Shown one piece after another: positions 1 through 64,000 of a stretch of 64,000 bases of DNA. Numbering within the stretch: position 1 is the first letter of the stretch; each line of letters opens with the position of its first letter. Below the pieces are notes generated by a model. That model searched no databases and was not told where the DNA came from. It was given only the letters and a program-made list of their open reading frames with translations. The stretch is from Spizellomyces punctatus DAOM BR117. Taxonomy: Eukaryota. The stretch is from NCBI GenBank assembly GCA_000182565.2, contig KQ257460.1; one strand, 5' to 3'. A program made the position numbers and the translations under genes.

Positions 1-88
1 TGGTAGAGTCTTTGACGCTGATGAGTGGCCGAGCGGGGAGAGCTTTCAATAGGGTAGATACGGGTGTCGTCTGTATGAATTCAGACAT
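1..88 (-). CDS. Possible 5' end of a gene running off the window edge
   Basis: ATG at 88 opens a frame (MSEFIQTTPVSTPIESSPRSATHQRQRLY...) that stays open to base 1; divergent to the STIL-like gene; no recognisable motif. Confidence 0.25.
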   Translation of the reverse strand, partial: MSEFIQTTPVSTLLKALPARPLISVKDST

Positions 89-375
89 GCTGATGGACGT
101 TCTTTTGGGTAGAAAGACTAGAGTTGCTTAAAACCTTTATTAATCTTGAACAGTGCCAGATAAAAAGGGATGGCGGACAAGGCTTTTCCCTTTTGAAATC
201 ATCTGGTCTGGTCGCGTCACTCGTTGAGGATTTCACACCTTTTTGTTGAGGGGGTTTGCGTGCGCGTTTGGCGGTGCTTGCGAGATATCTGTTTTTTTTT
301 ACACATTCCGATAGCAAAAACCTTTTTTGACGGAAAGTATATCGGGAGGGTAAGAGTATATTCCGCAACAAACAT

Positions 376-1337
376 GCACCACAAAGAATACACCCGGCAT
401 TCCACAACCTCCCACCACACAACACCATCCAATACATCCCTCTCATACTCGCATTCCCATCCCCTCCTATCACTCCAAATTGACCCAACATACATCTCGG
501 ACGCCTCAATGCCATCCACGATCCTCCCAGAAGATATCATGGTGGGCGTGGATGCTCCCCCGGAGGGTACATACGCGCCATTCTTCTCCCCCGAAAAAAG
601 TGAACCCACTAGATCATTCCGACAGAGTGTAACGAGTGTCGCGAGTTGTCCCAGTACGATGCACTGGAGTGATACGAGTGACTGTGAGGAGGATTTGGAG
701 GTGTTGATGAGGAGGGTTGAGGAAGCTTTAGGAGGCCAAGAAGATGCTGAGGCGAGTTTGTTGTTGAAGGTTCAACAGGTGTTGAGTTTTAGTGATGAGA
801 GTCGACGTGATGGATTGGGGGATGAGGGTTTGGATATACCCAATATGGATCTTTTACCGAATGATACGTACCTATCACCGGCATCCAATACCGTTCATTC
901 TGAGAGTCAATCCAACGTGAAGACGACTCGCTCAGCACTCGACAGCCAGCACCACAACCGTTGAAGAATACCAATCCCCCCTCAGTCCAAACCGCCCCAA
1001 CAACACATATCAAGTCCCAAAAATCGAATACGAATCCTTTATGGCTGACGACGATACCATTGTCGAGGTACCACCACATCACAACTCTATACCCTTTACT
1101 CATACTAATAATGTTAAAACACAGAGAGCACTTGCACCCCTCTTTGCTAAATACGCCCCCTCTCTCATCCCACTACGCTCAGAAGACACCACAAGCGTAT
1201 CCACGACATCCACCTATGGGGATCTATCGATGGCGAGTTTGGAGTATTTGAGACGGTATGGGTTAGGAGAACAGAGTCGGGTGTTGGATGTTGAGAGGAT
1301 TCGGAGGTTACCGAAATTGGGTATGCCGGGTATGTGA
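376..1337 (+). CDS. STIL/Ana2/SAS-5-like centriole assembly protein (putative; 2 exons, start uncertain)
   Basis: C-terminus has VPKIEYES...LFAKY...GDLSMASLEYLRRYGL (STAN-like) and VLDVERIRRLPKL (TIM-like), with a helical segment EEDLEVLMRRVEEAL upstream. ORFs 224-964 and 1041-1337 join in frame through a GT-AG intron 868-949. Confidence 0.6.
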
Positions 1338-2279
1338 ATGGGGTGTTTGGTGGTTTTGTATTGTATATTCTTTTCTTTTTTTTATTGAAAGTGTAATTTG
1401 TGATGGGTTCTGGTGGATGGGTTAGATTTGTAAGGACATTGTTATCGTACATACATCAATAGATGGTATGTATTTCTTCAAGAAACATCCACCTTATGTT
1501 AAGCTCCCTGTCTGCATACTACATACAGGGTCGTGTGCAAGTGTGTGCGTGCAGGAAAATGTGTGGGACTTGTGCTTTGGGCGACATTTGAAATCACATC
1601 TATTGACACTCTTACAGTTTCCTGTTCAATATAGAGTAATTTTACTATCCAATTGGTGCCTAGACGAAACTACGTCTTGACAAAAGCGATATCTGGCCTG
1701 GTGCAGACGGCGAGTACACATAAAGCTTCCAACGGTAGATTTGAATCAAGCAGAGTGGCTACCGTCAAGTGGTATGTCAGTTTTGGAGAGATGGATGGAG
1801 ATGTCCATTGGGGTCCGTTTTAAGAATGGATGTGAAAACCGTTCTTGTTGATTTTGAGGCCAATGGAGTAGGCGGCAAGGCCATTATCAGTCATTTTGAA
1901 ATTCTTGGAGTATGGTGATTGTGACGGGTCCGATGGCAGGAGATGGTCCAGCGTTCGGAGGTCATTGACAAACAACAGCAATCAAGATTCCATTGGTTTC
2001 GTTCGTAATATGTGCAGTCATCTGCCGTGATTTGTGCGAAATTGTGGTTTTGGATCGTTTTTTGGGGCCAGATGAGGAGATTTGTCGCGGAGGAGGGACG
2101 GAAGATGCATGCAACTGAGAGTAGTTTCTCGCCTACGAAGAAGTGCCTGCACAATTGCGCATCAATGAAACTGATGAGTCTTTCTTTGAGAAATACATCA
2201 AACTTTGATGCCCCGCCAATCCTAGCCCTGCTAATCCATCAACCAGCTTTAAAAACTTCTGACCTTTACAGAAACCTAA

Positions 2280-3480
2280 AATTCGGTTCTGCCGCCAAAT
2301 GTGACGTATATGCCGCGGAATGGAGAAAAGTCCACCCTCGCCGAGTTTCGCGGAAGACGGCAAAACTAGTCGATCAAGAAAAGTTCCTAGGCAGAAAACT
2401 CATCTCCTGCTGCATGGTATATAAAGTCAAACGAGCTGCCGACAACTCGATTCAATGCCACAAAGCCCGAGTTGTCTTTTGTGGACTTTTGTAGAAAGAC
2501 GACATTGACTATGATGGAATGTGCCAGTGTGATGAATCCTTTTTTTGCATATGCAGTCAGCAGAGGTTTTCACGTTTTATCTACTTGACGATCGCCATTT
2601 CTGGACTTGGAGCTGAATGAAAAGAATGTTTACAGTACCAGACGCCTATGGCAAAACCTTTTTCAACCCTAACTGCAAAAGGGGGAGATGCTCCTGCAGA
2701 AAAGCTCTTTACGGCCTCCCGGTATTGGAACAACAACCTTTACAAAACGCTCTTTGGTAGAAAAAGATTCAAAATTACAATTTGAGAGGAATCATGGCAG
2801 ACGACTTGCCTATCGAAGAAAAAAAGTACTGAAATCATGATTGCCGTAGTTGTAGATGATCTTCATTGCTCGCCCCGCCTGTTGCCATCGGACGTATCAA
2901 AGCTACGCTTTTTTCAAGAACTCAAAATAACTGATGATGGCATTGCTGACTACTACATCGCCCTCGAAATCATCAACAAAACATTGTTTTTTACATCCAG
3001 CAAAACTGGATATTGACAATCTCGCAAAAAACGCTCGTTTGAGGGATTCAAAAGTCGCGCATCATGGGACATCTCGACACAATACTTTAAAAAACAGAAC
3101 TTGCTGACACTTGACGCTTAAACGTTTCTGCTTGGTTTCAAACCTATCGGCAAGCTTCATATGGTTTGCAAAACCCGATATCGCATTCATTATCCTAGCT
3201 CGCTTACGTGTCTTGCCCCACTGAGAAACATTCTGACAATGCTATACTCTTTCTACGCTACCTCAAAGTCACAAGAAGACTTGGATTGCACTACCCCACG
3301 ACTGGCGGATGGGTATTATAGTTTTTCTGGATTCCGACTATGCTACTGATGTCGATACTCGCCAATACCCGTTTCCTCACTTGTGAAAAACCGCTATTTC
3401 CTGGTCTTTTAGTCAACAACGCACCATCGTCTTATCCATCATAGTAGTTGAATATATGAATGTGACTACCCCTGCCCAAA
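2280..3480 (+). mobile_element. Decayed Ty1/copia LTR-retrotransposon pol remnant (RT/RNase H)
   Basis: CMVYKVKRAADNSIQCHKARVVFCG (~2410-2485) matches copia RT W-V-Y-K-x-K...KARLVA. AISWS.SQQRTIVLS..VVEY (~3394-3456) matches copia RNase H. Many stops and frameshifts; may extend to a DGEY integrase-like bit near 1705; no LTRs seen. Confidence 0.75.
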
Positions 3481-4603
3481 AAGACCATTCATGTCTAGTT
3501 CACTTTCCCAAAAGTATACGTGAACACTCCCAATCTATCCTCACGTGACCAATACCGATAGCAAAGGCGTGGGGGCAAAAACGTAACACGTCACCAGGAT
3601 GCATGGTTTGTGATGGTTCTTATTCATTGCGCATCCACTTTGCGCATTCTACGAACAAATACGGTCCGACACATGTCTACACAGCCCTCACCAACGATCC
3701 AGCATTTAAAAGATGAGATATCGTACACGCGGTATCTTTCTATATGGAATCGCATAGTGCGGTACCCCGATAACCGTATAATAGAATGGTAAAAATAGTG
3801 ATCTGTAGTGGATGGCGTGATTGGGTATTGATGTGGATGTAGGGATGTAGTTGGACATGATGTTCCTAATCCGTGTTTTTCGGTGACGTTTCCTTTTGAT
3901 ACGATAAATGTAAGTTGCATGACAAATGGCAACTTAGAATGTAATGTTCATTTTGGGGGTTTTGTTTAGAAAACGACCACAATGGTATGTGAATATGCAC
4001 AAGGGCCACATGAACGAATGTATAGTTTTGCTGCGGGGGGTTATGATAAATCCAAACATGCCACGTACGTAAAACCCCAAAAAGAGAGTTGAATTGGCAA
4101 GTTTTAAATGTTTAATGGGTTTGTTTTTTAGGATATTGGATACCGCTCAACAGGAATTATCAGAGGAAGCGAGATTAACGGGTGGGAAATGGGTTTGGTT
4201 GTTGGAAAAGGAGCATGAAGGGATTAGTGAGGTAAAAGAGACGAAATGTTTTGAGTAATGTTGAGGGAGGATTGACATGTTTTATATTGTAGTTGAAGTG
4301 GTCACGAAATCGGTTTATGCCGTTTTTGGTGTTGGATCCCGTTGTGGATAACCAACCTCTTTCACGAGACGCCGAAGGTAAACCCCCCCCCCCCCCCCCC
4401 CCCAAAAAAAAACCCTCATAAGTTTGAAAATATTAATAATTTTTTTTTTTTTTGGAGACGATTGGCAACATTCAGAATCGGTTGACACCCCCAACAAATG
4501 ACCGTATTGCCCAAGGCCAAGTGCTGGTACTGACGGTTCACTACCTATGGAGGACGGTGGTGGGGTTATAAGAAGGAAGATTGTTGGAAAACACTTAAAA
4601 AAG

Positions 4604-5359
4604 NNNNNNNNNNNNNNNNNNNNNNNNNNNNNNNNNNNNNNNNNNNNNNNNNNNNNNNNNNNNNNNNNNNNNNNNNNNNNNNNNNNNNNNNNNNNNNNNN
4701 NNNNNNNNNNNNNNNNNNNNNNNNNNNNNNNNNNNNNNNNNNNNNNNNNNNNNNNNNNNNNNNNNNNNNNNNNNNNNNNNNNNNNNNNNNNNNNNNNNNN
4801 NNNNNNNNNNNNNNNNNNNNNNNNNNNNNNNNNNNNNNNNNNNNNNNNNNNNNNNNNNNNNNNNNNNNNNNNNNNNNNNNNNNNNNNNNNNNNNNNNNNN
4901 NNNNNNNNNNNNNNNNNNNNNNNNNNNNNNNNNNNNNNNNNNNNNNNNNNNNNNNNNNNNNNNNNNNNNNNNNNNNNNNNNNNNNNNNNNNNNNNNNNNN
5001 NNNNNNNNNNNNNNNNNNNNNNNNNNNNNNNNNNNNNNNNNNNNNNNNNNNNNNNNNNNNNNNNNNNNNNNNNNNNNNNNNNNNNNNNNNNNNNNNNNNN
5101 NNNNNNNNNNNNNNNNNNNNNNNNNNNNNNNNNNNNNNNNNNNNNNNNNNNNNNNNNNNNNNNNNNNNNNNNNNNNNNNNNNNNNNNNNNNNNNNNNNNN
5201 NNNNNNNNNNNNNNNNNNNNNNNNNNNNNNNNNNNNNNNNNNNNNNNNNNNNNNNNNNNNNNNNNNNNNNNNNNNNNNNNNNNNNNNNNNNNNNNNNNNN
5301 NNNNNNNNNNNNNNNNNNNNNNNNNNNNNNNNNNNNNNNNNNNNNNNNNNNNNNNNNNN
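4604..5359. other. Assembly gap (N run)
   Basis: Continuous N bases. Confidence 1.
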
Positions 5360-5634
5360 CAATTATCCAAAAAAACATAATCTACACAAAATGTACAAAC
5401 GACATCTCCCAAATGTACAACAAAAACTAAAATCGCATTCTTTTAACCCTATCCTCTTTTTTGTTATTTTCTCGTTTACTTTTTCTCTTCTAAGTTGTTT
5501 TGTTTGGAAGGAGGGGGAACCTGCCCCCAATTCCAAAAACAAAAAAAGCGCCGTATATAAATCTTTCCCCTTTTGTTTTTAACTCGACAGTGAACAATGT
5601 TTTTGTTTAGACGGGGATTGAACCAGGGAAGACA

Positions 5635-6935
5635 TCAATTCCCGTTTCCTCCGTTTCCGTTTCCGTTAATGTTTACGTTTCCGTTTGAGGATCCTGAACT
5701 GAGGATGGTGATTCCGTCTCGGTTTCGGTCATTGTTGTTATTGTTGCTGTTGCGGTTGTTATTGTTGCCGCCGCTAAGGTCAATGACGCGGTTGGGGAGG
5801 TTATCGTTGATGAAAATGTTGTTGTTGTTGTTGTTCCGGTTACGGTCGTTGTTGTTGTTGTTGTTACGGTTACGGTCGTTGTTGTTGTTGTTGTTGTTGT
5901 TCCGGTTACGGTCATTGTTGTTGTTACGGTTACGGTCGTTCCTGTTACGGTTGTTGTTATTGTCGAAAATGTCGCCTAGGTCGATAATGATTACGTTGTC
6001 GTTGTTGTTGTTGCGGTTACGGTCGTTTAGCGTTACGGTCATTGTTGCGAAAGTCGCTCATTGTTGCGAAAGTCGCTGGTTGTTGTGTTTTGGGTTTCGG
6101 TGGTGTTGAGGTTTACGTTCAGGTTCAGGTCAGTGCTGTTGTCCTGTCGTTTTCGGATCTGTTGGGTATTGTTACGCCCATTGTTGTTGTTGCCGTTCCG
6201 GTTGTTGTTGTTGGCGTTGTTGGTGTTGTTAGCGTTGTTGTTACCGTTGTTCTCGTTGTTATTTCCATTACGGTTGTTGTTGTTACCATTGTTCTCGTTG
6301 TTATTTCCATTACGGTTGTTGTTGTTACCGTTGTTCTCGTTGTTATTGCCATTACGGTTGTTGTTGTTGTGGTTACCGTTGTTATTGCGGTTGTTGTTGT
6401 TACGGTTACGGTTGTTGTTGTTCACATCACCAAAGATGATGACACCAATGTTGTTGCCGTTTCTGGTAATCTGGTCAATAACGTCACGTAGCTCGTTCTG
6501 GTTGTTGCCAACATTGATGAAAATGTCATCGTTGTTGTTGTTCCGGTTATTATTGTTGTTGTTCCGGTTGTTGTTGTTGTTGTTGTTGTTGTTCCGGTTG
6601 TTGTCGTTGATGTTGTTATTTCTGACATTGGTATTCCGGTTGTTGTTGTTTCCGTTATTGTTGTTGCGATTGCCATTGTTGCCGTTTTCGCCAATGACAA
6701 GTTCAGCCACCTCTGGGGCGACGACCTGCCTCCTTGTCACCTTTGGTGGAGCAAATGTTTTTGCAATCTGGACGACGTTGGCAGTATAGACCGGAGGGAC
6801 TTGACCAGAAGCTTGCCTCGGTGGAAAACTGACAGCGCGTGTGCCATCGCGAGCCTCCAATTGAACGGGAACTGCAGATACGACGGACGTGCTTGCCAAA
6901 CAGAGGCACATCCATGCCACCAAAGACGACTTCAT
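5635..6935 (-). CDS. Secreted Asn-rich low-complexity protein (frame broken near 6030-6077)
   Basis: Signal peptide MKSSLVAWMCLCLASTSVVSAVP at ATG 6935, long poly-Asn/NR repeats and dibasic sites RR|Q and KR|Q. The same composition continues in ORF 5635-6042 after a frame break. Confidence 0.7.
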
Positions 6936-7589
6936 TGTTGTTGTGGTTGTGGGTGGTTCTTGTGTGGTTGGATGGTGTTGTGTATAGTGATGCGTAGGGA
7001 AAAAAAATAAAAGTGCCAAGCACAAGATGCTACAATGGAATAAGTTGCTTTTCAAGAAGCAAAAGAAAGCCTGCAAATAACGGGGAAGTCGCTCGTTGCC
7101 TCTCTGAATTTATATCCCAAAAAGCTTAAAAAAAAAAGAAACGGGGCGAAAGAATAAGGCCGTTGCATCACGATCAAACTACCCTTTGAAATCTCTGAAA
7201 TTGTAACAAGTTAAAGAGGTGTGTGTCAAATAAAAAAGACCCTTGTGTATGAAATGTATGTATTATATATCGGTGCTATATAAAGCGGGAGAGTGTGAAA
7301 TGGAACACCTCCCTAGTAAAATGTTTTAGAATGATTAAAACACGCGGTATAAACCATGTGTTGATTGGATTTGACATGAAATGAAACTCTAGGGTCTCTC
7401 TTTTGCAGAGTGAAATAATATGGGTTGAAATGAGGAACCCTGTGTTTTAAAAGTATTTGAAGCGAGAGGGGGTGATTACTCTGGCACAGCCAACAAAAAG
7501 AGAGAGATGGAGAGAAACGAAATGAGGGTGATGAAATGAGGGGTATGAAATGAAAAAGGCCATGCTGAGCAAAAGTGGTTAAAAATCCA

Positions 7590-8335
7590 ATAGAGAGAGA
7601 GAGAGAGATTGAGAGTAAAAGAGTATATATAAAAGTGAAGAGTATAAAAGTATGAAATTTAGTAGCAGAGTGTGAGTATAAGTTGATGAATATACACGTG
7701 TGTGTAGTGTGAAAGTGAGTATTGAATGTATGGACATGACCACAAGAGTTCATAAAAGAGAGAGAGAGAGAGAGAGAGAGAAAGAAGAGAGATGGAAATA
7801 GACAAAAACAGAAGCGTTACTCTCTGTCTCTCTCTCGCTCTCGCTCTTTTAATGTGTTCTGTGTGTGTTGTGTGTTGTGAGAGAGAGAGATGAATTACAA
7901 GACTTTTTTACTCAAAGAGTCTCTCTCTCTCTCTCCTATGTGTGTGTGTGTGTGTGTGCGCTTTCTCTCTCTCTCTCTCTCTCTTATTCTATATCTGTAT
8001 CGCTCATTGCCACATTCAAAACGAGTGGCTTTCCCATTTAGAACTTTCCTCATCACATGACATTTATTACTCATCTTCCTCTCTCCTCTCTTCTGTTCTT
8101 GCTTCTCTGTTCTTCCCCATTAGCTTTCTCTGTTTTTGGCTGTGCAAAAGCGTTTTACTCAACTGCATCATATATACACACACACACATATATATATATG
8201 TATTGGAAATTGGCGTGGCCTCGTATTTGAAAACTTGCTCTTTTTGATTGTGTGTTTTCCCCCGGCTTTGCACTCTACCACGCTTTTTTCGTGTGTTCCA
8301 TCTCGCTCTCTCTCTCTCATAGACACACACACACT
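7590..8335. repeat. Microsatellite cluster (GA/TC, GT/CA, TA dinucleotides)
   Basis: (GA)n at ~7592 and ~7757-7780, (TC)n and (TG)n at ~7920-7984, (TA)/(CA)n at ~8170-8200, lying between two divergent genes. Confidence 0.9.
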
Positions 8336-8346
8336 CCCCTCTCTAT

Positions 8347-9777
8347 ATGAAGACTCGCTTACTACTCGCACTCGGATGCATTCTCTTGCACTCGGCATTG
8401 GCACAATTCCCAGACCCCTCCATCGAGTACGGCTATGCCCTCATTTACAACTCTCAGCCACTCACCCACGACACCCTGGGCGCGACAAGCAATAGTCAAA
8501 AGAACTCGCCCCTCGTTATTGGCATCTTTTCAAATGCCCCTGCAGTAAAGGGCGATATCGTGCCGTTTGCTGGAATGCCTTTGCCTGGGGACAATGCAGA
8601 GGTATCTTTCGGCTGATTTGTTTTTCCCTTTAAAAAAACGATATTCATGTTTGTATGCTTTGCATTTGTTGAATAGGGCCTGCTGATTCACTATAATGAC
8701 GGATGCACACCCGCCCCAAACATTAGCCTTCCTCTCGATAAGCCAACTAATCGATTTGTCGGGCTCTTGAATGCAACCAGTCCCGTCGCTCCCTGCCCCT
8801 TTCCTCAGCGCATTACAGATACCATCACCCATCTCAAAGCTCACAATGGCGTCGGGCTCGTTGTGTACGGCGACGGAAGGCATCCCGTTATCCGGTCCGC
8901 CATCACCGCTTCTTGGCCCACTGAATTCGCTTTGCCAACCTATTTCATAGACATGGGACTGGGTGGATTCTTGGAAAATTTCATGGGCTCCACCGTCAAT
9001 GGAAGCGAGTTCAAGTTTGGCCCAGATCAGAGCGTGCCGCTAGTGGTTGGCCAGCCCTTTCCCCCCAATTTCCCTCTCCCCGCCCAACAACAGCTGGTCA
9101 ATATCATGGTGAGAATTGCCCTCCGCCGCGGCTCCCAATCCCCCTTTCCCCCTCTCTGGAAATTTGCCCTTGTTTCCCTCGCCATCTTTACCGGTCTGTC
9201 TATCCCTGCCGCCTACTTTTTACGACGCCGCGCCGCGCGGCAACTCCGCGGCCCTCTCCCCGGCCAACCGCCCGCGCCCACCCTCCTTTCAGCCTCCCAC
9301 CTCCAACACCATCCGCTGGTCGTCTTTGGCGACCTCCCTGATGCCGCCACAATAGATCCAACCTGCTCCATTTGCCTGGACGTGTACAGTCCCACGACCA
9401 TGGTCCGCAAACTCGTCCCCTGCGGACACGTCTTTCACCCGTCGTGCGTCGATCGATGGGTCACGGAAGTAGCGGGCGTATGTCCCCTCTGTCGCGTGGA
9501 TCTGGTTGGCAAAGGAGCGGAACAAGTTGTACCCGTGCGGTGGTGGACGCGCGTTTGGCGCAAGCTGACGAGACGCAATGGGACGCCAACTGCCGTGGAT
9601 GTGGAATTGCAGAGCGTCGCTATCCTTCCTACTGCTGGTCCGGGCTCGAATGGAACGGCGATACCCGGGACCGTGAACGACCATGTCGACCATGGTGAAA
9701 ACGCTAATGTGCATGTGGACCATGAACCGACACCCCCACCCCCGGCTGTCACTGCGTTACGGGACCCACCTGTATAA
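8347..9777 (+). CDS. PA-TM-RING (RNF13/GRAIL-type) RING-H2 E3 ubiquitin ligase
   Basis: Signal peptide; PA-like segment (CPFPQRITD...GVGLVVY...LPTYFID); TM helix; RING-H2 CSICLD...CGHVFHPSCVDRW...CPLCR; in-frame phase-0 intron 8602-8676. Confidence 0.88.
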
Positions 9778-11213
9778 TTTATCCCATTTTCTGTGTATAG
9801 AATATTGCTTATGTGTGTGTATGAGTGTACCTAGGAGATTATATATTTTCGAGTGTTGGGACGGGGGATTCTCAAAACGAACATTTTTTTTTTTTTTTTT
9901 TAATAAAAGATGTTGAGAATTGACGTTGGCGTGTGGATGCGGGACGGGATTTGGTGTGTATAGACTTTTGTGAGGGTCTACGGGATGGACAAGGGGCATT
10001 TGCTTTTAAAGGCATTATTGCTTTTTTTCATGTCTCCATCTCATGTCATGAATGTAATAAACGTATTGGGTACACGTCCGTCGTATCCAAAAACAACAAC
10101 ATCTTGAAAACAAGAACATTATTGACGGATTGCATATCCGTGGTTTTGGGGCCACAAGAGTAATAGTGATTTTCCCTTGTGTGAGTTCTTTTTCGGGACG
10201 TGAGAATGTTTCTGAAAAGTGGCAATCCATTTCCGAGTTGTTTTGGAGAGCGATTCGCTCAAAGACAGGCATCAGTGATTCTAATTGAGAGTTCGGAACA
10301 CACTCTCCAAACATTGACCGATGGCGAATAACGTGCGCAAACGGGATCCAAATAAGTAGGCAAAAAAAAAGCTTCAGATAAAAATGACACCATCTCCTTT
10401 GAAGGTAACAAAATCACCCAAACAAAACAAAAGGATTGCGGAACCCGCAACCAATATCGTTTGATTTGGGAACACTTTTGTCAACAGATGACGCGCATGA
10501 CCTAATCATTTTGCACTGGGCCCCGTTTGCGCAGTAACATGACCTTGTCGCCATCATATGGTACATACGTCTTTTGTGTGTCATTTTTTTAACAAGAACA
10601 GAATATAACGTATTATGGATGGAACGGGATTTTACAGTGTTTTTATACAAGTGCATGAACATTATAATAGTGTTTTTGTTCAAAAAAAAAAAAAAAGTAC
10701 ATTTCTTTTTATCGTACTTTCTTATCTGGCAACTCTTGAGTTGCTATCATATCAAATCTCTTATTGGAATTTTGTTTCCGATAGGCGAGGCGGGGGCGGG
10801 TTGTTGTTCTTGTTGGATGATCAGTTCGGACTTTAAGTTCCCTTGAGTTTTTTTTTTTCAACGGGTTTTTGTTTGATTTGTAGTCGCAGCCGGGGCGGGA
10901 AACGCAAAAACATAACGAGATTGGAAAAGGAACTTTAAACGCATACACACTCTCTCTCTCGCACTTGTCAAGTTGAGCGGAAAGAGGACCAAGTTTTTGA
11001 TTTTTTGGGAGGTTTCTTTTTTGGATATACGCTACTCTCCACACACACCTTTTTTTCTTTCACCCGCCCGCATATCCGTTTGTTGAAAGAACTGGACGGC
11101 AAACGATTTGTTATAGAGGAGGAGTCTCGACGCTCGTTTCGCGCTTCCGCGATTGGCTGAACGTTTTTCACTTTGGCCTCTCCACCTTTACGTTTTCTTT
11201 ATATGTTTCCATC

Positions 11214-12053
11214 ATGGCCAACTTTGCCTACTACACGGACCGAACACCCATCATTGAGCTCCCCATCACCCGCACCAAACGCCTCCTAGCGACTCAAAGC
11301 AAGTTCCTCCGAGCCCTCGCAACAGCCCTCGTGGCCAAAAAGCACACCACGGATGCCTCGTCATTTGCAGCAGCAGCAGCCGCTTTAACGACATCCCCCC
11401 ACGCCATCGCCGTGACACATAAAAGTTTTTTACGATCAATCATGACGGCTAGTGCAGCTGGACGAACGCCTGCACATGTTCCAGCGTTGACGACACAAGA
11501 ATTGATTCGATTGTTGGGTGGAACAGAGTATTCTCGGACGAAACAAAAGACGGATGTCTGGTCAGCACTTGAACGGGTTCTTCGAGCGGCTTTGGCGGTT
11601 ACAAAAGAGTGTTTGACTAACCCGTGGGTGGATGTTGGGTTGGTCCTTGTGGCTGTTGTGACGCTTTCTTGGATCTATGGACGTAAACCCTCCTCGTTAC
11701 CCGAATCCGATGCGGAATCCGACGTGGAATCCGATTCTGAATCCGATGCCGATTCTGAAAAATCATCACCAATACCTAAAGACCAAACCCACCTCCTCCA
11801 CACCCTCGAAACCCTCACAACAGCTCACAACCACACTCAAACACTCCTAGACTCCCTCACAACCTCTCATACCGCCCTCCTCTCCCGTGCCGCCAATCTG
11901 GCGACTGCACTGGAAACGAGTTTGGCACATGCGAGACAACTGAGTGATCGGCTTGTGGAATCGCAAACGAGGATTGAGCGCCTTGAGGAGGAGAATCGGA
12001 CTTTGGTTGCGAGGTTGCAGGGGGAGGAGGAGTGGGAGGTTTTGGGTGGGTGA
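11214..12053 (+). CDS. Uncharacterised single-TM coiled-coil protein
   Basis: 279-aa intronless ORF with TM (VDVGLVLVAVVTLSWIYG), acidic ESDA/ESDV repeat, heptad coiled coil and terminal EEEWEVL. Confidence 0.7.
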   Translation: MANFAYYTDRTPIIELPITRTKRLLATQSKFLRALATALVAKKHTTDASSFAAAAAALTTSPHAIAVTHKSFLRSIMTASAAGRTPAHVPALTTQELIRLLGGTEYSRTKQKTDVWSALERVLRAALAVTKECLTNPWVDVGLVLVAVVTLSWIYGRKPSSLPESDAESDVESDSESDADSEKSSPIPKDQTHLLHTLETLTTAHNHTQTLLDSLTTSHTALLSRAANLATALETSLAHARQLSDRLVESQTRIERLEEENRTLVARLQGEEEWEVLGG

Positions 12054-12294
12054 TAATATTATGGGGTTTTTGTAGGAGAGTTTTTTTTTTTTTTGTATAC
12101 ACATGTGGTCGTTTTTGAATGGGGTTAATGTATAATCAAAAAGTTTCGTATTTTCTTTTTTTTTATGGTTAAAAAAAATATCTTGAGCGTCACCGACAAA
12201 TGTCCTTTTGCATTGACTCTTTTTCGACTTTTATAGAGCAGGGTATACACAGACGCCGACTGTCGTGAAATCAGGTCATCTAATGTTCAGACAC

Positions 12295-13030
12295 TACGAT
12301 CTGGGTGAGTTGGAAGGGCTGGGTTCTTTTGGAAAGGTTATTCTGGGAGTCCCAACCGTCTTTGACCCCAACATTTATCCTATCTGCAGATCCATGCCCA
12401 AACACGACATGTAGTGATGCGTTTATCACTTTGTTGGAGTTTGGGGGGGAATGGTTGATGGCTAAACGCTGATTGGCAATCGATTGTCATGGTTCTATAG
12501 TCGCTAGTTGAGAGTCTGTTTATGTGATGGTTTAACGTCTACAGTGCAGCTGGTAGTTGTGAGTTTTTAGCAACTTTTGGATGACCGTTTTTCAGTTTCA
12601 ATATAGGCCAAATTCTCTACATCGAACTAGACACCACCTTCAAACTAAACCATTTTGAAAATGTAATACTCACCGCTAAAAGAATTTTATATTTGGGCTC
12701 CTTTTGTGTTAGTATGACGGGGAGCAGTACATGACCACCTTCCAATATTCAACACAGATATGATTTTTACGACGACGACTGCAGGAATGGTGTTGTGGTG
12801 CTTCCCATTGTACATTTTTAACATGGGAGTGCACATCGTAGACGTTTTTTGGGGGGTATGAAACGATAGTTGGAATTTTTGTCTAGCTTTGAATTGAGAG
12901 GTTCGTTAAAAGAGAGTCCCCTGTCTGAGAGTGTATGTTTTACGAGGCCAGGGTAAACATGCTGACTATGGCAAAGCGATCATGTTTGGTTGTTAACGTC
13001 GGTGATATATAGCTTGTGTTCTACATTGGC
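12295..13030 (+). pseudogene. Decayed Ser/Thr protein kinase gene
   Basis: YDLGELEGLGSFGKVILG (Gly-rich loop) at 12295-12348, an HRD-like remnant near 12830 and a YGKA..VW....VIYSL subdomain IX-like remnant at ~12967-13016; no continuous ORF. Confidence 0.55.
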
Positions 13031-13908
13031 CGTGCACATCTTTGCAGTGTGTGAGGTTGTATGGGGGGACGCGCAGCTAAGCCTTTACTCAAGCGTGTGT
13101 GTGCAAACGATATTCATTGTTGATACATTCGTAAAGGCATCGTTCTCATAAAAGATCTTGAAAGGCCTCAAAAGTCGTAAAGATATGTCAACAGTCTTTT
13201 ACTTTCACTCCTTTGTTGACCATTCTAAAAGACTTGATTCTCAGAGTGGCTTCTTTAAACGCGTTTTTTTGGTTTTCCTTGCAAGTTTCTTTGAGATCAA
13301 GGGTACGTTTCTTTGGCTTTTATTTCCTTGTTTCGTGATTTCTGGTTGGAATTTCTGTATACAAGGGTAGTTTGAACGATATTTTCAAATAAGGCTATGT
13401 AAGTATGGAATGTGGTGTTTACTTACTGGTATCGTAAAAGGTGTGTTCAACTTTTGTGGAAAAACAAAATATGCAGCTCTTGTGATTTGTTTTTTATAGG
13501 ACAAGCAAGCTGCTTTTATATGGGTTTTGTTGCAGGACTTGAAAGAGTCATGTACATCTAGATTCAACTTTTCAATGGTCTTGTGGGTTGTCGTGGTTCT
13601 TTTGGTACATGATGCCTTTCATGATGGATATGTGAAAGAAATGTGTATGGTTCATGAAAATGAACTTGACACCATTTAGGACAGCATGAAATGAAAATGG
13701 GTATACTACGACCTGTTGTCAACAAGACACAAAAAAACTTGTATTCATACTAGACGATAAAGCTTGACTAGGGTATTTTTCTTGTTTTTTTGGGGGCATC
13801 ACAGTAAACCTCATTATACACACACAACAAAAACAGAAACCGACATCCTCGACCAGATCTACACTCGTTTTTTCCTCACACACACCAAAAAACCTCTTCC
13901 AACACAGA

Positions 13909-15143
13909 ATGCAAACGTTATACCACCGAACATGGGACACCCGCACAGAACAAATATCCATCCTCACCTCCCTCTTCACCAGTAACGTAAACCAAAACCC
14001 ACAAAAAAGTACAACTTCCAAAATTCCATCCTAACAAACTCACATAGTCCTAGGCTTCACCCTCCAACTCGCCAACACCTTCTACGCCATAAAACATACC
14101 ATCCGCCGTCCAACCCCCTACAACCACTCACTAGCTCTCTGTTACATTCTCTACGGGGCATCCTTTATACCTCTCATGCGTACGTCAAACAATATCGTCT
14201 TTCATTATGATGTATTGTTATTGAATTTTAGAGTAGTGTCTACGACACCGACATTGGAATTAGGAGATCGGGGACAAGATCCAGGGGATCCGAATCATGC
14301 TGCCTTTTTGGCTGTTCAAAGGCTTGTTAGGGCTTGGATGGGGTTATATGCTGTATCGACTTTGGGGTATTTGGTGTTGGTGCAGATGAGGTTTAGGGTT
14401 GTTAAAGCTGTTTGGAGATATCGGGATGAATGGGTAAGCTCTTTTTCTTTTTTTTCAAACGTTAGTGCTTTTGGGTAAAATGTGCTGGGCTTTTTAATGT
14501 GTTTTTTTTTTTGCAGGACTGGGCATTTATTGGTCTAACTCTCTCCATCTGGATCACAACAACCGTACTAAGTCTCATTCGCACCTCCCAACCCTTTACA
14601 TCCGCCGGCTGGACCCTCTACGCCCTCCTCATCGACCACATTCTCTCCTTTTCCTTCATCTACAGTCTATACAGTGTTCGAAGAGCAGCAGGCGGCGCAC
14701 GACAAGCCCAATGGAAACGAGTTGTAACGGCCCTAATAGTGATTTGTGTGGTAACGTGGGTGTGTTTGGGGTTACTTGTGATTGGGAATACGGCTTTTAG
14801 ATATGATCAGGGGATTCGGACTTTGATGTTTAGAGTTGGGTATGCGTTTACGCCGTTGGAGTTTTCGGGGGCTTTGGTAGTGTTACTCCATTGTCGGTTT
14901 TTTTTTGTGGGTTTTTGGGTTATTAACTTTTGGTTGTGATAGGTTTTTATTTATAATGCCAAATCCCTCGTATCACCCGCAGAACCGCCCAAACAACCAC
15001 CCAAACCAACCCCCCAACTCCCCAGATCGAAATCAGTCCGAACATTGGAGGATATTACGGCGTCTGGGTCTGGTATGCCCCCTCTACCCATGTCAAGTCT
15101 AAAGAGTCAGAGTACGGATGTGGAAGGATTGAAAGGGGAATGA
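13909..15143 (+). CDS. Seven-transmembrane (GPCR-like) protein, 5 exons
   Basis: Exons ~13909-13981, 14048-14178, 14232-14432, 14517-14876 and 14943-15143, joined by GT-AG introns, give seven hydrophobic segments and a Pro/Ser-rich tail. Confidence 0.7.
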
Positions 15144-15311
15144 AACTGATAGATTACTTTATGTAAAAGTGTTAATGATCAACGTAATTAAAACCATTGG
15201 ATGAGTTGGGCAGTAGCTCCGTTTTCTTTGAACCGGTCTTGCTTCACTGCATTCGTCCCAGATTCCTGCATAGACAAAAAAATAATTCTAGAGTGCAAAC
15301 AATATAGTATA

Positions 15312-16915
15312 TCATCCATTCAAGATTATATTACATTCCGATGTCCACGATGGGGGCGACACTGAGGGAACTCCTCCTATGGCTTTCCATATCACTCTAA
15401 ATCGACTCTTATCTGATATACTACTTTTGATTGTGCCATTCGTGCCAAGTACTTTTACTCTGTTGCAAACATGTTCATTCTGTTCAATGGCCACCCATAC
15501 CCCGTAATGCCACTTTTCAAACAACTCATCCCTTTTCCGCTCATGTAACGTCCAGCATCCACGGATTAAATCGAGGCAAGCAAGTCGATTGGAACTAGAC
15601 CATAGCATGAGCATCGTTTCATCGTCCTTGACGTGTAGACCACCATATGTTCGAATAAAGCTTTCCATTAAATTGATCTCGTGAGCCACGTTTCCTGTAG
15701 CCAGGTCAACTACTGTCACCAATTGTCCATCATCGGGCGCTCGCACAACCAGACAGTAAAAACGGGTCATAACCAGAAAGATGACATCTTGAACCCCCGA
15801 AAGAGCCGGCACAGACCGGACTAAATCACCGGTCACAACAGACCTAAACTCTAATCCAAAAACCGGCGTATCTTGCGCATTGTCTATGGGTCCAGCCTCT
15901 GCATCAAGACGAGACCCATATGCGCATGCAACTAGGGAATCATTCAATGCGACGTCCACGACGTGTCCGGGGAGTTGTGCATTCCAAGATAATATAGGTT
16001 GCGACGGACACTTTACATCCCAAAGACGAACAATTCGGCGTGCATCGACGGTTTCAGACTCATCATCTGACCAACGGGGATTAAAACACGCGTAAAGGTG
16101 TTCATAGAGTTGGCCCTGACAGTATTCATCATCTATGGCACGAAATCGACCTTGTCGATCCGTATGTCGAGGATCCCAAAAGCTCATCCATCCCATCCCT
16201 TCGTGAACGGGTATCAATGTGGAATGAAAAACGCGTTGGAGTCGTGGTGGGTGTTGAAAAGATGTTGCGGGGAGTTTAATGGACGGTGCTGAAATAGATG
16301 ATGCGCGGATATCAAATGTGCCGATATGGGATATGCCTGTTATGGCGTATACAATGTGAGGTCCTACAGCTTGGGTTTGTATGTAGTCCCGGGTTTCTGA
16401 TGAACTGTACGAGTCCATTACACTGACTTTTGATCGTCGATCTTTGTTGTGGCCTGAGATACAATAAAAGCATTAGCTTTGTGTGCATGCAGTATAAACT
16501 TGAGAAATCCCTCCGCAAATCGTCAGTCCATCCATCTACATACAAATATTGCATTTCGTTCGTTCCAACTCTGTCTCAACTCACCAGTCGTGTCCACCAC
16601 CACCTCCCCAACAATAGTCGGAGCCTCCTGCAAGTATTCCGCAGGATCATGCAACCTTCTCGACTCTGCCGTAAGTTTTGGTAACACTTTATCCCACGCA
16701 TGTTTTAGCCGTACGATATCTTTCCAAGTCTCCCATTCGAGTCGGTGAGGAAGTCTTCCGTTGACAGGTGACAATGCCGCCGCAAAAGCGCACCAGAGAT
16801 GGTTTTCATTCTGTATTAGAAGTGAACTCCAATCTCGACAGACACGTTCGCATCGGACCAGAGAAATAGAGTCTAGATAGCAAAAGACCCTAAGCGCAAT
16901 TTCTGGTAGATCCAT
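15312..16915 (-). CDS. F-box protein with beta-strand-rich (propeller-like) C-terminus
   Basis: LPEIALRVFCYLDSISLVRCERVCRDW F-box; WD-like VRLWDVK in the downstream 368-aa ORF; junction between the two ORFs near 16420-16525 not resolved. Confidence 0.8.
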
Positions 16916-17059
16916 TGTGTAAGATTTGGAGCACACAAACGGGCTCATTTCCAACAGTTGGACCACCAACTCACGGGATATTTGTGGGGTAGATGAGTCA
17001 TCAACCTCCAGATCACAACAGTTGAGCGCCCTTATGTGGGTTGGACCTTCACGTTCACC

Positions 17060-20000
17060 ATGACCAATGCTAAGGTGACGGGACTGTTACCAATAAAGCA
17101 ACAAAAGGGGATACAAACAGGTTCATTCGCCGTTACGGGTGGTATTGCACGGGACTCTTTTGTCATTCCGGAAACAAGTGTATATAATCCACCGCCTGGA
17201 CCACCTCCCGTGGCCGTATACCTTCCCCCACCTGGTCCACCACCTCCAAATACAATACCTTTTACTTCTCTGCCACCATCCGCTCAACCACTTCGTGAGA
17301 CGTTTAATAACAGGATACCCGGCGGAATAGAAGTGGATATTCGGTCCGCAGGATTAGGCGTCATGCGCATACTCCCTGACGAGACCATAGCAGAAGGGGT
17401 GCTATCCTTGCTGAATGCCCAGGTATCCTGTCGCGTATACAATTATTGCTCCATGCATCTGGCAGGTAGAATTCTTACAAGGTGACCTTTTTTTGTTGAA
17501 CGCTGCCAGGATTTGGTGACCCTATCAAATGTCTCGCGTATTTTATATATTTTTGCACGAGATGATCAACAATGGCGACGCATCTGTTTGGAGAGATGGG
17601 GACGAGCTGGATCCGTTTCTGGAGGTCTTGTTTTCAAGGGTACCTGGCGGCTTACATACTATTTCCCTGGCACGATGAACGAGAGTTTTCGCGAAAAGTT
17701 TGAATTTGCGCGGGTACATGCTCATTGTTCATTAACTGTTGATGGTGAGCAACCTGATTATAGTCGGCGGCCCTTTACTCCTTGATAAACATGTGCGACT
17801 CTTAGGTCTTGTTTCTCCGTATCTTCATGCCAAGTGGTGCCGCTGCCATATGGACCTATCTCGGTTCCACGTTGATACAAAACTGACTACAGCGGAAACC
17901 ACAATTGAGCGAGTGTCTGGACGCACTCTTACAGCTGTGCAATTTCAGTCCCGCTATGAGTCATTATCGAAGCCTATTGTCATTGCAATGGACGGCATCG
18001 CGAGCAGCTGGCCTGCTTTGACGACCTGGTCCTTGAAAGCGCTACTTACAAAGGTACGAAAGCAGCCCACTGTTTGGTGTCATTACAGGTTGTCTGATCT
18101 AGTAGCATCGTAAACAAACAGTATGGAGATATTCACTTCAAAGTGGGTAATGAGTACGGGCATCCACGAAAAGTCGGGATGAAGTTCTCGTCATATGTGG
18201 ACTATATGCTCCAACAAAACGATGAGTCTCCTCTGTACGTCTTTGATGACCGTTTTGCGGAGAAAGCGCCAGATATGCTGCGCGATTATGAAGTATGTAA
18301 GGTTGAACGACACGGTATTGCGAGGTGATTGCGGGGCTTATAAAAGACTTTATGGTAGGTACCTTCAATATTCGCGGAGGATTTTTTATCTGTTCTTGGA
18401 GAGGAGCGCCCGCCTTTTCGATGGTTGGTGATAGGACCTGCACGCTCAGGTGTGTACACCCTGAATCATCTGAAAAGAGTGACCCCCTAAATACTTGGGT
18501 GTACAATATCCAATAGGAGCATCATGGCACATTGACCCGCTGGGCACTTCGGCATGGAATACCCTCTTATCTGGCCGCAAAAGATGGGCATTGTACCCTC
18601 CCGACAAGTTGCCCCCGGGAGTTCATCCAAGCGATTTGTCCTCACCTTCGACACTGTACTGGTATCTTGAAGTATACCCTTTCCTTCCGCCAGAACTCAA
18701 GCCAATAGAGATTGTCCAGGAACCGGGGGAAACGATTGTGGTTCCTGCGGGATGGTGGCATGCAGTATTGAATTTGGATCAATGCAATATTGCTATTACA
18801 CAGAATTGGTGTGGGCGATGGAATTTGGATGGTGTTGTTGAGGAAATGGCCAGTTCTTTGGAGAACAAGTACCATAAAGTAAGTTATAGATGTGAGATGA
18901 ATGTATGACTGGCGTTTTACTGACTGTCCGCTGCTCTTGGCAATATTCAAGCTATATTGGAAATTTAGGCAGCGCATGATAGAAGAACACCCGAATCTCG
19001 GTTTTGTTTTCGATTCTTTTGGACGCACCACCGACCCACTCATCCTTGCCGAGGGATATGCCACAAAGGGGGAGTTTTGCCAGGGGTTTACGTCAGAACC
19101 GGCAAAATGGATACCGAGAATTAATCAGGTATGGGAGCGGGAATTCGGTCATGAGGGGCCTGTGGAAGAGGAGGATGTCGAGCCTATGGAGCATCTGGGA
19201 GAAAATCCGGTAGGAGCTGTATTTTTGAGACCTCTTTCAACCCGCCAAAGAAGCTGATGATGAACCGCTTCAGATTTATTTCCATTTTGAGAGCGAGCGC
19301 GTCATCAAGTTTTATTCGCACTTGGGTCGGGGTCTGGTGTCCTATGCATCCGAGGTAGACGCCTTGACGTCCATAGGGGCACTTCCACAAACCAGCCTAC
19401 TGCATGCTGTCTGTCCACAGATGGTCGCTCACGGCATGCTTTTCAAACCAGGCCCATCATCGTGGCCTTGGCCATATGGCATCCAAACGCACGTAGGTTC
19501 TGAAGAGTCACATGCAATGGGGGAGTCTGCAAATCTATTTACCCCCGGTGATTGGATTAACTTGACAAACTGGATTGGAACCGTTTTACGAGAATTACAT
19601 CGCACGCCCGTCCGGCAAAGTAAGATTATCCTTCAGGGTGAGGATACCACGTCCCGGGATTGGACAGTATACCTGCGCAAAAGGATCAAAGCCGCGAGAA
19701 GAGATCACACCCGATGGGGGCACCTCCCATCCGCTTTGATCAGTACCCTGGAAGACTATATCCAACAAGCTTTACCAGCGATATCCCCCAACGTGTCTGA
19801 CCTCGGGTTTCCAAGTGCAAATCTCCTTCATGGGGACCTGACTGCTGGAAACATTATCGGACACTGGAAACTCGATCAAACCTCCCAAAGAAACAACTGG
19901 GTACCTACCCATATCATTGACTTTGGGGATGCATTTCTTGCTCCTTCCGACAGCGACATCCGACTGGACCCCTTGTGGGACATGGCGTTTTTGTATGTGA

Positions 20001-20224
20001 CGACATTACGATGCCAGGTATCATTACTGCATAGACTTTTGGATATTTATTTAGGATGCAGTAGCTGGAGATCAAAGTGGAGCTGGATTAGAGAGAGAAT
20101 GTGTGCGTACGTTCTTCTTTGGAGTTATGAAGCGGGTATTAAAGGAATTAAAGGGAATGCGGGCATCCCCGATGGGATAGATAATTGGCATGAGTTTGAA
20201 GTAAAAGTGTTTGGAGAACTATAA
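17060..20224 (+). CDS. F-box + JmjC (JMJD6-like) + APH/choline-kinase-like phosphotransferase protein
   Basis: F-box LPDETIAEGVLSLL; JmjC GASWHIDP...GRKRWALYPP...QEPGETIVVPAGWWHAVLN with an intact HxD...H triad; C-terminal LLHGDLTAGNI and IIDFGDA. Confidence 0.88.
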
Positions 20225-20383
20225 TTTATTCCTATATTCACGTCTCAGGCCAAACATTGTCGACAACGTCTGCTGTCCAACTTGCGAGTATAAATAGTGT
20301 AGAGGTGACAGAAACTGGCACTAGCTACTACACCAGCGAATAAACCGGCGACAACCGGTTCGGAAAAGCCAACTAAGCTACTA

Positions 20384-20759
20384 CTAGGCAATTATACACG
20401 CAATACGTAACGGTTGTTCTAACCGGATAATTGCCCACCACCACACGCGGTCCCTACTAGGCCTTGATCTGGAACTCTTGATGGCATTGAAGCCAGACTC
20501 TTGCATCCAGGAGCGAATCGACTGGGCAGCGTCACAAGCCAGAGGATGTTCAGTAACGAAGGCTTGGAGACTAAAAACTGCATGTTAGCCAGATGACCTG
20601 ATGACAGAATGACAAATGCCATCAATACATACCAACCAAGCTCAACAAGTGTGGCAGCATAATAGCAGCTTTGTTATCAGATCCGATTGGTTGCTGCTGG
20701 TTCTGATCACGGTTGCTGTCGGGCGGTCGAGGTCCTCGGCACCAGAGCAGTATTCTCAT
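20384..20759 (-). CDS. Possible small 2-exon orphan gene (~106 aa)
   Basis: TATAAAA ~85 nt upstream, CCACCATG start context, intron 20578-20632 (GTATGT...CTAAC...CAG) that leaves the frame open to TAG at 20384. Confidence 0.3.
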
Positions 20760-21205
20760 GGTGGACTGAGATTTGTTGGGCAGATGCTTAGAGTCGAGGA
20801 TGGGTAAAGAGGAAAGAGGGAAGAGGGAGAAGGTCCCCTTTTTATAGACCTTTGGCATGCGCCTCACCGCAGTTTAAAAAAAAAAAAACATTACATGCAT
20901 GCCACACCGCTGCATGCCACACCAATCTGAGCGATAGAGGGGGTTCTGATTATGCGATAAGATTAACCGGATTATCCGGATAACAATGAGTCTTAGTGCC
21001 ATTTTCAATCACCTCCACACTATGATTAGGCAATGATCGCCAAGCCCCATTCTGCGTCACCCAGCGGAGGACTGTCCACCCGTGCTTTGCTGGCATTAAC
21101 AATTGCACACTATCTCAGCAAGATCTGGGACCATTGTCCGCCCAGCACGCAGTCCCACAGCTGTCTTGTGAGCTTAGAGAACCCAAGAACGTGGGATTTG
21201 CCAAC

Positions 21206-24200
21206 ATGGTATGTTATCAATAAGTTTGACGGCCTCTTGGAAACGATGATTGAGGACCCACCTATCTTTAGATACGCTTTGCGGTTCTTAACCCCTTGGT
21301 GGAGGTGGAGCGGGATATCCCAAAAGAGATAAAGGTTGTACCCTCCATGTGGAATTCAAACGACTTGAAAACAAATCTAAAAACAGGCGCGCTGGTTCAA
21401 AAGGTGGAACGAGCTCTTGACACATACAACCGAACGCTCTTACTCTTACAAAGGGGAAGGAAAGCAGAAGCCAAGACGTCCTTTGAAGAGCTCTTAAGTT
21501 GGGATGTACTAAAAGACAAACTTCCTGCGGTGCGGAAAGAAATGGGAAAGTCCGTTCGAAACATTACTTGATATGTTTGTTGTCTTTTATTTAGGCGTCG
21601 GGTGCCCACAGTTCTCCAGCACATGCACTACAGTATGTTGTGTACAAGAACTACGCTGCGTTATTAGAACAGGAAGGAAATTGGGAGCAAGCGCTTTTTC
21701 ATTTTGAGCAGGTGTGACATTTGACTGTTTCGCCTGATTTTTGTTTGAATGCATCATTGATGATGAGTATCATAGGCAGCAAAGATCGATCCCACCGACG
21801 TCTCACTTTGGTGCAGAATTGGGAGTGTAGCGGCGCGCGCAAAGTCCTGGGATACCTCATGCCATGCCTATATGGCTGGTTTGCAACGGGCAGATATATC
21901 CGCCTGTCGCTTCAAATGCTTGGATGGGGTCATCAATGTAAGTTCATGGGATGCGCTCTCCAGACGAATGATGTTGGCTAATTTAGACTTGCTGCAGGCA
22001 CTCTACGAGATTGGTGACTACGGATCCTGCCTAAAGTACCTCAAAGAAGCTTTCGCGATTGATCCTCAGTACCTCCGTGGTCGATGGATCAAGAGGCAAA
22101 TTGTTGGGGAATATCTTGAAGGGCAATCGTTTACCAGGTTAGTTTTATGAAATGACGAGAACCGGTCTTTATCTTCACACTAATATACCATTTTGTATCC
22201 ATATGCATATGTGCAGTGCATTTGAAGAGGACATTGATGCGCATGATATCATTGAGTATCGGCTCAACCCAACCGCTCTGCCAGAACTTGTGGATTCCAC
22301 GATCACCCGATCTCGGGAACCATTGTCGTCTGGTATAGGATTGCACGTCCTATACTCTTACCGACAGTTCGACTAATTGGCCTATGTATACCTATAAGGG
22401 GTTTGCAACGTCGATCATGATTCTATCAAACTGCACCTGAGAGAACTTACGTGGACTGGGCTTGGTGCAATGCTATTGGACACATACCATACATTCTACT
22501 CGTGAGTTCCACTGACTCATCCAGTTTATCGACAGATGGTTTTGGGGAGTTCACCGTCATACCTTTCATAGATCATCCAGTCAAGGACAAAAATTACCCG
22601 AGCAGCATCCATTTCGACTTCATTGCGTGCGAGTTCATATTGCAGTAGATACTGGAAAGGATGGGGTCGACGCTTCTGAATGCCAGGAGTCTGATGCGAT
22701 TGAGGTCATCATAAAAGAAGAAGGAACGAATGTACCCCATGAGCATGAGAACATTGCCCCCGGTCCAGATGAGCAAGTCACCAATGAGAGGAAAAGGAAG
22801 TTAACAGACGGAGATGACTCTAGAAGGTGCTTGCACGCAAGTCATTGTCGTGATGCTAGATGAAGCGCCAATACAACTCATCTATCTTCAAGGATATCTA
22901 AGCGTGTGCGAGACCGAATAGAACAAGAGCAGCAGCAAAAGGCTACAGAGGAAATCGACATCACAGAAGTGATTGATCCATGGCTACCAGATGGCTTTTC
23001 GATTGGCCTAGAAAACACGGACCAAAATCTAGTGACAGATGTTCCGTCCTTCCTCTCCACATTTTGTTCAAAGATCTTGTCGCCCACAACGGGAGCAGAC
23101 CTCCGTCGTAAAAGCAAAAGGTAGTACCAAGTATTCCGATTCATGTTGTTGCGATGTGAGAGTCTCAACGCGGATATGCGGTACCCAGCATACGCAAAGG
23201 ACGCAAAGGATCATTAGTTCCAGCCGCCGATTTGATGAGTACCCCAACGTCATCAGCTGCTTTTGGTCCAAATGCCTTAAAGTCATTCGTCGATTCCGTG
23301 AACTTGCACAATTCTGGTTTAATCGACACCATACGTTTCTTTGTAACATGGGTCATCCTTGGACAAGTTAAGCCGGACCGTGATTTCCAAAGACATTTTA
23401 TGGACACCCAATGGCCAGCAGGGTTGCGAAGTATTGTCCCGTCCCTGTTGCGGATCCTGGAGAAGCATAATGCAGGGGTAATGTTCTGGAGGAATGCATA
23501 CCCATCAGCATTTTACTTGCACGACGGCGATTCGGGAAGATGTCGCGAAGGAGAAGCCAGTGGAGCTATTCTAGAGGTACCTTTTGGGTGCCCGTCTTCA
23601 TTCATCTTGTTTCCTAACGCCAACGGGAATATGTTAACTTTTCTCAGCTGTTGTTGAGTTTGTCGGAAATACTCTGTGATGCCTGGGGGTCGCAACAAGA
23701 AGGGTCTCCAAGTACCTCAATGTACGATTGGATACACGATGACTGCAGTGATGGGGAGGGTGAAGATGGGAATCCCTTACACCCACATTCCTTTCCGCAA
23801 ATACTACACCGTATCATGGACTCACTGGTGGATGTATTGGGTATCATTGATGAGGACCGTGACCAGGATTCGTTGAGTTTTGTAAGGTAATATTGATCAA
23901 TCATGGATTGGGCCGATTGTTATGCTAAATCTTCGCGTGTGAATCTTCAGATATTTGTGGTTGAAAGCACGGATACACGAGTACCGGCATGAATATGATA
24001 TGGCAGCTCAAACATATAAACAGTGCGGCGAGGCTCTTGGTTGCCATAACTTTGAAGGCTTCTCTGTGAGCCTTAAGAATTGGTAAGATTATTCGATGAT
24101 ATAATATTTGCGCTATTCAATTATTGAAATGTGTTCGCGGTTCAAGCATAACGGACAATGAGATTAGCCAAAAATCTTTGGAATGGAAACGTTTGGCACT

Positions 24201-27200
24201 TGAGGCCCGTCAATATGTCCTGGAGGCCGATGCACAGTTCGCTCAAACGAATTATGAAGCCGTCATTGAGCGCCTTAAACCGGTCCTGTTAGAAGCAGCA
24301 GTCGCTTCTGGACTTTCGCCATGTGATACAATTATGCCGGATGACAGTCGAGAAGCATCCGAGCGACAAGAAGCAACCCAGATTGCAAGAAAATTTGTTT
24401 TCTACGATTGCGGCTTTGGAAAGCGGTATCAACTTTTTGACTTTTTGCGACAGGTAGCCAGTTCGCAGTTGGCATAGTTTTCTACATCAGGCTGTTGATT
24501 AATAGCTTTAAGGCTTTTCTGCACGTCAATGATCCCCAAAGCGCATTTGCTTGCACCGCGCACCTTTTGGTAGATGCTGTGCGTAATTCCTCTGCGGCCT
24601 CTGATTTCGAACTCCATCTTGAACGAGTGAGTGTCGGCATATTGGCTACCATACAACCACGCTACTTAATCACCCTTGTGCATAGCTATCAACTCTTCTT
24701 GGGGACGTTATAACGTATTTGCAAACATCATCAATGAGGACGGAATGGGTTCAGCTGCTTGAGGCATATCAGGGTCATGCATCAGGCACTGAGCCAGCTC
24801 GGAATCTCTTTCAAAATTTTCTTTTGGGCGTCTTCTTATGTGTGAGAATGTGCTGGGTAGCCATGAGACATTACAAGGAACTACCAACCTTATCTAGGAG
24901 GTCCGCCATAGCACATCGGATTAAGGCGTTGAACATTTTCGTTGTGAGAAGTTGGATTCTGTTGTATTACGTAGTGCAGGCGCTTCATTCCTCGCCAACT
25001 CGGATGGCACTGGATTCCAAGGAGGAGAAGAAGAAGACTCAAACGCCAACCGAGGAAAATGTACCTTCAACGACGCCTATGGACTTAGATGCGAAGAATG
25101 CTTTGCAACAGGAAAACATTGTTGATCGCGAGGCTACGAACGATAGTGTGACTGATGTGACTGTAGAAGGAATAGATCAGCTAGCGGATCTATTGATAGT
25201 TGCCCACCGTGAACTTGGGGAACTCTCTCTGTGCGGCCTTGATAACGGTACGTCTGGTGGGGCTTTGCGATGTAAGCACCAATTATCCTAATGAATGCAT
25301 TACAGGCGCATTCTTGAGACTCATTCTCCAACACATTGGCAAAGCATCTCGTGACTCATACCAGGCTGAGTTGTATCAATGCTATCACTGTCTGTACGGT
25401 ATAAAGGTAAGACGTCCTGATTTACTGTTTGTGCATTTTGTGTACCAAGTTTATTGACTCTACTGTAAGGTGGAACACGACAGTGATATCGAGGATCATC
25501 ACACGATCACGCTGCCTTTTGAGCGCGAAGCTGCTTCTGAAGTGTTTTCAACTGTTTCGCACTATGTTCTGACTAAATTAGCGCTACGCGGAAACCGCGG
25601 CATTCCAGCCGACATTAAGCAATGCCTGGATAAAGTCACAGAAGTGTACAGCGAACCTCCTTGGAACAATGGTCAGTATGACTTTGTCTTGTGGATCTAA
25701 CATTTCACACTTGTCTCACGCTTCAGTATGCATAGCTCGGGTTGCAGTCAACAAAGAGACGATTGATCGGCTGCTTGAGCGACCAATAGATGTAAGCGAC
25801 ATGGCGCCCGATCGAAGTGCCCTCGCAACAGTCACATTCACGGAAGGCGAGCGTAAAAAGATTTCCGGTGAGAGACATTTGAAATATCTTGCTGGTTTAC
25901 TGCAGACACTTATCATAGTATATATCATCCACCTGTAGATATTTATTTTACCCTGTATTATTTGCAAGGCAAAATTATGTGGACTCAATATAAAACTCGT
26001 AGCCTTGCTCAAACGGTTGATTTCCACAAAATGATTGCTCCTTTGAAGGGTGCAACCGTACAGTACCTAGTACGTGACATTGCCACGCAACACAAACATA
26101 CTACGAGATGGCTGATTTGACATGTTCCTAGTTCAATCTATATCTGAATCCGCGTCGCTGCGATAGTTGGATATCTCTAGCACAATGCTATTCTTCGCTG
26201 GCCAATGAGCACCTGGGACGCAATGCCATAACGATCGTAGACAACTTTGGGAAAATTCGTCTTTGGCAGCAGGTAAGATCGGTGCTTTAGTAATCTAGAG
26301 TTAATATTTTACTGATGTTATTTTGCTTTCTATAGAAAGCGTACCATTGCTACGTCCAGGCTAGTCACCTAGCCCGATCATCAACGGCGTCGGATTTAGG
26401 AACAACCTTGTGGGGTGACTTTGGGTACCTTTGTCATGCGATCGCGACGAAGCCTATGGCAGGAGCTGCGTTGTCATCGTACTTGCTCAAGATACGAGAT
26501 CTTTGGTCGCGCAGATGGAGTGAATCCAAGCGATCATCTCCAAATAGCGTGGAAGTCGAAAGTCATCTTGCAGCAGGGGTTGGGCAAATCAAGAGCACCG
26601 AAGATCACGGGGCGGATGCGAGAAAAGCTCCAATGCTTCAGTTGGCAGCTTATTGCTTCCGCAAAGCCGCGGCATTGGAGAAAACGGATTGGCGTTACCC
26701 GTTCATGCTTGCGAACATTTACGCTAAACTTCGCAAGAATCCGGCGGTACGATTGGTTGTAGATTTACGTTTACGTTGTTGCCTTCTTAGATCTTTCATG
26801 CTTCTAGGTGATCATAAAATTGTATAGAAGAGCAGTCGCTTTGGTACCCGAAGAGTGGGTGACCAAGGAGCAGGTACCTTGTATTTGTTGTGGGATGCTC
26901 ACAAGACTATGCTGAACTCTCTCGGAAATGCATAGGAAAGGATTTTGGATCCCATGATCAAGCTGGCCGGCTATCTCAGCAAGGCCTTGCACCAAGGGAT
27001 AATACAAGTATGTCAGATGATTGTGGTCCTTTGACCTATGTTGTCCCATAAACACTCTCATTCTTTTGACATATACAGCCGGAAGAAGCGTTGGCTGCCT
27101 TGACGGATCTCCCAGACTCAACTGGATCACTTCCTGGCTCCCCTGTTCGCAGGAATAGCAGTACTCCGGGAACAGATATCAGTCTTCCCACATGGAAATG

Positions 27201-28558
27201 CTCCGCAACCAACACCGAAATGGATGAAGCGCGTGCGCAAGCATTTGAGCGGATTTGCATAGTTTTGATTCGGATGAAGGTTATTGACAAGAAGAAGTGG
27301 CAGCACAAACCGAGGTCCAAGGTACTGAGGAACATGACAGTTTTCCTTTACCTCCATGGCCGATAACCAGTTGTGTCGACAACAGCTTGCTTGGATATAT
27401 TACCATGTATATAGGGATACGGAGCGGGCGAAAGGGGAGTTGAGTGCCTTATTTAGGAAGGATGACAAGTCAAAAGGATTTGTAAATTTTTGGAAACCCG
27501 AGTTTGAGAGGTAACAATTTTTTGGCAGTAATAGTCCCGGATCAACGCTTATCTCACGATATTAGGCCTGGCAAGCACTTCATTTGGGTACACAAGTATA
27601 CCATGTTTATGATCGACCTTCTTAAAGAAACGTCGGACATCGACGGTTTGAGAAGAATATGTCGGAAGGTTCGCAAAGCGGATGATGTGCTACTTTGGCC
27701 GGACAAGATTTGGAAGCATGCGTATAGCTCCTGCTTTGAAGTAAGTCATTGTCCGACCTTGTACTGGGAGCGTCTTCTAAGTTCCCTGGATCAGGCGCTT
27801 GTGGCAACGGTCAAGGGCGAGCGAAGCACCCCTCTTTCAGGAACAATGTCTAAACAAGAATTTGACGAACGGGCCCCAGAAGTCGAAGAGCGCATGTTTG
27901 CAGCTGCAGATCCCAAGCCTCCTCGCTTAGTCAATATGCTCTGCGCTTTTGATCTAAAAAAACTGGATGAAGGCTTTATGGACGAGGAGGAGCTGAATCT
28001 TCTGCTTGTTGACATATATAGCTCCCTTTTTTCCGAATTCAGTGGGAAGTCTAAACACTCTGAGAGATCTCAGGATGACATTATGGGGCATGCTTCAATG
28101 CAAGTCGAAACCACAAAGGACGGCACAACTAGCGCAGCTGATGAGACGGTACCTGCAGGCGGTGTGCAGCTAAATGGCGATGGGCTCGTCGATACCACAA
28201 TATCTGGGAGTCCATCGGGCAATCCTGTAGAGACCGCACCTCACACCCAGGCGCTAGAGAAGGTGAAGTTCTCTCACGTGTTGCAGCGGGTACTTTCAGT
28301 GTGCAAGAATCCGCCCCAGGTGAGATATTTCTGCCATTTGCGTCAAGGTGAAAACCTCTCTCAAGACCAAGCTATGTCTAGATTCGACAAGAAGCTCCGC
28401 CACAAATTTCCGCAACGTCTGGAGATGTGATAGCGCAAGGGGCGACGAGTCCCCCGAACGCTAATCTGTTGATTACGGTTGATGCCAGCTCACCTGGCAC
28501 GGTACCTAATGAGACAGAATCTGCAATTGATGCACCAGTACCGGTAGATGAAGATTAA
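21206..28558 (+). CDS. HIR3: Histone chaperone HIR complex subunit Hir3/Cabin1 (TPR-rich, many exons)
   Basis: N-terminus M|IRFAVLNP (Cabin1-like); LQYVVYKNYA TPR region; C-terminal DKKKWQHKP and FWKPEFERPGKHF motifs typical of Hir3. Confidence 0.85.
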
Positions 28559-28646
28559 ATGGTCATTTACTCTATGGTACACCGTGTATCGCTTTTTGGT
28601 ATTTTAAATAAACGCTCCTTTTGTCTCTTGGGTTCCTTGTTTAGTT

Positions 28647-30770
28647 TCATTGTCGTTTCTCGTTGTGATCTTCTTCTGGCATATCTGAATTTTGATAGGC
28701 CCCATCAGGCTTCTGGTAAGGACATCTGGCCAAGCGGGGGACACTTACTTCCAAAAATAGGTCGTGGTTGAACGCTGGAGACACGTCGATGTCTTCGCGT
28801 GGAAGGAGCCATTCAAGGAACAGCCAGATTAGATAGTCTAATGCTACAATCATGCAAGCAAGGATTCCGGCATACACGCCGCATTCATGATATCTGGGCA
28901 AAAGTAAGCATCAATTAGCTGTAGATGCCTCTCCCTCCTTACAACACGACAAACCTCTGCAGTCGTTCAACCAGCGAAAGATGTGGGTCTGTCATAATAG
29001 TGTCGTAAACCTGATGATACGGTCGTATGAGTTTTTCATTCCGACAGGAGATCATCACAGAACTAGAGAAAACAACAGACCATCTCCGTTCGTTCAGCAA
29101 CATCGCTCCAATTGTACATGTCTTTGACCCTCTGATGAAAGCGTAGCGGGTTTGGCGCGTCAGTTCGTATGGTCTCAATGGCTCTCGAAAGAGATGACAC
29201 CAGGTCTTGATCCAGGGTATTACACCGGTCAGGCTGAGAATGTTAACGTGTTGTCCAAATGGCACCCACCTTTCTCATCCGGTTCAGCAAACAGTACCAT
29301 ATCTTCAGGTAAAACCTCAGGCACTCCCCCAACACGTGTACTGACAACAAGCAAGCTGTACATTATGAGCAGGTCTTAGAACCGCCATACTTCGTAGTGC
29401 TCTGTAGGGAAACGTACCCGCAACATGCTGCTTCCACGATCGCAATGCAAAATGCTTCGGTCAAGGAAGTGTTTAGAAAAATATGACCTCGCACAAGTAC
29501 CTGAAGCCATGCATAATTCAATTAGCACCTATCAAAACTGGCATACGTTCCTGGTTCCTTACGTCTCTCACGCGTGCATGATCGACTGCACCCAATAATT
29601 TGACACGGTCTTGCAAGCCATACTTGTCCTGCATTTGTTCCAAATCTGTTCGTTTTGGCCCATCCCCGGCTTGGTCACGCCCAAGTCAACATTTGGTGAG
29701 CCAAGGCCATCAGAGACGTCCGCCGATGCCAAATTGATCGCTTACCGATTAGAAAGTTGACGTCTTCAAATTGGGCACATATGCAAGGAATTACCGCCAC
29801 CATTAGGTCTACCCCTTTACGATAGACGAGCCGACTGGCTATTACTATTGTGACTAGTAAATGGTAAGAAACCTGCATATTGGAATGGCTACAAGAGAGT
29901 GATCACTCACTTTTCCCCGCCTCTCGTGCTGACGAATTTGGCCGGAAGTCTGCCGCAACGACAGCATTAGGAATAACTGACACCTGCAGGGGATCGAGGG
30001 AGGCCCGAAGTACGGTATTCTCTTTACTGGGTCTCAATATATGAGCATAGGGCATGTAAATGATCTATTCGCTTTTCCAGTCTTTACCTGGTGTGGGAGA
30101 CACAAATGACATGATCGATATCAGACAGCGTGAATTTCAGTAACTTGTTGGTCAAGATGCTACTTGCATCCTCGAACCCGAACAAAGAGTGATCTGTGAA
30201 ACAGGCGCGGAGACCCATAGTTCTTGCATGCAGAATAGCTTCATGACACATGGACGAGAAAGCCTAAGCAAGATGCTTAATGATTGAACCATCCCCTTCA
30301 CTATGGTGCCACAAACACATAGTGCAGTATCGTACCCCATGTCCGTGAACGACGTCGATACGCTCTCTGACCACAATGTATCGAAAGAGCGGAAAAAGCG
30401 AATACACAGTTGGAAGGGACACTTGGTCATAGACCAGCCAATGGGGGATATGATAAACTTTTACTCCTGACGTAAGGTATCGTACACCCGCCCGTCGTCC
30501 ATAGTTGTGCGTAACGACGATAACCTGCGAAGAAAGCCATTCGGTTACCACCTATGCCAACAGATGCAGCCTAGTTTATTACCCCAATGTACCTTATGAC
30601 CCCTTCGCACCAAGCGCTGTGACAAGTGATAAATGTGCGCTTCTACTCCACCCATATTGGGATAAAAGAAGTCCGACACCATACTGTGGAAAAGGAGGCG
30701 AGAGACTATTGAATACGAGAAGCTGGGAAGACAAAGATGTCTATAACTACCATATATTGAGACGCCTCAT
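28647..30770 (-). CDS. GPI3: GPI-GlcNAc transferase catalytic subunit PIG-A/Gpi3
   Basis: [50 protein letters not shown] and [13 protein letters not shown] motifs across exons; C-terminal TM. Confidence 0.95.
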
Positions 30771-30948
30771 GTCCCTGCATCCCTATGACTTTTTCGCAGC
30801 ACCGGTCTTGTAAGTCAAATGCGACGTCTCATCAACAGTCGGATGGCCGATCTCGCAAAAACATAAAGTGGAAACGGACGCGACCAAGGGTGTGTTGGCT
30901 TAGTACTGCTGCGCACAACATTTAAACATTTGCACTGCCACTCGAGTC

Positions 30949-33117
30949 ATGGAAGGTCGCGCTGAGCAAAACAGTTGTGCCTCGTTTCTACTGGAAGACA
31001 TTTTACTCTTCACCACGGCGATGGGCACAGCGGTTGACCTTCATCAGTCAACGTCACTCTTTGAGGAGGTGAAAAGCTTTACTGCACCTCTAGACGTAAT
31101 GACGAGCGACAACGGAGGGAACGAGGGCCAATCGAAGGCGGAGGGTAACAGCAAGGAAGTTATGAATTCTGGTATGGAACCTTAGGCATAATCTAATGAA
31201 ATAATGCAGAGGAACACTGGGATAACCTGTTCTTCCGTCGACTGTCATTGTAAAAGTTCCTGGTTCTGTTGTGGCAGAAGCGTCAAAGCCCGCCGGTCCC
31301 GTTATCAAGCCTCGTACCACCAGTCTAAAGTCACAACCCGAAGAGCCCGTACGAAGTACTTCACCGGAACCAACTTCCTGGACCGCATTTATCAGGAATC
31401 GAGCCAGCCTTCTGGGCCTCGGTAGCTCGAACGACCGAAAATATGACATCAGCTCAGAGTCGGATGATGATTTAGGGTATCCAGGTCTTACCTCACCTTC
31501 ACGGCGCAGACACGAAAAGGGTAACCACACTGAGAGGATTCTCTCTGATCTTGACGAGGAGTCAGTCGAATTTCTGCTGTCAAGGCTAGATATTGAAAAT
31601 CAAGCGCTGGCGCTGAATCCCAAGACCATCTATGTTGAAGGAGGGAACATTCGGGGACACCAGCCTACGCTACAGGCTCTAACAGTAAGCCTAACCCACT
31701 ATTCAACAAAACCCCCTGGTCCAGCTCAAGAACAAGATGAAGCCGATATCGATTTTTGGAACTCTATCATCGAAGATTATGCGTCCACCTTACATAAGAT
31801 ACCGCACTTACTCACGGCAAGAGTGCGTGCTGGCATACCTCCACATTTACGAGCAAAGATCTGGACCATCATGTCCGGAGCACAAAAGGACCGCTTCGAT
31901 TCCTTATATCCATTACTCTTGAAGCAGGATAGTCCTTTCGACAGAATCATAAGACGGGATATCCCGAGGACATTTCCAAAATTAGACATGTTCAAAGAGG
32001 AAGGGGGCGAGGGACAGCGGAAGCTTTACCAGCTTTTGAAAGCTTATAGTATCTACGACGCCGAAGTAGGATATTGTCAAGGCCTCAGCTTCGTTGTTGG
32101 ACCACTACTGATGCAAGATGTAAGACCGTGTGCTTGAATGGATGCCTTGCAGCAGATTTTTCATGGGAAACTAATCCAGAAAGCGGAACTAAACAGATGT
32201 CGGAAACCGAAGCTTTTGCGGTTTTGGTACGGCTAATGGAAGACAAACCACCTGCGGCTAAATCTGCAAGCAATGGCAACCATCACCCTCACCGTGCTTA
32301 CGCCCTTCGGACACTGTTTACCCCAGATATGTCTGGCTTACATCAAATGCTGTATCAACATTCCGAGTTAGTGCGGGAGCATCTTCCTGATCTGTATGGG
32401 CACTTCCAAGAGCATGGCGTTACCGCAACCATGTACGCCTCACAATGGTTCCTCACACTTTATACATATCATTTCCCGCTTCCTTTGGTATTCCGGATTT
32501 TTGATATTATCTTTGCGGAGGGGGCCGTTGAAACAATGCTCCGATTCAGTATAGCCATTCTGAAGCGGAATCAGTTGCGGCTTCTTGAGGAGTCCGAATT
32601 CGAGAACATTTTGGAGATTCTCAAAGGAGATAGACTTTACGAAGTCTATCAGGACGATCCAGAAGCGGTGGTCAGAGATGCCATGGAGGTACAAGACATC
32701 GTCAGTGAGAGGAAGCTGGAAGGTCTCCGTCAAAGGTAGGGCGATGATCGAGTTTCTAAGCCGCTGGAATTTGCTCACTCCAAACATTTTAGCTACACCG
32801 AAGAACAGCGCAAAAGGGCGGCAACGATGTCGGATGCAGAGTTAGTGGCTCTTCAAGCCTTGATAAGGCAGCTTCGCGCCGAGACTTCGCGCCACCAGCA
32901 GTCATTAACTGAAATGGGTAGGGAAAATGACCGCCTTTCAAAGGACAATCAAAACCTGCGAGCAAAGTTGGTAGAGGCAGAGAAGGGGATTGAGGAGAAG
33001 GAGGAGGAATGCAAGCAGCTAAGGCTCAGGCTGAAAGAGCTGGAATCAACAGTCAATCCGCCTCAGGATTCTGATGTGACCAACGATGCACCGATTGAAA
33101 GTAGCGATAGCGCATAA
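30949..33117 (+). CDS. TBC-domain Rab GAP (Gyp5/EVI5-like) with C-terminal coiled coil
   Basis: GIPPHLRAKIW, IRRDIPRTFP, GYCQGLSF, MYASQWFLTLY; start and first intron (31172-31277) inferred. Confidence 0.9.
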
Positions 33118-33606
33118 GGGGGCTCGAGCATAGTCCTGGACGCTTTTTGGTTTGTGTACATAGCATGTCTTTATATATCACTCGAGCACGGTAGCTGTGT
33201 TCATCAGTTTTTTTCCTCTAAATTACCTTTGACACTGCAGCGACAGGAGTACGGATCCATCTCATGGTATATCCATCGCGAGAATATGGGATCATTAATG
33301 ATATAAGGATGCAATTGACCTTAACTATCTAAAGCAGTTCGCCTCATAGATGGCAATTCCACATACTTGCAATGTCATAAGATATCCCGCTCGACTTCAA
33401 GCAAAGACCAGAAATCATACCAATCAATGGGTGATGCGAGAACTCTCCATTCCGTTGGCAAGACTCGGAATCCGTTGGGATGCACCTAAATATTTTAGTA
33501 ACTTGGAGCTTCATCTTATTATTTCCTCCGCGCCAGCCTAAGCACCGCGTGCTGGGACTCGGTTTCCTGTTTGGCGGTTGGCGATCAAAACACTGATCCC
33601 CATGCC

Positions 33607-35049
33607 ATGGCCAAGCAAATGAAGGCACCTCCGGGGGAAACAAGCACGACAGCAACCACAAGTACCCTAAGCAAAGTGTTCCTACGGGAATGGGTTCTAG
33701 TCGGCATGCTAATTTTCGGGGGTTGCTGCTCCAATGTCTACACGTTGGAGTTGCTGGTAACGTATGTAGCGTGTTGCATTTTAACCCCGTTACTTCTCAA
33801 TTCGCATGTGAAGTTTTCTGCGTCCATATCCTAATGCGCTACCTGGTCCGTTAATTTAGTCATGCACCCAAGAGTGGACACTTGATCACATTGGCGCAAT
33901 TCCTTGTTGTGGCCGTAGAAGGTTTCCTCTCGAACCTTGAGTGGGGCTGGGGGCCAGCTCTTGGACATGCATCTGGTCCAAAGTCTTTCCTTCCTCTTCG
34001 GCTGAAGGAGAGGAAGATTCCAATCCGCTACTGGATCGGAATGGTCGTGTTATTTTGGACAGTATCGGTACTGAACAATGCCTCCCTCGGATACAATATT
34101 GCGATGCCGTTACACATTATCTTTCGATCGGGCTCCCTGTTCGTTAGCATGGTTTTCAGCTGGTTATTTTTTGGAAAGATGTGAGTACCAACAATGGTCA
34201 AGTTCGCAGTTGTGCTCAGATTGATTGTCGTGCCAGATTTTCTCGGCAACAGATATTAGGAGTACTGCTTGTTTCCGTTGGTGTCGTGATATCTACCTAC
34301 AATTCCGCGGGCACGGGAGAATCAACCAGTCAACCATTTCGTCAATGGCTCACTGGCATTGGGCTATTGACTCTCGCCCTCGTCTTGGCCTGTCTCCTCG
34401 GTCAGTTACAACAGCTCACTTACACCAAATTTGGAAGGCATTGGCGAGAAGGTCTCTTCTATACCCACTTCCTCGGCATGCCTGCTTTCCTCCTGTTTTA
34501 CGATGATATACGAACCCAGATAATTGAATATAACAGCTCCCCCCTTGTATCCTTGATAGAGGCAGTGGAACCTTTCTTGGTAACCTGGCTTCCCTCGAGC
34601 GTATGGACCGCGTTAAATAGGGGACCATGGCTTCAAGTCCGTCTGCCCAGCATGTGGCTTTATCTGTTGTTGAATACTGCAACGCAATGTAAGGTTGAGT
34701 AATCAAAAATTCCGATCTCAACAATAGTCTAATTAGTCGCCCCTTGTTGGACAGACGTGTGCATTTCAGGAGTACATCGTTTAAGTTCTATGGCTAGCTC
34801 CGTGACGCTCAACATGGTATGTGGTAGCGGATCTTCCGTTATGACAATGTTCCTACATCTGATTCACCACATCCATAGATCTTGAGCGTCCGGAAATTTG
34901 TGAGTCTCCTGCTTTCCATACTCTTATTTAACAATCACTTCTCAATAGGCCATTGGTTTGGAGCAGCTGCTGTGTTCATAGGGACAGCTATTTATAGTGG
35001 AATAGGCGGATCCCCCAATACTACCACCGTAAAAGTAAAATCTAAATAA
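33607..35049 (+). CDS. YEA4: UDP-GlcNAc/UDP-xylose nucleotide-sugar transporter (YEA4/SLC35B4)
   Basis: IFGGCCSNV, LITLAQF, MPLHIIFRSGSL, WREGLFYTHFL, RKFVSL; C-terminal KVKSK dilysine ER-retrieval-like signal. Confidence 0.9.
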
Positions 35050-35363
35050 TAGACTACTTTAGACATCCTCGCAGTCTTGGTGTATCCGACAATATCATGG
35101 CCCCCCCAGCAAAATATTGACGATCTGTATAATGCCGTATAAAGGCGCATATGCGAAGACTCTAAGAAAAAGGTTCAGGACTTCGATGCGCATATCAGGG
35201 CCTTGAAAAGGGCATGCGAACCGATGATGCCGCAATTTGAATAATCAGCCCAAAGTTTCTTCACCGAATGAGCCGTAGCGGGTATTTAAATAGCGCGTTT
35301 TCTTTCAGCAGAATCTATATACAGGGTGATGTGGAGGTAAAGGAGCTGTGAAGAGTGGGAGAT

Positions 35364-36726
35364 TCAGGATTGTGAGGCCACTGGACCATCTCCCTGAGTG
35401 GCCGCACTTTGATCCGCTGGACCAGCTAATCGTTTGATGTCCGTACCCAAACGTTGTTTTGCTTCAGGGGCCAAGTCGGGATATACCTGTCAAGCGGGGG
35501 AGAGGGGGGGGGGGGTTATATTGGTTGCACTAACAGCGTAACGGGACAAGCGCGAGTAACTGAACATACCCCGCTCATGAACTCAATCAAATTGGCCTCG
35601 GGTAGCTCTATCTTTGCCCGCGGCCCCCACATGTATTCGTACGTATCTGCATCGGCACCTTGCTCCTTTACTCGGTCCAGATACGCTTGTTTGACATACT
35701 CCGTAAGGGCAGCTTCTATCGATCCAAAAACAGAATGTTCCTTCCCTTTTCTGATGCCCAACCTCCGCAGATAGACCAGAAGATGAGCTGTGAAGCATGA
35801 ATCAAATGGTCACGGAATCGCTATCTATCAACATTTTAATTACCTTCGTCAATTCGTCGACCATTTACCAAGATGATGCCCAGTATTATACAGAGCAGAA
35901 CCATCGTCGGTTGCTGATCACCCCAATTTACTATTGAGCGCTCTTCAGCTGATAGAGTGGAGCGAAGAAGATATGCTCTAGTGGATGCCTTTTCTCCCTT
36001 CATGACAGCAGCTAACATATTGTTAGTCTGGGAGTACTCTCGCGAATCTTGCTAGGCAATATCGGTGTACCTCGTTTACTCGTTTGACTGGCAGCGGTCT
36101 GACGCCTTTCCCGACTAGCCATCTCCACCATTTCTACCCCGAAAGTCTGGCGTAATCTTTCCTGGGCTCTTTGAAATACGGCAGCAAATGCTCTTGTGTG
36201 ATCTTTGAGGACTATGGGATGTTGGTTAGCACTTGCGCTATACTATGGGAAAAGAAAATACTTTACCCTTCTTATTGATGTCATCGCGTTTCAGCGGCTG
36301 TTTTCGATGTTCCGTAGCAAGAGCAAGCCGGACCAAGTCCTTTACTTTTCGCTCAACTTCCTGCAAAATATTGTCATCAGAATTCGCAAATAAATAGGAG
36401 TGCGCGAAATAACCTACGTCGGGACTTAAACCCTGCAAATGTTTTTCTGCTGTGGTCACTTTACCCGAAGGAGGGTGCTCGTCCCCTGAGGATTCGTCAT
36501 GGTTCAACTCAACCAGCTGGGATCGTCCAGGCTGCGAAGGCCCCACTTCTTCATGCTCTTCGTTTTCGTCCTTCACAGACAAACTTTCAATTGAGAGCGT
36601 CAGACAGGCTTTGACCAGTAAGGACAACGTACGGGAAGCATTCGAGTAGACCGACGTCGTTGCGACTAAAGCAATGGATGTTAAGACATACTCTCAGACG
36701 AAAAATGTGAGAAATGAACCAACCAT
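35364..36726 (-). CDS. NSE3: MAGE-domain Smc5/6 subunit Nse3 (start uncertain)
   Basis: KVKDLVRLALATEHRKQPLKRDDINKKV, AYLLRSTL, IILGIILVNG, YVKQAYL and YEYMWGPRAKIE MAGE motifs. Confidence 0.85.
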
Positions 36727-36901
36727 CTTTACTGGAGAACTTATTTCACATTGAGAACCTGCGGTTTCGGACAGAACTCCGGACAGACTCGGATTGTTCA
36801 CGTGATGGAACTGGCTATGACAAACTGTTGCCATGGCACGGCCTTTTCGGTGAGAAACACTTCATGCCGCGTTGGTGGTTGCCAGATACCGCACAGCAGC
36901 G

Positions 36902-38128
36902 ATGTCGCCGCCGATGGTTTTCGTGGCAGCGAGGTGTGGAGGACGGCCAATATTAACGTCCTTTGGTCAGAGACCACCGCAACTGATACGGCGGCAGCTG
37001 GTTCATTCCCTGACCACACCTTTGATCCCCAAACCTTGCGCACATTTCCCGCGAACGTCCACCCTCCGAAGTATCCCACTTTTCATACCAAATGCCATCT
37101 TGCAAGTTCGCCATCGCACTTATCGCAAGAAGATAACCAAGCCTCAAAAGCGATATTTTAAATGGGTGGAACGCTTGAAGGCGGAAGGTCTCGAACCACC
37201 AAAGGTCGAGCGTCCTGTAATGGAAAATCGCTTCTGGAAAGTAGTGGGAAATATGAAGATTTACAAGCCCGTATCGCCAGGGTCACGTAACCGTCGGCAT
37301 CCTACCCGGTTTCATCTTTGGCGTGGAGGTTGTATTCAGCGTCTGTCGTACGGCAAGCGATCCACTGGTGGAAGGAACAACACTGGGAAGATCACAGTTC
37401 GCCATCGTGGTGGAGGGCACAAGAAGCGCGTGAGAATGATTGATTTCCATCGTACTACTCCCGGGCCACACGAGGTTGTTCGTTTGGAGTACGACCCCAA
37501 CCGAAGCGCTGAACTCGCCCTGCTACGAAATCTGTCTACCAATGAGTTCAGTTACATCATTCGCCCGGCTGATGTGAACCCAGGCGATATTGTGCAATCA
37601 TGGCGGGAGGGAATTCCCCAACCTGCTGCCGGGGAGGATCCTATCCCTAAAAACCAAATGATTAAAAAGGGAAACTGTCTCATGCTCAAGGACATCCCGG
37701 TCGGTACGGAGATTCACTGCATAGGCCTGAAGGCGGATGGACCTGCAAAGCTTTGTCGATCTGCTGGAGCATCAGGGCAACTTCTCTTCGCCGGTCAAGA
37801 AGGAATGGCCCAAGTTCGGCTTTCCAGCAAGGAAGTTCGTCTCATTCCTGTGGACGCATGTGCGACCATTGGTGTAGTAGGCAACGAGGCCCATCAACAT
37901 CGTAACTGGGGCAAAGCTGGTGCACGTAGGCGAAAGGGGATTAGGCCTACTGTTCGTGGTATTGCGATGAGTCCTGTGGATCATCCTCACGGAGGTGGCG
38001 GTAAAAGTAAGGGCGGCAAGGATCCGAGGAGTCCTTGGGGTTGGAAAACAAAGGGATGGAAGACCGTTCGTAGAAAGAAGTGGTATGTTGTGAAGACGAA
38101 GCGGGAGGCGAAATTGGGTCGCTCTTGA
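36902..38128 (+). CDS. RML2: Mitochondrial ribosomal protein uL2m
   Basis: GGRNNTGKITVRHRGGGHK, EYDPNRSA, RPTVRGIAMSPVDHPHGGG; Arg-rich N-terminal presequence; intronless. Confidence 0.95.
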   Translation: MSPPMVFVAARCGGRPILTSFGQRPPQLIRRQLVHSLTTPLIPKPCAHFPRTSTLRSIPLFIPNAILQVRHRTYRKKITKPQKRYFKWVERLKAEGLEPPKVERPVMENRFWKVVGNMKIYKPVSPGSRNRRHPTRFHLWRGGCIQRLSYGKRSTGGRNNTGKITVRHRGGGHKKRVRMIDFHRTTPGPHEVVRLEYDPNRSAELALLRNLSTNEFSYIIRPADVNPGDIVQSWREGIPQPAAGEDPIPKNQMIKKGNCLMLKDIPVGTEIHCIGLKADGPAKLCRSAGASGQLLFAGQEGMAQVRLSSKEVRLIPVDACATIGVVGNEAHQHRNWGKAGARRRKGIRPTVRGIAMSPVDHPHGGGGKSKGGKDPRSPWGWKTKGWKTVRRKKWYVVKTKREAKLGRS

Positions 38129-38353
38129 TTGTGGGACATAGCATCAAATAGAGGGACATTAATAATATATGCACCATGAGATATGATTACCGCTGGTGGC
38201 CTTCCGGTAATGGAATATGCCATGCACATCACCTCGCAAGTATTTGGCCTATAATTTGCGACAACACTGCACAACTGTGATTTGTTTGTGGGAAAGCAGT
38301 CATGTTCCTCGATGATGCAAAGTTTCTTAGCTGGTCATAAGCAGTACCATTTA

Positions 38354-41300
38354 TCACCTCTTCCTAATTTTCTCTTCGATAAACATCTTCCAATCTTGTA
38401 CGCCCCGTACAACCACACCTACGCCGCACGCAACTTCTGCTAAAGCAGTATCATCCGTTACTAGGGCAAAAGGTACATCCGTCTCATCCAACGGCTGCGG
38501 TGCAACTCTAGTCTGATAATACAGAGCACAAGCAAGAATTGATCGCATATGCTTTGGCACAAAGCCAGCAGAGTTTGGCAGCGTGCCCTCTCGGTCCCAT
38601 AGTGCAATGCGTTCCTCGTCCTGCTGTCCCCGAAGATATTCAGAACGGTATCTGAACCTTTGCTCAAGGTACCGGATCGCCTCGCGGGCTCTAGCATTTA
38701 TTTTTTCGGTACCTTTTTTGAGGCGGTCCAAGTTATCAATAACTGCGATGATGCCGAGTTAATATCAATCATGCTGTTAAGTATTCGATTTTGACCTACC
38801 TTCCATGGGAACTATAACAATCGATTTTCTGGACGCCAACCATTTCTTCACGAGTCCCAGGTGGTGTACATATCCATTGGTATCGATTAAAATCATGGGG
38901 CAAGACAGCTCTTTTAGTTTGTTGATATTTTGCTCCAGTGTGCTAACTTGGTCTTTTAGCCTTTCAGTAGCAAGAGCCTTCATTAATTTGTGCATTTCTT
39001 TTTTCTATACAAGACACAAAGTTAGCCGTCTCCAAACTCCACACGACCAACACAGAATATCACCAACCTTGGCGTCTTCGTCAAGTACATTGAAGGTTCC
39101 ATCAGTTTCATTGAAGCGGAAGAAATTAATTCGCTATATGCTTTTACTTCAATGCAAGATAAAACCAAAACTCGCAAGGACAGGTATACCTCATCTTCTG
39201 ACAATTTCTTGGCAAAACGGGCAACCCTGGCCATTCGAATTGCCATCTGATCTGATACAGCAGATTGCCTGTCTTTTAACACATCCTCGATAGATTCCAG
39301 GTCCAACTGTTGGTAATAATTCCGCAAGGGCAAAAAGCCGAGCAAGTCCGCATCTTCTGGAAGGCAGTCAATGCTTCCATCCATATCAGCAAAAGAAGAT
39401 ATAATGTTCGCAAATTTTCCAAGCGATCGTAAAAATTTGGTGACTGTCTGTACGCAGGAAAAACGTTGTAACACTATGAGCACTCAGTTTTACAGAAGTG
39501 AAGAAGCTGCATCCAGGAGATGCTATATCTACCGGTAATACGACTTCCGCTTCCTTAATCGTTTTAGCGTAGTTCAAGAACATCACAAACACATTAAGAT
39601 TCATTTCTAGCCAGGCGCACATCAGGGCAATTGGTGATAGGTAGCCGAAAAGCCGGCTAGCATCAGGAGACTCGGCTAGGGTCTCCATCGCAACTTCGGT
39701 CTCGGTCATGTTGTTGAGGAGAACATCAAGCATGATAGCCAGAAAATCGAACGCCATCGCTGCAAGAAAGACTTGAATAATCCGAACTCGATGTCGCACG
39801 GCCGTTTGATCTATGCTCCTGGTGAATTTAGTGACTCTGAGACCAGCTTGTACGCTTGGGACGGATGATCAAAGTACCAGTTTTGCCAAAGCGTTGATCC
39901 ATATCATAGTATGTCGCTGCCAATATTGGCATCACCATCCGCAACCAATCAGGGAGAGGAACAGCCTGCGATGATGTAGTCGGAATGGCACGCACTATTT
40001 CTATCGTCTTCACATAACTTGAAAGCAAGTCACTGTAGACAAGGAATTAGCAAACACCAAGCAAGAGAAGCGAAGGGATCTGCCCACCTCATGACTACGC
40101 TTTCTGGATCGAAAGTCTGGCGATGGAATGACAGGAAGTCGGTGGTTGCTTGTTGCAATGGGAACCTAAATAACAGTGAGCGCGGCACTTTGCAACAGGG
40201 AAGAGTGCTATAGTACCTTGAGGACTGCGGTTCAGAGGACTGTAGCATCGCTTTCGTTTCCTGACTGTTGTAGAAAGCGGTAATATTCTCTTTCGTGACG
40301 CTATGAGGATTGAGGTTTGCCAGGCTAATAAAAAAATTCAATATCCACAGCGCACACACAGCATTTGGGCAGATTTTATATGTAGGGAGAACTGACCTCA
40401 AGCAGTACCAGTAAATCACCTCAAGATCACTTCGCGTATAGCTGGCGACGATAGCAAGTTGTGAGTAGGGTTTACCTGAAAAGCACATCAGCCTCTACAT
40501 CGATCGCAATCAAATCCAGGCCATTGACTTACCAATGTCTGGATTTATTCTAATCGCTTTGAGGTAGTGATAGCGCGGGCTCTGCCAATTCTTTCCATTA
40601 CTGAGACTGTGAATCTCGCGATACCGTGCTATCTCAATCAAGGATGAGCGACAAGCACCACTAAGACATGCATAAATGCACACAGTAACCAGAACTTACA
40701 TAAATCTCCAAGATAGACAGTACACTTATGGATCAGCTGGAAAAGCGAAAGCTTTACTTGCACATCGGACAGCGGTTCATCATGAGCGTCTCGCTTGCAT
40801 GCATATTGTTCTATATCCCGGGACATGAGTGATCCCGTCATTGAAATTAAGTGTAAGGGTAACCCTTTCCTACCAATGCCAAAAGCAATCAAATCTTCTT
40901 GGAAAGTACTCTTCATTGTTAATAGCAATGTTTGATAAAAGCTAATAGCCATATTCAAATGGTTCTGAAGTTCCTCCGAAGCGGCAAGAAGAGATGGATT
41001 CGGCTCAATCTGTAACTGCACATTTAAAAATATACGTTAGATTATACTGTGCCAGATCCGAAAATGCAGGATTCAACGGACTTTTCGGATCAAGCTGCGA
41101 AGTTCTTCCAGTCGCACGTAAAATACAACATTCCAAAGCTTATCATCAACATTCTTTGCAGCGGCAAAGGTGGGGTCGACTATTATCAAGTCCTCGTAAA
41201 GCTCTAAAAGACATAATCGAAGGCGTCCCGCATCTGTATCTACCAATGCCAAGCTGCGTTGCTGACGTTTGCGGAGCTCATGCTCTCGAAGCGCACGTTC

Positions 41301-41434
41301 AAAAGACTGCGCCTCACTATAGGATTTTTGATAACAATGAAGGTTATTGAGGGAAGTCAGTTACAATCACTGTCCGGGACTAACCTCCACAGTGATACGG
41401 TGTCTAGCCTGTCCTTTGACATCGGTTTGGTCAT
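38354..41434 (-). CDS. EST1/SMG5-7 family protein with C-terminal PIN domain
   Basis: 14-3-3-like/TPR region (HKCTVYLGDL..RYRE, GKPYSQLAIVA); PIN ILIDTN...IVIVP...LDRLKKG...AREAIRYLE...LVTDD. Confidence 0.85.
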
Positions 41435-42152
41435 GTTGGATACGTAAGTGGCCAAGTCGTTTTCTCGTTCCCAATTTGCTTTGATAGCATAGCCGTACTC
41501 AGACTTCTACGACACTGGCTGATAGCTAGTCATTCGCGATCTCTCGCTGATCGCGCTTGGCACGATGGTCAACAGTTGACTGTGTCAAATGAACCTGGAT
41601 GTGGCAGATTGGCACGGTGACTTTACCAAAATAATAATAATGTTTAGCTTACCCAGGTTCTCACGCGTTCTGGCGCTAAAATATCCTCCGGGAATCGGAA
41701 GCAACAAGCCATCGTTGTCTCTTCATTGCACGCGGGCGAGGTTGGTTCATCAGGTACGGCATCTCAGCGCTGTGCATCGGAGGGCTGCCCTGCATCCAAA
41801 TGACGAATATCGAAATATCGAATTCGAATAATCAGCGACCAGAACGCTGAGGCACGTGAGAGCAGATCAAAGCATTCTGATTGGTTACCAGATGTCGGTA
41901 GTTGCCGGTTCAAGGACTCGACCTCACGTTTTCCTCCTCCCAACAGAACTAGCGCCATTGCCTCCAGAAGCCTCCCCCGACTGTTGCGAGCGACTGCATC
42001 GACACATTCAACTGTAACATATGTATCAATCGGGCAGTGCGGTGGTTTTAGGAGGAGTGTGCTACGTGTGCTATTCAGCAGCCATATTATTTTATCCAGC
42101 GCTTTTGACTTGCGCATCAGGGAGCCTGACGCTGGCCGTCAACCGGACAGTT

Positions 42153-43359
42153 ATGGCTTCACCCTCGCATCATGTTACAGAGTACGTACTAAGTATCCTA
42201 TGAACTACAGAAGGTTTAAAACACACGGCGGACGCTGTCTAATTGCCGATCCACAATGTCTCCAGAGGAAGTTCTGACGGAGGTCGCTTCAAGCTGATCC
42301 TCCGACAACAACCAAAACGTGCGAGAATGTGTGGCTTTTCTGACACCAAAGATCGACGGCTTGTGTGCGTACGCTCGTCTTTAGGAATATTTCTGTGTGT
42401 GTGGCTGATGTCTGAGATGCGTATGGTTCCTCAGCGACCCACCACCAGTACTGCAGCTTATTTTTGTTACAGATGGAGAAGATGTGCTTGTCAGGTGAAT
42501 ATCAGATCTCTCATTATTAGACTGCGAGTGCATCAGTCCACCAACTGACTTTATTAAAGGGCCGAAGAAACTCCAAGATGGATTTGTCACGTTGCCCTAT
42601 ACTCTCCAGATGGCACTGAAGATTGCAGCATCGTGGTCAATCCCCGCGCAATAGGTAGCGGCAGCGATGAGGGACAACCAGCTGAACCCCCTTCGGGCAC
42701 TGTGTCCGATCGAAAAAGATTCCGACCTTGGTGTACAGAGGACTCAACACGCGATCCGTTGACTGCCGGGGTGACGACCCTAATAAATACATCACCACTT
42801 GACGCAACATCACGTTCGGGTTCGTCAACCCCTGATCAATCGCGATACTATCAGTCCTTGGTCGGATCTACCGTCGTTCCCTGTGAGATCCTCCGAGACC
42901 CGGACGGGCAACTGGGCATGTTCTTTGTATTTCACGACTTGTCTGTACGGACTAAGGGGCAATATCGCCTGAAGTTTCTGTTGGTACAACTGAATCTGTG
43001 CGCATCAAATGATACTACTGGGCAGTCGGGATCTTCCGATTTCTTATTAATTTTTCTTGCTTTCTGCCTGCAGAGAGGGTAAGGTATCAGAAGCAAAAGG
43101 CAGCGTAATGACAGACATTCTCGATGTTTTCCCACCAAAGACGTTCCCAGGGATGACGGGTGAGTATGTGGCGCTCTCGCACGTAATGTTGCTAGCTTGA
43201 CGCCTGATACCGCGGTTATTAGAATCGACGCGACTTTCAAAGTGCTTTGCTCGACAGGGCGTTCCAATTCACATTCGCCAGGATTATTCAACAAGTAGGG
43301 AGCCACTTGCAGTACTGCCTTGCTGGACATCTATCCCGGAAGAAGAAAAAGACAAGTAG
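42153..43359 (+). CDS. Velvet-family transcription factor
   Basis: LILRQQPKRARMCGF..KDRRLVDPPPVLQL, LVGS, FFVFHDLSVRTKGQYRLKF, VFPPKTFPGMTEST.LSKCFARQGVPIHIR. Confidence 0.92.
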
Positions 43360-43952
43360 CTACGGCTTTATCTATTAGCGCAAAGCGTATGAACCGGCAG
43401 TTGCTTGGTCTCTAGAGACATGTGAAAGCAAACGATTGCGACCTATCTCTCCGCCCCTTTCTCTCTTCAGCAGCCAAATTAGCTAGCTACTGCTGGGTTC
43501 CGTCCCTGAAGATTCAAGAATTTGTTCATTGGCTCCAAAGAGGGATCTTTGTATTCACCCGTTCATAGAAATTTGATAGCTTCAGTGCTCATTTAGATGA
43601 TTTTAATTTGAAGACTTGCTGCTTGCCTAATCCTCTCACGTGAGTTGATGACAGGTTCACGGTCAGGCTCAATGTCAAGCTGCCTGCCAGCCACTGCCAA
43701 GATCAGCGTTTTCCCGTTTTGTGCGTTTCGCCCACTTTAAAAGTTTCCCCAACTCAACCCCCAGGAAACACAGCTTGCCTTGGATTCCTGATATATCTCT
43801 AGTCAAGGGCGAAGACCATCATCTGAAACGGTTGTTGGCAGTGGTGGCACTCGAGGACGATACAAGGCAACTTTCTAGGGAAGTTGCTCCAGTCAAACTG
43901 CCATTGGTTTCGGTTCTACTGGGATTTCCAGCTTTCCACGTCTTGTGACACG

Positions 43953-46900
43953 ATGTCGTCCGACAAGCTTGGCCTACTTTTTGTCAGTTCGTGCGTTTCC
44001 ATGCGAACAGATGAGATGAACCCTACCATGGGATTTTTGTGCTTGGCAAAGCAGGAGGTATAGGTTATTAGGCCGCACTGGACCGAATTGAATAGCTGAC
44101 TTACTACATTCATAGGAACCACTTACATTCATTTTTGCTTGGGTACCTCGGAGAACCATACCAGCAGATGAGGTTCACATGTATTTGGAAGTCGCTGGGA
44201 AAACAAGGAAGGGTGAGTGGTGCCTTAAATTTAGTAATGGGCGGAGCTCTATGGATTGCTGATAGGGAAGAGTTGACAGCACGAGCGCTTTTTTCACGAC
44301 CTGACTCTACCACCCTCGTCACAACTCCAACCCAGACGCTCTCGGCGATAACTGAAGCCATCTCGGCTCCGTTGGACGACATTCAAACCATTGGAATTGC
44401 AAACGAGCTCACCCTTGCGGATGGTGCAGAAATCTGCCTAGTGAGGCTTATTGTAACGCTGACGTTTGAGGGTGCCCAACTGCCAGATTTATGGTTTGAG
44501 AAGGACGAATCCGGACGAGCTCCTTCCATCGTCGATGTTGAGACGGAATTGCGCGGTTGGTTCTCGGCGATAGGGAAGGATCTAGTAAGGTACATTCTTT
44601 GGCGCCATAATATGTTTTTTGAAGAGCTCCCATACTGATGCAACCAGCCGCGTCTTCTAGGAGAAACCAGGACGACGAGGAGCGCCCTTCTAGCTCCACT
44701 CCATACCTTTATGATCTCAGGCCAAAATCTAATGAAGTAACGCGACCAGAGTCCCCACATAGATGGCCCGAAGGATGGCCAAGTATTCCCCAAGGTTCGA
44801 CGATACATCGCATTGGAACGTACGGATTTAACGTTGTCACGAACATAGTTGGCCAGCCTATGGCAGACGTGCGTACTATACTAGTTGATGACTGTCGCAA
44901 GGTGTCCGTAGAGCTGACATTCCTTCATCATAGAAAATTGAGGGTGCTGGATGGAATATGCTAGAGCGATTTTCGAAAGTGACAAACTACGCCAAGAGTA
45001 CGACAGGTAATACCCATAACAAATGCTCAGATCTCTCGTAAACTACTCACATCAACGGCAGTCCAGGTACTGGAGCACCCCCTAGCTAGACCAATCCTTC
45101 CTTTCATTCCCCAAAACATCCGTTCCTACTTTCTGTCCTCTGGAGAAGCTGAGGCGCTACTGGAGGAATATGAACCGGCTGGCCACTATCTTGCGGTCTT
45201 TGCAGCAGAACTGCAGAGCAGACTGGGCCAACACCCACCGCAATTGCTGGATCCCACCAAGGATACAACGCGGGATTTTGAAAATCTGGCGGTGTGTTGC
45301 GACTTTCGATGTCACGGAAAGTCTACATTGGATTGTTAATACTGTTCAATTTCTTGGTTCAGGCAGGACGACAGCATCATCGAACAGGGCGGCCCCTTTC
45401 TGCAGAACAATGGGTATCCTGGTATGATACCGAAGGGCGATTAACTGTTTCTGAGCAAGAGGTCAAGGCGGTCATTTTTGTCGGGGTAAAGTTATTGTTG
45501 AAGCGTGCCTTTTGATGAATACCGGCTGGTTAAACGGCTGTAACGGCAGGGAGTGGAAGCCGACATACGCGTCGACGTGTGGAAATACCTGCTAAAAGTA
45601 TATCCATACAACTCTACCGAGGTGGAACGTGCGGAACTAGTCAAGGAGAAAAGGCGAGCAGGAAGATAGATGGTACATCGTACACCTGTACAGGCTTTGA
45701 CGCTGTACTATATTTTTAGAGCCCAATATGCAGATATGAAAGCTCAATGGATGGCCATCTTGACGGATGCGGCGAACGCGGACGCAGCTGCTCTTGCAGC
45801 CGGGCACAAGCTTGAGGAGCGGGAGACACAGGCGGGCGATGAAAAGGAAGATGCTGACGTGGTCACAAAGATTCGAGAGCGGAAATATCGCGTTGGTAAG
45901 AACTATGAGCTGGAGAGCGGATGATGCAATTCATGACATTCATTTGACTCGTTTGTTTAGAAAAAGATGTTGTTCGCACAGATCGTACCGTACCGTTCTT
46001 TGCTGGCCCACAAACTGAAACAAATGGGGCCACTTCCGTGTCGCCATCGGACATGCAAGAGGTTATCGGGGCAAATCCTAATCTTGAGATGTTGCGAAAT
46101 GTTCTCGTAACCTATACTGTCTATAATTTTGAGCTAGGTATGTTAGGAACCTCACTCTCCACAAACAAGTGCATTGTGAGCTGACTAGTGCCCCTTACGT
46201 TAGGTTATGTCCAAGGAATGAACGACCTACTAGCACCGATATTGGTAGTAATGCAGGATGAAACCGACTCATTTTGGTCCTTTGTAGAGTTCATGAACAT
46301 TATGGTGCGCATGAGAGTTGGTGAAACCACGATATTTTGTTGTGCGACAGTGTCCCTAATAAGGTATCCTTTCAATGGGAATTGATAGCAGTCAAACTTT
46401 TTCCGAGATCAGAGTGGAATGCGCTCACAGCTGCGGCGGTTGGAGCTTCTCATTAAGTTTGTCGATCCATATTTGTACGCGCACATGGGTGAGTTGGCTG
46501 TGGAGGGGTTATTTTACAATTGGCAGTGTATTCATATACTGTGATATTCTGGCAGAGAGCACGGATAGCATCAACCTGTTTTGCTGTTTCCGATGGCTTC
46601 TGATCCTTTTTAAGCGCGAGTTTGACTTTGGAGACTGTATGCGGCTTTGGGAGACGTTGTGGGTATGCCCCTTGACCAAGCATTTCCATCTTTTCGTCGC
46701 TCTTGCAATTTTGAATCGCCATCGAAAGGACTTAATGGGAAAGGCGGCTTTCGATGAGACGTTGAAGGCAAGAAACAATGTTTTTTTTTTTTTTTGCAAG
46801 GAAATGATTTATCTCTGACTCTTTTAGTATAGTTTATAAATGACTTATCCAACCAGATACCTCTTGAAAGCACGCTCGAACGGGCTGAGGTACTATTTCA

Positions 46901-47141
46901 GGTTTTCCGCGACCGTATAGGAGAAACGGCGCGTGAGCGCCTTGGCGTGGATCTGGCAGTCGATGCGCCCCCAATTGCATCTGGCAGCTTTTTACGTCCA
47001 CCTGGCAAGAGCGTCCAGAGGTCGCCGTCTCCAGTTTCGGAACGAGGACGGTCAAGGGAAAAGCAACGAGACGCCATGAAGGAGTTGGAGTGTACCGAGG
47101 AGGAGCTGTGGGAGTTGGTGTCACTGTTGGAAAGGCGATAA
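43953..47141 (+). CDS. GYP7: TBC-domain Rab GAP Gyp7 (TBC1D15/17-like)
   Basis: GGVEADIRVDVWKYLL, EKDVVRTDR, GYVQGMNDLLAPI, FCCFRWLLILFKREF, FDETLKFINDLS. Confidence 0.88.
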
Positions 47142-47381
47142 CCTTTTCAATTTTGGGAATATGGTATGAGTGACAAGAGTTGTAGCAGTATATTTGGGGG
47201 AAATTTTTGCGGTTCGAAGTATGTGTTGATAAACGTTTGTTTTTGGTCTGACATTTGGTTAGACAGCCATTCCTTGAACTGGTCTTCGTTCTCTCTTCGT
47301 TCGCACTGGGAAACGGGGTTTTCTGGACGTTGACTGTGTTATTTTCATGACAGATTAGCATTCTCTCTGTTTTGATGTCAA

Positions 47382-47453
47382 GCAACCATAGTGCAGTGGT
47401 TAACATACCTGCCTTCCAAGCAGGTGGCCCGGGTTCGAATCCCGGTGGTTGCA
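47382..47453 (+). tRNA. tRNA-Gly(TCC)
   Basis: 72-nt cloverleaf GCAACCA...TGGTTGCA; anticodon arm CCTGC-CTTCCAA-GCAGG; GTTCGAATC T-loop. Confidence 0.95.
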
Positions 47454-47952
47454 TTCACGCTGGGTTTCGTGCATTTACATTTTTGCATCTGTCTCTGTCC
47501 TACACTGCTATAGGAAGTTTCTGGCAACAAGACAAACTACAAGGAGTTTAACGTAGACGATGTATCTCAGTGGGTCATTTTAGACTAGATGAATGTTATT
47601 ATCGTTTAGATTGAACACGAATTTTGTATATTGATTATTGCTAAGATGACTCATTTGGCTCGATTCGAGCTGGCCTTGGCTTAGATGACACAGCAAGACT
47701 TTTGACGGCTTGGTCGGTGTCAAAACGATCAGGATCCCTAGAGACATGCTATTATCCTAAGACACGAAACTCCGTAGCGCAAGAATATTTGGTAACGCTA
47801 CCAGCGTCGGGGTTTAAAACTGGAGTGAATCAAGAATCGCGCAGATCACCACCATCTTGACTGTAAATGAGCACGAGGTGTTGATGCATGTTGCGACTAA
47901 CAGGTTGTTAAATCAAGTATTCGTCGGTACCACTGGATATCGCTAATTGTAG

Positions 47953-50900
47953 ATGGAAACCAAGACAAGCAGTCGTCCAGGTGCGTTCGAACTCTCGAGA
48001 TTTACCAGTTGACGTTCAATCCAGCCTGATTGGCGAGCTTTGTTCACACGGCGTGCTTCACTTGCAGCTATGATTACTGATAGTCCAGCATACCATCCTG
48101 TCAGCGCCACCGCTGAGTCCTCTGTAACAAGAGACAGCGATCCGGCAATAGTGCGGAAGTGGAGACAGGTGCCTGACGGAGAACTCGCCGCCCTTCAAGC
48201 CGAAAACAATGACCTGCGAAAACGGCTGGCAGACTGTGAGGAGAATTTGTATGCGGCTGCCACTGTTGGACAAAATCTGCTAGAAGACTATGAACGGGTG
48301 AGTTTGATGTGGTATCTTATGGCACAGTGCAGGTCTATCGGGGCTAACGGCAGAGCCACGCCTGAACTACGTTGCGTACTGTGGAGAATTGCCCTATTTG
48401 ATCAAATAATGTGCTGATATGTGTGTTGTTCTATTCCCATCCTAGCTTCGCGAACGTCTGAAGGAAGCCGAGGCATTAAATCGGGATTCAGAGTCAACGC
48501 CACGCGCGAGCTCTTCTGAGCAACTGCGTATGCTGGAGAATGACTTTGATTCGCTCACGTCGTCAATGGAAAAGTTTGTTGGAAAATTGTCTCCGTCCAA
48601 CAGTCCAGATGCATCACCTGAACTGGGGAAGCGCGCCAGCATAAGGCAAAAGGTGCGTACCCTATTCTGACCTTTTTTGTGCGAATTGATTAGAAATTGA
48701 AATCTTGTGGTATAGGTAGCCCCTCGCACTCCACGTCGTTTGACGACTAACAAACCGATGAAGCCACAGTCACCGCGAAAGAATGCTATGAAGGGGCCAA
48801 CGTTTGTTGATCCTACATTAGCCTCCGACATTGACAATCAGTTACTCCATCATGTCCGGAGTTTGCAGCAGGAGTTGGGCCTCTCAAACGAGGAACGGAG
48901 AGAATTGCAGGACAAGGTCGTATGTCTTGAGTCTGAGCTGGAGGGTCTTCGGAAGCAGTATGATAAGACATGTTCTACTGGATGTGAGTCTTTCTGGGGT
49001 TTACGTCTTCCTATGAGCACTTGCGAATTTATGTACCCCTCTTTAGCAAAGCTAGATGACAAAGTCTGGGATCTTGAGCTTCATAATCAGCAGCTTAAAG
49101 ATCACATCGCGAAGGCGGAGGCAGATTATTTGCGGCTGAAATACAGCATGGAACATACGGAATCCGCCTATCGGGAATGCCTTGACCTAATTGAAGTTCT
49201 CAAGAGCAATGAGCAAAAAAATGTTGAAGCATTTGAACAATCTAAAGCTCGATTGGAGGGAGAATTAATGCGTGCTCGACGCACTATCTCGCTCCTAGAA
49301 AGAGAGAAATCAGATTTATCACAGACATGCGAGAAGCTTGCGCGAGAAGCAGAGGAGACTACCTTCCCACGCCCTGAGATGTCACCCCGGTCTTCGCGAT
49401 TCTTTCCGACAGTGGAACTTGATGACACGCCGTCCTCTCCCGTTCCATCATCTATGCCATCCAGCCCCGAGCGCTCTCCGTCGAAGCACACCCTCTTTGT
49501 GGAATCCTTATCTGCGTCTCTGTCGCTTGCCCATGATCAGATCCGTGAGTTGGAAGACTCTGCCGAAAGATCGAAGGCTGAGCGGCTAGAGTTGATGAAG
49601 CTCCTTGCGCAGGCGCAGGAGACTATTGAAGCATTTCAAGGTAAAGGTACATCCACTCCCGAAGGAGGAATGGCGGAGCACGTAAGAGAACAGTTGAGAA
49701 CCGTCATAAAAATTGTCGAACGAGAGTCCCGGCAAGAATTGAGGCCGCTTCCCTTGGAAGTGGACAGACCAGAAACAGGCTCAGTCACCGCCGATGACGT
49801 GACTCCACAACTACGACCCGTTGCGCGGAATTTACTGGATGACTTCAGAGCGGTGGCATTGCAAAGCGCTGGCATTCGCAATACGGATGTACCGGATGGA
49901 GACATTTTGCCCTCAGCCCACTGCGAAATGGACCCTACTGATTTGCATGCACCACAATCTCCGTCTTCAATCGACATCGTGCTGATGCCGGCAGGCGGGG
50001 AAAGGCGGACCGATGAGAAACGAAATGGGTTCATATTGCGGCATGGGAAGATGATACCAGTAGTCGAAGGGGTCGTTCAAGATGATGACATCGAAGAGTC
50101 GGCAACGAAGATGACTTCCGAAAAGCTACTTGAAGTTGCACCACCTGCAGTCCCAAAAGGGCTTCTGAACCATCGCGATCAGGCCCATATTAGTGCAGCC
50201 CAAGCTGTTGAGCCGGACACATTTTGTGCCGATAAGGAACTGCGGTTGGGAACAACGAATTTCAACCCGTCCGTCAGTGACGATGCAATCACGATGTGCA
50301 ATGAGATTGAGCCTGAGAATCCGTTTGTCAGTAGCCCAAATGGATCGCTAGAACCTCATCCTGTAAATGGCCGACGTATACCGGCAAATACGATCGGGAA
50401 ATCAACATCCACATCGTCGCTTGTCAACCAGTGTGTCGAACATGCGACAACGACGAAGGTCAATGGGAAAACAGATGATCACAGTCACTCTGAAACGGTG
50501 CATGTGGTATCACGTGCCAATTCCTGTCCTTCCCTTCCAATGTGCAATGACAAGGAGGATACACAGGTCGTCGCAAAGGAGCCTTTACCCTCCAAATTAG
50601 AGCGTACAACCTCTGTTCCTTCCTTCCCGAAGTATGACAGCTTGACAAAGACTTCGTCTCCAATAGCCATCAGCAAGACAAAGCCACTGAAAACTTGGGC
50701 GCCACTTCCGTACACGGGCCGCTTCTCACCAGCACCATGGCCTATGCCACCACCACATCCACAGAAAATGGTGCAAGCAACCCCGGTCCCCGCTCCGCCG
50801 TTGAGACCTACAACGATACCCCCATCTCCGACCCCTGAGGAGCGATCATCGGAGGAGCGCACTGAGGAGAACCCACTAAACGCGTCAACAATAAGCATTC

Positions 50901-52723
50901 CAATGCCAGACCTACCAGCTCCGCCGGTATCGCAGAGCAACGAATCAGGACGAGCGAGCAATGAAACCCATAGAGAGGAGGAAGGCAGCCATTCGGATGA
51001 TTCTGAGCGTAACGCCTCAGTTACTTCCAGTACGGCAGGGCATCGATCAAGCTTGCGTAATAGCAAGGGAGCGGGAATTTCGACCACGCGAAGACGCAGC
51101 TCGGCTATGAGACGCCGCAAGAGCATGAAGACTAATGAGAGCAATATATTCAATACCTTATTAAAAAATGCAAAGAGTGCCTCGAGCCTGACAAGTGTGG
51201 GACAGAGCACGGAGGAACGGGAGACAACTGCAAGCAAAGATGACAAAAAGAAGAACGACATTGAATGCTTAACATACACAATGATTGGAAGTTGGGTGAG
51301 TATTATTTTGATGCACTCTGTCTAAATTTGCGCGAGCTGTCCCTAATCTAAACCAATCCACCAACAGTTCCAGAAATTTAACAGACATAATCGAAATCCT
51401 CAATTGCGATACTTCTGGGTCAATCCTTACTCTCGAGCGCTCAATTGGGCCCCGAAACCACCGAGTCAGGGCAAGAAAAATATGCAAACGAAGACTGGTA
51501 AGGACTGAAGCAGCTTAGCACATTACATAACGTTATACCTTATTATTCTTCAATTGGTCTATACAGCTTTCATAGTCTCTCTGAAATGGGATGACCCTGA
51601 TCGGCAATATAAGAACTATCCTCCAGGGCCGGAACACGCGCTTGTCATCCAAACTCCCCACAGAACTGTCAGAATTGTACCAACCAATTGGTATGATCAC
51701 GGGCAGTGGGTGGGTGGTCTGACTTTGCTCCTGCAAAGGACCCATCGTCCGAGACCATTGCATGAGCAGTTTGGATTCATGGACAAAGACGGCAACTTTG
51801 GACCAGATATTGTCCACGGTGATGACAGTATCCACGGTAGCAGTCTAGGAAGCAGGCAAAGCATAATGGTACCGAAGCCCAAGGAAGATGATGCAGACGA
51901 AGATGGTGAGAGGGTGAAAGATGAAAGGATGACATTTGAAGAGCTTGAGAGTGGTCCCGAGCCCACCCAGAAAACAGAGGTACAATCTGATTCCGAGACA
52001 CCAGATAGAAAACGCGGTAGAATCGGGCGACGAAATTCTCTGTGGAGTTCAATGCAATCATTTGCTCGATCAAAGCCAAATATGCAGCGGGAAGACCATC
52101 CAACCACCGAGATACCGCGGCCAACCACCATCCGTAGAGAAACATCTGGATATGATTTGGGTCAGGAAAAACCTGGAACAGAGGTGCCTAAGCGAATGCC
52201 AAGCTTTGGGGATTTGCTGTCAGGGCGGAGAAGCGTTTCCGGCCACACCGACACGCGCGGTTGTCAAAGCAGGCGCGGTTCTATGGTGATTGGCGCTACG
52301 ACAGACGACGAACGGGACCTACAAGACGTTGGCGCTGAAAAGGAAGCGGTACCCGACAGTCTGTATCAGTTCCGAAGCTTTTTTGACAATCTCGCAGCAA
52401 GCACTCCTTTGAAAAAAATCAGGAGCATTGGGGCAATGAGGTGGAGCACGACAAGTCGACGCAAAAGTGTCAATCGCAGTATGCTAAGTCTGGATGGCGC
52501 TGGCATGCCTAGTAGTGGTACTCAAACCCCTGTGCCTTCAGGAGCAAGGTCTCCTGTCTCGTTGGACATTCCATTCGAGGAGGAAGGGGTGTCACAAAAC
52601 AGCAGACCTGAAATGGGCGTAAGGACACGGAGTCAGAGTTTTAGCTCTGGAGACCAGTTGGGCACAAGCAATGGAATGAGCCTCCTGAATCTGAACGATA
52701 TGAGCAGGATTCCGAGGTTTTGA
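47953..52723 (+). CDS. Num1/ApsA/Mcp5-like cortical dynein anchor (coiled coil + PH)
   Basis: N-terminal coiled coils (LYAAATVGQNLLE; LASDIDNQLLHHVRSLQ); Num1-type PH domain LTYTMIGSW.FQKF...RYFWVNPYSRALNW. Confidence 0.75.
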
Positions 52724-52986
52724 TACAGCAAAATGTATGTAACACGAAGTGGCATATCAATCCATTTTGCTTGTATATAAAGTATCCCTATAGCGCACCA
52801 AGAATAATATCGTAATATATATCACTAGTATGCAGCGAAAGGAATGAATACAAACAATGCGGGCCTACTCAAGCAGTTGCAAACATCCTATTACCAAGGT
52901 TTCTGTCGTGCTAGAATGAAACATGTTGCCCAGATAAATTGACATATTAACAAATGATCTATCTACGATACATGCCGTCATCAGGC

Positions 52987-54652
52987 TCACCCTGAATACA
53001 ATTTTCCGTCATGCTTTGCGTGCACCAAACTCATAGCCCTTTTCCTAGTGCTGTCCCGACGTGGGTGCTGCATTTGTGGAGTTCCCTCACCCAAGCACGC
53101 CCCCAAGCTTCCTTTTCTTTGTCTTACAGACTCTGGCGAACCGTATTGCCCACTCTCATGTGATACCTTCAATGGGGGCAATCCGGAAGGTGGCGGTCGT
53201 GGGACGTTTGACATGATCTGAGGGCAATTAGGTCCCGCGACTCTAGCTTTATACATATTGTCGACATGCTCTGCATCAATGTATTTTTCCGCAGCATGGA
53301 GGCGGGTAGGGCTGTCAGGGTCATGCTGGTCGATAAGCTCCAAGAGCGCCGTCGTGATCGAAGGCCGTCGGGCTCTCACAATTTTTGGTGTTGATGGACG
53401 AACTTGTTCCATGAAGCGGCTTATGACGGATGTAATCGTATTAGGATTAAATGGCTATTGTTTACAGAGATTTGCGGTTAAGATCCCGACCATCAAACTT
53501 ATCATCCCGAGGTAGCGTACCTTGGTAAGAACTTCATCCATGCCACCTTGCATGTATTTGAGTCGTTGCTCGTAGAGGGTATTGGCAGTAATGCAAATAA
53601 TAGGAATAGACCTGTTTGACGTGCGAATGCGGGAACTGAGATCACGAATTTGTTCCTCAAGGGTAGGACCAGGTGCATCATCAAGCTCTCCTTCATCCCC
53701 ACTTATATCCAGATCCACGTCTTCGTCAACGCCAGATGCTATTGCGCGGCGAATGGCTTCTGCCGCCTTTGATCCGGCCTTAGTCTTTGCTTGCTGGTTA
53801 GTTCGTGTGGCAAGCAACGAATCCTCGTCTTTTGCAATTGGAGGGATATTCTTTCTTATGGGCTTCAGGGGCGCGGCATCCATTGGAGTCGAGACAAGAG
53901 TTCTAGGGTTTCTCTGTTTAACCTGTTGTGATAAGCTTGTCAAGGTATCTTCATCGCGACTGCCGCTTCTCGTGCGCGGCATCAGAGAACTTGGATGGGG
54001 TGCGGATGGACGTCGTGTGCTGTTGGGGAGGCGCGGAGACCCATCGATAATGGGATTGGTTGGAGGCACATCTGCAGACATTGATTCTAATTTCGCCTCG
54101 TCCTTGAACGTGGTCTTGCCCTTGCCTGTACCTTGAACGGGGGAAAGATTCTGTGTACGGCTGGAAAGTGATCCACCACCTCGTATGCGTAAGACGGTTT
54201 CATATCCATCAAGGATGGGTAGATCGATATCCTACGCAACGTGAAGTGTGTTGACAAAGTCCCGATATACCACAATCCAGTGTAATTTTGTGCTGCTCAC
54301 CAGCAATATCAGATCAAATCGACGTTTTCCTAACGCATCTAACACTGATAAGCCATCTGAAAACAAGTCCTCCTTCGGGACCGTAACGCCGAGATTCTTC
54401 TCTAGGATTTTCTAAAGACAGAGAGCCCACAACTGTCAGCATGGTCGTGTTTCCGGAAACTCATCGTCCGCACTTACCACCAAGATTCTTTGAACGATTG
54501 CTTCAATGATAAACATGGGGCCAGAGCAAAATGCAGTGTTAGCTTGCAGCGTTACAAGAGGCCCCGGAAGAGAACGTACGATTATCATCAACTATTCCAA
54601 TTCGGAAGGACTGTGGGCCGCTGCCTATTGGCTCAAATATTGGCATCGCCAT
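52987..54652 (-). CDS. Stand-alone response-regulator receiver-domain protein with large internal insertion
   Basis: Spliced exons give RIGIVDDNPIVQRIL, FDLILLDIDLPILDGYE, then after ~185 aa IPIICITAN...GGMDEVLTKPF. Confidence 0.82.
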
Positions 54653-55520
54653 CCTTACAGCGCTTGAATGACTTTGCTCGCTACAAAGAGATACGGGAAG
54701 AAGGTGCGTTTGAGCGAATATATAGAAAAACAGCGACTTGACAAGGCCTAGTTTGATATTTGCTAACTCAGGCTTTGCTGCGTTTTAATGGCAAATCTGG
54801 CGCGCAGCATCCCCAAAAATAAGTTTGCAGGGGATAATGAAATCTAAATCTTTGAAATCCATTGTCATCGAACGCCTCCCGCGTGAACAGCGACAAGATC
54901 CCAGTCTGCCGGAGGTGCTGCGCGAGGGCCTTTCGATCGGCTTGGAGCAAGCCTCGTTCGGCGCGGCAAGGACTCATCCTTTCATAACCATATGACTGCC
55001 AGAACTCTGAATAGTTGAGATCCTTGATGTTGTTGACGGTGACCGATACTCGGCAATAAATCGCTGGAAAACATTGGAAATGATCCTACACTCCCATGTC
55101 ATGCTACACCGCCTTTGTTCAAGCTAAACATTGCACAAACTTCCACATGCATGTTTACCATTAGTTTCGACATTGTGGCGGGAGAAGCCCAAGCAGGCGT
55201 TCGTAAGATGGACTACATGAAGATTGAACTTTTCAAGTTTATACAAATTGGATTTCTGTGATCAGCAGGGGGTTTTAGGAAGATAGCTACTTATAGACAT
55301 TTTATTCAGCACACAGTCTTTCGTTAATACATGTGTGATAGCCCAAGTCACTTTTTCGGGTGTCAATTCAGATTTCCAGGATCCCTCCGTTCCATCTCAA
55401 GTAGGTGAATGAATAGTAACGCGTGCGGCCTTTGTCGCGCTCTTGTTCATTGAACACTCGAACCTCTGTACCCGACTGCTAGAAAGCCCATGTTCATATC
55501 CTTCGATTCGTACCTTTACC

Positions 55521-56798
55521 ATGACGGCCATGTTTCCCGGGCGGATCACTTTGGCTCTTACTTTGCACCGCGCGACCAATTTACCAAAGACAGATCGTAT
55601 CGGACACATCGACCCATACGTCAAAGTCAGTTTCCAGTCTACGCAATGTAAATCCCAGAAGTCTAGCGCACTCTCCGATACCCCTGATCCGGTCTGGAAC
55701 GAGAAACTTATATTCAACCTGGAGGAAGCGGTGGTGACCGGTGGGCACACGGTGATGCTCGAGATCTACGACGAGGACACCTTCAGAGATGAACGCGTGG
55801 GGTTTGTAGAAGTGACGGTGACAAGAGAACTCTTTGGGGTGGTCGCTGGGAAGGCTATCAGGCATCAGTTTCCAATCACCTATGTGAAAAGCAAGCACAA
55901 CACTCTTGCGCAATCGTACTTGGAGGTTAGCTTCTCATGCGTGTATTCCTACGATACGGTCGCTCGTTGGGTTCAAAATAACATTCCGGCTTCGGTATGC
56001 AATTTCATGGACAAAAGGCTATACGTACCCTTCCCGCCTGAGTGGCATGGTTTGCTATTGGGACTGGAATTTGAAAATGGAGGCGATAAGATTGATTTCA
56101 AAGTGTTTACAACTATACCCGATGAGGGCACGTATGTGGATCTCGCTCTCACATCCGAGCCAAAATCACGTATCCGTCGACGGGGAACCGTTACTGGTGA
56201 ACCAACTCCTATCAAAGGGACGCATCTTAGATATTATGAAGAAGTAAAATTAGATGATGTTCCCATCGAAATGGATTGGAATATGGTTGCCGTATGGAAA
56301 TTCAAAAAGTCTTCAGTCGAAAGCATAGATTTGGCGAAAATTGTACAAGCCCACGGATGGAAGGGCACTCTGAGCTACCAAGCAGCTTCCCAGATTCTTC
56401 AGGGAGTCGAACTTGACCCCCAAGATGAAACTATTTACTTCCCGTTACCTTCCCAATACACCTTCACCACGGAGGATTTAATCGAACCGTCTTCTTTTGT
56501 CCTCGTCGACTGGGACAAAAACAATTGTGATATGAAGATCCTTGTCCTTGATACGCCGTCCAATGCTGGCGTCGGCTACGATCTCAGTATTACCGGAGTC
56601 GAATACAATAAGAAAACCTCGGATGTGTATGTTCCCCCACGCCCAATCTTGGGGGGCCGGTACCGGGCAACTAGGCGAGTGGAATTGGATGATGTTCCTT
56701 ACGGAGTTCCTTTGACCAATATAAAATGGGAGAAGCTGAGACTGGAGGAAGGGAAAGAGCTACGAGTGGGTCAGTTCATTAAGCTGACCCCGTGGTAA
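55521..56798 (+). CDS. C2-domain protein with duplicated C-terminal module
   Basis: RATNLPKTDRIGHIDPYVKV...PVWNE...EIYDEDTFRDERVG (Ca-binding Asp residues present); intronless. Confidence 0.85.
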   Translation: MTAMFPGRITLALTLHRATNLPKTDRIGHIDPYVKVSFQSTQCKSQKSSALSDTPDPVWNEKLIFNLEEAVVTGGHTVMLEIYDEDTFRDERVGFVEVTVTRELFGVVAGKAIRHQFPITYVKSKHNTLAQSYLEVSFSCVYSYDTVARWVQNNIPASVCNFMDKRLYVPFPPEWHGLLLGLEFENGGDKIDFKVFTTIPDEGTYVDLALTSEPKSRIRRRGTVTGEPTPIKGTHLRYYEEVKLDDVPIEMDWNMVAVWKFKKSSVESIDLAKIVQAHGWKGTLSYQAASQILQGVELDPQDETIYFPLPSQYTFTTEDLIEPSSFVLVDWDKNNCDMKILVLDTPSNAGVGYDLSITGVEYNKKTSDVYVPPRPILGGRYRATRRVELDDVPYGVPLTNIKWEKLRLEEGKELRVGQFIKLTPW

Positions 56799-56927
56799 TA
56801 TACATTCACCTATTACGTTTTTCCATAGACTATTAGAGTCAATCACCAGGTCTGATGCAAAATCGTATATAGCAATGCATATTCCTCATATTATTTACTA
56901 GGAAACGTTTCGCACTAAAACTTTTCA

Positions 56928-56999
56928 TTCCGCATCGGGGAATCGAACCCCGGCCGCCGCGGTGAGAGCGCGGAATCCTAACCACTGGACCAATGCGGA
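56928..56999 (-). tRNA. tRNA-Glu(CTC)
   Basis: Reverse complement TCCGCATTGGTCCAGTGGTTAGGATTCCGCGCTCTCACCGCGG...GTTCGATTCCCCGATGCGGAA. Confidence 0.95.
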
Positions 57000-57183
57000 T
57001 AATGAAACGGCAAAGAACCATTATAAACATTATCATTAATAAATGACAAAGCTGTGCTGACTCACGCGTCAAGTGCTTTGCCCAAGTGGCTGTGTACATT
57101 GACTCGCAACTTGCCAGAATTGCTTGCTGTGAACGTTTGCCCATGAGTAGTTCTTCTGGTGTCCGATATCACGGTTCTCGTTT

Positions 57184-60100
57184 ATGACAAGCGCTCTTAC
57201 ACGCACCTCTGGCCGGGTTACGCGGCGGCGGGATCCCACCACAGCGCACTTGACGTCCTCGACGTCCTCAAACCACAGACCTGGAGTTCGGGACATATAT
57301 GTAGCGGCACTCCGATGTTGCCTTGTTCCTGCCCTCGATTCCGGCATAGATAAGCAGCAGCCTTCTAGAACGTCTGGAGATAACCAGCGAGGTGCCTTCC
57401 CGCCATCCTATGGTGGGGGGGAGAGGTCTTTTGCTGACGAGGCTCGGAGGGCGGCTGAGAAGCTTGGGTTACATGTGAACGTAGGAGAATATGGAGAGGC
57501 CAGCGTGAATGAAGGAGGCACGGTCCGCCTAGCTGCAGGCACGTTGAAGTCATTCAGAAAATTGCTCGCTGCTCGAGTTGAGATTTTCAGAGGTGCCATG
57601 AAAGACCCGCGAACAGGAACCTTTGCGAGAGCGGGTGGCAGGTAGGATAATGTACATTGTGGGGCAAGAGTTACGTCACTGAAGATGACAAAGGCGAAGT
57701 GTGGCTACAGCTTCTCAGATGCTAACCTAACTCTGCCTCGTATAATGACAGATTCTTACGAGAAAGATTAGTGGAAAATTTCAATCCCGCGCTTTTGTCC
57801 GATGTCAAGGATCTGATATTATGCATTGGGGCTTACATTGACAAAGAACTGCCTAAGGAGCTCTCGCCAGAGGATCACGACAAGTACCTCTTTCTTACCG
57901 CCGAACTCTTTATGGCAGTTATTCGCGAGGCGATCCAGAAAGCGGAACCCCGAAGCACTGTGCTTTCCAACCCTGTGCTTAAAGAACAAGATCAACTCAA
58001 AGTGGTGCTGAGATCCTTTCTAAGGATCGTTCCGATAACAGGCGACAGTATTATGTCAAGCCTGTCCGAATGGGTGAGGGTGGTTTTTGAACTCAAAAAG
58101 GACGAGCATTATCAATGCGTGGCAGAGGTTCGCAAAACATGCACCGAGAAGTCGACCTTTGCAGAGCTGAAAGCCTATCTGGATGCGATCGTGAAAGATG
58201 ATTGTCCAGGGGCTCGAGTGTCAGATTTTCAATCGCGACAGGCGTATGAAGCATGGAAGCAGCGGGAAACACAGCTCTTGCAGGTCCTTATGCAGACCTT
58301 CTACCAGAGGTTCCCTAATACCATCAAAAACAGAGTAAGTGGTTGCTACGTCGAACGCCGATTGTCGAGTGGGGAGTAGTCTGAGTGGCTGTTCTGCTTT
58401 TTCACATGGGAGTGGGACAGGATCGCGAACCTTACGTTCTTGATGCGGTCATACTTATAAATGTCCTGGTTCTTGGTTTCAGGCATCTAGTACATTAGAC
58501 GCTACTGCATTCCTGCCTGCAGACCCACGCTTATACTACCGGACGCTTCTTGAAATCTGCGTTAAACACGATCTGCAAAGTCCAGCCAGGCAAGACAACG
58601 CAATATCCTTATCCAAGCTATCTATTGCCGTTCTCTCCGAGTGCTCTCTTCGATGGCGGCTCTCGAAAGAATTTAAAGATATTGCAATTTTGGATGTACT
58701 GGTCACGTACTATCGGTTGGGATTGTTGATTGAGGATGATCTGTTTCCGCGGTTCAATCAGATCTCAAAGATGTCTACTGGTGTCAATATGTGGCGAGTA
58801 GCGGATGTATGTGCATTAATCCTTGTTGTAAAAGGCCGGATGTACAGCCGTCTCACTGCTCACGATGTCTCTTTGACAGCGCCACTACTACATCTCCGTT
58901 TTGGAGTCTTTAAATGCAGCGTTACATGATAAGCTACGTCAGTTCGCGAGCATGCTTGGATGGAAAGAAAAGACCCCGGATGGATGCAATAGTACGATGC
59001 AACTGATAGGCCTGATTTTAGCGACGTTGAGAGATGATAAAGCATGGCAAAGCGAACATCCAGAATGGACAGAGCCAGGAAAGCTAGAAGAGTTGGTCCG
59101 CGAAGAACTATTGGTACCGTAGTATCAATCGAATTCAGTCGTCTCCACGAATTAAACTGACGTATAAATTCTTTAATTATCAGGAAGCGATAAACGCACG
59201 CTACAGAGCCTGTAGCGCCCTAGTGTCGGGGCTTTCCCGCGAGATCATCCGCTTGACGACATCTGTAAAAGCTGTCAATAGCGACATCACAAACTATCGT
59301 CTGTATTTCCGCGAACCCATTTTCGGCATGTCCGTCATGTTGATTGCGGCAGAGACTTGCTTGAAGTACTTCATCTTGGAAATGGAAAACATGAGGTTTT
59401 CTCTTCAAGGTGACTTTCAGATTGCCGAGATGCTGGAACTATATCAGGTGGTAAAGCTGCTAAGGGACATGTGTGAGGAGTCAGAATTGCCGTAAGTGCA
59501 TGGAATGTGATACATCGCAGGTATTAGAATGACGTCTCACGCCCATCGCGTCTTGTGCATGACATAGCATTGTCAAGAATTTTGACGTTGAATCCTGGTT
59601 CGCGCCCTTTATTAGTCAATGGCTGACGCTGACAGATCAGAAATGGTTGGAATGGGTGAAGTCTGCCGTGGACGTTGAGAAGGTAGCTCTTTAACCAGGC
59701 AGGAGATAATTGACCAGGTCTGATACTAAGGCTTTTTCTGACAACTCAGTATGAGCCGTATATGCCACCAGTCTCCATGCACTCAACGTCAGTGATGGAC
59801 ATATTTACTTGTTTCTACGGCGGATTGGAGTTTATTGAAAAGCTAGCCTGGCGAGAATCAGTCAAAAAGGATCGGTTGGTGAAAGACTTTATCAAGGTAA
59901 GGACCGACATTGCACAATGCAAAGGTCTACATGCTTAATGTCCGGGATCGTGACTTAGATGATGAGTAAGTCATTGCAAGAGTATGCTCAGATGATGTGG
60001 GACGAGTTTGAGCAGATTGATAATGACAACGCGGACAAGCCTCTGGTCTTTTCATCCCAGGTGAGCCTGGTCATTGTTCCCTTCTCGGGTCATTTGCGTC

Positions 60101-61618
60101 CATCTTACCCTGTACATAATAGTCCTGCATCAAAATCAACAACCTCGTCGCGGCCCACATGAAACTCAACGACATCCTTTCCAAGCTCGTCGCGTCTAAC
60201 GGCGGTCGGCGTAAAATAGATATGTCCGCGCCACGAACGGAGCCAGAGAAGGAAAAGTCGACGATTTCGATCAAAGTCATTCGAGCGGCTAACTTACAGG
60301 CGTGTGACTGGACCACCTCAGATCCGTACGTAGTCCTTTCTCATGCAGGCAGCGAGCTCCACAGAACACGAGTTATCGATAAGAACTTGAACCCTGCATG
60401 GAATCAAACCTTCCAACTTTACGTCCCACAGTCCCTGAGGGATAATGAGAGTTTCCTTGATCTTCTCGTGTATGACAAGGACATAATAGGGAAGGATGAT
60501 TTGTGTGGGGAGGCGAGCATCTTCCTTCGTGACAGCAAATTTGAGGATTTCCTGAGTCATGATGTGGAATTAAATTTGAAGCCGCAGGGCAAGCTTTTTA
60601 TCAGGGTGATGAGGAAGGGAGAGATTGACGATGTGGAATTTTGGGTACGGAAAGCAGAGGAAAGTGTCAGGTTCTGCTTGGAGGATATGGTACGGGTTTA
60701 CGCGGAACAGGTCAGTCTTGAGTAATCATTGCTGTATTTTTGCATCGTAACGTGAATTTAATTCTCTTGATATTCTCATAGATAACGCGAGTCGCACGAT
60801 CTACTTTCAGTCACGTCCTTTCGTCTGGCACTACGAAGTCCTTATGGGGCATTCCGTTATCACTTGGCTCGAACAGCGCATCCGTGACTCCGACATTGGA
60901 AAGTGTTCAAGCAGCGATTAGGCCATTTTTAGAGTATCTCGACCAAAACCTTGGCCTTTTCAATGAAACACTAGACCGGCACCTAAATGAATATCTAATC
61001 GAATTCGCACCAGCGCTAGCACCGCCAAAGAAGATAGTACATGAACAGATCATGAAGAGAACGCAGACTAGAGCCGGGAAGAGAGGGCAAGAGGTGAAGA
61101 CAATGAGTAGGAAGGAAGCAAGTAAACCATCCTCAACTGAGAAGGGTGGAGGGGGACCTGTAGGATCAGAAGCTGTGGAAGAGGAGCTCAATCGTCCCAG
61201 TGCAGTCATTAAACTCTTATGGTATGAACTGTTACATCTGATAGAGGACACGCTATCCACCTTTGGTGCCGATGACAAGAACAAAGAGGAGCGAAGAAAT
61301 GCCGCAGTGGCGCTAAGGAACCGATCAAGCTCCTTACCGGACGGACCGGTTTCTGCGGTTGTCCCACCAGGAGTCATTAAGGGCAACAAAGTTGCAAACA
61401 ATCTCGCTGTCGGCAAACTATCACCCACGGAGAAACGTGCCGTCATGTGGTACGATCTGATTGTGGAAATTCTGAAAGCTGTCTTTACCTGCGAGGTAGA
61501 TGGGGTGGTGTGCGGGTATGAAGTTAGTGAGCTAGAGGAGGGGCGTTATCAGCAAGTCAGAAAACTCTTAGATGGCATGGTTGCAGAATTGCGAAGATTG
61601 GAGATTGAGGCAAAGTAA
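57184..61618 (+). CDS. Munc13-homology/C2 protein (Ync13/YOR296W-like)
   Basis: Long helical region (FQSRQAYEAWKQRE; LPADPRLYY; VESWFAPFISQWL; CIKINNL), C2 domain (RAANLQACDWTTSDPYV...NPAWNQ...VYDKD), then MHD2-like AIRPFLEYLDQNL. Confidence 0.78.
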
Positions 61619-62149
61619 CTTACTACATTGGGGGCAAGCATTGTATGATCATGGTGATAATTGTCGTAGTGTAGGTTTTGATGTAACTTTTTTTTATGTG
61701 TATGCTTTAATTTTGTGTTTACTGTTACAATCTATGAATGGAATCAGCAATCTTTCGGTGCCTCTCTCTCAACGGTCAATGATCTAACTTCAGAGCTTTA
61801 AAGGACAAGCTCTCAAAGGAGCGTCGCGAGGGCGACACGAAAAGGGACGAGATTGGGTTTGGTCATTCACTGCAATCTGGTTTTCGCCTCAGATCTATTT
61901 CACGATGCGGAGGCTGATATGGCAGCAGGCTTCGAGTAGTAATCCCGTGAACAAGGACATTGATCTACCCAGGAGACGACACATGTAATGAATTTGCTTG
62001 GTTGTTAACTCCACTTACACGGGAATGAATCACTGGCAGTTCATATAGTCAGAATTTCAACGAAGATAATTGACTCAGGAACCGATCTTCACTTCAGTTT
62101 GACTCCATTGGGAAAATCTAGCTCCTTCCACTATGTAGCAGATATATTT

Positions 62150-62760
62150 GACCAAGAAATGATCCATGTATGCACTTGATGAGGTGCCCACACTGTCAGC
62201 CCACACTAGGTATTGCGTAACGCTTTGCGCGTTCAAAGTGCATCAGTCAGCTCCAATGCCACATTTCCTTCCACTTGTTATCATCGAAACTTTCCTTTGA
62301 GCTATGCAGCAAACATGTTTTCAGCAATGGCAGACGAAAAATGGAAAGGATAAAATGATCGAGATGGTTTGCCAAAACAACAAATCCATTTTGTTCATCG
62401 GCCAAGGCTTAAGGCACGGCCTGGGAATATTCTGATGGTTTGGGAAGGCTGAAGATCTGGACTTCTCGCTTGGGATACACAACTTTAGTAATAAGCAACA
62501 AGTGCAGAGGGTGTCCTTTTGCCTGTAGGCAACAAAGTCACGGACGCTGGCGGGACTCGCAAGATCCAGTTGCAGGAACTGAGAGTGCGAAACTCTGCCT
62601 GGATTCAGCGCACTCTGGCAGGTAACTACTTTTCCTGACTTTTTTCGATTCCTGAAAGCAATGATAACATGATAATCAACAAGGGACAGAAGCTTGGCAG
62701 CATACGCGAACCATGCCTGTGTTGCCGCCTGTGACATTGCAATAAACGGCGGGAGATGGA
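62150..62760 (-). pseudogene. Decayed short-chain dehydrogenase/reductase (retinol-DH/WWOX-like)
   Basis: VTGGNTGM, YHVIIAFRN, FLQLDLASPASVRDFV and ANHLDHF motifs lie in different frames with stops. Confidence 0.7.
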
Positions 62761-63105
62761 GTGATCGTGAATCCTGCCTTGGTAGTGAGAGGAGCCCTTC
62801 CAGGTGCCTGAAGCACGTGACCCAAAACCTGTGGAAAGTTTCGGCGCCTCGGAGGCTTCGGAGCCTTACGCAATGAGTATGACTAAGCCGACATCTCTGA
62901 TTCATGTGAGAATCGATGTTGCAAATAATTTTCCCATATGTTTCCGCAAATCTTGATCTCATCTGCGCGGCGGACAGGCAGACACAGATTTCAGCAGCTA
63001 GAATGAGAGTGCTAGTAGGGCAGGAATCTTGGGCCAACAGAATCAAACTGTCACACGGGCCCGTTTATTACACGCACTATCCATTGAGAGAAAGGCCCGG
63101 CATGG

Positions 63106-64000
63106 CTATCCTAAAGGTCCACCTCCTTCCTCCGTCACCGCTAACAGCTGTACCAACATTCCATTGACATCCACATCGCCATCATCACCAACATGGAACG
63201 CGGCTTCACTTTTCGCTCGTCCTAAAACGATTTTCGCCTGCCCTTCGTCACAAGCGTGAGCATGAACAAGGTGATATTTCAATCCGTTTAGGTTTTTATA
63301 CCGCTTGTCACAAAATGTACATCGAAAGGGCTTGTGAACTGGTGGTTTTTGTGAATTGGAGGAGTCAGATGGCGGAGGAGAGATTTCTGGATGTCCGTGT
63401 TCCAGATGGTACTTGAGGCCGTTAGGATTTTTGTATGATTTCAGACAGCCGTCATGTGGGCACTTGAAAGGTTTCGGTGTGCTGTCTGACTGCTCCTTTT
63501 TGGTCTGAGATGGCTTCTTTGGGGGGGCCGAACGTTGTAGCAGGGTTTGTTGATGTGATGGTGGGGGAGCAGGTGAGAACGTTGCTGGAATTCCCGGTAT
63601 TTGAATTGCGGATGAATCCAGCGCCAGAGGAGCCGGTAATATGGCGTGTACTGGTCGTACTGGTGGCGTAGCGAGGGTGGACGCCTCAAGATTGGTGATG
63701 AGATAGTCGACGATGTCGTTGCCATTTTCTGGATTGCGATTACGTGATTGCTGGTGAGTGTTCGGGAGCTGCGGAGATACGTCCATATTCATGTTAAGGT
63801 GGTGAGACAGACCCGGCGGATGAAGTGCCTGTGGTGCGTGAGTTGGTGACGTTCGATTGTGCTGAGCTGGTGCAAGCTGCTGTGATAAGGCGGACGTGAC
63901 TTGCTGTGATGGCGTTGTGAAGGAGGTTGCTGGCACGATGATGGGTGTAGAAGTAGGGTGCAGATTTTGGTTCTGCTGCTGCGAATGGCGCTGCTCAACC
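63106..64000 (-). CDS. SFP1: Sfp1-like C2H2 zinc-finger transcription factor (5' part outside window)
   Basis: KPFKCPHDGCLKSYKNPNGLKYHLEHGH and KPFRCTFCDKRYKNLNGLKYH fingers characteristic of Sfp1. Confidence 0.8.
   Translation of the reverse strand, partial: VEQRHSQQQNQNLHPTSTPIIVPATSFTTPSQQVTSALSQQLAPAQHNRTSPTHAPQALHPPGLSHHLNMNMDVSPQLPNTHQQSRNRNPENGNDIVDYLITNLEASTLATPPVRPVHAILPAPLALDSSAIQIPGIPATFSPAPPPSHQQTLLQRSAPPKKPSQTKKEQSDSTPKPFKCPHDGCLKSYKNPNGLKYHLEHGHPEISPPPSDSSNSQKPPVHKPFRCTFCDKRYKNLNGLKYHLVHAHACDEGQAKIVLGRAKSEAAFHVGDDGDVDVNGMLVQLLAVTEEGGGPLG

What the first reader, a model, noticed from the sequence alone, without database searches (positions are those of the whole stretch)
376..1337. 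Candidate fungal STIL/Ana2/SAS-5 centriole-assembly protein
Seen: the C-terminus reads VPKIEYES...LFAKY...DLSMASLEYLRRYGL...VLDVERIRRLPKL, with a short helical segment upstream. Known: animal STIL/Ana2 end with the STAN motif (S-x-A-[ST]-x-x-Y-[LM]-x-[KR]-YGL, which binds SAS-6 after Plk4 phosphorylation) followed by the TIM motif (LD-x-x-x-[LI]R-x-x-PKL). This family is mostly described from animals. Inference: this is a compact, Ana2-sized orthologue in a flagellated fungus, which would place the STIL-SAS-6 module before the animal-fungal split. The ORF track splits the gene in two, so it is easy to miss.
Basis: partly seen in the sequence, partly recalled or inferred. Interest (0 to 1): 0.8.

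Follow-up and report, generated by a model that had tools for sequence, protein, structure and literature searches.

The report
Compact chytrid STIL/Ana2 centriole-assembly gene
This small gene of a flagellated (chytrid) fungus encodes a stripped-down relative of the animal centriole-duplication protein STIL/Ana2, with the SAS-6-binding STAN and TIM motifs intact, and the stored gene model cuts it short.

Summary
The + strand at 374-1337 encodes one protein of about 262-283 aa. Its C-terminal half holds all three STAN sub-blocks (VPKIEYESF; DDDT..LFAKY; DLSMASLEYLRRYGL), followed by a terminal TIM motif (VLDVERIRRLPKL).

A profile of 7 chytrid homologues, run against 1.84 billion proteins, found 72 hits at E<=1e-3. 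They include C-terminal fragments of bona fide animal STIL, with E down to 6e-12. Profile-profile comparison gives 97-99% probability (P 4e-11 to 4e-16), and reversed and shuffled controls fail. The three residues critical in human STIL (S1061, S1116, T1119) align to T, S and S.

The N-terminal STIL_N domain, the PRxxPxP CPAP-binding motif and the Pfam STIL coiled coil are not detectable. The protein is therefore Ana2/SAS-5-like in build, not STIL-like.

The stored model (196 aa, 374-964) is truncated. Intron 2 (1068-1124) is conserved across chytrids. The boundaries of intron 1 remain ambiguous (868-922, 868-949 or 868-985), and no RNA data were found.

A chytrid STIL candidate is already listed in print (Ito 2019), but under a different B. 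dendrobatidis accession. I rate this a new member of a known kind, of moderate interest. Function is inferred: PLK4-primed SAS-6 recruitment.

The parts
374..867 (+). Exon 1 (ATG 374). Mostly disordered N-terminal half carrying the family motifs listed below.
   Evidence: It has the same start (MHHKEYTRH) as the Spizellomyces sp. 'palustris' model P0003 and the stored 196-aa model P0017.
458..478 (+). N-terminal family motif HPLLSLQ (residues 29-35)
   Evidence: Conserved in the chytrid alignments. No counterpart was found in STIL.
554..601 (+). Proline-rich family motif APPEGTYAPFFSPEKS (residues 61-76)
   Evidence: Family consensus PPxGxYxPFFSPxKS. Local pLDDT rises to 73. It is not a PRxxPxP motif (read against Cottee 2013).
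680..799 (+). Helix-turn-helix: two copies of an LLx[RK]VxE[AV]L-type helix (residues 103-120 and 125-142)
   Evidence: AlphaFold2 helices. V115, L119 and L130 are invariant in 17 sequences. There is a weak collinear match to a YxxLLxQVxxxL motif upstream of STAN in animal STIL, P=0.06 on its own.
845..871 (+). Family block MDLLPNDTY, equivalent to (I/L)DxSLADGTY in relatives. It overlaps the candidate donor at 868.
868..949 (+). Candidate intron 1 (GTACCT...CAG). The acceptor is ambiguous: 922, 949 and 985 all restore the frame.
   Evidence: The donor resembles that of intron 2 (GTACCA). No RNA evidence was found. The closest relative's model reads this stretch through, and in other frames.
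950..1067 (+). It holds STAN sub-block 1, VPKIEYESF (1014-1040), and DDDTIVE (1047-1067). The T codon at 1056-1058 aligns with human STIL S1061.
   Evidence: Ohta 2014 passages
1068..1124 (+). Intron 2: 57 nt, phase 0, GTACCA...ACTAAT...CAG, open in frame
   Evidence: Homologue gene models join E directly to RALAPL. Seven records read E-V... and then stop within 37 residues, six of them within 15, and one record ends at the E.
1125..1337 (+). Exon 3 with the stop codon (1335-1337). It holds RALAPLFAKY (1125-1154), the STAN core DLSMASLEYLRRYGL (1221-1265; S 1227-1229 and S 1236-1238 align with human S1116 and T1119), and TIM VLDVERIRRLPKL (1281-1319).
   Evidence: Short helices are predicted over MASLEYLRR and VERIRR, with block-mean pLDDT 73-80.

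Best explanation
The locus is one three-exon gene of a Spizellomyces-like chytrid. It encodes a compact member (about 262-283 aa) of the STIL/Ana2/SAS-5 family of centriole cartwheel-assembly factors.

Shown here: homology of its C-terminal part to the STAN motif and TIM motif of animal STIL, with the residues that are critical in human STIL conserved.

Inferred from the animal proteins:
- The protein is recruited to the mother centriole or basal body.
- The chytrid PLK4 phosphorylates the STAN serines and threonine: T in DDDT, and the two S in DLSMAS.
- The phosphorylated STAN then binds SAS-6.
- The terminal TIM helix contacts the SAS-6 coiled coil, as reported for SAS-5.
- Together these seed the ninefold cartwheel of new centrioles before zoospore formation.

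Also inferred: the two conserved central helices probably provide self-association, the role of the Ana2/SAS-5 coiled coil. The fungus-specific N-terminal motifs (HPLLSLQ, PPxGxYxPFFSP) probably dock another partner, SAS-4/CPAP or PLK4, in place of the animal PRxxPxP motif.
For: (1) Family. Searches found homologues that carry all blocks in one chain, in Spizellomycetales, Rhizophlyctidales and Entophlyctis.

(2) Library search. A profile of 7 of them against 1.84e9 representatives gave 72 hits at E<=1e-3. Of the 66 new hits, 29 match one of 38 STIL_N-bearing STILs by BLASTP at E<1e-3, 20 of them at E<1e-8. Nearly all of these matches lie in the C-terminal quarter of the STIL. For example, P0050 is 93% identical to Stylophora STIL residues 1055-1307 and has profile E 1.3e-5. 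P0034 is 51% identical to the same region and has profile E 3.1e-9.

(3) Identity of the animal hits. An alignment of 18 such fragments retrieved 38 proteins, all with precomputed PF15253 and most named SCL-interrupting locus/STIL. Pfam confirmed STIL_N on all three tested and CC_STIL above its cut-off on two of them; the coral protein scored 21.3 bits against a cut-off of 22.

(4) Profile-profile comparison.
- 13 fungal sequences against the last 420 aa of 34 named STILs: 97.2%, P 3.8e-11, 343 columns.
- Against full-length STIL: 96.2%, P 2.1e-9, with only the C-terminal part aligned.
- Controls: reversed alignment scores 19.6 (P 0.2); five column shuffles score 9.9-18.
- Tool hhalign of A4 against A5: 98.7%, E 4e-16.

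(5) Reciprocal search. A STIL C-terminal HMM against 1323 window ORFs gives 921-1334 at E 1.6e-5; the next best is 0.36.

(6) The blocks align in order: PKIEYESF~PR(I/L)NYxS(F/M); DDT~DLS(1061); KY~KYL; DLSMASLEYLRRYGL~NMSFATKKYMKRYGL; LDVERIRRLPKL~LDVKRLRQLPKL at the chain end.

(7) Critical residues. S1061, S1116 and T1119 are the critical STAN sites in human STIL (Ohta 2014 passages). Ana2 S318/S365/S370/S373 are the Plk4 sites needed for Sas6 binding (Dzhindzhev 2014 passages).

(8) Partners exist in chytrids. Tagged SAS-6 marks centrioles in S. punctatus (PMC11974727 passages). SAS-6, PLK4 and CPAP candidates are listed for B. dendrobatidis (Ito 2019 source data).

(9) Phyletic pattern. 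24 of the 25 named fungal taxa I looked up are zoosporic.
Against: - Direct scores of the chytrid profile on full-length named STILs are modest. The best is 37 bits (E 2e-4 at library size). Only 3 of 38 fall under E 0.01, and mammalian STILs score 15-16 bits.
- Pfam, PDB sequences and the ESM Atlas gave nothing.
- The alignable part is short and sits within disordered sequence. The 18 animal fragments used were themselves picked from hits of the chytrid profile.
- No STIL_N, CR2/PRxxPxP or CC_STIL is detectable.
- There is no expression evidence, and the exon 1-exon 2 junction is unresolved.
- The published B. dendrobatidis STIL candidate (EGF76849) is not the family's B. dendrobatidis member found here (EGF84215/OAJ36913).
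- One homologue is labelled Endogone, a non-flagellate.
- SAS-6 and PLK4 could not be sought in this genome.
- No binding or localisation was tested.
Confidence: 0.82

Rival explanations
1. The real chytrid orthologue of STIL is another protein, such as the B. dendrobatidis candidate EGF76849 listed by Ito et al. 2019. This family would then be a paralogue or a separate STAN/TIM-bearing protein with a different role.
For: The published accession differs from the B. dendrobatidis member of this family. All 6 members of that cluster were read, and none is EGF76849. The family has no STIL_N, CR2 or CC_STIL.
Against: STAN plus TIM are what define the STIL/Ana2/SAS-5 family (Hirono 2014 passages), and both are present in order. 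Among the hits I could name, the library-wide profile search returned one B. dendrobatidis cluster only. Only 30 of the 72 hits were looked up by name. Ana2 and SAS-5 are accepted members without a STIL_N domain (that they lack it is recalled, not tested).
Confidence: 0.08
2. The gene is decaying in this genome, or mis-assembled. The frame changes between exon 1 and the STAN exon would then be real frameshifts or homopolymer errors, not an intron.
For: The stored model stops at 964. The closest relative's model reads 868-1013 straight through. Its residues match window frame 2 up to about 935, then frame 1, then frame 0 from 1014, so the two genomes differ by two frame-shifting indels (frames read by me). 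No RNA run was found.
Against: The STAN/TIM reading frame is intact. Its last 70 residues are 97% identical to the relative's. Several GT-AG introns restore the frame. Donor GTACCT at 868 resembles the donor of the conserved intron 2. The region concerned is an unconserved linker of variable length in the family.
Confidence: 0.07
3. The shared motifs arose by convergence: short linear motifs that bind SAS-6 evolved independently in an unrelated fungal protein.
For: The matching blocks are short (7-15 residues each) and embedded in disorder. Scores on full-length STILs are modest.
Against: Four to five blocks occur in the same order and at the same end of the protein. These include positions with no known contact role. 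Coral STIL bridges the two groups, for example with DDTLDE. Shuffled and reversed controls fail.
Confidence: 0.03

Closest known systems
Drosophila Ana2 (anastral spindle 2) and C. elegans SAS-5
   Same: Small proteins without a STIL_N domain (recalled). They have a central helical or coiled-coil segment, a STAN motif near the C terminus that binds SAS-6, and a TIM motif (Stevens 2010 passages; Hirono 2014 passages). Like SAS-5, this protein has no clear PRxxPxP motif (Cottee 2013 passages).
   Different: This protein is shorter: about 262-283 aa against 420 aa for Ana2. Its helices do not match the Pfam STIL coiled-coil model. It carries fungus-specific N-terminal motifs. I did not fetch any Ana2 or SAS-5 sequence, so no direct comparison was made.
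Vertebrate and cnidarian STIL (SCL-interrupting locus protein; Pfam PF15253 STIL_N, PF25775 CC_STIL)
   Same: The STAN sub-blocks and terminal TIM are collinear. The critical S1061, S1116 and T1119 positions are kept as T, S and S. There is a possible shared YxxLLx(Q/R)Vxxx(L) helix upstream of STAN (weak).
   Different: STIL is about 1200-1600 aa with a 400-aa STIL_N domain, a CR2 PRxxPxP motif and a defined coiled coil. None of these is detectable here.
Published chytrid STIL candidate (B. dendrobatidis EGF76849; Ito et al. 2019, Fig. 1 source data)
   Same: The same claim: chytrids keep a STIL orthologue together with SAS-6, CPAP, CEP135 and PLK4.
   Different: The accession differs from this family's B. 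dendrobatidis member, EGF84215/OAJ36913. I could not fetch EGF76849, so its relation to this family is unknown.

Membership tests
STIL/Ana2/SAS-5 family | STAN motif (about 90 aa near the C terminus; Stevens 2010) | tested here: met
   All sub-blocks align to the STAN region of STIL_N-bearing STILs. Library search E down to 6e-12 on STIL C-terminal fragments. hhalign 97-99%. Reciprocal HMM E 1.6e-5.
STIL/Ana2/SAS-5 family | TIM motif at the extreme C terminus | tested here: met
   VLDVERIRRLPKL, 5 residues from the stop codon, aligns to the chain-terminal (I/F)LDxxRL(K/R)xLPKL of STILs.
STIL/Ana2/SAS-5 family | Phosphorylatable residues at the critical STAN sites (human S1061, S1116, T1119; Ana2 S318, S370, S373) | tested here: met
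   T (1056-1058), S (1227-1229) and S (1236-1238) sit at the aligned positions (sites). Phosphorylation itself cannot be tested here. The human numbering is carried over from a bat STIL by an offset of 4-5, which is an inference.
STIL/Ana2/SAS-5 family | Central coiled coil that self-associates and, in STIL, binds PLK4 PB3 | tested here: inconclusive
   Two conserved helices are predicted at residues 103-120 and 125-142. There is no Pfam CC_STIL match and no match to the STIL coiled-coil region. The self-association test was not available.
STIL/Ana2/SAS-5 family | PRxxPxP motif that binds the CPAP/SAS-4 TCP domain (Cottee 2013) | tested here: not met
   No PRxxPxP in the exon 1 translation (read by eye). 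No hhalign or HMM match to the STIL CR2 region. Cottee 2013 also found no such motif in SAS-5, so it is not universal in the family.
STIL sensu stricto (Pfam PF15253 STIL_N) | N-terminal STIL_N domain | tested here: not met
   No Pfam family at E<=10 on the window's products or at E<=1 on two full-length chytrid homologues. An HMM of the first 800 aa of STIL scores 5.2 bits or less on all other session proteins.
STIL/Ana2/SAS-5 family | Binds SAS-6, localises to the procentriole, and is required for centriole duplication | not testable with these tools
S. punctatus has transformation tools and a SAS-6 reporter strain.
STIL/Ana2/SAS-5 family | Co-occurrence with SAS-6 and PLK4 in the genome, and absence from fungi without centrioles | tested here: inconclusive
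   The window's own genome is not held. From the literature, SAS-6 is at S. punctatus centrioles and B. dendrobatidis has SAS-6 and PLK4 candidates. Of the 25 named fungal taxa with hits, 24 are zoosporic. The exception is Endogone sp. FLAS-F59071, whose protein lacks the STAN core.

The most novel reading that the evidence does not exclude
The chytrid proteins show the minimal ancestral opisthokont STIL: a protein of roughly 260-700 aa without STIL_N.

On this reading the SAS-4/CPAP or PLK4 docking role is played by fungus-specific N-terminal motifs (HPLLSLQ, PPxGxYxPFFSP) instead of PRxxPxP. The doubled LLx[RK]VxE[AV]L helix would be homologous to an undescribed YxxLLxQVxxxL helix that lies about 130-170 residues upstream of STAN in animal STIL.

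It would also follow that the fungal STIL listed in the literature for B. dendrobatidis is a different protein, so the true fungal orthologue was missed. A degenerate copy without the STAN core would survive in non-flagellated Endogonales.
Probability: 0.25. Interest if true: 0.6.

Novelty: new member of a known kind. Interest (0 to 1): 0.5.

Why it matters
STIL/Ana2 is the least conserved of the core centriole-duplication proteins, and nearly all that is known about it comes from animals.

This is a clear fungal member with the STAN phosphosites and TIM intact. It is only about 270 residues long and sits in a chytrid lineage that can be transformed and already has a SAS-6 reporter. [quoted passage not shown]

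It also corrects a truncated gene model. It defines a profile that finds the family across chytrid orders and in one Neocallimastigomycota species (Piromyces finnis). And it flags a mismatch with the accession published for B. dendrobatidis.

The general conclusion, that chytrids keep the animal centriole-assembly set, is already in print. The gain is one of detail rather than principle.

Tried and rejected
- Pfam on the window's products and on chytrid homologues: no family.
- PDB sequence searches with the protein and with the family profile: only chance hits (E 0.43, 1.4) or none.
- ESM Atlas with the last 70 residues: no usable hit.
- RNA evidence: no RNA holder was listed. The single run found (X1, kind unknown) gave one contig over 200-773 with no joints. 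The splice pattern therefore stays untested.
- Own genome: not held, so SAS-6 and PLK4 could not be sought there.
- Earlier findings of this scan: nothing by place or by sequence.
- Carvalho-Santos 2010 and Hodges 2010, the classical surveys of centriole proteins, are not held. What they say about STIL in chytrids is not checked.
- Pachinger 2025 surveyed STIL/ANA2 across opisthokonts. The result is in a figure I could not see, and its tables give no fungal STIL accession.
- A full-text search for 'STAN motif' + STIL + fungi found 0 papers. Searches for the two B. dendrobatidis accessions and the locus tag found 0 papers.
- N-terminal half against full-length STIL: P 0.06, not significant.
- I suspected a decayed copia-like element at about 1750-3100 from reading ORFs. 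Pfam found nothing on five ORFs there, so I dropped the idea.
Full report
**What is there**

On the + strand an ATG at 374 opens a frame that runs to a stop at 962-964. A second frame is open from 921 to the stop at 1335-1337. It reads VPKIEYESFMADDDTIVE, then 19 residues, then RALAPLFAKY...DLSMASLEYLRRYGLGEQSRVLDVERIRRLPKLGMPGM.

The ORF list shows the two halves as separate ORFs. The protein collection holds a 196-aa product identical to 374-964, flagged as the window's own. The current model therefore lacks the whole C-terminal half.

Regexes for the STAN core and for TIM each hit once in six frames, side by side. In 200 shuffles of the window they hit 0 and 2 times.

**One gene, and its family**

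A search with the C-terminal ORF found four longer proteins. All are from Spizellomycetales chytrids. The best is from Spizellomyces sp. 'palustris' (77% identity over the query, 303 aa), and it starts with the same MHHKEYTRH as the window's ATG.

These proteins, and further ones from Rhizophlyctis and Entophlyctis, carry the same blocks in one chain and in one order:
- HPLLSLQ
- PSDxSxPS
- PPxGxYxPFFSPxKS
- two helices of the type LLx(R/K)VxE(A/V)L
- (I/L)DxSLADGTY
- (V/F)P(K/R)IEYESF
- DD(T/S)xxE-RALAPLLAKY
- DQLSxASLEYxxRxxL
- a terminal RVLDVERIRRLPKL

The two ORFs of the window are thus halves of one gene.

**Gene structure**

Intron 2 (1068-1124, 57 nt, GTACCA...ACTAAT...CAG) is in frame and open, so it is invisible to an ORF scan. 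Homologue gene models join E directly to RALAPL. Seven records from other chytrids read E-V... and stop soon after, six of them within 15 residues and one after 37, and one record ends at the E. That pattern is what an unspliced GT donor gives.

Intron 1 is not settled. Donor GTACCT at 868 resembles the donor of intron 2. The products would be 283, 274 or 262 aa.

The palustris model reads this stretch straight through. Its residues match the window's frame 2 up to about 935, then frame 1, then frame 0 from 1014 (my reading). The two genomes therefore differ by two frame-shifting indels here. That fits intron or free linker sequence better than constrained coding sequence.

The Y of the conserved ...DGTY block would be lost with donor 868, a small point against it. 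No RNA run was listed, and the one run laid gave a contig over 200-773 only.

**Is it STIL/Ana2?**

Pfam, PDB sequences and the ESM Atlas gave nothing.

A profile of seven chytrid sequences (A4) was scored against 1.84 billion representative proteins. It found 72 at E<=1e-3, 23 at E<=1e-10 and 13 at E<=1e-30. Six were already known to me and 66 were new.

Many of the new ones are short fragments that match profile positions from about 310 to 468, that is, from the PKIEYES block to the end. By BLASTP, 29 of the 66 match one of 38 named STILs at E<1e-3, 20 of them at E<1e-8. Nearly all of these matches lie in the C-terminal quarter of the STIL. Examples:
- P0050: profile E 1.3e-5; 93% identical to Stylophora STIL 1055-1307.
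- P0034: profile E 3.1e-9; 51% identical to the same region.
- P0025: profile E 6.2e-12.

The 38 named proteins came from a search with an alignment of 18 such fragments. All 38 carry precomputed PF15253, and most are named SCL-interrupting locus protein or STIL. A Pfam scan confirmed STIL_N on a bat (662 bits), a coral and an annelid protein. CC_STIL passed its cut-off on the bat and the annelid; the coral scored 21.3 bits against a cut-off of 22.

Scored directly on these 38 full-length proteins, the chytrid profile is modest. The best is 37 bits (E 2e-4 at library size). Three of 38 fall under E 0.01, and mammals score 15-16 bits.

Profile-profile comparison is clear:
- 13 fungal sequences against the last 420 aa of 34 named STILs: 97.2% probability, P 3.8e-11, 343 columns. 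I dropped four named STILs beforehand: P0090, P0114, P0103 and P0110, which are biased, short or fused.
- Against full-length STIL: 96.2%, P 2.1e-9, with only the C-terminal part aligned.
- Controls: a reversed STIL alignment scores 19.6 (P 0.2), and five column shuffles score 9.9-18.
- The tool's own hhalign of A4 against the 18 fragments: 98.7%, E 4e-16, 146 columns. Those fragments had been chosen from the profile's own hits, so this figure is not fully independent.
- In reverse, an HMM of the STIL C-termini against all 1323 stop-to-stop ORFs of the window puts 921-1334 first at E 1.6e-5; the next is 0.36.

**What aligns**

The order is the same in both groups:
- PKIEYESF with PR(I/L)NYxS(F/M).
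- DDDT with the VDLS of VDLSMEAN. Coral STIL has DDTLDE, almost the chytrid form.
- LFAKY with ALKYL.
- DLSMASLEYLRRYGL with NMSFATKKYMKRYGL (bat 1109-1124).
- VLDVERIRRLPKL with FLDVKRLRQLPKLF at the very end of STIL.

Stevens 2010 defined STAN as a region of about 90 aa shared by Ana2 and STIL, within the parts that bind SAS-6 (passages). Hirono's review states that the family is recognised by STAN and TIM, and that the SAS-5 TIM domain binds the SAS-6 coiled coil (passages).

Ohta 2014 found S1061 (epitope NGVDL[pS]MEAN), S1116 and T1119 critical for STIL-SAS-6 binding (passages). Dzhindzhev 2014 found that Plk4 phosphorylates Ana2 S318, S365, S370 and S373, and that this is needed for Sas6 binding (passages).

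In the window, T (1056-1058), S (1227-1229) and S (1236-1238) stand at the positions of S1061, S1116 and T1119. I carried the human numbering over from the bat protein by an offset of 4-5, which is an inference.

AlphaFold2 predicts short helices over MASLEYLRR and VERIRR, with block-mean pLDDT 73-80. This suits motifs that fold on a partner.

**What does not align**

The N-terminal half has no counterpart in STIL:
- No STIL_N, no CR2/PRxxPxP and no CC_STIL by Pfam.
- None by hhalign.

The two central helices (residues 103-120 and 125-142) align weakly with a YxxLLxQVxxxL motif in animal STIL (bat 932) and a second segment after it. The match is collinear with STAN, but P is 0.06 on its own. 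Whether the helices self-associate could not be tested.

In build the protein is therefore Ana2/SAS-5-like rather than STIL-like. Cottee 2013 also failed to find PRxxPxP in SAS-5 (passages).

**Distribution**

I could name hits from 25 fungal taxa:
- Spizellomycetales: Spizellomyces, Phlyctochytrium, Fimicolochytrium, Borealophlyctis, Geranomyces, Gaertneriomyces.
- Rhizophlyctis.
- Rhizophydiales: two Batrachochytrium species and Boothiomyces.
- Synchytrium.
- Chytridiales and Cladochytriales: Entophlyctis, Rhizoclosmatium, Chytriomyces, Physocladia, Siphonaria, Dinochytrium, Nowakowskiella, Cladochytrium.
- Piromyces (Neocallimastigomycota).
- One non-flagellate, Endogone sp. FLAS-F59071 (Mucoromycota).

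The order assignments above are from my own knowledge. Only Spizellomyces and Endogone were checked against the taxonomy.

The Endogone protein sits on a 5.9-kb contig. It keeps the N-terminal, helix, PRIEYES-KY and TIM blocks but has no STAN core. An unnamed relative, P0047, resembles it. Contamination or a degenerate survivor are both possible.

**What is already known**

Ito et al. 2019 state that animal centriole-biogenesis proteins are found in chytrids. Their Fig. 1 source data list B. dendrobatidis candidates for SAS-6, CEP135, CPAP, PLK4, CEP295 and STIL, the last as EGF76849 by hmmsearch (main-text passages and supplement).

The family member I find in B. dendrobatidis is EGF84215/OAJ36913. 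I could not fetch EGF76849.

A preprint shows tagged SAS-6 at centrioles of S. punctatus (passages). Hirono also notes inter-spoke cross-links in the Phlyctochytrium cartwheel about 20 nm from the hub, close to the place where SAS-5 binds the SAS-6 coiled coil.

The principle, that the STIL-SAS-6 module predates the animal-fungal split, is therefore in print. The identity, architecture, motif set and correct gene model of the chytrid protein are, as far as my searches show, not described.

**Verdict**

This is a new, compact member of a known family, mis-annotated as a truncated hypothetical protein. Function at the centriole is inferred from homology and awaits the simple experiments listed under next steps.

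The neighbours in the window are ordinary nuclear genes.

Noticed in passing
window 1068-1124: A 57-nt, phase-0 intron that stays open in frame. Its position, just after the E of DD(T/S)xxE, recurs in several chytrid lineages. Seven records read E-V... and then stop within 37 residues, six of them within 15.
   Followed up: yes
P0024 (Endogone sp. FLAS-F59071, RUS15470) and the unnamed P0047: Homologues attributed to, or resembling, a non-flagellated Mucoromycota fungus. They keep the helix, PRIEYES-KY and (in P0024) TIM blocks but have no STAN core. P0024 lies on a 5.9-kb contig. Contamination has not been excluded.
   Followed up: partly
Ito et al. 2019, Fig. 1 source data, compared with cluster members: The published B. 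dendrobatidis STIL candidate (EGF76849) is a different accession from this family's B. dendrobatidis member (EGF84215 / OAJ36913).
   Followed up: partly
animal STILs, e.g. P0107 residues 932-945, P0104 from 962: A conserved (F/I)Yxx(L/M)(L/M)xQVxxx(L/I) motif lies about 100-170 residues upstream of STAN in the bat, mole-rat and ray STILs shown. It resembles the first chytrid helix (YxxLLxRVxEAL). I know of no description of it (recall only).
   Followed up: partly
P0053 (806 aa, unnamed metagenome record): A low-complexity protein of an unknown eukaryote with a clear STAN core and terminal TIM (profile E 1.9e-5). It has no Pfam family at E<=1 and no match to the N-terminal 800 aa of STIL.
   Followed up: partly
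P0005 (Fimicolochytrium jonesii) and P0045 (Phlyctochytrium bullatum): Probable merged gene models. P0005 carries an N-terminal DHFR domain (precomputed PF00186). P0045 continues into a P-loop GTPase-like region in place of the STAN core and TIM; this was read by eye and not tested.
   Followed up: no
window 4001-6000 and 5817-6665: A stretch of very low G+C (0.258 over 4001-6000), followed by GTT-rich tandem repeats with periods of 3 to 42. On the minus strand these would encode an Asn-rich low-complexity ORF (6039-7076).
   Followed up: no
window 47382-47453 (+) and 56928-56999 (-): tRNA-Gly(TCC) and tRNA-Glu(CTC) genes.
   Followed up: no
window 8767-9777, 31271-32137, 36872-38128, 55443-56798: Ordinary neighbours by Pfam: a RING finger protein, a RabGAP-TBC protein, a ribosomal protein L2 with an N-terminal extension (probably organellar), and a C2-domain protein.
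   Followed up: no
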